64,000 nucleotides of DNA from NCBI GenBank assembly GCA_963825055.1, contig CAWGSK010000012.1, positions 448,001 through 512,000 on the forward strand, written 5' to 3'. This document shows positions 1 to 64,000 of the stretch, in pieces; position 1 is the stretch's first letter; every line of letters starts with the position of its first letter. The notes under the pieces are model-generated. The model made no database searches, was not told the DNA's origin, and was given only the letters and a program-made list of their open reading frames with translations. The translations under genes were made by a program, and so were the position numbers. The DNA is from an uncultured Gemmatimonadales bacterium. Lineage in GTDB: Bacteria > Gemmatimonadota > Gemmatimonadetes > Gemmatimonadales > GWC2-71-9.

Positions 1-2
1 AC

Positions 3-905
3 CTGAAGCCGAAGGACGTGGAGCGGATCGTCGAGTACCGGCTGTCGCCGTTGTACGTCTCGGTGCATGCGACCGATCCGGTCATGCGACGCTACCTGCT
101 CCGCAACCCGCTGGCGCCGGATATCCTCGAGCAGCTTCGCTACTTCGCCGGACACGGCATCGTGTTCCACACCCAGGTCGTCATGTCGCCTGGCGTCAAC
201 GATGGCGCGGTTCTCGAGCGCACGCTGTCGGATCTCTTCGGATTCGGCGATGCCGTGCTCAACGCGTCGGTCGTTCCCGTCGGGCTCACGGAGTTCAGCA
301 AGCACCACCTGTGTCGGGAGCCCACACGGGACGAGTGCGCGGCGGCGGTCGACCTGCTGGAGGTGTGGGGTGACAGGGCCCGGGCCGAGCGGGGCATGAC
401 GTGGGCCTTCGGCGCGGACGAACTGTACCTGCGCGCGGGGCGGGCATTGCCGCCGGCCGAGCACTACGACGGATTCGAGCAGGTGGAGAACGGGGTGGGA
501 TCCGTCCGGTTCCTCCAGGAACGGATCGCCGGGGCCGGCCCCATGCCGGGCTGGAACGGGCGCCGTATCGGCGTGCTCACCGGCACCTCGATGGCCGCCC
601 TGATGCCGCAGGTCCTGGAACCGCTGGCCCGGGTCACGGGTGCGATATTCCACCTCATTCCCCTCTCGAACACCCTGTTCGGCGAGAGCGTGACCTGCGC
701 AGGACTCCTGCCCGGCGCGGCCTTCCGTGTGGCGCTCGCCGGACGGCGGGACCTGGATCTCGCGCTCCTGCCCGGCGAGTGCCTGAACGACGACGGCCTC
801 TTCATGGATGACCTGAGCCTCGGCGACCTCGCCGCGACCGTCCCGGTGGAAGTCCGCCCTTCCCGCGACTTCGTGGACGCCCTGGGCTTCCCGGTTGCCG
901 CATGA
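3..905 (+). CDS. DUF512 / putative radical SAM (TIGR03279-like) protein, 5'-truncated by window edge
   Basis: Frame is open from position 3. Motifs LSPLYVSVHAT, PGVNDG, VVPVGLT, ADELYL and QVENGVG are typical of DUF512 proteins, which often precede der. Confidence 0.8.
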   Translation: MKPKDVERIVEYRLSPLYVSVHATDPVMRRYLLRNPLAPDILEQLRYFAGHGIVFHTQVVMSPGVNDGAVLERTLSDLFGFGDAVLNASVVPVGLTEFSKHHLCREPTRDECAAAVDLLEVWGDRARAERGMTWAFGADELYLRAGRALPPAEHYDGFEQVENGVGSVRFLQERIAGAGPMPGWNGRRIGVLTGTSMAALMPQVLEPLARVTGAIFHLIPLSNTLFGESVTCAGLLPGAAFRVALAGRRDLDLALLPGECLNDDGLFMDDLSLGDLAATVPVEVRPSRDFVDALGFPVAA

Positions 906-2224
906 GCAAACCCACCATCGCGATCATCGGTCGCCCGAACGTCGGCAAGTCCACCCTGTTCAACCGCCTGCTTGGCGGTCGGCGCGCAATCGTCTCCGAA
1001 CACCCGGGGACCACCCGGGACCGGCACTTCGGGGACGGCGAATGGAACGGGCGCGAGTTCTGGGTGGTGGACACCGGCGGCCTCCTGCCCGGCAGCCGCG
1101 AATCGATCGATATCGCCATCCGGGAGCAGGTCGAGATAGCGCTCCGGGAAGCGGATGTGATCCTTTTCGTCGTGGACGGGAAGGACGGGCCAACCGCGGT
1201 CGACCGGGAAATCGCCGCCCAGCTCCGCAAGACCAGCCTCCCGGTACTTCTCGCCGTCAACAAGCTGGACGACCTGCCACGGACCGACGATCATCTGGCG
1301 TTCTATGAGCTGGGAATCGGCGAGCCACACCAGGTCTCGGCCCAGGTAGGGAAGGGCAGCGGCGACCTGCTCGACGCCGTGGTGGCACAGCTGCCCGACG
1401 AGCCCGGTCCACCCGCGGAGGAACAGATCGACGTGGCGGTGGTCGGAAGGCCGAACGTCGGCAAGTCGTCGATCATCAACCGGCTCCTGGGCGCCGAGCG
1501 GCACGTGGTGGCTGCCGAGGCTGGTACCACAAGGGACGCGATCGATTCCCCCTTGCGGTATCACGACAAGGTGCTCAACTTCATTGATACCGCCGGTTTA
1601 CGAAAACGATCTAAAGTAGAAGATGACCTTGAGTTCTATTCGACCCTGCGGACACGCAGGGCAGTGGAGCGTGCCGAGGTATGCGTGCTGGTGGTGGACG
1701 CCAAGCTCGGTCTGCATACCCAGGACCTCCGCATTGCCAACGAGGCGTGGGACCGCGGGTGCGGCCTGATCATTGTGGTGAACAAGTGGGACCTGATCGA
1801 AGAGAAGGACGCGAATACCGCAAGCCGGGGCGAGACGATGTTGAAGGAGAAGGCCCCTTTCCTTCGCTGGGTCCCGTTCATCTATGTCTCGGCCCTCACG
1901 GGGCAGCGGGTCCGGCAGGTGCTGGACGTCATCCTGCAGGTGGCAGAGGCGCGGCACCGGCGGGTGCCTACGGCGGAGGTGAACCGGGTGCTCGAGGCCA
2001 TGCTGCAGCATGCAGCGCCACCGCAGAAAGCGGGTGAGGAAGTGAAACTCTTCTACGCGAGCCAGATCGGCACGACGCCGCCGGCCTTTGCCATTGTCAG
2101 CAACCGGCCGAAGGACATCCCGGAGAGCTACCAGCGGTACATCCTCAACGGTTTCCGCGACGCGTGGTCGTTCGAGGGAGTGCCGGTCCGGCTCAAGCTG
2201 CGCCAGCGGAGCGCGCGCCGGTGA
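902..2224 (+). CDS. der: ribosome biogenesis GTPase Der (EngA)
   Basis: Two tandem GTPase domains (GRPNVGKS twice, DTGG/DTAG, NKLD/NKWD) and a C-terminal KH-like domain; ATGA overlap with the previous stop. Confidence 0.97.
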   Translation: MSKPTIAIIGRPNVGKSTLFNRLLGGRRAIVSEHPGTTRDRHFGDGEWNGREFWVVDTGGLLPGSRESIDIAIREQVEIALREADVILFVVDGKDGPTAVDREIAAQLRKTSLPVLLAVNKLDDLPRTDDHLAFYELGIGEPHQVSAQVGKGSGDLLDAVVAQLPDEPGPPAEEQIDVAVVGRPNVGKSSIINRLLGAERHVVAAEAGTTRDAIDSPLRYHDKVLNFIDTAGLRKRSKVEDDLEFYSTLRTRRAVERAEVCVLVVDAKLGLHTQDLRIANEAWDRGCGLIIVVNKWDLIEEKDANTASRGETMLKEKAPFLRWVPFIYVSALTGQRVRQVLDVILQVAEARHRRVPTAEVNRVLEAMLQHAAPPQKAGEEVKLFYASQIGTTPPAFAIVSNRPKDIPESYQRYILNGFRDAWSFEGVPVRLKLRQRSARR

Positions 2225-2838
2225 TCGCCCCGGCGGCAGGCTGGCTCCTGGCGTCCTACTTCCTGGGCGCCATTCCCACGAGCTACCTTGCCGCGCGGCT
2301 CATTGGCGGCGTCGACCTGCGGAAGCAGGGAAGCGGCAACCTGGGCGCGACGAACCTCTACCGTACGCTGGGGTGGCGTTACGCGGTCCCGGTCGGACTC
2401 TTCGACATCGCCAAGGGAGCAATTCCGGTCTGGCTCTTCGGCCCCGAGGTCCCGGGCATCGCGCTGTTTCCCCTGTTCTGCGGACTGGCCGCGGTGGTAG
2501 GCCATGTCTTCAGCGTTTTTGTCGGCTTCAAGGGTGGCAAGGGCGTGGCTACAGCCTCGGGCGTCGTCCTTGGACTGGCCCCGGTGGCCTTCCTGGCAGT
2601 GGCGGCAGTCTTCGCCGCGGTGGTGTGGGCGACGGGCTACGTCTCCCTGGGGAGCATCACGGCGGCGGCGCTCTTCCCGCTGTTGGCGTGGCTATTGTCC
2701 GGCGCCCGCGGCGCGGTGCTGGTCATCGAGATCGCGCTCTGCGCCTTCCTGATCTGGAAGCATCGAACCAACATCAGGCGCCTGCTGCAGGGCACCGAGA
2801 ACCGGTTCCGCACCCGCCACCATGAGGGCACGGCGTGA
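2221..2838 (+). CDS. plsY: glycerol-3-phosphate acyltransferase PlsY
   Basis: GSGNLGATN, FKGGKGVAT and HRTNIRRL motifs; GTG start overlaps the der stop (GTGA). Confidence 0.95.
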   Translation: MIAPAAGWLLASYFLGAIPTSYLAARLIGGVDLRKQGSGNLGATNLYRTLGWRYAVPVGLFDIAKGAIPVWLFGPEVPGIALFPLFCGLAAVVGHVFSVFVGFKGGKGVATASGVVLGLAPVAFLAVAAVFAAVVWATGYVSLGSITAAALFPLLAWLLSGARGAVLVIEIALCAFLIWKHRTNIRRLLQGTENRFRTRHHEGTA

Positions 2839-3836
2839 CGACCGTCGCCGTGCTGGGAGCGGGAAGCTGGGGCACCACCCTGGCCAACCTGCTGGCCAGG
2901 AAAGGGGAAGCAGACGTCCGGCTCTGGGCGTACGAGGCCGAGGTCGCCGAGAGCATCAATGCAGGCCGGGGCAATGCACTGTTCCTGCCCGGCGTGGCGT
3001 TGAGCGAACGGCTTCGGGCATCGAGTGATGCGGCGGACACCGTCCGCGGCGCGGACCTGATCCTGAGCGTGATCCCGAGCCACGCCGTTCGCAGCGTGAC
3101 GGCCGGACTCGGCAAGGCGGTGTCTCCGGGTACGCTCGTGGTGAGTGCCACCAAGGGCATCGAGGCGGAGAGCCTGAAACTCATGAGCGAGGTGCTTGCC
3201 GAGACGCTCGACCGTCCCGAGGTAGCCATCCTCTCCGGGCCGAGCTTTGCGGAGGAAGTCTGCCGGGACGAGCCGACCGCAGTGGTGGCAGCGGCCGCCG
3301 GCGTCGCCACCGCGAGCCGGGTGCAGGACGTCTTTACCACGCCGGCCTTCCGGGTGTACTCAAACCAGGACCCGGTCGGCGTCCAGCTCGGTGGTGCGCT
3401 CAAGAACATCATCGCCATCGCGGCCGGCATGCTCGAAGGGCTCGGGCTGGGCAACAACCCGCGCGCCGCGCTGGTGACTCGCGGCCTGGCCGAGATCACC
3501 CGCATTGGGGTCGCGATGGGGGCCGAGCCCATGACCTTTGCCGGCCTGGCGGGACTCGGCGACCTCCTGTTGACGACGTGTGGCGCGCTGAGCCGGAACC
3601 GTGCCCTGGGTGTGGCACTCGCGGAAGGACAGGATTTCGAGCAGTACACCGCAGCCCACCGCACCGTTGCCGAGGGTGCCTACACGGCCCGCGCGGCGGT
3701 GGCCCTCGCCCGGAAGATGGGAGTGGAGATGCCGATCACCGAACAGGTCCACGCCGTGCTCTATGAAGGCCAGTCGCCGCGCAGGGCGCTGGGTGAACTG
3801 ATGGAGCGCGCGCCGAGACCGGAGCAATGGTCATGA
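2835..3836 (+). CDS. gpsA: NAD(P)H-dependent glycerol-3-phosphate dehydrogenase
   Basis: GAGSWG, SGPSFA, GGALKN, GLGDL and SRN motifs; der-plsY-gpsA synteny. Confidence 0.96.
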   Translation: MTTVAVLGAGSWGTTLANLLARKGEADVRLWAYEAEVAESINAGRGNALFLPGVALSERLRASSDAADTVRGADLILSVIPSHAVRSVTAGLGKAVSPGTLVVSATKGIEAESLKLMSEVLAETLDRPEVAILSGPSFAEEVCRDEPTAVVAAAAGVATASRVQDVFTTPAFRVYSNQDPVGVQLGGALKNIIAIAAGMLEGLGLGNNPRAALVTRGLAEITRIGVAMGAEPMTFAGLAGLGDLLLTTCGALSRNRALGVALAEGQDFEQYTAAHRTVAEGAYTARAAVALARKMGVEMPITEQVHAVLYEGQSPRRALGELMERAPRPEQWS

Positions 3837-4207
3837 CCGCGGCCCGACCGACCCAGGAGTTCTTTTCCATCGGAGAGGTGTGCGCCCTGACGGAACTGAA
3901 GCCGCATGTGCTGCGGTACTGGGAAAGCCAGTTCCGGTTCCTGAACCCCGCCAAGAACCGGTCAGGCAACCGGGTCTACAAGAGTCGGGAAGTCGAACTC
4001 ATCATGCTGGTCAAGCACCTTCTCTATACGGAGAAATACACAATCGAAGGGGCCCGCCAGCGGATTGAGCATTTCCGTCGCACCGGGGAACTCCGCGGGG
4101 CGGCACACCAGGCGCTGGGCCGCGAGACGATCCGGGAGCTGCAGGATGCGCTCGAGGAGGTCCGGGTCATCCTCGAGGGCGGGAACAGGAAACGGAAGAA
4201 GTCCTAG
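3833..4207 (+). CDS. MerR-family HTH transcriptional regulator
   Basis: FSIGEV..LKPHVLRYWE..GNRVY MerR HTH. ATG 3833 overlaps the gpsA stop; 3827 is an alternative start. Confidence 0.9.
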   Translation: MTAARPTQEFFSIGEVCALTELKPHVLRYWESQFRFLNPAKNRSGNRVYKSREVELIMLVKHLLYTEKYTIEGARQRIEHFRRTGELRGAAHQALGRETIRELQDALEEVRVILEGGNRKRKKS

Positions 4208-4229
4208 CCCCGGGATTATCTTTGGCCTC

Positions 4230-5012
4230 ATGACCGCCACCCCTGCACCTGACGGCGCCCGTCCGCCCATCCTCGTCAGCAACGATGACGGCATCATGGC
4301 ACCGGGGCTTGGCCTCCTCGCGGCGGCGTGCCAGCAGGTCGGGCGCGTGACGGTGGTGGCCCCCGACCGCGAACAGAGCGGGACCGCGCACTCGCTCACC
4401 CTGCACCTCCCGCTCCGCGCGATGCGGCGGCCCGATGGCGCCTTCCAGGTTGACGGAACCCCCACCGACTGCGTGCTGCTCGCGTTCGGGGCCTTGCTCC
4501 CGGAAAAGCCTGCCTTCGTGTTCAGTGGTGTGAACCACGGTCCCAACATGGGTGAAGACGTGCTCTACTCCGGCACGGTCAGCGTGGCGATGGAAGCGGT
4601 CACGCTCGGGGTGCCGGGGATCGGCGTCAGTTTCGCGGGGCGCGACCCCGAGCTCATGAACACGTATGGGGAATGGCTCACCCGGCTCGTCCGGCAGATC
4701 ACCAGCGTCCGGGATTTCCCGGCCGACACCCTGCTCAACATCAACCTTCCCGCGATTCCGGCCAGCGAGGTTCGCGGCGTCAAGGTGACACACCTGGGGA
4801 GCCGGTACTTCTCGGAGTCGCTGACCCGGATGCAGGACCCATGGGGACGCGAGATTTTCTGGATCGGCGGCGGCACGATCACCTGGACCGGCGGAGAGGA
4901 CAGTGACCACGCGGCCGTAGCCGAGGGGTACATTTCGGTGACGCCGTTGCACATGGACCTGACCAACTACAAGCTCATGGAAACGGTACGCGGATGGAAT
5001 CTCGACGCGTAG
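4230..5012 (+). CDS. surE: 5'/3'-nucleotidase SurE
   Basis: SNDDG, GTPTDCV, SGVNHGPNMG and YSGTV motifs. Start placed at ATG 4230 rather than the track's 4065. Confidence 0.95.
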   Translation: MTATPAPDGARPPILVSNDDGIMAPGLGLLAAACQQVGRVTVVAPDREQSGTAHSLTLHLPLRAMRRPDGAFQVDGTPTDCVLLAFGALLPEKPAFVFSGVNHGPNMGEDVLYSGTVSVAMEAVTLGVPGIGVSFAGRDPELMNTYGEWLTRLVRQITSVRDFPADTLLNINLPAIPASEVRGVKVTHLGSRYFSESLTRMQDPWGREIFWIGGGTITWTGGEDSDHAAVAEGYISVTPLHMDLTNYKLMETVRGWNLDA

Positions 5013-5695
5013 GACCGCCGGGCCACGGCGACGGTTACGGCGGCTACCGGAGCCAACTGGTGGAGACGCTCCAGGCCAAGGGCATCCGCAGCCTGCCTCT
5101 CCTGCAGGCGATTTCGGAAGTCCCCCGGCACCTGTTCGTGCCGGAGAGCGTCCGGCACCGGGCCTATGAGGATAGCGCGCTTCCGATCGGGCAGGGGCAG
5201 ACGATCAGCCAGCCCTTCGTCCAGGCGCGCTCCATCGAAGCGGCCCGGCTGACCGGGGATGAGAAAGTACTGGAGGTCGGGACCGGGTCGGGCTACCAGA
5301 CCGCCCTGCTGGCGCGGCTGGCAAGCGTGGTGTTTTCGGTCGAGCGGATCTCGTCGCTGGCGACCCGGGGACGGGCCGCGCTTGAGGAAGCCGGCATCCG
5401 GAACGTTTCCGTCATGGTGGGGGATGGCACCCTCGGCTGGCGACCGTATGCCCCGTATGACGTGATCGTCGTGTCCGCCGCCTCGCCCGGCGTTCCGGAA
5501 CCACTGGCGGAACAGCTGGCCATCGGCGGCCGGCTGATCATCCCGATCGGGGACCGGGAGTCACAGATCCTGATGCTGTACGAGAAGGATGACCAGGGGG
5601 TCATGTCGGAAGGGCGGCAGGTCAACGATGTCCGCTTCGTGCCCCTGCTCGGCCAGTTCGGGTTCCAGCCATCCCCGGAGAATCATGCTCTCTGA
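4994..5695 (+). CDS. pcm: protein-L-isoaspartate O-methyltransferase
   Basis: VPRHLF, GQTISQP, VLEVGTGSGYQ, GDGTLG and RFVPL motifs; surE-pcm synteny. Confidence 0.95.
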   Translation: MESRRVGPPGHGDGYGGYRSQLVETLQAKGIRSLPLLQAISEVPRHLFVPESVRHRAYEDSALPIGQGQTISQPFVQARSIEAARLTGDEKVLEVGTGSGYQTALLARLASVVFSVERISSLATRGRAALEEAGIRNVSVMVGDGTLGWRPYAPYDVIVVSAASPGVPEPLAEQLAIGGRLIIPIGDRESQILMLYEKDDQGVMSEGRQVNDVRFVPLLGQFGFQPSPENHAL

Positions 5696-6308
5696 CCTGG
5701 TCCACCGGCTGACCGAAGCGATCTTCACCCTCGGCTACCCGGGTATCGCCGCGCTGATGTTCATCGAGTCGTCATTCATCCCCTTTCCGAGCGAACTGGT
5801 CCTGCCTCCGGCGGGCTATCTGGCGGCGCAGGGACGGATGAGCATTCCGCTCGCCTTTCTCGCCGGCATTACCGGAAGCCTGCTCGGTGCGCTCTTCAAT
5901 TACTATGTCGCCGTCTACGTCGGGGAGCCCTTCCTCCGGCGTTACGGCAAGTACTTCTTCGTGAAACCGCAGGCGCTCGACAAGGCCGAGGCCTTCTTCC
6001 GCCGCCATGGGGAAATCGGGACCTTCATCGGCCGGCTGGTGCCGGTCGTGCGTCAGCTGATTTCTGTCCCGGCTGGCCTGGCCCGGATGCATCTTGGCCG
6101 TTTCCTTTTCTATACGGGCCTCGGGGCAGGGGTCTGGTGCGCCGTGTTGCTCTACATCGGGTGGCTCCTGGGCCGGCATGAGGCTGTGTTGCGCGAGGCT
6201 GCGGTCGCGGCCTATACCAACCGGGCCCTGATGTACCTGCTGCCCGCCATGCTGCTGATCATCGGCCTGTACGTGCTCGCGCAGCGGAGGCGGAAGGCGG
6301 TGGAGTGA
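5685..6308 (+). CDS. DedA family membrane protein
   Basis: ESSFIPFPSE and GRLVPVVRQLISVPAG DedA motifs; ATG 5685 follows GGAG. Confidence 0.9.
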   Translation: MLSDLVHRLTEAIFTLGYPGIAALMFIESSFIPFPSELVLPPAGYLAAQGRMSIPLAFLAGITGSLLGALFNYYVAVYVGEPFLRRYGKYFFVKPQALDKAEAFFRRHGEIGTFIGRLVPVVRQLISVPAGLARMHLGRFLFYTGLGAGVWCAVLLYIGWLLGRHEAVLREAAVAAYTNRALMYLLPAMLLIIGLYVLAQRRRKAVE

Positions 6309-6580
6309 AGACGGTCCGCTACCTGGTCTCCGGCCGTGTGCAGGGGGTCGGATTCCGGTGGTTCGTCAGGCTGAGCGCCGAAGAAACCGGCGTTTTCGGG
6401 TACGCCAGGAATCTCCGGGACGGACGGGTCGAAGTGGTCGGTCAGGGAACCGAGGCAAACCTGCTGCAGTTCGAGGCCCGTCTGCGTGAAGGCCCGCCGC
6501 TCTCCCATGTTGATAACGTGGGAAAGTCCGATATCCTGCCTGAGTATGACACGTTTAACTCATTTGATATCAGGCACTAA
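6305..6580 (+). CDS. acyP: acylphosphatase
   Basis: VSGRVQGVGFR signature and GYARNLRDGRVEV. Confidence 0.93.
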   Translation: MKTVRYLVSGRVQGVGFRWFVRLSAEETGVFGYARNLRDGRVEVVGQGTEANLLQFEARLREGPPLSHVDNVGKSDILPEYDTFNSFDIRH

Positions 6581-6615
6581 TGCCTGTGATACAATCCATA
6601 ACATGAGGTAGGACG

Positions 6616-7137
6616 ATTTCAGCAAATCAATGGAAGGAACTGATCAGGGTTGTTCCGGACTACCCCTCTCCCGGAGTGATGTTTCAGGACATCACTCCGG
6701 TTCTGGCGGATGCCGCCGCCCTGGCGGAGGTCATCGGGGCCCTCGCGGAAGAGTTCTGGGACCAGGACGTGACCCGGGTGGCGGGGATCGAGGCCAGGGG
6801 GCTCATTCTCGGGGCCGCAGTGGCCGTGGAACTCGGCGTCGGGTTCGTCCCGCTGAGGAAGGCCGGGCGGCTCCCGTGGAAGACCCTCCGGGAGGCGTAT
6901 GCCCTGGAGTACGGCAACGATGCGCTTGAGCTGCATGTCGATGTGCTGGACGTGGACGACCGGGTGCTGATCGTGGATGACGTCCTGGCGACCGGGGGGA
7001 CCGCCCGGGCCGCTGGAGCGCTCGTTCGCCGGGCCGGAGCCGAAGTGGTGGGATGGACCTTCCTCCTCGCCATTGCCGGACTGAAGGGCCGTGAGCAGCT
7101 TACCGGGGCCCCGGTGTCGGTGCTGCATTCGGTGTAG
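6616..7137 (+). CDS. apt: adenine phosphoribosyltransferase (start uncertain: ATT 6616 proposed, track start 6676)
   Basis: GIEARG, LRKAG, LEYG and VDDVLATGGT. The conserved N-terminus LIRVVPDYPSPG lies in frame upstream of 6676. Confidence 0.9.
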   Translation: MSANQWKELIRVVPDYPSPGVMFQDITPVLADAAALAEVIGALAEEFWDQDVTRVAGIEARGLILGAAVAVELGVGFVPLRKAGRLPWKTLREAYALEYGNDALELHVDVLDVDDRVLIVDDVLATGGTARAAGALVRRAGAEVVGWTFLLAIAGLKGREQLTGAPVSVLHSV

Positions 7138-7211
7138 GGTCGAAGGTCGAGGCGTCGAACGGGGCGGTTGACCCGGGGACGGGGCCTTCCCTTATTTCCG
7201 CTGCCTTCTGC

Positions 7212-7285
7212 GCCCCCGTAGCTCAGCTGGATAGAGCAGCAGTTTCCTAAACTGTTGGCCGCAGGTTCGAGTCCTGCCGGGGGCA
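7212..7285 (+). tRNA. tRNA-Arg(CCT)
   Basis: Acceptor stem GCCCCCG/CGGGGGC, D arm, anticodon loop TT-CCT-AA, T arm GCAGG-TTCGAGT-CCTGC; CCA not encoded. Confidence 0.96.
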
Positions 7286-7395
7286 TCCCTCCCACAACCG
7301 ACTGCATCACGCGCCTGGCGCGGCCATTCCTGGACTCTCCCTTCTCCTCCTGCGCCTGTTGCTGGAGGTGGAGCGCTGGCGGTCGTCTGATGCCT

Positions 7396-7432
7396 GAAAC
7401 AGAGGCGGCGCCCGGCCTGGCCGGGCGCCGCC
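7396..7432 (-). terminator. intrinsic terminator downstream of the subtilase
   Basis: Perfect 13-bp stem (7404-7416/7420-7432) followed on the - strand by TCTGTTTC. Confidence 0.7.
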
Positions 7433-7454
7433 CTACCGTCGTGAGGAGCCGGGA

Positions 7455-8765
7455 TCAGTTGTTGCCTGAGAGCGAACCACCGGTGACGGCCCGGTAACTG
7501 TTGAGGCGTCCGTTGCCGAACGTCTGGTCGTAGCCGGCCGGGCCGAGATTATCCGTGGTCGACTCGATCCGGCTGCGGAGTGCGGACCCGCGCAATCCGG
7601 TTTTGGAGGCCACGATGCCCGCGGTTCCGGTCACCTGCGGCGCGGCCATGGACGTGCCCTGGAAATACGCATACCCGCCGATGACCGAGCTGTAGATCCC
7701 GGATTCCTCGCTGGTGTTGCTGTACATCTCACCGCCGGGAGCGGTGATGTCGAGCCCCGGTCCCCAGTTCGAGTAGTACGTCAGCGCGTCCTGCCAGTTG
7801 CTCGCGGCAACCGAAATGGCGAGCGGGTCGCAGGCCGGGCAGCTTACCGTGCCGGTCCCATCGTTGCCCGCGGACGCAATCACGAGCATACCTTTCGTGT
7901 TGACGGCGTACTGGATCGCGCTCTTTTCCGCGTTCGACTCGCTGCTGCCTCCAAGGCTCAGGTTCATTGCCACCAGGCCCGGGTAATCGGCCGCGGCCCG
8001 GATGGCACTCGCAATATCCGCGCTGGGGCAGCCACGGCGGCCGCAGACCTTCTGGACGTACACCCTGACGTTCGTGCCCGCGCCGGAGACGCCGGCGATG
8101 CCGACCGTCTGTCCGGCCATGGTTCCGGTCGTATGGGTTCCATGGTCCTCGTCATCCGACGGATCGCTGTCGTTGTTGTACCAGTCCTGTCCTGCGATCA
8201 ACTGGCCGGGGGCGAACTCCGGGTGAGTGAAGTCAACGCCAGTGTCGATGCTGCCAAGGACGACCGGCGCGCCACCGGCGGCGTATCCCTCCACGTTGTC
8301 CTCGTCGGCGTCGGCGGTCGAAAAGTATGAACTCACGACCTGACCCCTGGTCTTGCCCCGGGTAAAGCGGATGGACAGACCTCCCGGGTTGTAGAAGGCC
8401 CACATCTCGGGCCGGATCGTGGTCACCTGGCGGAGATAATTGGGCTCGGCGTAGGCGACTCTCGCGTCCCGGGCGAGACGTGCGGCCATCGCCCGTTCGG
8501 CGCCAGCTGCACCACGCATGACGACGAAGGCATCACCGTAGCCATGGCGTCCTACCGCCAGTCCGTGGGTGCTGGCCACCGATGCCGCGTCGGCGCCCCG
8601 GACCAGCGAAACGACCAGCTCACCGGGCACGACCTGCTCGGGCCCACGATTGAGCGCCAGCGGCTGGCCGGCCGCCGCACTGGCGAGGGAGGGCTCGGAA
8701 GGGGAACGCGACTCGCCACACGCGGCCACTGTGAGCGCGGCTACCGTCAGCAGAAGACGACGCAT
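7455..8765 (-). CDS. S8 (subtilisin-like) serine peptidase, lipoprotein
   Basis: Catalytic motifs IDTG, HGTH and GTSMAAP, oxyanion motif SAGN, lipobox VAAC; ATG 8765 follows GGAGA. Confidence 0.92.
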   Translation of the reverse strand: MRRLLLTVAALTVAACGESRSPSEPSLASAAAGQPLALNRGPEQVVPGELVVSLVRGADAASVASTHGLAVGRHGYGDAFVVMRGAAGAERAMAARLARDARVAYAEPNYLRQVTTIRPEMWAFYNPGGLSIRFTRGKTRGQVVSSYFSTADADEDNVEGYAAGGAPVVLGSIDTGVDFTHPEFAPGQLIAGQDWYNNDSDPSDDEDHGTHTTGTMAGQTVGIAGVSGAGTNVRVYVQKVCGRRGCPSADIASAIRAAADYPGLVAMNLSLGGSSESNAEKSAIQYAVNTKGMLVIASAGNDGTGTVSCPACDPLAISVAASNWQDALTYYSNWGPGLDITAPGGEMYSNTSEESGIYSSVIGGYAYFQGTSMAAPQVTGTAGIVASKTGLRGSALRSRIESTTDNLGPAGYDQTFGNGRLNSYRAVTGGSLSGNN

Positions 8766-9042
8766 GAATGTGTCTCCATTCTCAATGGGCCAGACGCAGA
8801 AGCCTGCATGCCTGGCTTGGGCCGGAAAGGGGCCGGAGTGGGTCAGGGGAGGACCCGGGGAAGGCGACGTTACCGGCTCCATGATCGCGCGCGGCGGGTG
8901 GGACGTCAAGAGGTCCGCGGGCTCTGTCCGCCGTGCCGGGGCGCTGGCGAGCAGTCCCTCCCGGGGTAGCGCCCCCGGGGGTGGGTGTTTACCCTTACAG
9001 CGCGGTTTTCAGGGCAGTGATGGCCTTCCTCGAGACAATTTC

Positions 9043-9711
9043 ATGGCGACGACCTTGCAAGAACGCGTAACGACCGACACGAAAGACGAGACCTACCGTG
9101 GGACCATGGCCTGGATCCTGGAGAAGCGCCGCATACTGCTTGGCGCCGCTGCCGTGGTCGTGGTGGTCCTGCTTGGCGTGTGGTTCTTCACCACGGCCAC
9201 GCGGCGGAAGGAGGCTTTCGCCATGCAGGCGCTCTCCAACGCCCGATCCACGGCCGAGTCAGGTAACCTCCCGCAGGCCTCCACCCAGCTTCAGCAGGTG
9301 ATCTCGACTTATCCAGGGACGGACGCTGCCCATGAGGCGGAACTGTCCCTGAATCAGGTCCGGCTGATCAATAACCAGGCTGAACTGGCCGTGGTGCGGC
9401 TCCGCGAGTTCGTGAGTTCGAACCCCGGGACCCGGTATGTGATGGCAGGGAACGCACTTCTTGGCGCCGCCCTCGAGAATACGGGAAAGGCGAAGGAAGC
9501 CGCGGACGCCTACGAGGCAGCGGCATCCGCGGCCGACGTGGGCTACCTGAAGGCCGGCTACCTGATCGAAGCCGCAAGGGCCTGGGAGGATGCGGGCCAG
9601 AAGGACACGGCCGTCGCCACGCTCCGGAGGGTGGTTGAGAAATACCCGGACACCGACAAGTTCACCGAGGCTCAGATTCGCCTGGCCGAGCTGACCGGCG
9701 GGCGCATGTAG
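9043..9711 (+). CDS. membrane-anchored TPR protein (YfgM-like)
   Basis: One N-terminal TM helix followed by TPR-like helices (YPGTDAA, YPDT). Confidence 0.75.
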   Translation: MATTLQERVTTDTKDETYRGTMAWILEKRRILLGAAAVVVVVLLGVWFFTTATRRKEAFAMQALSNARSTAESGNLPQASTQLQQVISTYPGTDAAHEAELSLNQVRLINNQAELAVVRLREFVSSNPGTRYVMAGNALLGAALENTGKAKEAADAYEAAASAADVGYLKAGYLIEAARAWEDAGQKDTAVATLRRVVEKYPDTDKFTEAQIRLAELTGGRM

Positions 9712-9740
9712 GAACGGCCTGATCTCGGCCCTGATCGACC

Positions 9741-9768
9741 AGCCCGGCCACCTTGGCCGGGCTTTTTT
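9741..9768 (+). terminator. intrinsic terminator
   Basis: AGCCCGGCCA-cct-TGGCCGGGCT hairpin followed by a T tract. Confidence 0.85.
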
Positions 9769-9947
9769 CGCTCCAGGCCGAGGCGGTTGTGGCCGGGATC
9801 CCGCGCAAACTCGCCCCCAGGGTGGCTGGAACCCTTACACCGATCCTGCGGGGCGTATCCGGGATGGCGTTGTCCTGTAGCGTTGCCGCAGGGCAGAGAT
9901 CCTGGCCGTTTTTGAGGCGCCATCAACACGCCACTGCCTTAACATCT

Positions 9948-9975
9948 ATGTCGTATAAGATATGTTATGTTAACT
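9948..9975. other. dif site (XerCD chromosome dimer resolution site)
   Basis: ATGTCGTATAA-GATATG-TTATGTTAACT has the 11-6-11 layout, and the XerD arm matches E. coli TTATGTTAAAT at 10/11. It is intergenic, between convergent gene blocks. Confidence 0.9.
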
Positions 9976-10049
9976 AGCTTGGTTGATAACTGTTGATAAG
10001 TGGGCAATGCCCCCCCTCGGGCCCTCAGATCAGCCGATTGTTGTATGGG

Positions 10050-10854
10050 TTATCCACCCAGGGATCCCTCGTAGACCAGACGGCCTTCGCCGGCCAGCCA
10101 GAGGTCGGTGGCTCTCGTACCGCTGATGGTCGCGGAGATCTGGAGGTTCTTCCCCCCTCGGCTCCGGATGGTGACCGGGAGTGTCGCATTTTTGTACACG
10201 GCAAGCGAGAGTGCCGAGGCAACGGCACCAGTGCCGCATGCCCAGGTCTCCCCCTCTACGCCACGTTCAAAGGTCCGCATGGCCCAGCCCGCGGGCCCGG
10301 CGGCGACGAAATTGGCGTTGGCACCATCCGGAAAGGCGGGATTCCACCGGATCGCCCTGCCCCGCTCCATCAGGTCCTCGCGTTCAAGGTCTTCCAGGAG
10401 CACCACGGCGTGGGGAACCCCAACGGTGCCGATCCAGACTCCCGACTCTCCTGGAACCAGCGAAACGCCCGCTGGTACGGGGACCTCGACCGGAGGCAGG
10501 TTCAGCGCTGCCCCCCATGGCTCGTCAGCGCAGCGGGTCGAGAATGTGCCCGCGTCGGTCTCAAGGGTCATTCCTTCCGGATCGGCCATTCCGAGGTGGC
10601 TCGCGAGGCGTGTGCTGCAGAGCGCAGCGTTGCCGCACATCGAGGCCCGGGTGCCGTCGGCGTTCCAGTACTCCATCCGGACCCGGCCGCTCCCGGAGGG
10701 CGTGAGGATTACCAGACCATCGGCGCCGACGCCCTCGCGACGGGTGCATACCTCCGCAATGCGTTCCGCCGGCCAGCTCGGAAGTCCGCTCCCGGCGCCC
10801 GTCGAGCATGACGAAGTCATTGCCCGAGCCGGTCATCTTGTAGAAATGGGTCAC
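10050..10854 (-). CDS. dapF: diaminopimelate epimerase, with one extra base near 10780-10800 (frameshift or assembly error)
   Basis: N-terminal FYKMTGSGNDF is in one frame; GADG, SMCGN and ETWACGTG are in the +1 frame. The GTG start overlaps the upstream stop. Span is 805 nt (3n+1). Confidence 0.9.
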
Positions 10855-11570
10855 AGACCACCCACCAGTGAAAGCAGGCGGAGCCACCACACCATCCAGA
10901 TCGCCTCCCGGACGATCTTCCGGTTCATCTTGCTCTGCCCCTCCACTCGGTCGGTGAAGACGATCGGGATCTCAACGAGCCGGAAGTCTTTTTTCCAGGC
11001 CCGGAAGCTCATTTCGATCTGGAAGGCGTAGCCGTTCGATTTAACTGACTTCAAATCAACACCTTCCAGCACAGATCTGCGAAAACACTTGAATCCGCCG
11101 GTCGCATCGGTGAGGGGCAGACCCGTTACCCAGCGGGCGTAGATGTTCGCGTAGTAGGAGAGAAGGAGCCTGCCCATCGGCCAGTTGATGACATTTACCC
11201 CGCTCTTGTAGCGGGACCCGATCACGAGATCGGCGTCCTCGATCGCCTGGAGGAAGTGGGGCAACCGGGCCGGCTCGTGGCTGAAATCGGCGTCCATCTC
11301 GAAGACGACGTCGTACCCCTGTTCCAGTGCCCAGCCGAATCCGGCCAGGTACGCCTTCCCGAGTCCCTGCTTGGCCTCACGATGCAGGACGTGGATGCGC
11401 GGGTTGGCCTCCGCCATGCCATCGGCCATATCCCCCGTCCCATCGGGCGAGCCGTCGTCCACGATGAGGAGCTCGATCCGCGGATCCTGCGCCAGAACGG
11501 CGGGCACGATGTGCGGCAGGTTCAGCGCCTCGTTATACGTCGGCATGACGACCAGGAGCCGATCAGACAC
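10851..11570 (-). CDS. GT2 polyprenol-phosphate glycosyltransferase (Ppm1/DPM1-like)
   Basis: MPTYNE, VDDGSPDGT, KQGLGKAY, EMDADFSH, DATGGFK and GYAFQIE motifs. Confidence 0.9.
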   Translation of the reverse strand: MSDRLLVVMPTYNEALNLPHIVPAVLAQDPRIELLIVDDGSPDGTGDMADGMAEANPRIHVLHREAKQGLGKAYLAGFGWALEQGYDVVFEMDADFSHEPARLPHFLQAIEDADLVIGSRYKSGVNVINWPMGRLLLSYYANIYARWVTGLPLTDATGGFKCFRRSVLEGVDLKSVKSNGYAFQIEMSFRAWKKDFRLVEIPIVFTDRVEGQSKMNRKIVREAIWMVWWLRLLSLVGGL

Positions 11571-13924
11571 GCGCCGCCCTCTTCGCGAGTACGCCGGGTA
11601 CGACGAGCAATCCCGCCACCAGGACCAGGCTGAGGAGCGAGATGACCTTCCCCGTCGCATAGGCGTCGCTCCGGAACTCCAGGGCCACGGACTTCGCGCC
11701 TGGCGGGAGTTCCAGGCTGATGAGCGCATCATCCCCGCGGAGGACCTGGGCGTCGCGACCGTCGATGGTGGCCCGCCAGTCGGGATACCAGGTCTCGCTC
11801 ACGAGGAGGTAGGTTGGCGTCGGCCGACTCGCCGGCCAGGGCGATCTCCATGCGGCCGGGTTGCCAGCTCTGGATGGTGGCCGTCACGCCGGCTTCCGGC
11901 AGCGGGTTGCCGGCTATCGGCCTCGGGGCGATCGTGGCCGTATCCGGATAGAGGACCACCTGGTTTGCCGGGAAGCGCGGGTCGATCACCGTGGGAACGA
12001 GCCGGTCTTCCGGGATCCTGGCCGCGCTGGCGGTCACCCGCACGTACGGCGGGATGGTATCCGCTTCGTAGAGCACCGCCCGGGCACCCTCGGCCGTCAC
12101 TGCAGGTCCCACGACTTTATGGAATCCCGGGACGTCCTGTTCGCCGGGCATGATGAGGTATCTGACTCCGAGCAGGTCAAGCAGGTTCAGGCGCAGGTGG
12201 TTGGCGTACACGCCCTTCCCTCCCAGCAGTTCATCGTACATCCGCACTTCATTGCCATGATATCCGAGCAGCTGCTGAACCCGGTACGCCATGAGGGTGG
12301 ATCCCTGATAGACGCTGCCGGGATCGTGGACCCGGAACGGGACCTGGTGCACGCCGTCAATGTGAGCCGCGTCGCGAAGGTGCGCCGTGACGGCGTCATC
12401 GGCGAAGACCACCGCCGCCCTCGGCTGGTAGTGGAAGAAAAGCCGGTCGATGCTCCAGAGGTCGCCGGTCACGACCGCCACGAGGACTGCCGCCGCGAGG
12501 GCGCCCCGCAGCATGCCGTTCCAGACGGCCCAGAGCGCGATGCCGGTGACGGCCGTGACGAACAGGAGGCGGAGGGATCCGGCCCGGAGCGCGTCGGCGT
12601 TGGCGGCCAGGGCGCCCGTCCGCTGGGGGAGCACGAAGGCATTGGCCAGGTTCTGGAGGCCGCCGATGGCGCCCAGGATGGCGATCCCGGCGATGATCCC
12701 CGTCGCCCACGCGATGCGCGACCACCCGATTTCGTTATGCAGCAGTCGCTCGATCCCGATCGCGGCCCATATGCAGGCGGGCAGCGCGACCAGGTAGAAC
12801 GCCATGCCCGGTGCGCGCACGCTCTTCATGAACGGCATTACCTCGTACCACAGTCGGTAGAATGGCGTATGCCGGCCGAGAGCAATGAGGAGGAAGAGCC
12901 CGGCGATGACCAGCAGGACGCGGATCAGGCCGCGGAACTTGCGGCTGCCGAAGGCCAGCGCCGCGGGAATGAGCACCGCGACGCCCAGGTACTCGGTGTG
13001 GAGTTTGAGCGGGTTCTGTCCCCAGTAGTCGCGGAGGATCCCGTTGAACTGGGGCAGGATGGTGCTCATCAGCTCCTCGAGCGGGAGCGAATAGTTGGTC
13101 GCGTAGTCCCATCCATGGCTGGTTCCCTCCACGGCGCGGGGCGACCACTTGATGTACTCGAGGAACGGGACGGCCTGGATGGCGGACACGCCAAGGCCGA
13201 GGAGTACGGCCCCGAAGGCCGCGGCAAGCACCACCGGCCAGCGCCGGCCCGTGGGGCGTTCGGGGTCGAACAGCGCCAGGTACAGGGTCCAGATGCCGCA
13301 GGCAACCAGGAGGTAATAGGTCAGCTGGTAATGGGGCGATATGAGGCAGAGCCCGACGACGAGCGCGAAGAGGCCGTATCCCCATGCCCGGCGATCGCGC
13401 ACGGCACGCAGTAGGGCGAAGAACGCGAGCGGCGCGAGCGCCGACACGAAGAGCTTGCCGTCATGTCCCGGGCTCATGAGTGAGGCCACGATCCCCGAGA
13501 GTTCATATGCGACACCGCCCACCACCGCGCTGGTCCAGGACAGCCGGAGCGCCCGGAGCAGAATGTACATGAACCCGCCGGCCATCACGATGTGGATCGC
13601 GAAGGCCAGGTTCATTGCGATGTCCACGGGAAGTACCCAGCGGAGCCATGCCGACGGATAGAAGATGTCGCCATGCATGGCGGCGACGAACGGCATGCCG
13701 CCGAAGATGTATGGATTCCACTGGGGGATGCTGCCGGTCTCGCGGAAGTACTGCGCTCCGAAGAGCCGGAACGCGTATCCGGCGACGTACTGGTCATCGC
13801 CCAGCAGCCATTTCCCGGCCAGCATGGGGGCGCAGAGTGTGAGGGCCGCCAGGATGAACACGACCCACGCCATGAGGCGCGGCCGGCCGGGTTCATAGGG
13901 CACGATCGGATCAGGTTGCGACAC
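11563..13924 (-). CDS. YfhO-family (GT-C-like) polytopic membrane protein, with one extra base near 11810-11825
   Basis: PQWNPYIFGGMP..FYP N-terminal motif and many TM helices. The C-terminal YLLVSETWYPDWRATIDG motif and last TM helix lie in the +1 frame. Span is 3n+1. Confidence 0.8.
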
Positions 13925-14837
13925 GGGGTCTCTCCCGGGGGAAGAACAGGAACGGGACGGCAATGCCCAGTTCCGTGACCGTCAGCAGGAGCCGCGAGCC
14001 AATCGCCAGCGCGGTGGCGGCGGGAAGGCCGAGCGGCCCCTGCAGCATGAGCACCATCACACCTTCTCGAACCAGCAGGCCTCCGGGCACGAGCAGCGCC
14101 AGGAAGCCCACGACGTACGAGGCCGTGAACGCCCCGATCGCCAGCGGAACCGGGAGATCGAGGCCGGGCAGGAGCGCCAGGCCGAGCAGCCGGAACGCGA
14201 TCCCGTACCCGGCCCATGCCACCAGATTCGCGGCAATGCCGAGGAGGACGGCGCCGGGATGCGGGGGGCGCAGCTCCTGGCCGGGAAGAAACCGACTGAG
14301 CAGCCTCCGGGTCATTCCGGGCAGCAGGAGCAGCCCGACGCCGACCGCGCTGGCGATGCCCACGGCCGCCAACACCAGCCGGATCTCGGGATAGCGCGAC
14401 TCGAGCACCGCCGTGCCGGTCACCGCCACGAGCACCGCCCCCGTCCCCAGCGCGAACACCTGCAGAAGCACCGCACTGGCCGTCGCGGTCCACGGGGCGA
14501 CCCCCCGCTCCCGGGCCATGACCGCCATCCCGGCGATGGCCCACACCTTTCCCGGGATGTACTTCCCCAGGCTGGACAGCGACCAGATCCGGGCTGCACT
14601 GGCGAAGTCGAGCTGTTGGCCCCAGGTGACCAGGAGCGTGCGCCAGGCGGCAATCAGCACGAGGTACATGGCCCACACCATGACGGCGCTGGCCACGATG
14701 CCCGGGACCCGAACGTCCAGGTCCAGCGGCGTCCGGTGAAACTCCGCCCAGTTCCGGGCGAACGTCCGGCCCACGAACACGAGGACCAGGATGGCGGCAC
14801 TGGCCTGTACCAGCCGCCAGGCCATGCGCCTGGTCAT
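13911..14837 (-). CDS. lysylphosphatidylglycerol-synthase TM-domain / flippase-like protein (UPF0104)
   Basis: Polytopic; LGKYIPGKVW and PGGLLVREG motifs; ATGA overlap. Confidence 0.8.
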   Translation of the reverse strand: MTRRMAWRLVQASAAILVLVFVGRTFARNWAEFHRTPLDLDVRVPGIVASAVMVWAMYLVLIAAWRTLLVTWGQQLDFASAARIWSLSSLGKYIPGKVWAIAGMAVMARERGVAPWTATASAVLLQVFALGTGAVLVAVTGTAVLESRYPEIRLVLAAVGIASAVGVGLLLLPGMTRRLLSRFLPGQELRPPHPGAVLLGIAANLVAWAGYGIAFRLLGLALLPGLDLPVPLAIGAFTASYVVGFLALLVPGGLLVREGVMVLMLQGPLGLPAATALAIGSRLLLTVTELGIAVPFLFFPRERPRVAT

Positions 14838-15967
14838 GCGATCGCCACGCGGTAGCAGGACTCGATCCGTGCGGCGGCTCGTTCCGGCGCCAGCTCCCGC
14901 CGCCACCGCATCCCGTGCTCCCGTGCTCCCTCCCAGCGTTTGCCGTCCTGCAGCGAGGCGCGGATCGCCGCCGCGAGCGCCACGGGATCGGGCGGCACCA
15001 GGCGTCCAGCGCGATCATCGGTGATGATGTCCCGGACTCCCCCGCCATCTTCGCACGCCACGACCGGAACGCCGGACATGAGCGACTCCGCGGCCACCAG
15101 CCCGAATCCCTCCGCCTTCGCCGGAAAGATCATCAGGTCGGCCCGGGCAAGGTATGCCGGGACGAGGTCGGGCGGCTGCCGGCCGGCGAACTGCACCCGC
15201 CCCTCCAGGCCAAGGGAACGTGCCAGCGCCTCGAGCGAACCGCGATCCGGGCCGTCGCCGATGACGGTGAGCGGCACGGTCTCCGGGAGATCCTGCATGG
15301 CGCGGATCGCAAGGTCCACCCGCTTCTGCGCCGTGAGGCGCGCCACCACCACAAGGCCCGCACCTCCGGTGCTCCAGCTTTGGAACCGCGAGGTGTCGAC
15401 CGGCATCGGCTGGACCAGCTCGGGGCCGATCTCGCGTCCCGTGTGCGTCCGGACATCGTTCGCGAGCGCGGAAGACACGGCAGTCACCACGGCCGCGCGG
15501 CGGAACACCGGTGCCGCCACCCACCGGGCCAGGGCAGAGCGGCGCAGGAGGGCGCCGTCGGTGCCGTGCACGGTGAGCACCAGGGGAACTCCGGCCGGCG
15601 AAGCGAGGCCGGCGGGGACCCACCAGTGCGCATGGATGAGGTCGGCCCCCCACCGGATTTCCTCCAGGGCCGCCTTGCGCATCGCGCGCCACAGGGCCAC
15701 GAGCGTCCGCCAGCCGGACGGGTGCCTGATGGCATCCGCCATGGTGCCACGATAGGCGAGCGTCTCCTGCTCCGCGTCGGCGTACCGGACGCGCCGCACC
15801 GGAATGCCTGCCAGCTCTCCTTCACCGGTCTCGCCCGCATCGCTCGGTGCCACCACGCGAATGTCATGGCCGCGGCCGCGGAGCGCCTGGCCCAGGGTCG
15901 CGAGGAAGGCGCCGGACATGTCGCCGGGGAAACGGGGGAAATTATGGGTGAGGAAGAGGATGCGCAC
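14834..15967 (-). CDS. glycosyltransferase family 4
   Basis: RILFLTHNFP start, IHAHW, and the EGFGLVAAE (EX7E) motif. Confidence 0.9.
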   Translation of the reverse strand: MRILFLTHNFPRFPGDMSGAFLATLGQALRGRGHDIRVVAPSDAGETGEGELAGIPVRRVRYADAEQETLAYRGTMADAIRHPSGWRTLVALWRAMRKAALEEIRWGADLIHAHWWVPAGLASPAGVPLVLTVHGTDGALLRRSALARWVAAPVFRRAAVVTAVSSALANDVRTHTGREIGPELVQPMPVDTSRFQSWSTGGAGLVVVARLTAQKRVDLAIRAMQDLPETVPLTVIGDGPDRGSLEALARSLGLEGRVQFAGRQPPDLVPAYLARADLMIFPAKAEGFGLVAAESLMSGVPVVACEDGGGVRDIITDDRAGRLVPPDPVALAAAIRASLQDGKRWEGAREHGMRWRRELAPERAAARIESCYRVAIA

Positions 15968-15972
15968 GCGCG

Positions 15973-16932
15973 TCAGGGGGCGGGGGGAGGGTGGTCCTGG
16001 TCGGCGCGCATCCGTGCCAGCTGGCGCGTTTCCTCCCGAATTCCCGCAATCATCTCGCCGACGAAACCGAAGCCGAACAGCACGATGCCGCTGATGACCA
16101 TGGTCTCCACCAGGTTCAGGAGCGGCCGGAGCCCGATGCCGTACCCGAACCGGAGGACAATCGCGACGATACCCGCCAGGAAGCCGATCGCGAAGACCAG
16201 GGCGCCCATGAGGCCGAAGAAGAGAAGTGGCTTTCGGCCGAACCGCAGCTGGAACCAGACCGACAGCAGGTCGAGCACCCCGACCGGGATCCGGCGCCAG
16301 TCGAACTTCGAGACCCCCGCACGCCGCGGGTAGAGCGGGACGGGCCGGGAGGTGAGGCGGAAGCCGTCGGCGGCCGCAATGACGACCATGTAGCGGTGCC
16401 AGTCCGGCCGGAGCGGCACGCCGAGCATGACGTCGCGCCGGTAGGCCTTGACCGAGTTGAGGTCGGTGACCGGCACCCCGAAGAGCCAGCGGCAAATCCG
16501 GTTGTAGATACCGGAGACGAACGCCTTCTCGTACTTCCCCTGCTTCGTACCCGTCACGATGTCAGCCTGGCCCTCGAGGATAGGCGTTACGAGGGCGGGA
16601 ATGTCCTCCGGATGGTACTGGAGGTCGGCCGGGTAGAAGACGAACACGTCACCCCGTGCGACCTCCCCGGCGGAGAGCAGCGCATCGGCAATGCCCCGCT
16701 GGCGGCGATGCGTCACGACCCTGAGGAAGGGATAGCGCTCCTGGAGGCCGTCGAGCACGGCGCCGGTGCCGTCCCGCGACCCGTCGTCCACGACCACCAC
16801 CTCGAAGCTGAACGCCTGGGGCTCCAGCGCCGCGGCACACAGGCGGACGAACTCGGGGAGATTTTCGGCCTCGTCCTTGGCCGGGATCAGGAGGCTGACA
16901 TCCACGTGACCCTGCGTCGCCGGGAGGGTCAT
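15973..16932 (-). CDS. glycosyltransferase family 2 (GtrB/ArnC-like, two C-terminal TM helices)
   Basis: IPAKDE, VDDGSRDGT, ADLQY and HRY motifs; two hydrophobic C-terminal helices. Confidence 0.88.
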   Translation of the reverse strand: MTLPATQGHVDVSLLIPAKDEAENLPEFVRLCAAALEPQAFSFEVVVVDDGSRDGTGAVLDGLQERYPFLRVVTHRRQRGIADALLSAGEVARGDVFVFYPADLQYHPEDIPALVTPILEGQADIVTGTKQGKYEKAFVSGIYNRICRWLFGVPVTDLNSVKAYRRDVMLGVPLRPDWHRYMVVIAAADGFRLTSRPVPLYPRRAGVSKFDWRRIPVGVLDLLSVWFQLRFGRKPLLFFGLMGALVFAIGFLAGIVAIVLRFGYGIGLRPLLNLVETMVISGIVLFGFGFVGEMIAGIREETRQLARMRADQDHPPPAP

Positions 16933-18464
16933 ACGCGCTTCCGCATCCGGGCGGGGAGAATGCCGAGCTGATCGCGGTACTTGGCCACCGTCCGCCGCGC
17001 GATCTTGATCCCCTGCTCCTTGAAGAGGCTGACGATCTGCTGGTCGGTGAGCGGGCTCGCGCTGTCCTCTTCCTGCACCATCCTCTCCAGCTTTGCCCGG
17101 ATGGAGCGGGCGCTGGCATCCTCGCCGCTCGTGGTGGAGAGGGCGCTGGAGAAGAAGAACTTGAGCGGGAGCACGCCGCGCGGAGTCTGGACATACTTCT
17201 CGTTGGTGACCCGGCTGACGGTCGACTCGTGCATGTCGATCACCTCGGCCACCTCGCGGAGAGTCAGCGGGCGCAGGTGCTCGATGCCCTTCTCGAAGAA
17301 ATCGCGCTGGCGGTCCACGATGAAGTTCATGACCTTGAGCATCGTCTGGCGGCGCTGCTCCAACGCCTGGATCATCCAGTTGGCGCTGTTCATCTTGGTG
17401 GCGATGAACTCACGATTCTCGGCGGTGAGCTGCTTCTTGTCCCGCGCCAGTGCCTGGTAGGAACGGCTGAGGCGGAGGCGCGGGTAGCCGGTATCGTTCA
17501 GGAACACGTGATAGCGGCCGTCGATCTTGTCGACGATCAGGTCCGGCGTGACATAGCCGTCATCGCGGCTGCTGAACTTGAGGCCCGGCTTCGGATCGAA
17601 CTGGCCGAGCCCGTCCGCCGCGGTCTGGACCTCGCGCGGCTCCACCCCGAACCGCTTCGCCAGGTCGTTCCACCGATGCGCGAGGAGGTCGTCAAAGACC
17701 TCGGACACCAGCCGGTACGTGAGGGTGTCGGTCTCCTTGCGATCCTCAAGCTGCAGCAGGAGGCACTCGCGCAGGTCCCGGCAGGCAATCCCCGGCGGGT
17801 CCAGGTGCTGGATCACCCGAAGGAGCTCCTCGGCCTCGGCCATCGTGTACCACGGCACGTCGCCCGGCGGCCCTTCCGCGGTGTCCTCGTACTCCGGCGA
17901 GTCAGCCTCCGCGGGGTCGATCTCATTGCCGAAGTCGTCCAGGACCGGTTCTTCATTGCGGACAGCGGTGCCGCGGACCACGTGGTTGATACCGGCGAGA
18001 ATCTCCTCGAGCGACGCCGCGAGGTAGCCGTCGTCATTGATGTTCCCCAGGAACTCCTCGGCCAGGAGGAGCTGGCGCGGCGTGAGGTCCATGTGGGTGA
18101 GCTGCTCGCGCAGGTAGTCGGTCAGCCCCTTGGTCTCGACGGTGACGGGCTCGATGTACTCCCGCTCCTCGTACTGCTCCCGGGCGCCGCCAACGTCGAA
18201 CCCGTTGAGGAGAATCTCTTCCCAGTCGGTTTCGTTCTCCTGCTTGGCTTCTTCCTTCTCCTTCGCGTCCTGCGCCGCCTGGTCCTGCACTTCCTCCTCG
18301 TCCGGTTCGAGCAGCTCGAGGAACGGGTTCACCAGCAACTCCTGCTTCAGGTGCTGCTGGAGATCCATCATGGGCATGTAGAGCATGTCCATCGCCTGAT
18401 AGAGCCGCGGGTTGATCCGCAGCTCCTGCCGCATGCCCTGGTACTGGCCGAGTCCCGTCTTCAT
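16929..18464 (-). CDS. rpoN: RNA polymerase sigma-54 factor
   Basis: [11 protein letters not shown] and the RpoN box ARRTVAKYR; lptB-rpoN synteny. Confidence 0.97.
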
Positions 18465-19636
18465 GCGACGTCCTGCAGCCGGGCGCGAAGCCGGCTGGCC
18501 AGGGTGGGCCCGAGGTAGGCCTCGGCCACCCGGTCGTCAAAGACGAGTTCCCGGACGGTTCCGGAGACCTGGACCTGTCCTTCGAACATGATGTAGGCGC
18601 GATCCACGATATCGAGTGTCTGTTCCACGTTGTGGTCGGTGATCAGGACGCCGAGGCCACGGTGGCGCAGCCCGGCAACGATCGTCTGGATGTCGTGCAC
18701 TGCGATCGGGTCGACCCCGGCAAACGGCTCATCCAGCAGCATGAATTTAGGGTCGGTGACCAGCGCGCGCGTGATTTCGAGTCGCCGCCGCTCCCCGCCG
18801 CTCAGTGAGTAGGCCTTGTTCCGCCGCAGGTGCTTGATCCCCAGCTCGTCAAGCATGTGCTCCAGGCGACGGTGCCGCTCGTCCCGGCTGAGGGGAAGCG
18901 TCTCGAGGATGGCGCCGATGTTGTCCTCGACGCTGAGCTTCCGGAAGACGGACGGTTCCTGCGCGAGATACCCGATGCCCGCTCGCGCGCGGCGGTACAT
19001 CGGCGCACTGGTGAGGTCACGGTCGTCGATCCGCACCAGACCCCTGTCCGGGCGAATGAGCCCTGTAATAAGGTAGAAGGTGGTGGTCTTTCCGGCCCCG
19101 TTGGGGCCGAGCAGCCCCACGATCTCCCCCTGCTCCACCCGTACCGTCACATCGTCCACCACCTTGCGCCGCTTGAAGGACTTCGAGAGCCCGACACCTT
19201 CCAGGACGCTCCCCGCTGGTCGGGCCGCGGGGGCCTGGTCGGCCATGGAATGGCGCAACGCATCGCATGCCGACGCGAGCATCCGGTCCCGGAGCCCGTC
19301 ACGGTTCGCCCGGACGTCCTGCCACCAGGGGCCCGTCGCGACGACGCCCTCCGGGCGGTCCGCGTCGGCGGGCAGGAACTGGACGAAGCCCTGGGTGACC
19401 AGCCGTGGCAACACGCTGCGGCGGAGGTTCTCCCGCACCTGATCGCCACTCAGCTCGAGGCTGACGGGGAGACCGACCTCCCGGCTGCACCGGATAAACG
19501 TGTTGCGGTATTCCAGAATGAGGTCGCCGAACAGGGTGCGACCGTCGTCGTCCGCCACCCGGGCAAGCGCCGCAAGGCACAGCGGCACGGACGGGTCCTG
19601 GTCCTGAAGTCCGGCAAGCCAGGCAGGGGCCGTCAC
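18461..19636 (-). CDS. lptB: LPS export ABC ATPase LptB with an N-terminal extension of about 143 aa
   Basis: [37 protein letters not shown] and ITDHNV motifs; GTG start overlaps the upstream stop. Confidence 0.9.
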
Positions 19637-20940
19637 GGGGAAGCTCCCGCTGTCGTGTCGGCGCGCGCGATGTCCGGATCGAGCTGAACACCGTCCACCG
19701 ACCCACGCAGCTCGACCCGGTCCACCCCGCTCGCCTCCCCCGACTTCATGCGGATGACGATGTGGTCGGCCCGGGAGTAGGAGATGCCCGGCCGCGACTT
19801 CTCCTCGCCCCCCGTGCGGTACAGCGCCGTGGCCGATCCGTCAGCCGCGACGCGCTCCAGGGCCGTCCGCGTCGTGCCAGCGGAGTCGCGCTGGGCAAAA
19901 TCGGCAACCACGGTGTCCCCCGTGAGCTCGTCCCGCTCCCCGCTGGCGGAGTCGGGCGCGCCCCCTACCCACGCCGTGCCGAACGCACGGGTCTGCCGCA
20001 GGTGCCGCTCCGGCGTGTCAAGCGCGAGCGAGTCGGCCCGGATCTCGTAGTCCGGCGCGACGGCCCACGGGCGAATGCGGCTTCCCCACGCGAGGGTCTG
20101 CTGGAGCTGGTCTGCCTCGATATCCAGTGAGATCGTGTCGGCCCGGAGATCCACGTCGGTGGCGACCGCATGGCCGTCATCCTTCGCGATGACCAGGTCC
20201 AGGTCATTATTCCGGAGCGCAAGATCGATGCGGCGGCCGGTGAGATCGAACGTGTCCTTGCCCAGCCCGCGCATGAGCGGCGTGCCAATGAGGCTGCCGT
20301 CCTGTCCCGCGCCCGTGTCCAGCCGCATGGAATCGGCGCGAGCAGCAAAGTCGCTCCGGTCAATGGTGGTACGGCCGCCGGTCCAGATCCGGTCGTTCCC
20401 CTTGAGACGGACCCGGTCGGCCACGATCACGTACGCCTCCTCGGCCTGGCCGGTGGAGTCCTGCGGGATGTAGTGGATGACCGGCCGCTGGAAGGCATAC
20501 ATCTCCGTCGTGTCCCGGCGCCCCTTCAGGGTGCGCCAGTAGTCAAGCGTCGGCCCCCGGAGCGTCGAGCCGGTTTCGAGGTTCCGGGTCACCACATTCC
20601 CGCGGGCCTCCCACCGCTCGCCCTGGCGGTAGTAGGTGCCGTTGTCGGCGGTCATGTTGATGGTGGAATCGCGGTAGGCAACATTGCCGATGAACTGGAC
20701 AATGCCGACGCTGCCGCCGTAGGAGGCAATGCTGTCGGCCTGCATCCGGATCGGGCGACCCACGCATCCAAGGATGACATTGCCCCCCGCGTAGTAATTG
20801 ACGCCGGTCGCGGTGGAGTCGCGACGTCCCTGCCGGTCCACGTTGATGATCTCGAACCGGCAGTCCTCGGTGTCCTGCGCGGCGGTGGTGGCGGGGAGGA
20901 GGACGAGGGCGGCGAGCGCCACGGGGAGGAGGCGTGTCAT
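19633..20940 (-). CDS. LptA/OstA-like periplasmic beta-jellyroll protein (multi-repeat)
   Basis: Signal peptide and repeated ADS/GNV beta-strand motifs; located between lptC and lptB. Confidence 0.75.
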
Positions 20941-21479
20941 TGCCCCGGCAGCGGCTGGGCGCCGCCCTCCGTCCCACGAGGCTGGTTCACGACGAAGTTG
21001 GTGAAATTCATGTCGGAACGAAATCCGTTGCCGCGGATAAGGTTGCCCCGGTCATTGAACGTGAACGGCTGGTTACTGGTGATCTGCTCCGAATGCGGCT
21101 CGTAATTGAGCACCGTGGTGCGGAGGACACGCCCGCCGTCCTGCGACCGGCCCACAACGGTGCCGCGCGCGGTCATCGCCCCGTCCTGCCAGTGGTAATC
21201 GCCCGAATCCGCGGTCAGGATGGACGTCACCTCGCCCGCATCGCCGTAAAAGGTCACATTGAGCCCGATCATCCGGACCGTCTGGGTCGGTTCGTAGAAG
21301 TAGGCGGTATCGGCCTCGACAAAGCTCCGCCGGATCCCGTCCTGCGTGATCGAGTGCTGCATCGCGTAGAGGATCTGGTCCGCGGTATCCGAGGTGACGA
21401 CGGTCTGCGTCGGCTGGACGCCACGCTCCTGGCACGCCGCGAGGACGGCACACGCCAGCAGCAGGGAGAGGGGCCTCAC
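20937..21479 (-). CDS. lptC: LPS export periplasmic protein LptC
   Basis: Lipobox LAAC, LTADSG and IRGNGFRSD; kdsD-lptC-lptA-lptB synteny. Confidence 0.82.
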   Translation of the reverse strand: MRPLSLLLACAVLAACQERGVQPTQTVVTSDTADQILYAMQHSITQDGIRRSFVEADTAYFYEPTQTVRMIGLNVTFYGDAGEVTSILTADSGDYHWQDGAMTARGTVVGRSQDGGRVLRTTVLNYEPHSEQITSNQPFTFNDRGNLIRGNGFRSDMNFTNFVVNQPRGTEGGAQPLPGQ

Positions 21480-22441
21480 ACCGCCCCCGCCCGCATGAGG
21501 TCATGCAGGTGCACGACGCCCTCGACCCGGCCGGTTTCGTCCACCACCGGGAGGGCCATGATCCCGTGGTGCTCCATCACCCCGACGGCGGAGGCGGCCA
21601 GATCGTCCCCGCGGGCGGTGCGCGGCGTGCGGGTCATGACATCCCGCACCGGAACCTGCAGGAACTCGCCCTGCCGCTCGGCGAGGCGTGTCAGGTCTCC
21701 GGCGGTGACCACGCCGACCAGGCTCCCATCTTCGACTACCGGGACCAGGCCGCGGTGACGCGCGAGCGCGACCACGATCCGGTCCATCCGGACGGCCGGA
21801 CCTTCCGCGCCGACGTTGGTGACCATGACGTCCCGGACCCGGAGGGTAAGCTTGACCCCGATCTGTCCACCCGGATGGAGGGCGGCGAAGTCCTCGCGCC
21901 GGAATCCCTTCCGCTCGAGCAGGACCACGGCCAGCGCGTCGCCGAGGGCGAGCGCGACGGTCGTGCTCGCGGTGGGCGCCAGGTCGTGCGGACAGGCCTC
22001 TTCCGTCACGGAGGCATCGAGCGTAACGGTGGCAAGCCGAGCCAGCACGGAGTCGGACCTGCCCGTGAGGGCGATGATCGGGACCCGCATGCGCTGCAGG
22101 GACTCGAGCAGGCCGAAGAGCTCCTGGGACTCCCCGCTCTTGCTCAGGATGATGGCGACATCGTCCCGGCCGACCATTCCGAGGTCGCCATGCAGGCTGT
22201 CCACCGGGTGCAGGTAACTCGCGGGAGTGCCTGTGGACGTGAGAGTGGCAGCGATCTTCCGCCCGATCAGGCCCGATTTCCCCACCCCGGAGACGATGAT
22301 CCGCCCGCGGGCACCGGCGAGGAGCTCCACCGCACGGCCGAATTCCGCGCCGATCCGTCCGGCGCACGCGGAGAGCTGGGCCGCCTCCAGCGCCAGGACC
22401 CTGCGGCCCTGGTCGGTGGCGGTCATCGCCTCATGCGGCAT
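21476..22441 (-). CDS. kdsD: arabinose-5-phosphate isomerase (KpsF/GutQ, SIS + CBS)
   Basis: GVGKSG, HGDLG, APTASTT, HPGG and a CBS pair; start at 22441 or 22426. Confidence 0.93.
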   Translation of the reverse strand: MPHEAMTATDQGRRVLALEAAQLSACAGRIGAEFGRAVELLAGARGRIIVSGVGKSGLIGRKIAATLTSTGTPASYLHPVDSLHGDLGMVGRDDVAIILSKSGESQELFGLLESLQRMRVPIIALTGRSDSVLARLATVTLDASVTEEACPHDLAPTASTTVALALGDALAVVLLERKGFRREDFAALHPGGQIGVKLTLRVRDVMVTNVGAEGPAVRMDRIVVALARHRGLVPVVEDGSLVGVVTAGDLTRLAERQGEFLQVPVRDVMTRTPRTARGDDLAASAVGVMEHHGIMALPVVDETGRVEGVVHLHDLMRAGAV

Positions 22442-22977
22442 CGTCGCCCCGCTCGCGCACGAAGCGCTCGACGGCCGCATCCCACTCTCCGCGGGCACGA
22501 AGTATCGCCTCGATGGCCTCGCGCACCGCGCCGTACCCGCCGGCGAGGCGGGTCACCCACGCGGCGGCTTCCCGGATCTCGGGCACGGCGTTGGCCACGG
22601 CGATCGGCAGCCCGACCCTCCGCATGAGCGGGAGGTCCGCGAGATCGTCGCCCATGAACGCAACGTCCTCCCAGGCGAGCCCGCGGCGGGCGAGCAGTTG
22701 TTCCATCGGGCCGAGCTTTGCGGCGCCCTGCACCTGGAGGACCTCCTCGATGCGAAGCTCTTGCGCGCGCAGCGTGGTGGCCTCGGAATGCCTGCCGCTC
22801 AGCCAGAAGACCGGAATGCCGGCCCCCCGCAGTATCCCGATTCCCAGTCCATCCTGGATGTCGAATCGCTTGAACTCCACGCGCGCGCCGTCCACCCGGC
22901 CCAGGAACACGGCATTGTCGGTCAGGACGCCATCGACGTCGAGGCCGAGGATCCTGACGGCCCGGGCGAGTGCCGGG

Positions 22978-22985
<8 letters not shown>
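22431..22985 (-). CDS. kdsC: KDO-8-phosphate phosphatase (HAD)
   Basis: DVDGVLTD, FDIQDG, GDDLAD and GGYGAVRE motifs. Confidence 0.92.
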
Positions 22986-26202
<3,217 letters not shown>

Positions 26203-26207
26203 AACAA

Positions 26208-26236
26208 AAGGTAATAGCGGCCCGGCGGCCTGTCAA
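26208..26236 (-). promoter_or_regulatory. sigma70-type promoter of the kdsB operon
   Basis: On the - strand: TTGACA, 17 bp, TACCTT, ending 5 nt before the kdsB GTG. Confidence 0.75.
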
Positions 26237-26298
26237 AATTTGTGCCGCGCCTTCTCAGGGGGCTTGACGCGAGCGCTATCGGGTTTTAGAGCAACAAC

Positions 26299-26913
26299 TT
26301 AGGCAGGTAGTCCGGCGGGGGGTGCCAAGGGGCTTCGGGCCAGGCGAAGGAAGCTTTCGATGAGGGCCCGGCCCCCCTCTGACGCGATGGACTCCGGGTG
26401 GAACTGAACCCCGTGGACTGGGGCGTTCCGGTGGCTCACCGCCATGATTTCGCTCCGGGGTTCACGGTCGCCGGCCCAGGCCGTCACTTCAAGTTCCGCA
26501 GGAAGGGAGTCAGGCGCCACGACGAGGGAATGATACCGCATCACTTCGAGCGGATCAGCCAGACCCGCGAACAGCCCTGCGCCCGAATGGTGGATACCTG
26601 TCGTCTTGCCGTGCATGAGCCGGTCCGCCCGCACGATGCGCCCGCCGAGCGCCTCGGCGATGGCCTGATGGCCCAGGCAGACACCAAGAAGTGGAATCCG
26701 GCGGCCCAGCGCTCCCAGTACCAGCGGGATCGAGATGCCGGCCCGGTCCGGCGTGCCGGGACCGGGAGAGATGATAATGGCATCCGCCATCCCCAGGGCC
26801 TCATCCACGCTGATCGCATCATTCCGACGGACGACCGGCGTGGCGCCGAGTTCACCAGCGAGCTGAACCAGGTTCCAGGTAAAGCTGTCGTAGTTGTCGA
26901 GGACGAGCAGCAT
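26299..26913 (-). CDS. anthranilate/aminodeoxychorismate synthase glutamine amidotransferase (TrpG/PabA)
   Basis: DNYDSFT, SPGPG, GVCLGHQ, RYHSL and QFHPES motifs. Confidence 0.93.
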   Translation of the reverse strand: MLLVLDNYDSFTWNLVQLAGELGATPVVRRNDAISVDEALGMADAIIISPGPGTPDRAGISIPLVLGALGRRIPLLGVCLGHQAIAEALGGRIVRADRLMHGKTTGIHHSGAGLFAGLADPLEVMRYHSLVVAPDSLPAELEVTAWAGDREPRSEIMAVSHRNAPVHGVQFHPESIASEGGRALIESFLRLARSPLAPPAGLPA

Positions 26914-27651
26914 TCAGGGTTTCTGGCCCGGTACGGGAGGAGGCGCAGGGGGGCCTCCCTGGCGGACGCGGCGGACCGAGTCGGCCAGACGGGTCGCCTG
27001 ACGGAGCGCGGAATCCGCCGATTGCATGGCGGAATCGACATGCCGGTTGATGGCGTTGGTCAGGGAGTCCGTATCGATCGCGCCGACCGGCCGGTCCGGC
27101 GTGGGGCGGTCCTGGAACTCCGCGATGTCCGAGGGAGTGAGCATGAGCGGGAACTCCCTGTCTCCCACCACCACGACGCCGAACGGCTCGAGGGCCGGCG
27201 CGGCGGGTGCTTCAGCTACGGTCACGCCTGCCCCGGACGAGTCCCTGGTCCCGGCGTGCGCGGCTGGAGCCGGAGCGACGGCGGCGGCGCTGTCCGTCCG
27301 CAGGCATTCGAACGTGCTCGTCTCGTCGAGCTCGGTGACGCGGTGGCCGGCGAGCACACACCCGTCGAGACGCTCGGGACCGATGCCGGAGTCCAGCTTC
27401 GCCACGAGGCGCAGGCTGGTGATAACTTTGGGGGCACTCCGCTCCAGGGTGACTCGTTCGATCGAACCCAGGCGCTCCCCGTCGACCTTGAAGGGAAGGA
27501 TGCCGAAGGGCAGCGGGATGGTGATGTTACCCGAGCCCTCGGTGATTTCACGGACGCCGTGCGACGCCCGGCGGATGCCGGTCACCGCAAGCATGCCCAC
27601 GACGAAGATGGCCAGGGCTCCGAGGATGATCTTCAGCCAGTAAGTACGCAT
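26914..27651 (-). CDS. hypothetical protein with an N-terminal TM anchor
   Basis: Fills the gap next to trpG/pabA; hydrophobic N-terminal helix; no family recognised. Confidence 0.65.
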   Translation of the reverse strand: MRTYWLKIILGALAIFVVGMLAVTGIRRASHGVREITEGSGNITIPLPFGILPFKVDGERLGSIERVTLERSAPKVITSLRLVAKLDSGIGPERLDGCVLAGHRVTELDETSTFECLRTDSAAAVAPAPAAHAGTRDSSGAGVTVAEAPAAPALEPFGVVVVGDREFPLMLTPSDIAEFQDRPTPDRPVGAIDTDSLTNAINRHVDSAMQSADSALRQATRLADSVRRVRQGGPPAPPPVPGQKP

Positions 27652-27797
27652 GGAACGGGTTTCCCGTCTTGGGTTGTGCGGGTCGTGGCGACCCGAGTCG
27701 TTTCATACCGTGACGTCAGAACGGGGCCTGCGGTTTCACCCCATCACCGCGCCGGAGACGCCGCGACGTCTCAGGTCGCTATTGGTAAGATACTGCC

Positions 27798-28568
27798 ATG
27801 ACGCATGTTACGCTTTCCGGCTCCGGCTTGCTCGAGGTCCAGGGGCTTACCCGACTGTACGGTGAATTCGCCGCGGTCACCGACCTGTCGTTTTCGGTCG
27901 GCCCCGGGGAGGTCATCGGCCTCGTCGGCCCGAACGGCGCCGGCAAGACGACGACGCTCCGGAGCATTGCGGGGATTATCCCTCCGTCGGAAGGATCGAT
28001 CAGGGTTGCGGGGTATGACCTGGTCCGGAATCCACTTCCCGCCCGCCGGCGGCTCGCGTTCGTCCCCGACGAGCCGCATCTCTTCGAGTACCTGACGGTC
28101 ACGGAGCACCTGCGGTTCGTTGCCCGAATCTATCAGGTGGCCGACCCGGATACCACGATCCCGCCGCTGCTGGATGAACTGGAGCTGGTGCCGCACCGAG
28201 ACAAGCTGCCCGGCGAGCTCTCGCGCGGGATGAAGCAGAAGCTGGCCATCGCCTGCGGGCTGCTCCATGACCCCATCGTGCTCCTGTTCGACGAGCCGCT
28301 CACCGGCCTGGATCCGGTGGGTATCAGGCGGATGAAGGACACCATCCTGGCCCGGGCCCGTGCAGGCGCGGCGGTCGTACTGAGCTCCCACCTGCTGCAC
28401 CTGGTCGAGGAGTTGTGTTCATCCATTCTCGTGCTCCAGCGCGGGAGGCTGGTGGCCCACGGCACCATCGCGGACATCATCGCCGAGCGGCCGCAGCTCA
28501 CCGGGCGCGGGCTTGAGGAAGTTTTCCTCGCGCTGACGGGCGACGTGTCCGGGGATGAGCGGGCATGA
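27798..28568 (+). CDS. ABC transporter ATP-binding protein
   Basis: [24 protein letters not shown] and SSH motifs. Confidence 0.93.
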   Translation: MTHVTLSGSGLLEVQGLTRLYGEFAAVTDLSFSVGPGEVIGLVGPNGAGKTTTLRSIAGIIPPSEGSIRVAGYDLVRNPLPARRRLAFVPDEPHLFEYLTVTEHLRFVARIYQVADPDTTIPPLLDELELVPHRDKLPGELSRGMKQKLAIACGLLHDPIVLLFDEPLTGLDPVGIRRMKDTILARARAGAAVVLSSHLLHLVEELCSSILVLQRGRLVAHGTIADIIAERPQLTGRGLEEVFLALTGDVSGDERA

Positions 28569-30274
28569 ACCAGGGGCTGCTGTACCTTGGTAGCCGGACC
28601 CTGCTCAACCGCACCCGGCGGTACCTGCGTCGGCTGCGCGACCCCCGCTACGCCGTGGCGATCATTGCCGGCCTGGCTTACGTCTCCCTCTTCCTGATCC
28701 GCCAGCCGAGCCATGGCAGCGTGGCGGGGCTCCCCGAATGGCTGCCGGCGCTGGGCTCGCTGGGCCTTCTTCTCCTGCTCGCGCGATGGTGGCTCTGGGG
28801 CGGCGACCGCCTCGCCCTGGCGTTCACCGGGGCCGAGGTCCACTTCCTCTTCCCCGCCCCGATCCCCCGGCGCACCCTCCTGCACTGGAAACTGTGGCGC
28901 CCGCAGGGAGCGATTCTCCTCAATGCCATGATCTGGGTGGTGGTGTTCGGGCGCGGCCGGGGCCACTGGTTCGACCTGATTTCCTTCTGGGTCATCTTCT
29001 CCACGATCCACCTGCACCGGGTGGGCGCCGCGCTCGTGCGCGCAAGCCTGCTCGAGCATGGCGGTTCCGGCCTGCGCCGCCAGTGGCCCGCGCTCCTGCT
29101 CCTCCTCGGGGTGACGGCGGGCCTGGCGCTTGGCGTAAGCGAGGCCTGGCCGGCGTTCCAGGCAGTGAACGCCGGCGAACCGGCCGGGATCCTGCGGGCC
29201 CTGGCTGACGCCCTTTCGTCCGCACCCGCGCGCATCGTGCTGGCGCCCCTGCATCTCCTGCTGGCGCCGCTCCGGGCTCCCGCAACCTCGGAGTGGCTCC
29301 GGACCATTTGGCCCGCAGCCGTGCTTCTGGCGCTGCACTACCTGTGGGTCATGCGTTCTGATGCAGCCTTCGAGGAAGCGGCCCTGCGGGCCAGCGCCGA
29401 GCGCGCTCGGAGCCTTCGCGAACGGCCGGGCGGCTCGCCAACCGCCAGGGTGTACCACGGCCGTCCCTGGTTTCCGCTGCGACCGACCGGACCGTCGGCG
29501 GCGGCGATCGTCTGGAAGAACCTCGTCCAGGTCCAGCGGACCCTGCCGGTCCGCGCCATCACCGTCACATTCGGGGTCGTGCTCGTGGTGCTGTTTTTCG
29601 CCATGACCGGTCCCGCGGGGGAGTTTCCCACGCTGCTTGGGGCGTTCGGGGTGGGGATCACGGTGATGCTGGTCCTGTTCGGGCCCGGCAGGATCCGGAA
29701 CGACCTGCGGGGTGACCTGCCGCACCTCGCGCTCCTGCGGTGCTACCCCGTCGAACCCTGGGCCCTGGTCGGGGCGGAAGTGGCCGGCGCGGCACTCGTA
29801 TTGACTGCAGTCGAGCTGTTGGCGTTCGCGCTCTCGCTGGCGGCGTTTACGGCCGGTGGGCCCGGGTTCCTGGACGCCTCGGGCGCGATTCTGATGCTCG
29901 GAGGAGCGCTGGTTATCCTTCTGGTGTTCAACACATTCGCCATCCTGATCCAGAACGCCGGCGCCCTCCTCTTCCCCGCCTGGATACGGGTGGGCCCGTA
30001 CCGGCAGGCCGGCATCGAGGCCCTGGGCCAGCACCTGCTGACGATGACGGCCACCATCCTCCTGGTGGCCGTGTGCCTGATCCCGCCCGTAACAGCCGGT
30101 GTGGCGGGGTGGGCCCTGCTCATCGGTCGGTCTCCCGGCGCGGCCTGGGGGCTGGGTGTCGGGCTTGCCGTCCTCGCGGCGGCTGCGGAGTTCTTCCTCC
30201 TGCTGGGATGGCTCGGTGCCGTCTTCCTGCGGGCGGATCCTTCCGACATGGCTGCGCCAGAGGCGGTCGGGTGA
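28565..30274 (+). CDS. putative ABC exporter permease
   Basis: Many TM helices; EVHFLFPAPI motif; ATGA-coupled to the ATPase. Confidence 0.8.
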   Translation: MNQGLLYLGSRTLLNRTRRYLRRLRDPRYAVAIIAGLAYVSLFLIRQPSHGSVAGLPEWLPALGSLGLLLLLARWWLWGGDRLALAFTGAEVHFLFPAPIPRRTLLHWKLWRPQGAILLNAMIWVVVFGRGRGHWFDLISFWVIFSTIHLHRVGAALVRASLLEHGGSGLRRQWPALLLLLGVTAGLALGVSEAWPAFQAVNAGEPAGILRALADALSSAPARIVLAPLHLLLAPLRAPATSEWLRTIWPAAVLLALHYLWVMRSDAAFEEAALRASAERARSLRERPGGSPTARVYHGRPWFPLRPTGPSAAAIVWKNLVQVQRTLPVRAITVTFGVVLVVLFFAMTGPAGEFPTLLGAFGVGITVMLVLFGPGRIRNDLRGDLPHLALLRCYPVEPWALVGAEVAGAALVLTAVELLAFALSLAAFTAGGPGFLDASGAILMLGGALVILLVFNTFAILIQNAGALLFPAWIRVGPYRQAGIEALGQHLLTMTATILLVAVCLIPPVTAGVAGWALLIGRSPGAAWGLGVGLAVLAAAAEFFLLLGWLGAVFLRADPSDMAAPEAVG

Positions 30275-30298
30275 CGGCGGCCGAGGACTGAGGTTCCG

Positions 30299-31204
30299 CT
30301 ACCCTCTCGGATGAAACTGCCGGTGGACCGAGCGCAGGTACTCCCGGTCAACGTGAGTGTAGAGCTGGGTCGTACTCAGGTCCGCGTGTCCCAGCATCTC
30401 CTGCACCGCCCGCAGGTCCGCGCCGCCTTCCAGGAGATGGGTCGCGAAGCTGTGCCGCAGGGTGTGCGGCGTGACCCGCTTCTCGATGCCGGCGGCCTCC
30501 GCCCACTTCCGTACGATGCCCCAGGCACCCACGCGTGAGAGCGGCTGTCCGCGGGCATTCAGGAGCAGGCGGTTCGCGCTCCGTCCGCGGTCGAGCTCAG
30601 GTCGGAGGGTGTGCAGGTACACCGAGACGACCCCGATCACCGGGCGGCCGATCGGCACGAGTCGTTCCTTCCCACCCTTTCCCATGACGCGGACGAGTGC
30701 CTCGTCCGGAAGGAAATCGCTGCGGGTAAGCCCGCAGACCTCCGACACCCGGAGCCCCGCCCCGTACGACATCTCCAGCAGGGTCCGGTCGCGCCAGGCG
30801 AGCGGTTCGTCCACGCCTGGCGCGGCGAGCAACGCCTCCACCTCCGCAACGCTCAGCACCTCCGGGAGCGTGCGGCCGAGGCGCGGCACCTCGACGCGCT
30901 CGCTGGGGTCGTGATCCACCTCCCCCTCGCCCATGAGGAAGGCGTAGTACGTTCGGATGGCGGAGACCTGCCGCCGGATGGTTGCGGGCGCCAGGCCCAG
31001 GTCCTTGAGCGAGAACACGAAGTCTCGCAGGAGCTTCGGCGTCACCCCGTCCGGCGCGGTCACGCCGTGCAGCTCGGCGAAGCGCGCCATGCGCAGGATG
31101 TCCCGCTCGTAGGCCAGCACGGTATTGGGGCTGTTACCTCCTTCCAGCGCGAGGTAGTCCTGGAAGCCCTCGACCAGGAAGGCCCGGGACAGCCGCCCGC
31201 TCAC
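30299..31204 (-). CDS. xerD: tyrosine recombinase XerD
   Basis: GLRVSE, GKGGKER, HTLRHSFATHLLEGGADLRAVQEMLGH, TTQLY and FHPR; XerC is not fully excluded. Confidence 0.85.
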   Translation of the reverse strand: MSGRLSRAFLVEGFQDYLALEGGNSPNTVLAYERDILRMARFAELHGVTAPDGVTPKLLRDFVFSLKDLGLAPATIRRQVSAIRTYYAFLMGEGEVDHDPSERVEVPRLGRTLPEVLSVAEVEALLAAPGVDEPLAWRDRTLLEMSYGAGLRVSEVCGLTRSDFLPDEALVRVMGKGGKERLVPIGRPVIGVVSVYLHTLRPELDRGRSANRLLLNARGQPLSRVGAWGIVRKWAEAAGIEKRVTPHTLRHSFATHLLEGGADLRAVQEMLGHADLSTTQLYTHVDREYLRSVHRQFHPRG

Positions 31205-32259
31205 GGCGAGCCGGCCTGGCGGAGGACACGCACGCGCCGGGCCGACTCTGCCACGTCGTCCGGATCGAGGCCGAGGAGGGTGCCGACCCGGCTCATGACC
31301 TGTTCCTCATGTGGCAGCACCCGATCGTCCGCCAGCACGAGTTCCCAGAAGTGCTCCATGAGCAGCAGGCGTTCGGACAGGAGGTAGTCGTCCCGGATCC
31401 GGCCCGCCAGCTTCGGGAAGCGGGCCGGATCGCGCAGCGACCGGAGCGGCCGGATGGCCTCGTTGAGCCCCCAGCGCTCCTCGAGATAGAGGGCGACCAG
31501 CATGGCCTCGTCGGGACTCAGGCTGGCATCTCCACTGGCCACCTCGGCGAGGAGAGTGGCGGCGGCGAGACGCGCGGTCTGTTCCTGGTTGATCGGGCCG
31601 CTGCCCCGCTGCCCGAAGGCCTGCTCGATGAGGGCCCATGCATCCGATGCGCGCCCGCGGCGGCGACGGACGATCCACCAGGCCACACCTCCAATGGCCA
31701 GTGCCCCGACCACGAGGTACAGCCCGCGGTTGAGCTCGTCGAGCACGGTCGCCATGGTGGTCCACGAGGCGCCAAGCAGCGAGGCGGCCAGAACAATCCC
31801 GCCATACCACAGCGCGGATGCGAGCGCGATCGGCCCGAGCGCCCGCAACGGACTCAGGCCGATGATCCCGGTGAACGGCGCCACGAAGGACCGCACACCC
31901 GGCAGCATCCGGGCGAGGAGGATGCCCCAGAGGCCGAACCGGAGGTATTCGCGCTCGATGAAATGCACCGCGTGCGGTGACATGAGCCGCCGCCCCAGGC
32001 CCGTACTCAGGAAGCCCTCGCCGTAGCGCCGCGCGACGCCGTACACCAGGGCCGCCCCGCCGACGTTGAAGACCCAGGTCACCAGGAAGACGACCCAGGC
32101 CGTGGTCAGGCCGCGGTGGGTGAGAAACGCCCCGAGCGCGACGACGACGTCGGCCGGGGCGGGCGGGAAGATGTTCTCGACGGTGGCAAACCCGGCGATG
32201 ACGGCGTAGACCGCGAGGGCGGGCAGGCCGGCCAGCCAGCCCAGGATGCTCTCGATCAG
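31201..32259 (-). CDS. DedA family protein with a C-terminal TerB-like domain (proposed CTG start)
   Basis: ENIFPPAPAD and ARMLPGVRSF DedA motifs; C-terminal LLAEVASGD...LADDRVLPHEEQVMSRVGTLLGL. The reading frame extends 59 codons upstream of the track start. Confidence 0.8.
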   Translation of the reverse strand: MIESILGWLAGLPALAVYAVIAGFATVENIFPPAPADVVVALGAFLTHRGLTTAWVVFLVTWVFNVGGAALVYGVARRYGEGFLSTGLGRRLMSPHAVHFIEREYLRFGLWGILLARMLPGVRSFVAPFTGIIGLSPLRALGPIALASALWYGGIVLAASLLGASWTTMATVLDELNRGLYLVVGALAIGGVAWWIVRRRRGRASDAWALIEQAFGQRGSGPINQEQTARLAAATLLAEVASGDASLSPDEAMLVALYLEERWGLNEAIRPLRSLRDPARFPKLAGRIRDDYLLSERLLLMEHFWELVLADDRVLPHEEQVMSRVGTLLGLDPDDVAESARRVRVLRQAGSP

Positions 32260-32729
32260 GGCGCCTCGAGGGTCGCCACGGCCATCACCGCGACGCCCTC
32301 CCCCCGTCCGATCCAGCCCATCCCTTCATTCGTCTTCGCCTTGATGCTCACCTGTTCCGGGCTGCCGCCGAGCGCGCCGGACAGTATCCGGGACATCTCC
32401 GCCACGTGGGGGCCGAGCCGGGGGCGCTCGAGAATGACGGTGATGTCCGCCTGGTGGAAGCGGAAACCGCGGTCGCGGACACGCGTCCACGCTTCCCGCA
32501 GCAGGACGATGGAATCGGCATCCTTCCACTGCGGATCGGTGTCGGGGAACAGCAGGCCGATGTTGCCGGCGTTGGCCGCGCCTAGGATGGCGTCGGTCAG
32601 GGCGTGGGCGACGGCGTCGCCGTCGCTGTGGCCGGCCGGCCCCGTGGGCGAGGGAATGTCGCAGCCGCCCAGCCGCATGGGGCGGCCGGGCTCGAGCCGG
32701 TGCGAGTCGTAGCCGATACCGACGTGCAT
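32256..32729 (-). CDS. ispF: 2-C-methyl-D-erythritol 2,4-cyclodiphosphate synthase
   Basis: GIGYDSH, GHSDGD, FPDTD and IKAKTNE motifs. Confidence 0.96.
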   Translation of the reverse strand: MHVGIGYDSHRLEPGRPMRLGGCDIPSPTGPAGHSDGDAVAHALTDAILGAANAGNIGLLFPDTDPQWKDADSIVLLREAWTRVRDRGFRFHQADITVILERPRLGPHVAEMSRILSGALGGSPEQVSIKAKTNEGMGWIGRGEGVAVMAVATLEAP

Positions 32730-32748
32730 GCCCTGGGGAGTGCCGCCC

Positions 32749-33810
32749 TCAGGCGGCGGCGCCGGCGGGTTCGGCGATGATGGAATAGTCCTGCCGGCGA
32801 CGGCGCGGCTCGTAGCCAGCGTCCCGGATGGAGCGATCCATCTCCTCCAGCGTGGCGCGGTGGGTCGTGCCCGCGGCGGACACCACGTTCTCTTCCATCA
32901 TCAGGCTGCCGAAATCATTCGCCCCGAACCGCAGGGCGACCTGTCCCACCTTGAGCCCCATTGTGACCCACGAGGACTGCAGGTTCGGCACATTGTCGCA
33001 GATGATCCGGCCCATGGCGAGTGTCCGGAGGTAGGTCACCGCGTCGGTCTTCGGCATGTGCGCCATGGCCGTGCCTTCCGGCTGCAGCGGCCAGCAGATG
33101 AACGCAGTGAACCCGCCGGTGCGCGCCTGGACGTCCCGGATCCTGAGCAGGTGCTCGATCCGGTCGGCGTTCGACTCACCGAGGCCATACATCATCGTGA
33201 CCGACGTCTTCATGCCCTGGCGATGGGCTTCCTCCTGCACGCCGAGCCATTCGTCGGTCTGGGCTTTCTTCTTCGCGACCTGCTCCCGGATCCGGTCGAC
33301 CAGGATCTCGCCGCCACCGCCGGGAATGCTGTCGAGGCCGGCCTCGCGCAGCTCGCGCACCACCTCGGGGACGGTCAGCCCGAACCGGTTGGCGAAGAAC
33401 ACCACCTCCGAGGGCGAGAAACCGTGGATATGGATCGGGTGATGCTCCTTGATGTATCGCATGAGGTCCAGGTACCACTCGAAGGGGATGTACGGGTTGT
33501 GCCCCCCCTGAAGCAGGATCTGGACCCCGCCAATGGCCTTGCATTCGTCAATCTTGCGGCCGATCTCCTCATAGCTCAGGACGTAGCCTTCGAGGTCCTT
33601 GGGCCGGCGGTAAAACGCGCAGAACTTGCAGTCGGCGACGCAGACGTTCGTGTAGTTGATATTCCGGTCGATGATGTACGTGACCGCGTTCTCCGGGTGC
33701 TGCCGCCAGCGCTCGGCGTCGGCGAGGCGCCCCAGTTCGAGCAGGTCGGCCCGCTCGTACAGTTCGAGCCAGTTCCGGAATTCGGCTGAGGTACGGTCAA
33801 TCTGGGTCAT
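32749..33810 (-). CDS. mqnC: cyclic dehypoxanthine futalosine synthase (radical SAM)
   Basis: RNINYTNVCVADCKFC, IPGGGGEIL, QSSWVT and DFGSLMMEENVV; mqn cluster context. Confidence 0.9.
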   Translation of the reverse strand: MTQIDRTSAEFRNWLELYERADLLELGRLADAERWRQHPENAVTYIIDRNINYTNVCVADCKFCAFYRRPKDLEGYVLSYEEIGRKIDECKAIGGVQILLQGGHNPYIPFEWYLDLMRYIKEHHPIHIHGFSPSEVVFFANRFGLTVPEVVRELREAGLDSIPGGGGEILVDRIREQVAKKKAQTDEWLGVQEEAHRQGMKTSVTMMYGLGESNADRIEHLLRIRDVQARTGGFTAFICWPLQPEGTAMAHMPKTDAVTYLRTLAMGRIICDNVPNLQSSWVTMGLKVGQVALRFGANDFGSLMMEENVVSAAGTTHRATLEEMDRSIRDAGYEPRRRRQDYSIIAEPAGAAA

Positions 33811-33812
33811 GG

Positions 33813-34634
33813 TCAGGCCGCGGAGATGAATGACAGAGGTCCGTCGGGCACCAGGCCGTCCTGGTGCAGCCTGCGGAAGAACGCGGTGAGGCCGTCGAGG
33901 TGCCGCTCACCCAGGGCGTAGTCGAGGCCGGCGAGGTAGTCGCGGCAGACATCCGCACTGACCCCGGTCCGGTCCGCCGCTTCACGAGCCAGTAGGTCGA
34001 GCTGCCTGAGGCCCCAGGTGCGCGACTCGAGCAGGCGCGCGTGGATCCGGCGGACCGCCGCCGGTTCGGCGTCGCGGCGGGCGGCCCATACCGCGAACAC
34101 GAAGGGCAGGCCCGTCCAGGCTTTCCACTCGGCGCCGAGGTCGTACTGGTACGGATAGGTCTCCCTGGCGGCGAGAAGGAGCGCCGCATCGCCGATGACC
34201 AGGACGCCCTCGTGCGGCAGTCCCGCGAGCGAGTCGAGGTCGGTGGATTCCGCCCGGACCTGCGCGAAGCGCGGCTGGACGCCCCACCGGTGCGCGCAGA
34301 GCAGCTCGAGCAGCAGCACCGAAGTGCGCGAGGAGGCCGTGCGGAGGACGGCCTGCGCGTCCAGTTCCCCGACCGGGCGCCGGGCGAACAGCATGACGCT
34401 CTTGACCGGGCCGTCGCAGGTGATGGCGAGGTCCGGCAGCAGGTGGTAGCGTGCGGCGTTCCGCGCATACTCGACCGCGGAGACCACGCTGACCTGCAGT
34501 TCGCCGGCGGCCAGGAGGTCGTTCAGCTCGGCGGCGGTCCCGCTCACCAGGTCGGCCGGCATCGGGACCAGCCCGCGGTCCACCGCCCCGTACACCGGGT
34601 AGCAGTTGATCCAGGGGATCCGGCCGAGCCTCAT
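33813..34634 (-). CDS. mqnA: chorismate dehydratase
   Basis: GPVKSV, SRTSV, IGDAAL and DLGAEWKAWTGLPFVFAVW motifs. Confidence 0.9.
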   Translation of the reverse strand: MRLGRIPWINCYPVYGAVDRGLVPMPADLVSGTAAELNDLLAAGELQVSVVSAVEYARNAARYHLLPDLAITCDGPVKSVMLFARRPVGELDAQAVLRTASSRTSVLLLELLCAHRWGVQPRFAQVRAESTDLDSLAGLPHEGVLVIGDAALLLAARETYPYQYDLGAEWKAWTGLPFVFAVWAARRDAEPAAVRRIHARLLESRTWGLRQLDLLAREAADRTGVSADVCRDYLAGLDYALGERHLDGLTAFFRRLHQDGLVPDGPLSFISAA

Positions 34635-35848
34635 GCCGCGTGCACCACCGGCAGCTCACGTGAGCGTTCGGAAGGGGGACCGGGAGGCGTCGGTGGCGGC
34701 AGGTCGTCGAAGTTCTCGCGTACCGCCTCGTACAGGCTGTTGCGCTCGACCGGCCGCCGACCCGTGCCCCGGATCAGTTCCACCAGACTGTAGTAGCTCA
34801 TGCCCAGGTCGGTCTTTGCGCCGGCATCGTGATAGATGCGCTCGAAGACCACCGTGCCCTCGACATCGTCGCAGCCGAAGTGCAGCGCGATCTGGCTCAG
34901 GAACGGCGTCACCATGGGCCAGTGGGTCTTCACATGGGGAATGTTGTCCAGGAACAGCCGCCCGATGGCGATGTTCTTGAGATCTTCATAACCCGTGGTG
35001 GCCGTGCCGATCCTGCCCAGCTCCTCGCCCAGCTCGTTGTGGTCCGGATGGTACGCGAGGGGGATGTAGGTGAGGAAGCCGCCGGTTTCGTCCTGCAGAT
35101 CCCGGAGCATGCTCAGGTGCTCGATGCGGTCGTCCGCCGTTTCCACGTGGCCATAGAGCATCGTGCAGTTGGTCGGGATACCCAGCTCGTGCGCCACCTT
35201 GTGCACCCGGAGCCACTCCTGCCCCGTCAGCTTGCGCTCCGCAATGGTCGCCCGGACGGCGGTACTGAACACCTCGGCGCCGCCGCCCGGCAGGCTCGTG
35301 AGCCCCGCATCCCGCAGGCGGACCAGGGCTTCCCGCTCGCTGATCTTCTCGATCCGGGCGAGGTTGGCGATTTCCACGGCCGTCAGTGCCTTGATGTGTA
35401 CGTCGGGGTGGCGTTCGCGCAGGCCTCGGATGATGTCCTCGTAGTACGCCAGGCTGAGCTTCGGATGAAGCCCTCCCACAATGTGGAATTCGCGGGTCGG
35501 GCTGCCGGTCGCCTTCTCCGCCTCGGCGAAGACCTCCTCCAGCGACATCGTATAGGCCCCCTCCTCCTTCGGCATCCGCGCGAAGGAGCAGAACGTGCAG
35601 GTGTTCCGGAGGATGCAGACGTTCGTGGGGTTGATGTGCTGGTTTGCGGAGAAGAAGACCCGGTCGCCGTTCCGCCGGCGATTGGCGAAGTCCGCCATCT
35701 CACCCAGAGACAGGAGATCAGCGGTGTCATAGAGGATGCGGGCATCGGCGCCGTCGAGGCGCCGTCCGGCCAGAACCTTCTCGGCAATGGGCACGAGCCT
35801 GGTGTCCTGCATCCGGGCGGGGGCCAGGGAGGGCGTATCTCGTTTCAT
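34631..35848 (-). CDS. mqnE: aminofutalosine synthase (radical SAM)
   Basis: HINPTNVC..TCTFC, HIVGGLHP, PGGGAE, TMLYGHVE and GTVVFERIYHDAG motifs. Confidence 0.9.
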   Translation of the reverse strand: MKRDTPSLAPARMQDTRLVPIAEKVLAGRRLDGADARILYDTADLLSLGEMADFANRRRNGDRVFFSANQHINPTNVCILRNTCTFCSFARMPKEEGAYTMSLEEVFAEAEKATGSPTREFHIVGGLHPKLSLAYYEDIIRGLRERHPDVHIKALTAVEIANLARIEKISEREALVRLRDAGLTSLPGGGAEVFSTAVRATIAERKLTGQEWLRVHKVAHELGIPTNCTMLYGHVETADDRIEHLSMLRDLQDETGGFLTYIPLAYHPDHNELGEELGRIGTATTGYEDLKNIAIGRLFLDNIPHVKTHWPMVTPFLSQIALHFGCDDVEGTVVFERIYHDAGAKTDLGMSYYSLVELIRGTGRRPVERNSLYEAVRENFDDLPPPTPPGPPSERSRELPVVHAA

Positions 35849-35862
35849 GCCTGTAATCTAAG

Positions 35863-35897
35863 GAAGTGAGAAGTGAGAAGTAAGAAGTAAGAGGAAA
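35863..35897. repeat. degenerate 7-bp tandem repeat (GAAGTRA)
   Basis: GAAGTGA GAAGTGA GAAGTAA GAAGTAA GAGGAAA, directly upstream of mqnE. Confidence 0.85.
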
Positions 35898-36002
35898 GGA
35901 GGGCTGGCGGGCGTAGCGCAGGGGCCGGAGTGGAGACGGGCAGGTCACGGGCAGGGGACGCCGTGAGCCCAGACTGCGGGTGTCCACCAGACGGGAGTCA
36001 CC

Positions 36003-36374
36003 ACGCGCACGATCGCCCTTGCCCTGCTCCTCGGCGCAACCATTGCTGCCCCGCTGACCGCCCAGGCGGAATCTTATCATCGCATGATTCCGGGCCCGGG
36101 GCCGTCTCCGGCCTGGCTGGTTCCGGCCTCCCCGGCGGAAACGGCCCTGCTCGCCTACCCGCGTCCGAGCCATAACCACTGGGTCGAGGGTGCATGGATT
36201 GGCGGCATCATGAGTTCCCTCCTGCTGATCTTTCGCCACGACCCGTGCGGCGTGCTGGGCTCACCCGACCAGGCGTGCGATCTCGGGACCGCCATGGGCG
36301 GCCTCATCATCCTGGCCCTCCCTGGGGCCATCATCGGAGGCCTCGTCGGGGCCGCCATCCCCGTTACCGAATAG
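36003..36374 (+). CDS. small exported glycine-zipper membrane protein (proposed ACG start; track start 36084)
   Basis: Paralog of the next gene. The in-frame signal peptide RTIALALLGATIAAPLTAQA begins at an ACG 5 nt after GGGAG. Confidence 0.6.
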   Translation, partial: TRTIALALLLGATIAAPLTAQAESYHRMIPGPGPSPAWLVPASPAETALLAYPRPSHNHWVEGAWIGGIMSSLLLIFRHDPCGVLGSPDQACDLGTAMGGLIILALPGAIIGGLVGAAIPVTE

Positions 36375-36385
36375 GCAGGTTTCCG

Positions 36386-36742
36386 ATGCGTATCCCGATC
36401 ATTCTGCTGGCGCTGCTGCTCATTCCGACCGCAATGCCGGCCCAGGCGTCCGCCGGGTCTCAGTCCCGTATCACCGGGCCTCAACCATCCATCCTGTGGT
36501 CGGTTGAGACCCCCGCCGCCGTCGACACCATCAGAGTCCGGCGGGGCAGCCACTGGCAGACCGGAGCGATCGTGGGAGGCATCGCCGGAGCCCTGTTCGG
36601 CGTGGGTGTGATGCAGGCCGTCTGCGGCCTCAGCGAGAGTACCACAGACTGCACCGGCAACACCATCCTGGGTTCCCTGATGTTCGGGGGTGCCGGGGCC
36701 GGGGTCGGGGCCCTGATCGGAGGCTTGTTCCCCCGTCACTGA
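36386..36742 (+). CDS. small exported glycine-zipper membrane protein
   Basis: Signal peptide ending AQA; HW..GA..GG; two Cys; GxxxG-rich helices. Confidence 0.7.
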   Translation: MRIPIILLALLLIPTAMPAQASAGSQSRITGPQPSILWSVETPAAVDTIRVRRGSHWQTGAIVGGIAGALFGVGVMQAVCGLSESTTDCTGNTILGSLMFGGAGAGVGALIGGLFPRH

Positions 36743-36877
36743 CGATTGTCGCCTGACGGTTGCGCGCTGAAACATCCAGGGGGCGGTTCGCGTCTCATCT
36801 GGTGGACGACCGGAATGCAACGTTTTCTCCACTCCGGCCATCAGGTATTGACCCCTTCCCCTTTCGCAGGACCGATC

Positions 36878-38683
36878 ATGCGCCTGTTTACCCTCGCGGC
36901 CACCGCCCTCTCGGCCGGCGCGTCCGTTCTCACCGCCCAGGCCCCGGCCTCGGCTCCCCTCAGCAACATCACCTACGACCTCACCTTCAACCGCGAAACG
37001 GCGGCGAACCGGACGATCCACGTCGTCATGAACTTCCAGGTGGGCGGGCAGGGAGAGGCACTGCTGTCGCTTCCCGACTGGACCCCAGGAGCCTACGAGA
37101 TCACCAACTTCGCGCGCTGGGTGTCGGCTTTCGAGGCCACCTCCGCAGGCAAGCCCCTGGACTGGGACAAGCTGGACTATGATACGTGGCGGGTGAACCC
37201 GGCTGGTGCGAAGCAGGTCACCGTCGCGTTCGACGTGTTGGCCGACTCCCTGGACAACGCGATGGCCTGGGCCCGGGACGATTTCGCCTTCTTCAACGGG
37301 ACGAACCTCCTGCTCTACCCCGAGGGGCGCGGGATGGACTTTTCCGCGACTGTGCGGGTCAACACGGAATCTGACTGGCAGGTGGCGACCGGCATGCCGA
37401 CCGCCGGGGCCGGTCGGGCCTATCGCGAGGGCAACTACCACGACCTGGTCGACATGCCGTTTTTCGTGGGCCACATCGACTATGACAGCACGACGGTCAA
37501 CGGCCTGAACGTCCGGCTGGCGACCTGGCCCGCGGGCGTATTCACCGGGCAGGCCCGCGCGGATTTCTGGAGCGCGTATGGCAAGCTGTTTGCCCCGCAG
37601 GCCGCAGTGTTCGGTGAGACACCGTATCCCAACTACACCACACTCATCGTGTTCGATTCCACGTTCGGCGGCGGCTCCGCCCTGGAGCACCAGAGTTCAC
37701 ACCTGGGGATCTACACCACGCAGGGCATCGGCCAGGAATGGGTTGTCTCGGTGACCGCGCATGAGATGTTCCACGCCTTCAACGTGAAGCGGCTGCGCCC
37801 GGCCGAGATGGTGCCGTACCGGTATGACCGCCCGCAGCCGACCCCGTGGCTCTGGGTGAGCGAGGGCATTACCGACTACTACGCCGACCTGACGTTGCTC
37901 CGCGCCGGGATCGTGGATTCCGCGAGCTTCCTGAACACCACCGCCGGCAAGATCGCAAACGTCGCGAACACGGTGCCGGTAGCCCTGGAGGATGCGTCCC
38001 TCTCCACCTGGATTCACCCGACCGACGGTACGGGATACATCTACTACCCCAAGGGATCGCTCGCCGGGTTCATGCTCGATATCATCATCCGGGACGCGAG
38101 CGACAATCGCCAGTCCCTCGACGGCGTGATGCGTTCGGTGTACCAGAGCACGTACCAGGCCGGCAAGGGGTTCGGGGCCGCTGACTGGTGGGGAGCCGTG
38201 AGCCGTGCAGCGGGCGGGCGGAGCTTCACCGAATTCAATGAGCGTTATGTGGACGGCCGGGAGCCGTTCCCGTGGGACAGCCTTCTGCCGAAGGCCGGGC
38301 TCCGCCTGGTCACCGACACGGTGTACCTGCCGCGGATCGGCATCAACACGGCGCCGGACAGTTCCGGGGGAATTCGAGTCGTGGCCGTGGCGCCGGGCAC
38401 ATCCGGTGCCGATGCCGGCCTGCGGGCTGGGGACGTCCTGATGGGCATCAGCGCGATCGAGGTGAACAGCCCGGACGCGTTCCAGCAGTTCCGCGACCAG
38501 TACGGCTCTCGTGAAGGCGCGGACATCACGTACCGGATCGTCCGGGACGGGCAGCCGATGTCCCTGCCCGCGAAGGTCCGTCTGGCATCCAACATCACCC
38601 AGCGGATCGAGGTGGTCGCGGATGCCCCGGCCAAAGCCGTCCGGGTGCGGCACGGAATGTTCACCGGCACGACCGCCCGCTGA
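36878..38683 (+). CDS. M61 glycyl aminopeptidase with a PDZ domain
   Basis: WTPGAY, ALEH, HEMFH (HEXXH), SEGITDYY and YYPKG; C-terminal GLRAGDV PDZ; signal peptide. Confidence 0.92.
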   Translation: MRLFTLAATALSAGASVLTAQAPASAPLSNITYDLTFNRETAANRTIHVVMNFQVGGQGEALLSLPDWTPGAYEITNFARWVSAFEATSAGKPLDWDKLDYDTWRVNPAGAKQVTVAFDVLADSLDNAMAWARDDFAFFNGTNLLLYPEGRGMDFSATVRVNTESDWQVATGMPTAGAGRAYREGNYHDLVDMPFFVGHIDYDSTTVNGLNVRLATWPAGVFTGQARADFWSAYGKLFAPQAAVFGETPYPNYTTLIVFDSTFGGGSALEHQSSHLGIYTTQGIGQEWVVSVTAHEMFHAFNVKRLRPAEMVPYRYDRPQPTPWLWVSEGITDYYADLTLLRAGIVDSASFLNTTAGKIANVANTVPVALEDASLSTWIHPTDGTGYIYYPKGSLAGFMLDIIIRDASDNRQSLDGVMRSVYQSTYQAGKGFGAADWWGAVSRAAGGRSFTEFNERYVDGREPFPWDSLLPKAGLRLVTDTVYLPRIGINTAPDSSGGIRVVAVAPGTSGADAGLRAGDVLMGISAIEVNSPDAFQQFRDQYGSREGADITYRIVRDGQPMSLPAKVRLASNITQRIEVVADAPAKAVRVRHGMFTGTTAR

Positions 38684-38704
38684 TCCTCCCAGCCCTGAAA
38701 CGCA

Positions 38705-38732
38705 GAACGGCGGCCCGCAGGGGCCGCCGTTC
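38705..38732. terminator. hairpin between convergent genes (probable bidirectional terminator)
   Basis: 12-bp perfect stem GAACGGCGGCCC/GGGCCGCCGTTC. Confidence 0.65.
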
Positions 38733-38754
38733 GTGTTCGCTGGAATATCGCAGG

Positions 38755-41700
38755 TCAGGAGCGCGGCTGTTCTCCGACGAGGGCCCCCAGCCGTTGCTTC
38801 ACCTCTCGCACCTGCGGCTGGAGCGCGGGGTCCGCGTCCTTCCAGAGATCGACGAACTTCGTGTAGTACTCCACGGCGGCACTGCGGTTCCCCTGACCCT
38901 CGTACAATTCTCCGAGGCGACGATACATCGCCGCGCGGGTGTCGAAGTCATTCTCGTGGCCGAAGAGATCCGGCGTGACCGCTTTGCGCAGGGCGGCGAT
39001 CGCCGAGTCGGGCTCGCCGATCTGCTCGAAGGCGGCTGAGAGGCGGAGTGCCCAGCCGCATCGACCACAGGATGAGTCTGCGGCGTATCGCAGGTGGGGG
39101 ACGGCCTCCCTCGCCTTTCCTTCGCGCAGCAGCAGGAGGCCCCGGATGCCCTCCTCCCACTCGGCCCGGCGCTGGCTCTCCGGCACGGCCCGATGATAGT
39201 CCTCTATCAACTCGCGTGCCCGTTCGGACGGCCCCGCCTCCGCATAGAGGGTGGCCAGCTGGAGGTACGGCCGGTCGGCCGGCGGTATGGAGTCGAGCGG
39301 GAAGCGCCGGAGGTCCGAATCCAGCAGCCGCGCGGCCCCCTCGGGATCGTTCTCGTACACGAGCTTCTTCCGCGACCGGTCGATCAGGTCGAAGATAGGA
39401 GTGGCTTTGATACCCCGTTCGCGGCCGACCTTCATCAGCGTCTGGCCATGACGGGCCGATTCATCGAGTTTCCCGTGCAGCCGGTCCAGCGAATACATCT
39501 CATAGTTCAGGAAGTCCTGCGCGGCCAGGTCGGGGTCACCGGCCAGCAGTCCCTCCCAGACGGCGTGGGCGCTGTCGGGGAGCCCGTTCAGGGCGAACAT
39601 GGCTCCCTTCCAGGGCAGGAACAGCTCGTGCGTGACCGGCGCGGCGAGGTAGCGGTCCAGGACGGTGTCGGCCTCGTCGACCTTGCCCTCGTTCACGAGC
39701 GTCTCGATCAGGTTCCCCCCGAAGGTTCGTGACGTTGTATCGAGCGTGGCCGCGCGACGGTAGAGCGATTCCGCCGCCGCGTACTGGCGGCGGCTGCCGT
39801 AGACGAGCGCCAGGTTGTTGAGGCTGACGAGGTCGTCCGGATTGCGCTCGAGCACGGCCTGGTACGCGCGGGCCGATTTCTCCTGGTCCGGCTCCACGAT
39901 GCGGTAGTAAAAGGCGATCGCGTGCAGGCGCTCGATCTCGGGCAACCGGTCGCGATACTGATAGGCCCGCGTCGCCGCGGCCACCGTGCGTTCGCGGCTG
40001 GCAAAGGTATTGGAGAGGATGACCGCCTGTTTCCGCCAGGCCATGGCGAAGGTACTGTCGAGCGTGGTCGCCTCCCCGAGCTTCTCGAGGGCCCGGTCGT
40101 ATGCGCCCTCCTTCTCCAGCTGCAATCCCTCGGTGTAGGCACGCAACGCGTCAATACTGCCCGTCGTCACCTGCGCCAGCGGCTGGTTTGCCCGGATTGT
40201 CCGGAGCGATTCGCCGATGCGCTCACGCAGATGCGAAGACAGGCGGTCGACCGCCCCGATCAAGGCATTGCCATCCGCTGCGGTTTCCCGGACCGCCACC
40301 AGGGTCGCGTTATCCGCAGGGGAGACGATCCTGGCCGAGAGGACGTACCCCGTCCCGATGGGGTCGATCTGTCCTACGATGATCGCCTTGAGGCCCTCGC
40401 GTTCGGCCATCTCGGATGCGACGGTGGGAGTCATCGGCGTATCGCGCGGACGGTTCATGCGGCCCAGCGCACCCGACACCGCGCGTTCGTCCAGCAGACG
40501 GACGACCGCCGACTGGGCCAGGTCGATCCGGAGCGCCTCGGTGACGGTCGAGCCCAGCGTGGAGTCGTTCGTGTGGTTTTCGAAGTCGGCCACGAGCAGC
40601 GGGTCCCGTTCGGAGAGCACACCGGAGGCCACCAGCGTTCCCACCGGACCGATGCCGAGGAGCCGCATGGCAGTGTACCCGGCCGCCACCAGGCCGAGAA
40701 CGGCAAAGGCCGCTACGCCTCCCATGACGGCCCGGCGCCAGGTGAACCATCCATGCCACCCACCAGCATCCGGCGCGGCGGCAGTGGTGCGCGCAAGGGC
40801 GCGGCGCCGTTCGACCAGCCCGGTGAGCAGCATGATCGGAAGACCGAGGGCGAGGAGGACAATGGCGCCTATCCAGACCCAGTCGGGCAGGCCGAGCTGC
40901 TGCACCAGCAGGTACACCACGGCGAGGACGAGTGCCCCCGCGCCGAGGAACATGGCCGCCACCCGGCCCGGGTGGCCCGCGCGGATGGCGGCGGCGGTTC
41001 CGGACGAGATCGTCCGGGCCCTGACCACCGGCTCGGTGGCGACCGGGGTGGACCCGGCCGGTGTGAGGCCGGCGCTGCTGAGGGCCAGGGCCTCGAGTTG
41101 CACCAGGACCTCATCCGCCGTCTGGGGGCGGTCGGATGGGTGCTTCTGGAGGCACGCCATGATCAGGGCTGCCAGCGCCGGCGGCACGGTCGGGCGGTGC
41201 GCGGTACAGGGTTCCGGGGTCTGGGTGACCTGTGCCGCGAGCACCGACTGCGGGGTTGGCCCGGTGAACGGCGGTCTCCCGCACAGCATCTCGTAGCCCA
41301 GCGCACCGAGGGCGTAGAGGTCGGCGCGGTGATCGATGTTCGGGTCTCCGGCAGCCTGCTCCGGGGCCATGTAGGCGGGCGTGCCGAGCGCCATGCCGAG
41401 GGACGTCAGCGACGTGGCCCCGCTGGAAGCCGACATGGCCTTGGCCACCCCGAAATCGGCCACCAGTGCGTGGCGCCCGGAGAGGAGTACGTTCTCAGGC
41501 TTGATGTCCCGGTGGACGATCCCCTGGGCATGCGCCGAGGCGAGCGCGTCTGCGATCTCGCGGAGGAGCGCAAGTGCCTCCGGCACCGGAAGCGCGCCGA
41601 CCCGTCCCATCCTGGTCCGGAGGGACTCGCCCTCGATATACGGCATGATGTAATACAGGAGGTCGTCCCGCGCGCCCGCGGTGAGCAGCGGGACGATGTG

Positions 41701-41916
41701 CGGGTGCTGGAGCTGGGCCGCGAGCTGGATCTCCCGGCGGAACCGGTCGACATTCACACCGGCCGCCATCTCGGGAGGAAGCACCTTGACCACGACGCGC
41801 CGCCCGAGTTCCGTGTCGGTCGCCAGAAATACTCGGCTCATCCCGCCACCGCCGAGCTCACGCTCGATGCGGCAGGTTTCGCCGAGGGCGGCCTGCAGGC
41901 GGTCAGTCAGCTCCAT
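38755..41916 (-). CDS. Hanks-type Ser/Thr kinase with TM segments and a C-terminal TPR region
   Basis: GGGGMS, VVVK, HRDIKPEN, DFG and GTPAYMAPEQ; three TM helices; TPR-like repeats. Confidence 0.93.
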   Translation of the reverse strand: MELTDRLQAALGETCRIERELGGGGMSRVFLATDTELGRRVVVKVLPPEMAAGVNVDRFRREIQLAAQLQHPHIVPLLTAGARDDLLYYIMPYIEGESLRTRMGRVGALPVPEALALLREIADALASAHAQGIVHRDIKPENVLLSGRHALVADFGVAKAMSASSGATSLTSLGMALGTPAYMAPEQAAGDPNIDHRADLYALGALGYEMLCGRPPFTGPTPQSVLAAQVTQTPEPCTAHRPTVPPALAALIMACLQKHPSDRPQTADEVLVQLEALALSSAGLTPAGSTPVATEPVVRARTISSGTAAAIRAGHPGRVAAMFLGAGALVLAVVYLLVQQLGLPDWVWIGAIVLLALGLPIMLLTGLVERRRALARTTAAAPDAGGWHGWFTWRRAVMGGVAAFAVLGLVAAGYTAMRLLGIGPVGTLVASGVLSERDPLLVADFENHTNDSTLGSTVTEALRIDLAQSAVVRLLDERAVSGALGRMNRPRDTPMTPTVASEMAEREGLKAIIVGQIDPIGTGYVLSARIVSPADNATLVAVRETAADGNALIGAVDRLSSHLRERIGESLRTIRANQPLAQVTTGSIDALRAYTEGLQLEKEGAYDRALEKLGEATTLDSTFAMAWRKQAVILSNTFASRERTVAAATRAYQYRDRLPEIERLHAIAFYYRIVEPDQEKSARAYQAVLERNPDDLVSLNNLALVYGSRRQYAAAESLYRRAATLDTTSRTFGGNLIETLVNEGKVDEADTVLDRYLAAPVTHELFLPWKGAMFALNGLPDSAHAVWEGLLAGDPDLAAQDFLNYEMYSLDRLHGKLDESARHGQTLMKVGRERGIKATPIFDLIDRSRKKLVYENDPEGAARLLDSDLRRFPLDSIPPADRPYLQLATLYAEAGPSERARELIEDYHRAVPESQRRAEWEEGIRGLLLLREGKAREAVPHLRYAADSSCGRCGWALRLSAAFEQIGEPDSAIAALRKAVTPDLFGHENDFDTRAAMYRRLGELYEGQGNRSAAVEYYTKFVDLWKDADPALQPQVREVKQRLGALVGEQPRS

Positions 41917-42038
41917 GCGGAGTCCCCGGGTAGCGTGCAGGTCTCAAAGGAAGGACCCCGTAAGATGGTCCGGTGGGGCCTCCCGGGCCAGTCCAGCCGG
42001 GGCTCAGCATCCGGAGGCTCCCGTGCGTACACAGAGAG

Positions 42039-42509
42039 TTGTCCGTCCCTGACCCGGAGTGCACCCTGACCCTGCGTCCCCTCCTCCTCGGCATTGTCCT
42101 GCTGGGCCTCCTCGGCACCGGCATCGAACTGCTCCTCCTGGGGCACACCGACGGGATCAGCCAGGTGGCCCCCGTGCTCCTGACCGGCGTCGCGATCCTG
42201 GCGGTCGTCTGGCAGTTCCTGGGGCCGGGCGCCGGATCGCTGCGGACGCTCCAGGCCGTCATGCTGCTGTGCGTCGTGGCAGGACTGGTGGGTATTGTGC
42301 TTCACTACCTGGGCAACCGGGAGTTCGAGCTGGAGACCTACCCTGAACTGGCGGGCTGGGCCCTGTTCCGTGAAACCATGACCGGTGCGACGCCCGCGCT
42401 GGCCCCCGCCGCGATGATGCACCTGGGGCTGCTTGGCCTGCTGTATACCTTTCGGCATCCGTTGCTTGCCCATGAGGGGCAGGCCTCCACTTCTCCCATG
42501 GAACCCTGA
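42039..42509 (+). CDS. hypothetical membrane protein (about 4 TM helices; start uncertain)
   Basis: Hydrophobic helices; its stop lies immediately before the next ATG; TTG 42039 is in frame. Confidence 0.7.
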   Translation: MSVPDPECTLTLRPLLLGIVLLGLLGTGIELLLLGHTDGISQVAPVLLTGVAILAVVWQFLGPGAGSLRTLQAVMLLCVVAGLVGIVLHYLGNREFELETYPELAGWALFRETMTGATPALAPAAMMHLGLLGLLYTFRHPLLAHEGQASTSPMEP

Positions 42510-42510
42510 T

Positions 42511-43155
42511 ATGCGCCTCTCCCGCATCCTTCGCACGGCCCTTCTCTGCTCCGCCGCGCTTGTCCCGGCGGCCGCCGCCCAGGTTGGCAAGCCGGTCGAC
42601 ATCATCAACCCCAACCTGGCCGGGGAGCCGGAACTGCTCGCCGTGCCGAACCTGGACGCGGCGGTGGTGAAGGCAATCATTGACCAGCGGCCGTTCTCCG
42701 GCATCCTGCCGCTCAACGTCATGCTGTCAAAGCTGCGCACCCCCGAGCAGCTGACTGAGGCCTACCGCCGGCTCTTCATCCCGATCAACCTCAACACCGC
42801 AACCCGCGAGGAAATCCTCCTGATCCCGGGCGTCGGCAACCGGATGCTGCGGGAGTTCATGGAATACCGGCCGTATCGTTCGCTCGCCGTCTTCCACCGG
42901 GAGATCGGCAAGTACGTGGACGACACGGAACTGGCCCGGCTGGAGCAGTATGTCTTCGTGCCGATCGACCTGAACACGGCGAGCGACGAGGACATTACCA
43001 GTATCCCGGGTGTGGGCCGCCGGATGCTCCGGGAGTTCAAGGAGTACCGGCCGTACCGGAACATCGAGCAGTTCCGGCGCGAGATCGGCAAGTACGTCGA
43101 TGCGCCTGAAGTGGCCCGGCTGGAGCGCTATGTCACCCTGACTCCCGCGCCGTGA
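42511..43155 (+). CDS. exported helix-hairpin-helix repeat protein (ComEA-like)
   Basis: Signal peptide; two near-identical 60-aa repeats (INLNTA..IPGVG.RM) plus a degenerate first repeat. Confidence 0.82.
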   Translation: MRLSRILRTALLCSAALVPAAAAQVGKPVDIINPNLAGEPELLAVPNLDAAVVKAIIDQRPFSGILPLNVMLSKLRTPEQLTEAYRRLFIPINLNTATREEILLIPGVGNRMLREFMEYRPYRSLAVFHREIGKYVDDTELARLEQYVFVPIDLNTASDEDITSIPGVGRRMLREFKEYRPYRNIEQFRREIGKYVDAPEVARLERYVTLTPAP

Positions 43156-43189
43156 CGTCCAGCAGGGAACCTGCTATCTTGGCAGGGTC

Positions 43190-43534
43190 ATGACCACGGC
43201 ATTGATGCGGCGGATCCTCTCGCTGGGCCTGCTCCTGACCTTCTTCGGGGGCGGGCTCGGCATGCCTCTCGCGGACGCCGCCCTCGACCACCGGGCGGCG
43301 AACCACGAGGGCGGCCGGATCCATGTCGAGTCGAGCGGCAATCCGCTGTGCCACGCCGAGCGTTGTGTGCTCGGCCTCGCCGCGGCGAACACGGGCGTGG
43401 CCACGAGGACTGGTACCCCCGCCCTCGGCAGCGTCCTCCATGATGCCCCGCTCATCCTGTACTTCCAGCCCGCGGCTCCCCGGCCGGCCGGGCGCCCCTC
43501 CCATCACAGTCGCGCACCACCACCGCTTTCCTGA
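43190..43534 (+). CDS. His/Cys-rich leader protein with a C-terminal RAPP motif (DUF2946/CruR-like arrest peptide candidate)
   Basis: N-terminal signal/TM segment, H-x4-H-x5-H-x8-CH-x3-C, C-terminal HHSRAPPPLS; upstream of metal uptake genes. Confidence 0.78.
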   Translation: MTTALMRRILSLGLLLTFFGGGLGMPLADAALDHRAANHEGGRIHVESSGNPLCHAERCVLGLAAANTGVATRTGTPALGSVLHDAPLILYFQPAAPRPAGRPSHHSRAPPPLS

Positions 43535-43639
43535 GCGATAGCGCGGCCTGAGCCGGCTTCGAGCCGTATCGGGACCGCCTGACGTCGAGACGTGGTCACC
43601 CGGGGCCCGGGTACCGCGGCCATCCATCTCAGGAGAGTG
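43524..43639 (+). promoter_or_regulatory. putative anti-SD/SD attenuator helix
   Basis: CGCTTTCCTGAG (43524-43535) can form 12 contiguous pairs (2 G-U) with CTCAGGAGAGTG (43628-43639), which contains the porin SD. Confidence 0.65.
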
Positions 43640-43641
43640 CC

Positions 43642-45024
43642 ATGCATCCGACATGCCGCCGAATGGCGGTCCTGTTCATCCTGCTGACCGCTCCAGCGGC
43701 CAGCCTGGCCGGGCAGCAGCCCGTATCGGCCGACTCCATGCGCCAGGGGCTCCGGGCGCTGACCGCGCGCCTCGATTCGCTCGAGGCGGGACAGTGTCCG
43801 CCAGCGCCGCTACAGCTGCCGGTGGTGCCGGGAACCGGCAACGCGGCAACTGATTCCCTCAGCGCGGCCATGCAGACCCTGGCCCGGCGCATGAACGCCA
43901 TGGCCGGCGCGCGCTGCGAACAGGTCACCGTGGTGATGGCTGACTCCGCCCGTGATGACCTGGCATCACTCCGGGAGGCTGCCGCCGGGGCTGCCGGCGG
44001 CGTGCCGGAGACGGCGCCCGCCGATACCGGTGCCGGACCGCAGTTCGTGAGTCTCCAGCGGAACCTCAACAAGTACAATCCCGAAATCAGCGCGACGGGT
44101 GACATCCGCCTCGTTGCGCGTGACGAAAATCCCCAGCGTGACAACGGTATCGCACGGGAGTTCGAGCTGGCGTTCCAGAGCAACCTCGATCCCTACTCCG
44201 CGACCAAGATCTACCTGACCTTCGAGGACGAGGAGATCGGGGTGGAGGAGGGGTACATCTACTACTCCGGCCTGCCGGGCAAGCTGCGGGTGGATCTCGG
44301 GAAGTTCCGCCAGGAGCTGGGCGACCTGAACCGCTGGCATCTCCACGCCCTTCCGGAGACCGAGTATCCCCTGGTTTACCAGCGGTACCTGAGCCCCGAG
44401 GGCCTCTCAGGGGTGGGACTGTCGCTCTACACGGTATTGCCCTTCGGGCTCGCCGGCGGGACACACGAGCTCTGGCTGCAGGGGACCACCACGTCAGAGC
44501 TGGATCCCCTCCTCGCCGGCAGCCGGCAGCCGCTTGGTCTGGCCCGGATACAGAACTTCTGGCAGCTCACGCGGAGCACGTACGCCCAGGTCGGTTTCAC
44601 CGGGATGCTCGGCGAGAACACCGACAGCAGCCTCACCAGCAACCTCACCGGCGCGGACTTCCGGTTCACCTGGCGCCCGCCCAACGCGGGCACACGCCGT
44701 GACCTCACCCTGCGGCTCGAGGGCTACCGCCTGCACGCGAACCTCGCCGGCACCGTGACCAACCGGTACGGCATGTTCGCCGACGCGCAGTTCAAGATGA
44801 GCCGGCGGTGGACCATCGGCGGACGGTACGACTACGTCGAGGCCGCCCGTGGGCCGTATGCCGACGAGTGGCGTATCACGCCCGCGCTTACCTGGTGGCA
44901 GAGCGAGTTCGTGTACCTCCGCCTGCAGGGGCAGCATCGGCGGGATCTGGACGGCGCCACCCGCAACGACCTCACGCTCCAGGCCGTCTGGGCCATGGGA
45001 CCGCACAAGCACGAGACCTACTGA
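43642..45024 (+). CDS. outer-membrane beta-barrel protein associated with metal uptake
   Basis: Signal peptide, coiled-coil N-terminus, NPEIS..D, amphipathic strands, WHLH, C-terminal GPHKHETY. Confidence 0.72.
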   Translation: MHPTCRRMAVLFILLTAPAASLAGQQPVSADSMRQGLRALTARLDSLEAGQCPPAPLQLPVVPGTGNAATDSLSAAMQTLARRMNAMAGARCEQVTVVMADSARDDLASLREAAAGAAGGVPETAPADTGAGPQFVSLQRNLNKYNPEISATGDIRLVARDENPQRDNGIAREFELAFQSNLDPYSATKIYLTFEDEEIGVEEGYIYYSGLPGKLRVDLGKFRQELGDLNRWHLHALPETEYPLVYQRYLSPEGLSGVGLSLYTVLPFGLAGGTHELWLQGTTTSELDPLLAGSRQPLGLARIQNFWQLTRSTYAQVGFTGMLGENTDSSLTSNLTGADFRFTWRPPNAGTRRDLTLRLEGYRLHANLAGTVTNRYGMFADAQFKMSRRWTIGGRYDYVEAARGPYADEWRITPALTWWQSEFVYLRLQGQHRRDLDGATRNDLTLQAVWAMGPHKHETY

Positions 45025-45058
45025 GCCGGTCCGGCCGGCCTGAACGAGGATATCAACC

Positions 45059-46087
45059 ATGTACCTTGCCGCACTCATGCTCCTGAGCGGGCTGGCTGGA
45101 CCGGGCACTCCCGCGCCGGCCACCGCCCCGATCAAGGTCGTCACCAGCCTCACGACCTACGGGGCGATCGCCCGCGAGATCGTCGGGGACCGGGGCACCG
45201 TCACATCCATCGCCCAGGGTGACGAGGACCCGCACTTCGTCCAGCCCAAGCCGAGCTTCGTCGCCATCCTGCGCGATGCCGACCTGTTCGTCACCACCGG
45301 ACTCGACCTGGAGCTCTGGGTTCCGCCCCTGCTCGACCGCGCCGGCAACCGGAAGGTGTCCGAGGGCGGCCCGGGATATGTCACGGCCTACACCGGCATC
45401 AAGCTCCTCGAGATTCCCTCATCCGTGGACCGGGCCCAGGGCGACCTTCACGCGGATGGCAACCCGCACATCCACACGGATCCGGTCAACGCGATCATCA
45501 TCGCCCGGAACATCCTGACCGGCCTGAAGCGCATCGCACCCTCGGACGCGGCTTACTACACCCAGCGGGAGCAGGGCTTCGAGCAGCGCGTGCTCGAGGC
45601 CACCGTGGGCCCCGAACTGGTCCGCCTCCTGACGCCGGCCACCACGTTCGAACTGCTGCGCAAGGACACGTTCCTCGACTTCATCCAGGGCAAGTCCTTC
45701 CAGGGCGCGCCGCTGTCCAGCCGCCTGGGCGGGTGGCTCAAGCAGGCCGAGCCGCTCCGCGGCAAGGACATGGCGTGTTACCACAAGGAGTGGGCCTACT
45801 TCACCAGCCGCTACCAGATCCGGTGTGTCGCGTACATCGAGGCGAAGCCGGGCATTCCGCCCACACCACGGCACGTCCAGGAAGTCATCACGCTGATGCG
45901 GGACAAGCACATCCCTGCCCTGTTTGCCTCGAATTACTTCAGCCACAGCCAGATCCAGCAGGTGGCGGAGAAGACCGGCGCGACCGCGGTGATCGTTCCC
46001 GAGAATACCGAGGGCGCTGATGGCATCCACACCTATTTCGACTTGATGAACACCTGGATCACCAGCCTGACCGCGGCCTACAGATGA
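45059..46087 (+). CDS. Zn/Mn ABC transporter substrate-binding protein (ZnuA/TroA family)
   Basis: DPHF, GLDLE.W, GNPHI, YH and EAKPGIPP motifs. Confidence 0.92.
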   Translation: MYLAALMLLSGLAGPGTPAPATAPIKVVTSLTTYGAIAREIVGDRGTVTSIAQGDEDPHFVQPKPSFVAILRDADLFVTTGLDLELWVPPLLDRAGNRKVSEGGPGYVTAYTGIKLLEIPSSVDRAQGDLHADGNPHIHTDPVNAIIIARNILTGLKRIAPSDAAYYTQREQGFEQRVLEATVGPELVRLLTPATTFELLRKDTFLDFIQGKSFQGAPLSSRLGGWLKQAEPLRGKDMACYHKEWAYFTSRYQIRCVAYIEAKPGIPPTPRHVQEVITLMRDKHIPALFASNYFSHSQIQQVAEKTGATAVIVPENTEGADGIHTYFDLMNTWITSLTAAYR

Positions 46088-46121
46088 GGGAGCCAGCCAT
46101 CATGACGCGAGGAGAGACCCG

Positions 46122-46946
46122 ATGCTCGAATTGATGCTGCCGCCGCTGGTCGCCTGCATGGTGATCGTGGCCATCCACTCCTACCTCGGCCTGCACATCA
46201 TCGCCCGGGAGGTCATCTTCGTCGACCTCTCCCTGGCACAGATGGCGGCGCTCGGCTCGGCGGTGGCAATCCTGGCCGGGGCCCAGCCGGACTCCACCTC
46301 CGCGTTCATTTATGCGCTCGGCTTCACGACGCTCGGTGCCTTCATTTTCTCCCTGACCCGGACGTCGGGCCGGGGACGGGTGCCGCAGGAGGCGATCATC
46401 GGTATCGTCTACGTGGTCGCGTCCGCCGCCGCGATCCTCGTGGCGGACCGCACGCCCCGCGGTGGCGAGGCCATCAAGGACATCCTGGTCGGCAGCCTGC
46501 TCTGGGTGACGTGGCCCGTGATCATCCGCCTGGCGCTGGTCTACGTGGCGCTCGGCGTGTTCCACTTCTTCCTGCGGAAACGCTTCCTGACCATCTCGTT
46601 CGACCCGGAGGCGGCGGAAGCGAAGGGCTGGCGGGTACGGTGGTGGGACTTCTGGTTCTATCTCTCGTTCGGCATCGTGATCACGTTCTCGGTCCCGGTG
46701 GCGGGTGTCCTGCTGGTGTTCTCGTTCCTGGTGGTTCCCGCCGCGGTGGCATTCCAGTTCAGCCGCCGACAGGGGGTACTGGCCGTGTTGTCCTGGCTCA
46801 CCGGCCTCGTCGCCAGCGCGGCGGGGCTGGCCATCTCCTTCCACTATGACCTGCCGACCGGCCCTGTGATCGTCTGCATGTTCGGGCTGCTGCTCCTGGT
46901 CGCCTACCTTGCCCGGAGGATGCTGCCCGGCTCCGTCGAGGCCTGA
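46122..46946 (+). CDS. Zn/Mn ABC transporter permease (ZnuB/ABC-3 family)
   Basis: IFVDLSLAQ, EAIIG, GVLLVFSFLVVPA and DLPTGP motifs. Confidence 0.9.
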   Translation: MLELMLPPLVACMVIVAIHSYLGLHIIAREVIFVDLSLAQMAALGSAVAILAGAQPDSTSAFIYALGFTTLGAFIFSLTRTSGRGRVPQEAIIGIVYVVASAAAILVADRTPRGGEAIKDILVGSLLWVTWPVIIRLALVYVALGVFHFFLRKRFLTISFDPEAAEAKGWRVRWWDFWFYLSFGIVITFSVPVAGVLLVFSFLVVPAAVAFQFSRRQGVLAVLSWLTGLVASAAGLAISFHYDLPTGPVIVCMFGLLLLVAYLARRMLPGSVEA

Positions 46947-46950
46947 GGGG

Positions 46951-48150
46951 TTACCTCGCGGTCGTAAGATCGAGGGCGGCCCGGACCAGCGCGCTCCAGC
47001 GCGCGAGGGCCGGGTCGTACTCGGCGTCATTGATGGTGTTCACTACGCCGATCACGGCGGTGGCCGTGCGCCGGTCGAAGAAGAGAAACGCGCGGAACCC
47101 CCCTTGTTCCCCCGTGTGTCCCACCAGGGTATCCGGCCCTGCCCGCATCAGGAAGAAGGACAGCCCCATGTCACCGGGGGCAATAGCGCTGTCGCTCACT
47201 GCGACGACCGGGCGCCACATCTCCTCGAGCGAGGCCCGGGAGAGGACCGTCGGGTAGCGCGCGGTGACGGCGCTGTCCGGTGCCGGCGTGTCCATCAGGA
47301 ATCGGGCCCAGGTGACGAGGTCATCGAGGGGCGCGTTCCAGCCTCCGTTCGGAATGGTGATCCCGGGGTCGAAGTCCCGGCCGTGCTCCACGACCCGCGC
47401 ACCCGCACTGTCCTGCTCCAGCGTGTAGCGGTTGGAGCGCGAAGCCGCGAGCCAGTAAGGCGTGGCCCCGAAATAACTCCGCGCCATGCCAAGGGGCGTC
47501 CAGATGTTCTTCTGGATATAGGACTCGTACGGCGTTCCGGTGAGTTGTTCCAGTATCCGGGCGAGATAGATGAACGCGGGGTTGCTGTAGCCGTACCTTG
47601 AGCCAGGGGCGAATCGGAGTTCCATGTATGGCATCATGGAAGCCAGCTGCTCCCATCGCGTCGGTTCGAAGGGCTGCCACGGTTCGGTCCCGCCCCAGGG
47701 CCAGGTGGGATTCTGGAAGCCCGAGCTGTGGGAGAGGAGCATCCGGATCGTCACGTCGTCCATTGATCCCCAGGGGTCGTGAACCTGGCGGAGCTCCGGC
47801 AGGTAGTCGGTGACGCGATCGTCGAGCGTCAGGAGCCCGCGGTCGCGAAGCTGCATGATGGCGACGGCGGTCAACGTCTTGGTGATGGAGCCGTAGTGGT
47901 ATATGGTGCCGGGGCCCGCCCGTTCGCCGCGGTCGCGATCCTGCCACCCCGCATCATGCCGTGCGATCACCCGGCCTTCCCGAAGCAGCACGACACTCCC
48001 GCCGACGATGCTGTCGCCTGCCAGGTGGCGGTCGAATGCCGCCGTGAAGGCATCCCACGCCTTCGGCACGCCGGCCTGTGCGCCGAGTTCGGGAGCACCC
48101 GCGAGGACGGCGAGGACGAGTGGGACAAGCCGGCGGATGGGATATGGCAT
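46951..48150 (-). CDS. serine hydrolase (beta-lactamase class C/PBP-like)
   Basis: SITK (SxxK), YSN and HTG motifs; LLSHSSG; signal peptide. Confidence 0.9.
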   Translation of the reverse strand: MPYPIRRLVPLVLAVLAGAPELGAQAGVPKAWDAFTAAFDRHLAGDSIVGGSVVLLREGRVIARHDAGWQDRDRGERAGPGTIYHYGSITKTLTAVAIMQLRDRGLLTLDDRVTDYLPELRQVHDPWGSMDDVTIRMLLSHSSGFQNPTWPWGGTEPWQPFEPTRWEQLASMMPYMELRFAPGSRYGYSNPAFIYLARILEQLTGTPYESYIQKNIWTPLGMARSYFGATPYWLAASRSNRYTLEQDSAGARVVEHGRDFDPGITIPNGGWNAPLDDLVTWARFLMDTPAPDSAVTARYPTVLSRASLEEMWRPVVAVSDSAIAPGDMGLSFFLMRAGPDTLVGHTGEQGGFRAFLFFDRRTATAVIGVVNTINDAEYDPALARWSALVRAALDLTTAR

Positions 48151-48206
48151 TGGCGGATCCCGTGCGGGGGAATGCGGGAGGATAACGCGGGAGGTGTTCC
48201 GGATGC

Positions 48207-48238
48207 ACGCGGGCCCCGGGAAACCCCGGGGCCCGCGT
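48207..48238. terminator. GC hairpin downstream of tRNA-Ser
   Basis: 14-bp perfect stem ACGCGGGCCCCGGG/CCCGGGGCCCGCGT; no strong U tract. Confidence 0.5.
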
Positions 48239-48240
48239 CA

Positions 48241-48327
48241 CGGACAGGGTGGGATTCGAACCCACGAAACCCTTGCGGGTTTACCGGTTTTCGAGACCGG
48301 CTCCTTCAACCACTCGGACACCTGTCC
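48241..48327 (-). tRNA. tRNA-Ser(CGA)
   Basis: Reverse complement runs GGACAGG...CCTGTCC-G, with anticodon arm CCGGT-CTCGAAA-ACCGG, a long variable arm and GGTTCGAATCC. Confidence 0.96.
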
Positions 48328-48404
48328 TCTGGAGGTTGCGGGGTCAAGAGGGCTCGGGGTCGAGGGGTTATTCGACTTTGGGCCCCGCGGACTCCGCGGC
48401 GAGT

Positions 48405-48433
48405 AAACTACCGGGACCCCGCCCCTTCTGCAA
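48405..48433 (-). promoter_or_regulatory. putative sigma70 promoter for tRNA-Ser
   Basis: On the - strand: TTGCAG, 17 bp, TAGTTT, about 78 nt upstream of the tRNA. Confidence 0.45.
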
Positions 48434-48468
48434 CACGTTCTCAGTGGCGCAAGGCCAGGCTATAGCAT

Positions 48469-48909
48469 TCATTGTCTTGCCCAGTTCATGACGTGCTCCA
48501 CGACGGCGGGGACCGCAGTGCCACCAGACATTGCGGGCCGGTAGACGCTCGAGCTGAGCTGCCGTCGAGCGTATGGCAGGAATACAGAGTCCGACACGGC
48601 CACCCAGCCGATAGTGCACGGATCCGCGTGCCCCGTGGAGTCCACGACGAAGGCCGCTACCACCCTGCCCCGGCGCGGCCCGGTCATCGGGGAGCGCACG
48701 GCTCCTGCGCGGATCAGGGCCGGCGGGGTGTCAATCGGCGAGACCTTCCGTGTTTCCTCGACTACGGTCCGGACGCTGTCTCCATTGATGCCATCACACC
48801 GCCCAGCCAGCTCTGCGGGCTTCACGGGACCCGTCTGGACTGACCCCGCTCTGCCGCCGCACGCGGCGAGCGCGATCAGCAGGACCCCGTGTGATCCCCA
48901 GCCCCGCAT
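48469..48909 (-). CDS. lipoprotein with a TonB C-terminal-like domain
   Basis: Lipobox LAAC; GRVVAAFVVDSTG and YRPA..GG..V resemble TonB_C; ATG follows GGAGG. Confidence 0.6.
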   Translation of the reverse strand: MRGWGSHGVLLIALAACGGRAGSVQTGPVKPAELAGRCDGINGDSVRTVVEETRKVSPIDTPPALIRAGAVRSPMTGPRRGRVVAAFVVDSTGHADPCTIGWVAVSDSVFLPYARRQLSSSVYRPAMSGGTAVPAVVEHVMNWARQ

Positions 48910-49011
48910 AGAAGTCCTCCAGTAGAAGGTGAGCACGAGTATGTCCCCGCCTGGCAGGCGCGCAAGGGGAAGCCCCGCGCAGGACCGGGGGCGACGGTGG
49001 TATCGTTGGAC

Positions 49012-49914
49012 ATGCCCCATTCCCTCCGGGCCGGCGTCTGGCGCCTGGCCGACCCCAAGATCTCCCTCGCCAGCTTCGCCGGCCTCTTTCTGACTGCCTG
49101 TCTTGCCGCTCTCGATGGTGGGCTGGACCCGCTGTGGTTTGCCCTCATAGTCGTCGCGGTTTTCCTGTGGGAAGTAGCCAAGAACGCCTCGGGCGAACTG
49201 GTCGATTACGACTCGGGCACCGACCTGGCGATCCGTCCCGAGGACCGGAGCCCGTTCAGCGGCGGGAAGCGGGTGCTGGTCGACGGACTGCTCACCCGGC
49301 GGGAGACCGCCGCCGTGGCCCTCGCGACCTATACGTCGGGGATCGTCCTCGGCCTGGTGATCGTCGTGATCCGTGAGCCCCGGGCACTCTGGTTCGGCGT
49401 GCCCGGGCTGGCGCTGGCGTGGTTCTACCACGCCTCCCCGCTCCGGTTGTCCTATCGCGGGCTTGGCGAGTCCGCCGTGTCGATCGCCTATGGTCCGCTG
49501 CTGGTGGGGGGCGCTTACCTGGTCCTGCGAGGCCACCTGTCCGTCGCCCCGCTGCTTGCTTCCATCCCGCTGGGCCTGCTGATCGGCGGATTCCTGCTGG
49601 TCAACGAGTTTCCCGACGCGGCCGCTGACGCCGGTGCCGGCAAGCGTACGCTGGTGGTGCGCCTTGGCAAGTCGCGCGCGGCGGGGCTCTTCCTGGCGTG
49701 GGAGGCACTGGCCATCGTCATCGCTGCCGTGCTGCCACTCGCGGGCCTGCCGCAGGGGACATGGCTGGGGCTGGCCGCCGCCGTTCCCGCCTTCATGGCG
49801 GTGGCGGGCGTACGCCACCACGGCACAACCACGGAACTCGTCCCCGCGCAGGGTCAGGCACTGCTGGCCTTCGTGCTATACAGTGTTGGCACCGGGGTGG
49901 GACTGCTGCTCTGA
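49012..49914 (+). CDS. UbiA-superfamily prenyltransferase, MenA-like
   Basis: N..GELVDYDSGTD, PFSGG, LSYRGLGE and NEFPDAAADAGAGKRTLVVRLG motifs. Confidence 0.85.
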   Translation: MPHSLRAGVWRLADPKISLASFAGLFLTACLAALDGGLDPLWFALIVVAVFLWEVAKNASGELVDYDSGTDLAIRPEDRSPFSGGKRVLVDGLLTRRETAAVALATYTSGIVLGLVIVVIREPRALWFGVPGLALAWFYHASPLRLSYRGLGESAVSIAYGPLLVGGAYLVLRGHLSVAPLLASIPLGLLIGGFLLVNEFPDAAADAGAGKRTLVVRLGKSRAAGLFLAWEALAIVIAAVLPLAGLPQGTWLGLAAAVPAFMAVAGVRHHGTTTELVPAQGQALLAFVLYSVGTGVGLLL

Positions 49915-49915
49915 C

Positions 49916-51913
49916 TCAGGCCCGAACCAGGTCCCGCAGGACATGGGCGAGCACCGCGGGCAGCCGTTCGGGATGGGAGAGGACGGCGAAATCCCTGCCG
50001 AAGATGCGCGACGCATAGCGAGGAGCCTGTCGATCCACGGTAAGGCAGAAGCAGTGCAGCCCCTGGAGCCGGGCTTCCGTCACGGCCACGCGAGTGTCTT
50101 CGATGCCGTATCGGCCCTCGTACAGGTCCAGGTCGTTCGGCCTGCCGTCGGACACCAGCAGCAGGAGGCGATGCCGGGCCGCGTAGGCGGTCAGTCCGAC
50201 TGTCGCGTGCCTGAGCGCCGCTCCGGTCCTCGTATAGCCTCCCGGCTCGAGTCCCGCGATGCGGCGGTTCACCTCCCCGATGCCGGCCCGTTCCCGAAAT
50301 CCCTTTACCACCTGGATGTCCACCCGCGCTGGTCCCTCCCCTGAGAAAGCGAGAATCTCATGCGGATCCCCCAGCGCGGCGAGGGCCTCGACCACGACGA
50401 GCAGCGCTTCCTTTTCCACGTCAATGATGCGGCGCTTCCCTGACATCCATCCGTCGGTTGACGCGCTCACGTCGACCAGGAGGGCGATTGCGATATCCCG
50501 TCGAAGGGGACGGGTGTCCAGGTACAGACGGTCGTCGGAGAGCCCCCCGCCCCGCAAGTCCGCAAAGGCGTCCACCACGGCGTCGATGTCGAGGTCCGCA
50601 CCCTCAGGCTGTCGGGTGAGCACGGTGCGGCGCGGCCGCAGGCGCTCGAAGTCACGCCGGACGTTGCGGAGGACTGACGCGTGCTCCCGCAGGACCCCCT
50701 CGACCCAGTCCCCGGCGGCCGGGGGAGCCACCTGTTCCCTGACGACGACGCCTCGCGGATGATAGGCAGAGATCCGGTAGTCCCACTCGGGATAGGCGAT
50801 ACCGCATCCGGTGGGGAAGACTCCCCGGGCAGGACTGCGGGGAACCGGGTCCTGCCCTTCAAGCACTTCCCGGACAGGACCTGGTGAACGAACGAGGCGC
50901 GCCTCGGGCAGTTCGGAGACCGCCTCTGCCAGTTCTCCCGGATCCGCCTGATCATCCCGGTCGGCCGGTCGCTGAAGTCCGGCCGGGTCTTCCGCCTTTT
51001 CCTGCAGGTCATCGGTCCGGACAATCCACATCCCAGGCTCGGGATCGTCCTCGTCCTCCCCCGCGTCCCGCACGGCGGGCCGGCGGGACAGCCGGTGCGA
51101 CCGGCCCGGCGGCGCCGTGGGAGCGCCGTCTGGCGCCTCGGCCCCGGGCCCCTGACCTGTCTCGGGGTCATGGATCTCACCCCACAGGGGGACTGGCGCT
51201 GTGCCGCGATACGGGCCCGTCAGCCGCCGCACGGCCTGCGCCCGCGCGGCGGCCCACTGCGCCGACGCAGTTGGGTCAGGGGTCCGCGTGAACGGCGGTG
51301 GCGGGGATGCGGGGTCGGCGTCGAGCAGGTCGAGCAGCAGGCGCTCCACTGCCTGTTCCCGTGGGGAAGGCCGCGAGACCGCAGGGCGGGCGGCGCGCCC
51401 TTCGCGGCGGGCCCGTCGGATTTCGGCATCGAATGACGGCACAAGGCCAACGAGCATCGCATCGATCTCGGCGGATTCCGCGAGCAGGTAGAGGTCAGAA
51501 TGGAGTTTCTCCTGCGGACGGTTGCCGGCAGTCCCGCGCGTCGCGCGGGCGGCCTGTTCCAGTGCCAGTAACTGATATCGGGTGAGCACCGCGGTCCCCG
51601 GCATGCCGTCGATGCGACCAGGGAGCCGGAGCCGAAGGCCGTCGGTGGAGGCAATCGCGGACTCGGGCTGGAGGTGGGCGTATCGACGCCTTGCAAACCG
51701 GGCGAGAAGGCTCGGCGGTGCGGGGGCCTCGGCGATACCGATGTCGGGCGCATCGGGAAAGAAGGCCGCGACGAACAGTTCCAGGCGGCGCCTGAGGTCG
51801 TCGAGCCGCGGGGGGACCGGATGGGCGGCGGCCCGGTGACGGGCCCACAGGTCCCGGGCCAGCCGGGTTGCGGCGAGCGCCCCTTCGGCAATGACGTCTT
51901 CGGGTTCCGCCAT
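49916..51913 (-). CDS. norD: nitric oxide reductase activation protein NorD (vWA)
   Basis: YPEWDY, DVSAST MIDAS, YTRTGAALRH and SDGRPND..YEGRYG motifs. Confidence 0.9.
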   Translation of the reverse strand: MAEPEDVIAEGALAATRLARDLWARHRAAAHPVPPRLDDLRRRLELFVAAFFPDAPDIGIAEAPAPPSLLARFARRRYAHLQPESAIASTDGLRLRLPGRIDGMPGTAVLTRYQLLALEQAARATRGTAGNRPQEKLHSDLYLLAESAEIDAMLVGLVPSFDAEIRRARREGRAARPAVSRPSPREQAVERLLLDLLDADPASPPPPFTRTPDPTASAQWAAARAQAVRRLTGPYRGTAPVPLWGEIHDPETGQGPGAEAPDGAPTAPPGRSHRLSRRPAVRDAGEDEDDPEPGMWIVRTDDLQEKAEDPAGLQRPADRDDQADPGELAEAVSELPEARLVRSPGPVREVLEGQDPVPRSPARGVFPTGCGIAYPEWDYRISAYHPRGVVVREQVAPPAAGDWVEGVLREHASVLRNVRRDFERLRPRRTVLTRQPEGADLDIDAVVDAFADLRGGGLSDDRLYLDTRPLRRDIAIALLVDVSASTDGWMSGKRRIIDVEKEALLVVVEALAALGDPHEILAFSGEGPARVDIQVVKGFRERAGIGEVNRRIAGLEPGGYTRTGAALRHATVGLTAYAARHRLLLLVSDGRPNDLDLYEGRYGIEDTRVAVTEARLQGLHCFCLTVDRQAPRYASRIFGRDFAVLSHPERLPAVLAHVLRDLVRA

Positions 51914-51916
51914 GGA

Positions 51917-52741
51917 CTACAGCGTGGCTGCGATCAGGTCGCCAATGGCGGCGAGGAGGTCGGGATCGTCCGTCAGGGGAGCCATGAGGCCGACGCGGCA
52001 GGCTTGCACCGGCTCGATGCCGCCCGCAATGAGCCGGGCCGTGGCGATCAGGAGGCGGCTGCTGGGCACCTCGGCGAGGCCGCGGTCCCGCAGCCGCCGG
52101 ACACGGTGCGCCAGTTCCACCAGGCCGGCGGCCATCGCGTCGTCCACTCCTCCCTCATGTACCACGATTTGCCGCTCGAGGGCCGCTGGGGGGAAATCGA
52201 ACTCCAGCGAGACGAAGCGCTGCCTCGTGCTTGGCTTGAGGTCCTTGAGAACGTGCTGGTAGCCCGGGTTGTAAGAGACGACCAGCTGAAAGCCCGGGGC
52301 CGCCTCAATGAGTTCGCCGGTCTTCTCGATGGGAAGGATGCGACGATCGTCGGTCAGGGGATGAATAACGACCACCACGTCCTGCCGGGCCTCCACCACC
52401 TCATCCAGGTAGCAGAGCGCGCCGAGGCGCGCGGCGCGTGCCAGCGGACCATCCTGCCAGACCGTCTCGCCGCCGCGGATCAGCCAGCGCCCGGTGAGGT
52501 CGCTGGCGGAGAGGTCGTCATGGCAGGCCACCGTCACCAGCGGCCGACCGAGGCGCCACGCCATGTGCTCCACGAACCGGGTCTTGCCGCAGCCAGTCGG
52601 CCCCTTGAGCATGACGGCGAGCCCGCGCGCGTGGCATTCAGAGAACACCGACACTTCGTCGCCAGCCGGGAGGTAGAATGGCTCCTCCTCCCCGGCGCGC
52701 CGGAGCCCATCGGGCAGGCCGTGCGCGAGCTGGACCACCAT
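51917..52741 (-). CDS. norQ: MoxR AAA+ ATPase NorQ (CbbQ/NirQ/NorQ)
   Basis: GPTGCGKTRF, YLDEVVEARQD, SYNPGYQ and KPSTRQRF motifs. Confidence 0.95.
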   Translation of the reverse strand: MVVQLAHGLPDGLRRAGEEEPFYLPAGDEVSVFSECHARGLAVMLKGPTGCGKTRFVEHMAWRLGRPLVTVACHDDLSASDLTGRWLIRGGETVWQDGPLARAARLGALCYLDEVVEARQDVVVVIHPLTDDRRILPIEKTGELIEAAPGFQLVVSYNPGYQHVLKDLKPSTRQRFVSLEFDFPPAALERQIVVHEGGVDDAMAAGLVELAHRVRRLRDRGLAEVPSSRLLIATARLIAGGIEPVQACRVGLMAPLTDDPDLLAAIGDLIAATL

Positions 52742-52744
52742 GGA

Positions 52745-54109
52745 TCAGCGCTCCGCGTCCGGGCCCGCCGGCCACGCGGCGGGGGCGGCGCGTCGCCGGG
52801 GGGCCAGGAAGAAAAAGTCCCACAGGTAGAGCGCGACCCCGATCACGAACAGGAGGCCGGTACCCAGGACCATCAGGAAATGCACCTGGATCTTGTGCTG
52901 GGTATCCAGGTAGCCGAGGCCCAGGATGCGTTCGAGGTAGGTCTGGGTGATACCGGCCGCGGCGAATGCCATGGTCATGCCGAACATGCCGCCGATCTGG
53001 AGCCAGAAGGCCCACACGCCGACGGAGGATTCCCCCGCCTCCTGTTCGTGACCGAAGAGCGCCGGCGCAGCGTAGGTGATCATGGCCAGGACGATCATGA
53101 CGTAGGCGCCGAAGAACGCCATGTGCCCGTGCATGGCCGTGATCATGGTGCCATGAGTCCATTTGTTCACGGCCGGCCAGGTATGGGCGAGGCCGAGGAT
53201 GCCCGCGCCCACCGCCGAGAAAATGGCGCTGCCGATGGTCCAGTGCAGTGCGAGGCGGTTCGGGTGGCCAAACCCGGCGCGGCGCATCGCCATATAGGCG
53301 TAGATCGCCATCCCGAGGAAAGCGAGCGGCTCGAGGGCGCTGAAGATGCCTCCGATGGGCAGCCAGTAATGGGGCACACCGATCCAGAAATAGTGATGGG
53401 CCGTACCGAGAATGCCTGCGATGAACGTCAGCCCCACGATCACGTAGAGCCACTTCTCCATGACCTCGCGATCCGCGCCCGACAACCGGATCAGCAGGTA
53501 GGCGAGCAGGCCACCCTGGACCATCTCCCACACGCCTTCCACCCACAGGTGCACCGTCCACCAGCGGTAGTAGATGCTCAGGGTGTAGTTGTCCCAGGTG
53601 ACCAGCGCGGGCAGGTACAGCAGCGCGGTGAGCACGAGTCCCGCAAACAGGACGCCTTCGGTGGTTGTGAGGCGCTTCGCCTTCCAGATGGTCATGCCGA
53701 GGTTGTAGAGGAACATCAGCATCACGACGACGATGGCGAGCTTCACCGGCAGTGGCTGCTCCAGCAGCTTGTTGCCTTCCGTCCAGCCGAAAAGATACCC
53801 GACGACTGCGGTGACCCCCGTGACGGTCCAGAGCCCGAGCTGCCAGTAGGCGAGGCGGGGGGAATGGAGCTCGGTCCGGGATTCCTCCGGCACCAGCCAG
53901 TACGCTGCCCCCATGAAGCCGGTCAGCACCCACACGATCAGGACGTTGGTGTGGATTTCCTTGGTCACGTCGAACGGGATGATGCCCATGAGGGGGTCGG
54001 GCCCCAGGTACTTCACGATGGACAGCAGCCCGAAGACCATCTGAAGGCCGTACAGCAGGAGGGCGACAACGAAGTAGGGGTAAGCGACAGCCTGCGTCCG
54101 ATAGCGCAT
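52745..54109 (-). CDS. norB: nitric oxide reductase large subunit (cNOR)
   Basis: HTN, HLWVEGVWE, GTAHHY, SALEP and HGH motifs; about 12 TM helices. Confidence 0.94.
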   Translation of the reverse strand: MRYRTQAVAYPYFVVALLLYGLQMVFGLLSIVKYLGPDPLMGIIPFDVTKEIHTNVLIVWVLTGFMGAAYWLVPEESRTELHSPRLAYWQLGLWTVTGVTAVVGYLFGWTEGNKLLEQPLPVKLAIVVVMLMFLYNLGMTIWKAKRLTTTEGVLFAGLVLTALLYLPALVTWDNYTLSIYYRWWTVHLWVEGVWEMVQGGLLAYLLIRLSGADREVMEKWLYVIVGLTFIAGILGTAHHYFWIGVPHYWLPIGGIFSALEPLAFLGMAIYAYMAMRRAGFGHPNRLALHWTIGSAIFSAVGAGILGLAHTWPAVNKWTHGTMITAMHGHMAFFGAYVMIVLAMITYAAPALFGHEQEAGESSVGVWAFWLQIGGMFGMTMAFAAAGITQTYLERILGLGYLDTQHKIQVHFLMVLGTGLLFVIGVALYLWDFFFLAPRRRAAPAAWPAGPDAER

Positions 54110-54121
54110 GTTCGCTCCTGA

Positions 54122-54937
54122 CTACTTCAGGGTCATGAGGTAGGCCACCAGCGCCTCGACCTGTGCCGGTTCCAGCGACTGGGCGAAGGTGGCGGGCATC
54201 ATCGATACTCCGCCGCTGGAGTAGTTCGCTCCGGCGACAATGTCGGCACTTGGGGCAAGAATCGACTCGCGGAGGTATCCCTCGGCGTCCGTGGCGCCGC
54301 CCGTGTATTCCGGCGCCTGCACCCGCGCCGCCGCCGTGGCCGCGATCCCGGCGAGCGAGGGTCCGACCAGGTTCACGCCGGGCGCCGCGGAGTGGCAGGC
54401 GAAGCATCCGGGCGGCGACTGGCGGAACAGCGCCTGGCCCATCGCCACCGGATCATCCGACGCCGCCGCAGGCTCGGGGCCGCCGATGTTGCTGCCGGGC
54501 ACGGTTGCCCCGGAGACCATGATCGGACGCGGTGGCCATCCATTCGTGTTGATCTTCCCGACCCATGTCAGGAAGGCGATCAGGTCATCGATCTCCTCCG
54601 CGCTCAGGTCCTGGTTCGGCATGAGCCGGCGGTCCCGCTCTTCGCTGTAGAACCTTGAGGGATCCTGGAGGAACGAGCGCAGGTACGCGTCGCCGCGCTG
54701 GGCGGCGATGCCGGTCAGGTCCGGCGCGTAGTAGGCTCCCTCGCCCAGCAGCGTGTGGCAGTTGATGCAGTTCTTCCGATGCCAGACGTGCTTCCCCGCG
54801 ATGACCGCGGGCGTGAGCTGGTCCTCATTCGTCAGGCGGGGAACCTGTCGGTGGGTGTCGACCGTCAACCCGAGGAAGATGAGGGCGAACACGATCGTCG
54901 AACCGAGGAAGAACGCGCGGGTCTGTCGCTTGGTCAT
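54122..54937 (-). CDS. norC: nitric oxide reductase cytochrome c subunit with a second heme c domain
   Basis: N-terminal TM, CINCHTLLGEGAYYAPDL and LMP; a second CFACH ... MMP domain. Confidence 0.9.
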   Translation of the reverse strand: MTKRQTRAFFLGSTIVFALIFLGLTVDTHRQVPRLTNEDQLTPAVIAGKHVWHRKNCINCHTLLGEGAYYAPDLTGIAAQRGDAYLRSFLQDPSRFYSEERDRRLMPNQDLSAEEIDDLIAFLTWVGKINTNGWPPRPIMVSGATVPGSNIGGPEPAAASDDPVAMGQALFRQSPPGCFACHSAAPGVNLVGPSLAGIAATAAARVQAPEYTGGATDAEGYLRESILAPSADIVAGANYSSGGVSMMPATFAQSLEPAQVEALVAYLMTLK

Positions 54938-54952
54938 CGGTGATCCCCCGGG

Positions 54953-55093
54953 TCAGACGCCGATCTGGCGGAAATAGCGCAGGGCGATGTACCCGCCATA
55001 GACGGCGGCACCGGCCATGAGGAACAGGATGAGCAGGCAGAGCGCCCGGGTGAGGGCGGTGGTGGTCGGCGGTGCGGCTGGAGCGTTGTCCAT
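54953..55093 (-). CDS. 46-aa single-TM protein, first gene of the nor operon
   Basis: MDNAPAAPPTTTALTRALCLLILFLMAGAAVYGGYIALRYFRQIGV; GGAGG 7 nt upstream; stop 15 nt before norC. Confidence 0.7.
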   Translation of the reverse strand: MDNAPAAPPTTTALTRALCLLILFLMAGAAVYGGYIALRYFRQIGV

Positions 55094-55209
55094 CGCCAGG
55101 CCTCCGGAACGGGAAGGAAGGCGCAAGAACATCGGGGTGGCACGTAGAGATACCGTCAGGCATGCCGGTGCGCAACCCGTGCAACGGCCGCCGGCCCGGG
55201 CGTGATGGA

Positions 55210-55632
55210 TCAGGGGGTCTGTTCCGGATGCCCCGGTGCACCGGGGGGCCGGCCACTTTGCGCGGCGTCAAGCCATCGTTCCCACGCTGGCATCGGATCG
55301 CGCGAACGACGGACCGCTTCTGACGCGAACGCGACTGCCCGCGCCGACTGCAGGCCGGCTTCCGCCGGGTTGCCCTCGGCCCGGAGGATGGCGGACTTGA
55401 GGGCGAGCAGTTGCGCATAAGCGAAGAGGCGGTCGGGATCGTGCAGGATATCGGCGGCGGCGGCCGGGTCGAGGCGCGGCACCACCAGGGCCAGACCCGC
55501 CAGGAGGCGGTCCAGCGCCGCTTCGACCTCCTCCCGGGCTGCAGAGAGGTCGCCCGGGTCACCCGTACCAAGCAGCCGCGCGATAAGCCGGCCGAGCTGC
55601 TCGATCCAGCGCATGACGACGTCGCGCTGCAC
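55210..55632 (-). CDS. hypothetical helical protein
   Basis: QRDVVMRWIEQLGRLIARLL start; GTG 4 nt after the tadA stop. Confidence 0.65.
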   Translation of the reverse strand: MQRDVVMRWIEQLGRLIARLLGTGDPGDLSAAREEVEAALDRLLAGLALVVPRLDPAAAADILHDPDRLFAYAQLLALKSAILRAEGNPAEAGLQSARAVAFASEAVRRSRDPMPAWERWLDAAQSGRPPGAPGHPEQTP

Positions 55633-55636
55633 GGCG

Positions 55637-58723
<3,087 letters not shown>

Positions 58724-58820
58724 TGCATCCTCATCCAGTTTCGGGGTACCGGCCCTCAAATATCATGTATATAATCACTTACGGAGTTGCCAACACACGC
58801 CATATATCCACCATCAAAGG

Positions 58821-58836
58821 GGCAATTCGCGTACCC
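58821..58836 (-). promoter_or_regulatory. putative sigma54 (-24/-12) promoter of clpB
   Basis: The - strand reads gGGTACG-CGAA-TTGCc (GG-N10-GC with TTGC), about 98 nt upstream of the ATG. Confidence 0.5.
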
Positions 58837-58922
58837 GGCAACCCGGCCTTTTTGGCAGACCGACCGGGGCAGGAATGGGCCCGTCGTGCCGATTCGGCAA
58901 TGAAAACCGGCGGCCGGGAAGC

Positions 58923-59378
58923 TCATGCTCCCCCACCGCCGGTCGGCCGGTCGGCCCGCACATCCTTGCGAACGATCATCTTCCTGGTGCTCACGCGCTC
59001 ACCATCGACGATCAACTGGTAGTAGTACACCCCGGGGGTCACTTCCCGTCCGTCGAGGTAATTGCCGTCCCACCAGGCTTCGTGCTCCCCGCATGACAGC
59101 GGCAGGTTCTCGATCCTCTCGCCCGCCCCGCCCTGGAGCACGGGAATGGCGACGACCTGGACCAGGACGTTGTAAATCCTCAAGCTGACGACCGGTTTGC
59201 GATTGCTGCTGCAGGCCTCCGAGTTGATGACGAACGGTATCGTCGTCGCCGGGAAGAACGGGTTGGGCATGTTGTCCCGCAGGACACCCTTCGGTGGATC
59301 CGGCTGTTGAGCCCCTGCGGGCGCCGTGATCCCCAGAAGGAGGCCAACCCACACTACCGGCAGTACGCGCCGGAACAT
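58923..59378 (-). CDS. small exported protein, FlgD-Ig / T9SS-CTD-like domain
   Basis: Signal peptide; NMPNPF..TTIPF, LRIYNVL and WDG...GVYYYQL motifs; AAGGAG SD. Confidence 0.75.
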   Translation of the reverse strand: MFRRVLPVVWVGLLLGITAPAGAQQPDPPKGVLRDNMPNPFFPATTIPFVINSEACSSNRKPVVSLRIYNVLVQVVAIPVLQGGAGERIENLPLSCGEHEAWWDGNYLDGREVTPGVYYYQLIVDGERVSTRKMIVRKDVRADRPTGGGGA

Positions 59379-59450
59379 GGGTACTCCTTACTTACAGGAA
59401 ATCACGAGCCGATATGGCACCTCCAGCGGGAAATCGGGTACGACTGAAAC

Positions 59451-61298
59451 CTATATCTCCGCGGGGCCCCGGGAAAGCGGCGACACCAGCACGCGGCGCT
59501 CACCGATCCGGCGGGTGATGCCGGTCCGGTCAGACCATTCCAGCAGTGGAATGAGGAACTTCCGGGACAGCCCCAGCCGTTCCCGGAGCGCGGCCGGGGT
59601 GATCTCCCCCTCGTCCCCCACCTCGGTCAGGGCGCGGGTCCAGCCCTCCAGGGCCTCCCTCCCATAGAAGTGGTCCCGGTCCACCCGGCTCACGAGACCA
59701 CGGCCCTCCGCGATCCGGAGGGCCGCCTCCACACCCTCCCTCTCGCCCCCAAGGTCTCCCAGTGACGGCGGAGTGAGGCCACCTGACCGGATCACGTCCA
59801 TGAGGTGATCGAGTCGAGCTTCCCCGCCCGGTACCCGGGCTGCATGGCCGGGCCGGCGGACCACGGACCCGTCCAGGGTCACGCGCCCCTCCCTTCCCGC
59901 AGCATCGATGGCGGCTTCCACGATGCCTGGCGGGGCCCGGAGGGAGCTTCTGAGGGTCTCGAGAGGGATCCCCGGGAGGGCTGGATGGTCGCGATGGAAC
60001 TCCTCCACCAGCCTCGAGGCCTCCCCCGCCAGCCTCCTGAGCCGGTCCGAGGGAACGATGCGGTCCCCGGCAATGGTCGAACGGCCGTCCGCGCTCGCCG
60101 TCCAGTTCGCCGGGACGCCGAGGAGAATGGGAAGGTCGGCGAGCAACACCCCGTTTCGGCGCCGCCCTGCCAGGGCGTCGAGCCGTGCGGCAGGATCGAC
60201 GTCGTCCAGGCCGGCGGGCCAGGCCCGGATGTCCCGCGAGGCCAGCGGATCCAGGATGCGGCCGCCGCCGACGGTGCCAACGGGGCTGTAGCTGCGGAGC
60301 ACGAAGCGGTCGCCCCCGCGACAGGCGAGAGGGGATTCCAGGTGAAGGCGCGCCATTCCCTCCTCGCCTGGCGCTATCGCCTTTCGGGGGCTCACCCGCG
60401 CCATGACCTCGGCCGTACCGAGGTGAAGCCGCACTCGCGTTCCCATTCGCAGGGTCTTCGTCGCACCGGGAACCAGCCTGACATGCGCATCGATCACGCT
60501 CGTGAGCGCCCACGGATCCCCCTCGCGCACGAGCATCTCGCCGCGGCCCAGGCCATCGCGCGACACTCCGGACAGACCCACCGCGATGCGCTGTCCCGCC
60601 ACCCCGCGCTCCACCTCCACTCCGTGGCGCTGTACGGTGCGCACACGCCCGGACCGGCCAGAGGTGAGGAATCGCACCGTGTCGCCGGCGGCCACGCTTC
60701 CGGTCCACAGCGTTCCGGTGACGACCGTACCGGTTCCGGCCACGCTGAAGACACGGTCCACCGGAAGGCGCAGGAGGTCTGACGCATCACGGCGATTGTC
60801 CACGCGCGCGATGTCCGCGAGCGCCAAGCGGAGCGATGCGATCCCGGCGCCATCCCGGGCGGAAACCCGATGCACCGGCCCGAACCTCACAGTGGACGCG
60901 GCGAGCCGCTCGCGAAGCTCTTCCTCGACCAGACCAATCCACTCCGGCGTGGCGAGATCGCACTTGGTGATGACGGGAATACCGAAGGGAACGTCGAGCT
61001 GTTCCACGACGTCCAGATGTTCGCGGGTCTGGGGCATGATCCCCTCGTCGGCCGCAACGACCAGTAGCACCACGTCCATGCCGGCGGCCCCGGCCACCAT
61101 CGTCCGGACGAAGTCTTCATGGCCGGGCACATCCACCACGCCGGCCACGGTGCCTTCCAGCTCGAGGGGCGCGAAGTTCAGGTCAATGGTGATCCCGCGC
61201 GCGCGCTCCTCGCGCAGGCGATCCACGCCCCGGCCGGTCAGGGCCTCCACGAGGGCGGACTTCCCGTGGTCGATGTGGCCGGCGGTGCCGATGATCAC
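59451..61298 (-). CDS. selB: selenocysteine-specific elongation factor
   Basis: GTAGHIDHGKS, DVPGHE, GDRFVLR and the C-terminal winged-helix SRKFLIPLLE. Confidence 0.95.
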   Translation of the reverse strand: MIIGTAGHIDHGKSALVEALTGRGVDRLREERARGITIDLNFAPLELEGTVAGVVDVPGHEDFVRTMVAGAAGMDVVLLVVAADEGIMPQTREHLDVVEQLDVPFGIPVITKCDLATPEWIGLVEEELRERLAASTVRFGPVHRVSARDGAGIASLRLALADIARVDNRRDASDLLRLPVDRVFSVAGTGTVVTGTLWTGSVAAGDTVRFLTSGRSGRVRTVQRHGVEVERGVAGQRIAVGLSGVSRDGLGRGEMLVREGDPWALTSVIDAHVRLVPGATKTLRMGTRVRLHLGTAEVMARVSPRKAIAPGEEGMARLHLESPLACRGGDRFVLRSYSPVGTVGGGRILDPLASRDIRAWPAGLDDVDPAARLDALAGRRRNGVLLADLPILLGVPANWTASADGRSTIAGDRIVPSDRLRRLAGEASRLVEEFHRDHPALPGIPLETLRSSLRAPPGIVEAAIDAAGREGRVTLDGSVVRRPGHAARVPGGEARLDHLMDVIRSGGLTPPSLGDLGGEREGVEAALRIAEGRGLVSRVDRDHFYGREALEGWTRALTEVGDEGEITPAALRERLGLSRKFLIPLLEWSDRTGITRRIGERRVLVSPLSRGPAEI

Positions 61299-62053
61299 GC
61301 CGCGTGCCAGGCCTGTCGCAGCCAGAACTCGAGCGCGGGCAGCCGGGCTCCCTCGCCAAGGTGCTGGTGGACGTAGCGGTGCAGGAGACGGCGGTGGGCC
61401 ATGGCATGGGGCGCATCCAGGGAGGGGAGCGCCGACGAGGGCTCCAGCAGCGCGGCAAGATCGGCGCGATCTCCGGCGGCGAGCACCGCGGTCGACGTGC
61501 TGCGCGCGCAGGCTGCGCAGACGGCTCCCCCTTCAGTGGAGCTGAAGTGGAGGGCCCCGGGCGGGATCGGCAGTCCGTCCCGTACACACGCGTCCAGCAC
61601 CGGTGTGAATCCCAGCTCCGACACCAGCCCCCAGATGCGGCGGAGGCCGGTCGCGTCGACTTCCGACTCGGCGACCACTTCCAGCGCGTCGAGGCTCTCC
61701 CGCAGGAGGTCGAACAACTCCGGGTGCCAGTCTGCCGGGGCAAAGCGCACCATCAGCTCGGCCAGGACCATGGCCCCCGCATACCGTCCCATCCCCGACG
61801 TGAGCGCCAGGCGGACGCGAGTAACATCAAAGGCGACGAGGGGATGCATGTCCCGGTTGTCGCGGAGCATGAACTGCGCCTCGCCTTCGCTCAGGACCTG
61901 CAGCGCGGCCCCGAACCGGCTCTTCGGACGGAGCGCCCCACGGGCGATCGCGCTCTGCACCCCATGCTCACGGGTGGCGAGCCGCAGCACCTTGCTGGTC
62001 TCGCGATAGCGCCACGTGGCGAGAACGATGGCAGGCGTGGTGACGAGGGCCAT
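61295..62053 (-). CDS. recO: DNA repair protein RecO
   Basis: YRETSK, ARGALRPKSRFG and a zinc-finger-like CxxD..CxxC. Confidence 0.9.
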   Translation of the reverse strand: MALVTTPAIVLATWRYRETSKVLRLATREHGVQSAIARGALRPKSRFGAALQVLSEGEAQFMLRDNRDMHPLVAFDVTRVRLALTSGMGRYAGAMVLAELMVRFAPADWHPELFDLLRESLDALEVVAESEVDATGLRRIWGLVSELGFTPVLDACVRDGLPIPPGALHFSSTEGGAVCAACARSTSTAVLAAGDRADLAALLEPSSALPSLDAPHAMAHRRLLHRYVHQHLGEGARLPALEFWLRQAWHAA

Positions 62054-62085
62054 GCCGGAATGTACGGTGGCCCGGGCCCGATTCT

Positions 62086-63135
62086 CTACTGGACCGGGGG
62101 GATACTCGTGACGGTGCTCCCGAACGCGCACTCCCCGAGCGTGATGGTCCCGCTCTCGGTCAGGTCGTCACGGAGGACGTGGGCCTCGCCGGGCTGGCCG
62201 GCCTGGCAGGGGCCCGTGGAAATGGCGTAAATCCGCCCCTGGCTGTCCACGGAAACGTCGGCGTTCCCGGGGATGTCCACCCCGTTCCCCGCCCCGCGGA
62301 CCACCGTGCGCGTCCGGGTGTCGAACTCCATCAGCCCCTCCGTGAATGAGCTGATGAAGAGGCGGTCGTCAGCTCCGACGGCGATGGCCCCCGGCCCGGT
62401 GCCGAAGCCGCCGAAGCTCGCCACCTCCGTGCGGGCCACGGGATCCACGATCGACAGCCGGCCCACCCCGGTGAAGTAGTCGCCGCTGCTCACCACGTAC
62501 AGAAGCCCGTCCGTCCCTTCCGCGGCAAAGCCGGCATTGCCCGGCCCGGGAAGCGGGATGGAATCGATCCCGGTGGCGTGCTGGTTGGTGACCGGATCGA
62601 TCACCGTCACCCAGCTCGGCCCGGCGGGAGCGAAGTTCACCAGGTTGCCGTTCAGCACGAACACGCGTCCGCGGGTGGCGATAATGGCCTGCGGATAGAC
62701 GCCCACGGCCACGCTGGCGGTGTCACCCGACTGGAGGTTGATGCGGGTCACCGTGTTGAGCAGGGGATTGGCGACATAGGCCAGGGTGTCGTTCACAATG
62801 GCGGATCCGGTCGCGCCACCGCCGGCGGGGAGCGGAATGATGCGTACACCAAGGGAGGCCAGGCTGATCACGGCAACGGCATTGTCGGCACCCAGAGGCA
62901 CCAGGGCCGTGCCTCCCCGGGCGGACACCCCGACCGGCGTGGGCGCCGTCCCCCCCAGTGGGAGGGTGACCGCCGCGGCAGGGGCGGCAACCGGCACGAC
63001 GCGAAGCGTCGCCTCGGTGCTGTTGACGACAAGGAGCACCTCCTCCGCTGGCGGGAGTGGGGCCGTCGTCTCGGCGCAGGCCCCGAGGATGGACACGAGG
63101 GCGATGAGGCACGCAGGGCGGAGGAAGGGCGTCAT
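62086..63135 (-). CDS. YncE/YVTN beta-propeller lipoprotein
   Basis: Lipobox LGAC; YVAN and VGVYP repeats; ATGA-coupled to the TonB receptor. Confidence 0.8.
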   Translation of the reverse strand: MTPFLRPACLIALVSILGACAETTAPLPPAEEVLLVVNSTEATLRVVPVAAPAAAVTLPLGGTAPTPVGVSARGGTALVPLGADNAVAVISLASLGVRIIPLPAGGGATGSAIVNDTLAYVANPLLNTVTRINLQSGDTASVAVGVYPQAIIATRGRVFVLNGNLVNFAPAGPSWVTVIDPVTNQHATGIDSIPLPGPGNAGFAAEGTDGLLYVVSSGDYFTGVGRLSIVDPVARTEVASFGGFGTGPGAIAVGADDRLFISSFTEGLMEFDTRTRTVVRGAGNGVDIPGNADVSVDSQGRIYAISTGPCQAGQPGEAHVLRDDLTESGTITLGECAFGSTVTSIPPVQ

Positions 63136-63998
63136 GGCAGGTTCACGGTAAGGGTAAGCGCGGCGGAACGGCCCGGCGTGGGATATCCCGCAATGTAGGT
63201 GGCTCGTTCGTCGAGGAGGTCCTGAACATCGACGCGGAGGGCGGCGTACGACGTTACGCGTCGCTCGAGCCCCCCGTCGAGAAGGTTGATCGGTGGCAAC
63301 GGGTTCTGGCCGGCGCCGTTGGGATACCGGCGCCCGATCCGGTGCCAGCGCAGGTCTATCCGCCAGGATCCGGGCGTCCAGGAGAGGTCCGAGGACACGG
63401 TCGAGCGAGGACGGTACTGCACCTGGGTACCCGAGGGGATATAGGTCACGGGCGTCCAGGTCGCCGTAGCGCCGGCGCTGAGATTCGGACGCGGCTTCGC
63501 ACGGAGTACGATTCCGGCGCCGCCCCGACGGACATCGAAGTTCCTCGGGCTCCACACGAACCTGAAGTCGGGACTCCAGAGGATCATGTCGTCCACCCGG
63601 CCGTACTGCAGGCGGATTGAGCCTTCGACCGGCATGCCGAGCGCGAGGCCGTGCCGGGTGATGCCGGCCTGCACCTCCCACCGCACCCGTTCCGGCCGCA
63701 AGTCAGGATTGAGGGCAACGCCGACCCCTTCCCGGAAGAACAGGTCGGAAAGCGCCGGCGCGGTCACGGCGCTCCCCAGCCCGGCCGACAGGGTCGTCGC
63801 ACTCTTCGTCCACGCAACATCGACCCGACCGCTCGCCACCGGGGAGCCATCGGTCCACCAGTCGAGCCGGAGTGCGGGCGCAACGCTCCACCACGCGTCG
63901 CCGCCCCGGGTGACCGTCGCACTCCAGCCCACAGCGCCGCGATCGAACGACGCCCCCCGGCGGACACCGTCGCCCCGATAGGCATCGTGGCGGGCCTC
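63132..63998 (-). CDS. TonB-dependent receptor, C-terminal part (truncated by window edge)
   Basis: APALSDLF, LNPDLRPE, DLLD and GYPTPGR barrel motifs; frame is open to the window end. Confidence 0.85.
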   Translation of the reverse strand, partial: EARHDAYRGDGVRRGASFDRGAVGWSATVTRGGDAWWSVAPALRLDWWTDGSPVASGRVDVAWTKSATTLSAGLGSAVTAPALSDLFFREGVGVALNPDLRPERVRWEVQAGITRHGLALGMPVEGSIRLQYGRVDDMILWSPDFRFVWSPRNFDVRRGGAGIVLRAKPRPNLSAGATATWTPVTYIPSGTQVQYRPRSTVSSDLSWTPGSWRIDLRWHRIGRRYPNGAGQNPLPPINLLDGGLERRVTSYAALRVDVQDLLDERATYIAGYPTPGRSAALTLTVNLP

Positions 63999-64000
63999 GA

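Follow-up and report, generated by a model that had tools for sequence, protein, structure and literature searches.

A small open reading frame ending in RAPPPLS heads a porin and metal-transport operon in an uncultured Gemmatimonadales bacterium, and its final codons together with its stop codon are complementary to the porin gene's Shine-Dalgarno (SD) sequence. This raises the question of whether a ribosome arrested at the RAPP motif opens a helix that otherwise masks the porin SD, and to which signal such an arrest would respond. The locus was analysed within a window of 64,000 nucleotides, and all positions refer to this window unless another contig or locus is named. We find that the SD-masking helix is real and conserved; it is probably functional and probably part of a metal-sensing RAPP leader. 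A metal-sensing arrest-peptide switch with translational output is the reading that we consider likely.

The operon and its leader peptide

The features of the locus are collected in Table 1.

Table 1. Features of the leader and porin operon, numbered from the first nucleotide of the window.
Feature	Position	Strand	Remark
TAnnnT hexamer, probably a -10 element giving a leaderless mRNA	43175..43180	+	15 nt before leader ATG
Leader ORF	43190..43534	+	114 aa; heads operon with porin, ZnuA-like and ZnuB-like genes
Hydrophobic segment, residues ~8-26	43211..43267	+	Predicted signal peptide or membrane anchor
Putative metal ligands His34, His55, Cys59	43289..43366	+	Invariant in 33/33 type-A leaders
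C-rich, G-poor 3' part of leader	43421..43510	+	Possible Rho-loading stretch, CruR-like
Competing anti-SD arm in leader	43449..43459	+	Pairs with 43630-43639; not conserved
RAPP arrest-motif codons	43511..43522	+	Predicted P site 43517-19, A site 43520-22
5' arm of SD-masking helix	43524..43535	+	UUCC 43528-31 (+12 to +15) opposite GGAG
Three-way junction bringing the arms together	43537..43624	+	MFE helices
3' arm with porin SD AGGAG (43631-35)	43628..43639	+	MFE fold, pair recount
Outer-membrane porin-like protein, 460 aa	43642..45024	+	WHLH and C-terminal GPHKHETY invariant
ZnuA-family periplasmic metal-binding protein	45059..46087	+	PF01297, E 5e-49; three His at ligand positions
ABC-3 (ZnuB-like) permease	46122..46946	+	PF00950, E 7e-36

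The porin-like protein was searched against both Pfam and NCBIfam and no family was assigned. It was modelled as a beta-barrel (pLDDT 71), resembling at about 10% identity the structures of OmpT, OmpF, OmpU and OprO, i.e. general and phosphate porins. The invariant WHLH lies in a loop, and an N-terminal helical region carries two invariant cysteines. The top NCBIfam match of the ZnuA-like protein is AztC, under the cut-off. Its third ligand position aligns with a histidine of the streptococcal laminin-binding protein, and the ligand motif is retained in 91 loci. Three histidine ligands in a cluster A-I protein presumably indicate zinc rather than manganese. The gene after the permease lies on the opposite strand and an ATPase gene is absent beside 45059-46946; none of the 51 ABC ATPase matches in the genome, which is 87% complete, scored above the ZnuC cut-off. 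In this genome the leader, porin, ZnuA-like and permease genes are present in one copy each, and a relaxed scan combined with a profile search returned no second credible leader. A single Fur-family gene was found (contig C12, 136218-136565). Equal-scoring matches on contig C12 and on C21 or C25 suggest assembly duplications.

Rfam gave one match in 41000-47000 (RAGATH-31, E 3.2), which is at chance level, and there is thus no known riboswitch in this region. No intrinsic terminator was found at the locus, and a strict scan found no sigma-70 site at the leader. A TAnnnT hexamer is located 11-16 nt ahead of the start in 55 of the 62 leaders with a called start, a spacing that suggests leaderless mRNAs. 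The gene directly upstream (42433-43155) encodes a tandem helix-hairpin-helix protein; among 81 loci it adjoins the operon just once.

The leader carries a hydrophobic N-terminus, a His/His/Cys site and the C-terminal RAPPPLS. Residues 8-26 or thereabouts form a helix in the structure model (pLDDT about 90) and are hydrophobic in an alignment of leaders; the model as a whole is largely disordered (pTM 0.35) and uninformative on the metal site. Binding of a metal by His34, His55 and Cys59 is a prediction from sequence. Asp29 is almost invariant among the leaders of the same type, and R, P and P of the motif, which reads RAPPP in full here, are invariant.

A profile of the leader family matches 463 clusters at 50% identity. 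Among 150 representatives, 148 have HxxxC, 145 have RAPP near the C-terminus, as this leader does, and none has CxxC; this leader has C-x4-C, of which the second cysteine alone is invariant. Two types of leader precede the same porin. Type A, to which this leader belongs, has the invariant His34, His55 and Cys59, and type B has His-x-Glu together with CxxC. The distance from cysteine to RAPP is 48 residues here, 46-48 in 35 type-A leaders and 45 in 27/27 type-B leaders. When the type-A profile was compared with one type-B leader only the RAPP tail was aligned (probability 14%), which leaves a common ancestry of the two types unsupported. Membership of DUF2946 (PF11162) was assessed for both: this leader scores 15.8 bits, under the gathering cut-off of 23.7; a match at E 0.1 was obtained for only four of the 33 type-A leaders, the best of them at E 0.0073, and one of the 14 type-B leaders scanned is above the cut-off (24.9 bits).

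For comparison between genomes, the best 80 of 213 porin loci were kept, 79 of which are titled Gemmatimonadota. The analysis set consisted of 64 of these and the window; each of its 65 loci has an RxPP leader and a porin whose start could be called. The 16 loci dropped comprise eight with short upstream DNA, one without a porin frame, one with a 5'-truncated porin behind another gene, two with a leader outside the rules (L010, with RPPP, and L013) and four truly without a leader gene. The ZnuA-like and then the ZnuB-like gene are found downstream in 78 and 74 of 81 loci, respectively, and most misses are contig ends. Additionally, a sample of the phylum was used, in which 67 of 151 genomes have the porin; a leader with a cysteine 43-48 residues before RxPP is present in 35 of 37 loci examined from this sample (L095-L131).

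The SD-masking helix and a modelled ribosome footprint

The preliminary description of this DNA had proposed a helix of 12 contiguous pairs between the leader's end and the porin SD, and on recounting it was confirmed: 43524-43535 pairs with 43628-43639 through 10 Watson-Crick and 2 G-U pairs, the arms are 92 nt apart, the 3' arm contains AGGAG and stops 2 nt before the ATG at 43642, and the 5' arm crosses the leader stop (43532-34) and starts 1 nt past the RAPP codons, i.e. within the third Pro codon of RAPPP. On folding of 43480-43660 the helix was present in both the MFE and the centroid structure, with pair probabilities of 0.88-1.0. A helix of 12 pairs between the same 26-nt slot and the 20 nt before the porin ATG was obtained in 1 of 2000 dinucleotide shuffles; when any place within 432 nt was allowed, 3 of 500 shuffles gave one of this length. 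The complete fold of 43480-43660 shows no unusual stability (z -1.21).

Three small hairpins had been suggested to bring the arms together. CGGCT/AGCCG does form, and the other two were wrong as given. ACGTC/GACGT needs a loop of 2 nt and its 4-bp version has probability 0, and ACCCGGG/CCCGGGT, which at full length would leave a loop of 1 nt, is limited to 6 bp (43598-603/43607-12). The helix instead encloses a three-way junction made up of the compound arms 43541-78 and 43591-618 plus GAU/AUC.

In the stalls at ApdA and ApdP, Pro occupies the P site as well as the A site (PMC7897499), and on this geometry 43517-19 was placed in the P site. With the first Pro there, the 5' arm occupies +8 to +19. 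The 3' edge of a ribosome lies at +11 to +15. Of the claim that the 5' arm falls inside the footprint of the stalled ribosome, 4-8 of the 12 pairs hold, and the remainder are outside. With the modelled footprint the cost of opening the SD at this locus decreases from 11.6 kcal/mol to 8.8 (edge at +11), 6.7 (+13) or 5.4 (+15). The znuA SD of the same operon has an opening cost of 6.1, near that of the porin SD opened by the footprint.

The same calculation was carried out on the 65 loci. The median opening cost fell from 10.2 to 5.9 with the footprint, and the drop was at least 2 kcal/mol in 48 loci, compared with 5/65 in a control with the 21 nt before RAPP removed. As a paired control we used the porin-znuA junction of the 35 loci with a callable znuA start. 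A drop of at least 2 kcal/mol was found at the leader in 24/35 versus 2/35 at this junction; the medians were an opening cost of 10.5 and a drop of 4.0 for the porin SD, against 4.6 and 0.2 for the znuA SD.

The helix in this copy depends on the segment that is folded. Its probability is 0 in folds that start at 43400, 0.02 from 43190 and about 0.8 for 43150-43760. It is lost in the folds from 43400 and 43190 because 43449-43459 pairs with the same SD, with a duplex energy of -13.9 versus -18.2 kcal/mol for the main helix. The expectation that the SD becomes free once the end of the leader is held single-stranded failed in a constrained fold of 43400-43700, owing to this upstream arm. Likewise, with the whole leader free to fold and one stalled ribosome, the opening cost went only from 8.3 to 7.7, as the arm masks the porin SD again; three queued ribosomes, or a span limit of 150 nt, were needed for a cost of 5.5-5.9 in this copy. 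The orthologs show no conserved pairing peak at the offset of the competing arm. In these models the competing arm is a real caveat for this copy, though not a conserved one.

Conservation of the pairing

A duplex scan was performed on 64 rows (L014 omitted, L011 with a provisional start). On average over the rows, pairing with the porin SD region is strongest 6-15 nt past the Arg codon, where the mean duplex energy is -11.2 to -12.4 kcal/mol, compared with -7 to -9.6 kcal/mol elsewhere. A 4-mer complementary to GGAG is present in 48 of the 65 loci, and in 45 of the 65 it is 14-17 nt from the Arg codon. The offset is exactly 15 in 35 of those 48, although the tails of the leaders vary from 1 to 5 codons; the anti-SD thus keeps its distance to RAPP and not to the stop codon. 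The four pairs of the anti-GGAG are formed in 35, 32, 33 and 27 of 44 distinct arms, versus 18-26 in shuffles. Furthermore, the Leu two codons past RAPP is encoded by CUC or CUU in 40 of 42 cases, versus 133 of 214 in the 30 codons upstream of RAPP.

Own arms pair better than swapped ones (P 0.00025 for type A; 0/20000 for type B), values that, like the other P values of this analysis, are overstated since the loci are related, and the cognate arm is the best partner in only 4 of the 64 rows. When the loci were collapsed to 25 leader lineages, the anti-SD was at offset 14-17 in 12 and the footprint drop of at least 2 kcal/mol was seen in 15. In the other 10 the helix is weak or absent and there is no footprint effect, which is also missing in several distant loci.

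Covariation across orthologs, proposed earlier as a check on the helix, was weak: among 24 independent pairs, 6 of 22 double changes keep the pairing, as do 12 of 54 single changes. At the inner pairs 4 of 15 double changes keep it, with 0-3 of 2-17 in controls in which the arms were slid. Bulges displace the register of the helix between orthologs. RNAalifold was run on three alignments. It recovered the CUCC/GGAG helix on one of them (A6), only an inner hairpin on A5, in which the 3' arms do not line up, and no structure on A1. For A6 the number of paired cells and the covariation score beat the shuffles (4/500 and 3/500, respectively); the number of pairs with double changes was not above them (406/500).

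The weak covariation, the loss of the helix in some longer folds and a whole fold no stabler than shuffles would all suit a helix that is static or incidental in GC-rich RNA and serves a low basal level, or ordinary coupling via the leader stop. Such a helix would not be expected to be as rare in shuffles as 1 in 2000, nor its anti-SD to follow RAPP instead of the stop codon, and we regard this explanation as very improbable.

Relation to known arrest peptides and proposed mechanism

Known systems are compared here as the available portions of the cited papers describe them. Opening of an SD by a stalled ribosome has already been shown for CutF (copper) and SecM. In CutF-cutO of Rhodobacter capsulatus the cutO SD is covered by a stem-loop, and expression is freed when the anti-SD is mutated (PMC9973294; 10.1101/2025.02.05.636593). 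The leader studied here resembles CutF in having, by computation, a stem-loop over the downstream SD that a stalled ribosome could reach, and differs in that the helix closes a 92-nt three-way junction. CutF has CxxxC, responds to copper and turns a detoxifying oxidase on with metal, whereas His/His/Cys, a porin and a zinc-type importer are found here; judging from the importer genes, the polarity is probably inverted. His-only CutF-like clusters before Ni/Co genes have been noted, and the list of 5,334 proteins in the same paper may include this gene context (PMC9973294).

CruR (Bp2923; DUF2946/PF11162) of Bordetella pertussis acts by Rho-dependent termination (PMC9426467). As described there, CruR shares with this leader the position as first gene of a metal-import operon, here with conserved gene order, an export signal (here a predicted N-terminal hydrophobic helix), RAPP a few residues from the end, a C-rich 3' half and an arrest that metal is expected to relieve. 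The metal motif of CruR is about 45 residues before RAPP; against a spacing of 45 plus or minus 2 residues, the type-B orthologs have exactly 45 and this leader has 48. CruR, however, has CxxC and precedes a TonB-dependent receptor, whereas this leader is without CxxC and precedes the porin and ZnuA/ZnuB-like genes.

SecM, ApdA and ApdP arrest at RAPP or RAGP near the C-terminus, and in SecM a stem-loop that covers the secA SD is broken up by the stall (PMC7897499; PMC10951233). In the portions of these papers available, the three monitor protein localisation, precede sec or yidC genes and are without a metal site; here the genes downstream encode the porin, the ZnuA-like protein and the ABC-3 permease, which is not a Sec/YidC-monitoring context. 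The preliminary description had named a secM/mifM-type switch. Its core, an arrest that unmasks the SD, fits the geometry, the energies and the orthologs; its choice of model does not, and metal sensing of the CutF/CruR class is preferred because no sec or yidC gene lies downstream.

Exported RAPP/RGPP leaders have been described as a genome-wide class before TonB receptor, YcnI, PCu(A)C and PepSY genes, and some RAPP/RGPP small proteins with conserved His/Cys arrest translation in Streptomyces (PMC12992588). In the main text of that paper zinc, stem and Gemmatimonad have no occurrences. The first gene of a zinc efflux operon that Zur activates in Caulobacter belongs to DUF2946 (PMC4176598). 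A literature search, with large supplementary lists outside it, returned no report of this porin operon or of a zinc-sensing RAPP leader, and no paper combining CruR, arrest peptide and zinc.

The metal-sensing switch that we favour would operate as follows. The leader would be translated from a leaderless mRNA and enter the Sec channel through its hydrophobic N-terminus. By analogy with ApdA/ApdP and CruR, the ribosome would stall with RAP-tRNA in the P site. In the model its mRNA entry channel (+11 to +15) keeps the anti-SD arm open, and porin translation would begin. Scarcity of metal would prolong the stall, a polarity assumed because the operon is an importer. Metal on His34/His55/Cys59, 48 residues before RAPP, would fold the chain and release the arrest, upon which the helix would re-form and the operon would be switched off. 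Where the porin mRNA goes untranslated, Rho polarity may strengthen this off state. The likeliest metal to be sensed would be zinc, to which we incline slightly.

The main output could instead be attenuation of the CruR type, in which the stall blocks Rho loading on the C-rich 3' half of the leader and the helix is secondary or lineage-specific. The C-G skew is 0.33 at 43421-43510, and over the last 90 nt before RAPP its median is 0.29 in 62 leaders versus 0.03 in the porin barrel. The C-richness arises partly because the coding is proline-rich, and the skew is also found at third codon positions (0.28 versus 0.16). A U-tract terminator is absent from 63 of 65 intergenic regions, including this one, CruR itself regulates an importer by the Rho-dependent route, and the helix effect is missing in 10 of the 25 lineages. 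A model with Rho only, however, does not predict that the anti-SD stays at a fixed position, nor does it predict the bias among synonymous codons or the result of the znuA control, and the two outputs can coexist. We consider Rho as the main output unlikely.

Alternatively, the helix is the switch, and the leader either monitors secretion or insertion, as do SecM and MifM, or has the polarity of CutF with a metal-induced stall. A signal segment followed by RAPP is the design of a monitoring substrate, and export of the porin requires Sec; the His/His/Cys site, which is invariant and keeps a set distance of 46-48 residues to RAPP, argues against monitoring. CutF stalls when metal is present, but the genes downstream here are those of a metal importer in nearly all loci, so that induction by metal makes little sense. 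Together these variants appear distinctly unlikely.

A broader proposal, put forward tentatively and with some doubt, is that zinc import in Gemmatimonadota may be run by a nascent-chain zinc sensor and not by a DNA-binding repressor. An exported RAPP peptide, translated from a leaderless mRNA, would read periplasmic zinc through His/His/Cys, the arrest would be released, and the helix would close the porin SD. If true, this would join the polarity of CruR to the output of CutF and be the first zinc-sensing arrest peptide. In the portions of the literature compared here, metal-sensing arrest peptides are demonstrated for copper only; with a phylum-wide version before a porin and a zinc-type importer, sensing by nascent chains would reach a further metal and a lineage with little genetics. 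Two interchangeable ligand sets are found before the same operon at nearly equal distance from RAPP, which provides a natural comparison for metal selectivity. An anti-SD whose position relative to the P site is fixed, at +10 to +15, allows an exact test of gating of a downstream gene by a stalled ribosome.

Some loci depart from the common arrangement. The leader of L010 (about 1870-2150) has RPPP in place of RAPP at its end and is otherwise a typical type-A leader, and that of L066 (about 2500-2913) is split across two frames. One shared gene follows the operon in 17 of 81 loci (e.g. L002:6683-7410), and we take it to resemble the start of a TonB-dependent receptor. L038, L040, L044 and L068 are without a RAPP leader and share another conserved stretch, which lies some 60-170 nt upstream of the porin start. 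It contains a small hairpin, and some of its folds show CCUGC/GCAGG pairing; Rfam gave no match in these four loci. Three of them are divergent from a gene that is presumably a BlaI-like repressor. The pattern also occurs in L132 and L133, and a count over 251 genomes of the family gave it in 2, both of the same genus. The stretch contains one reading frame with synonymous changes, and may thus encode a short peptide, unless it acts as a promoter or as an RNA element.
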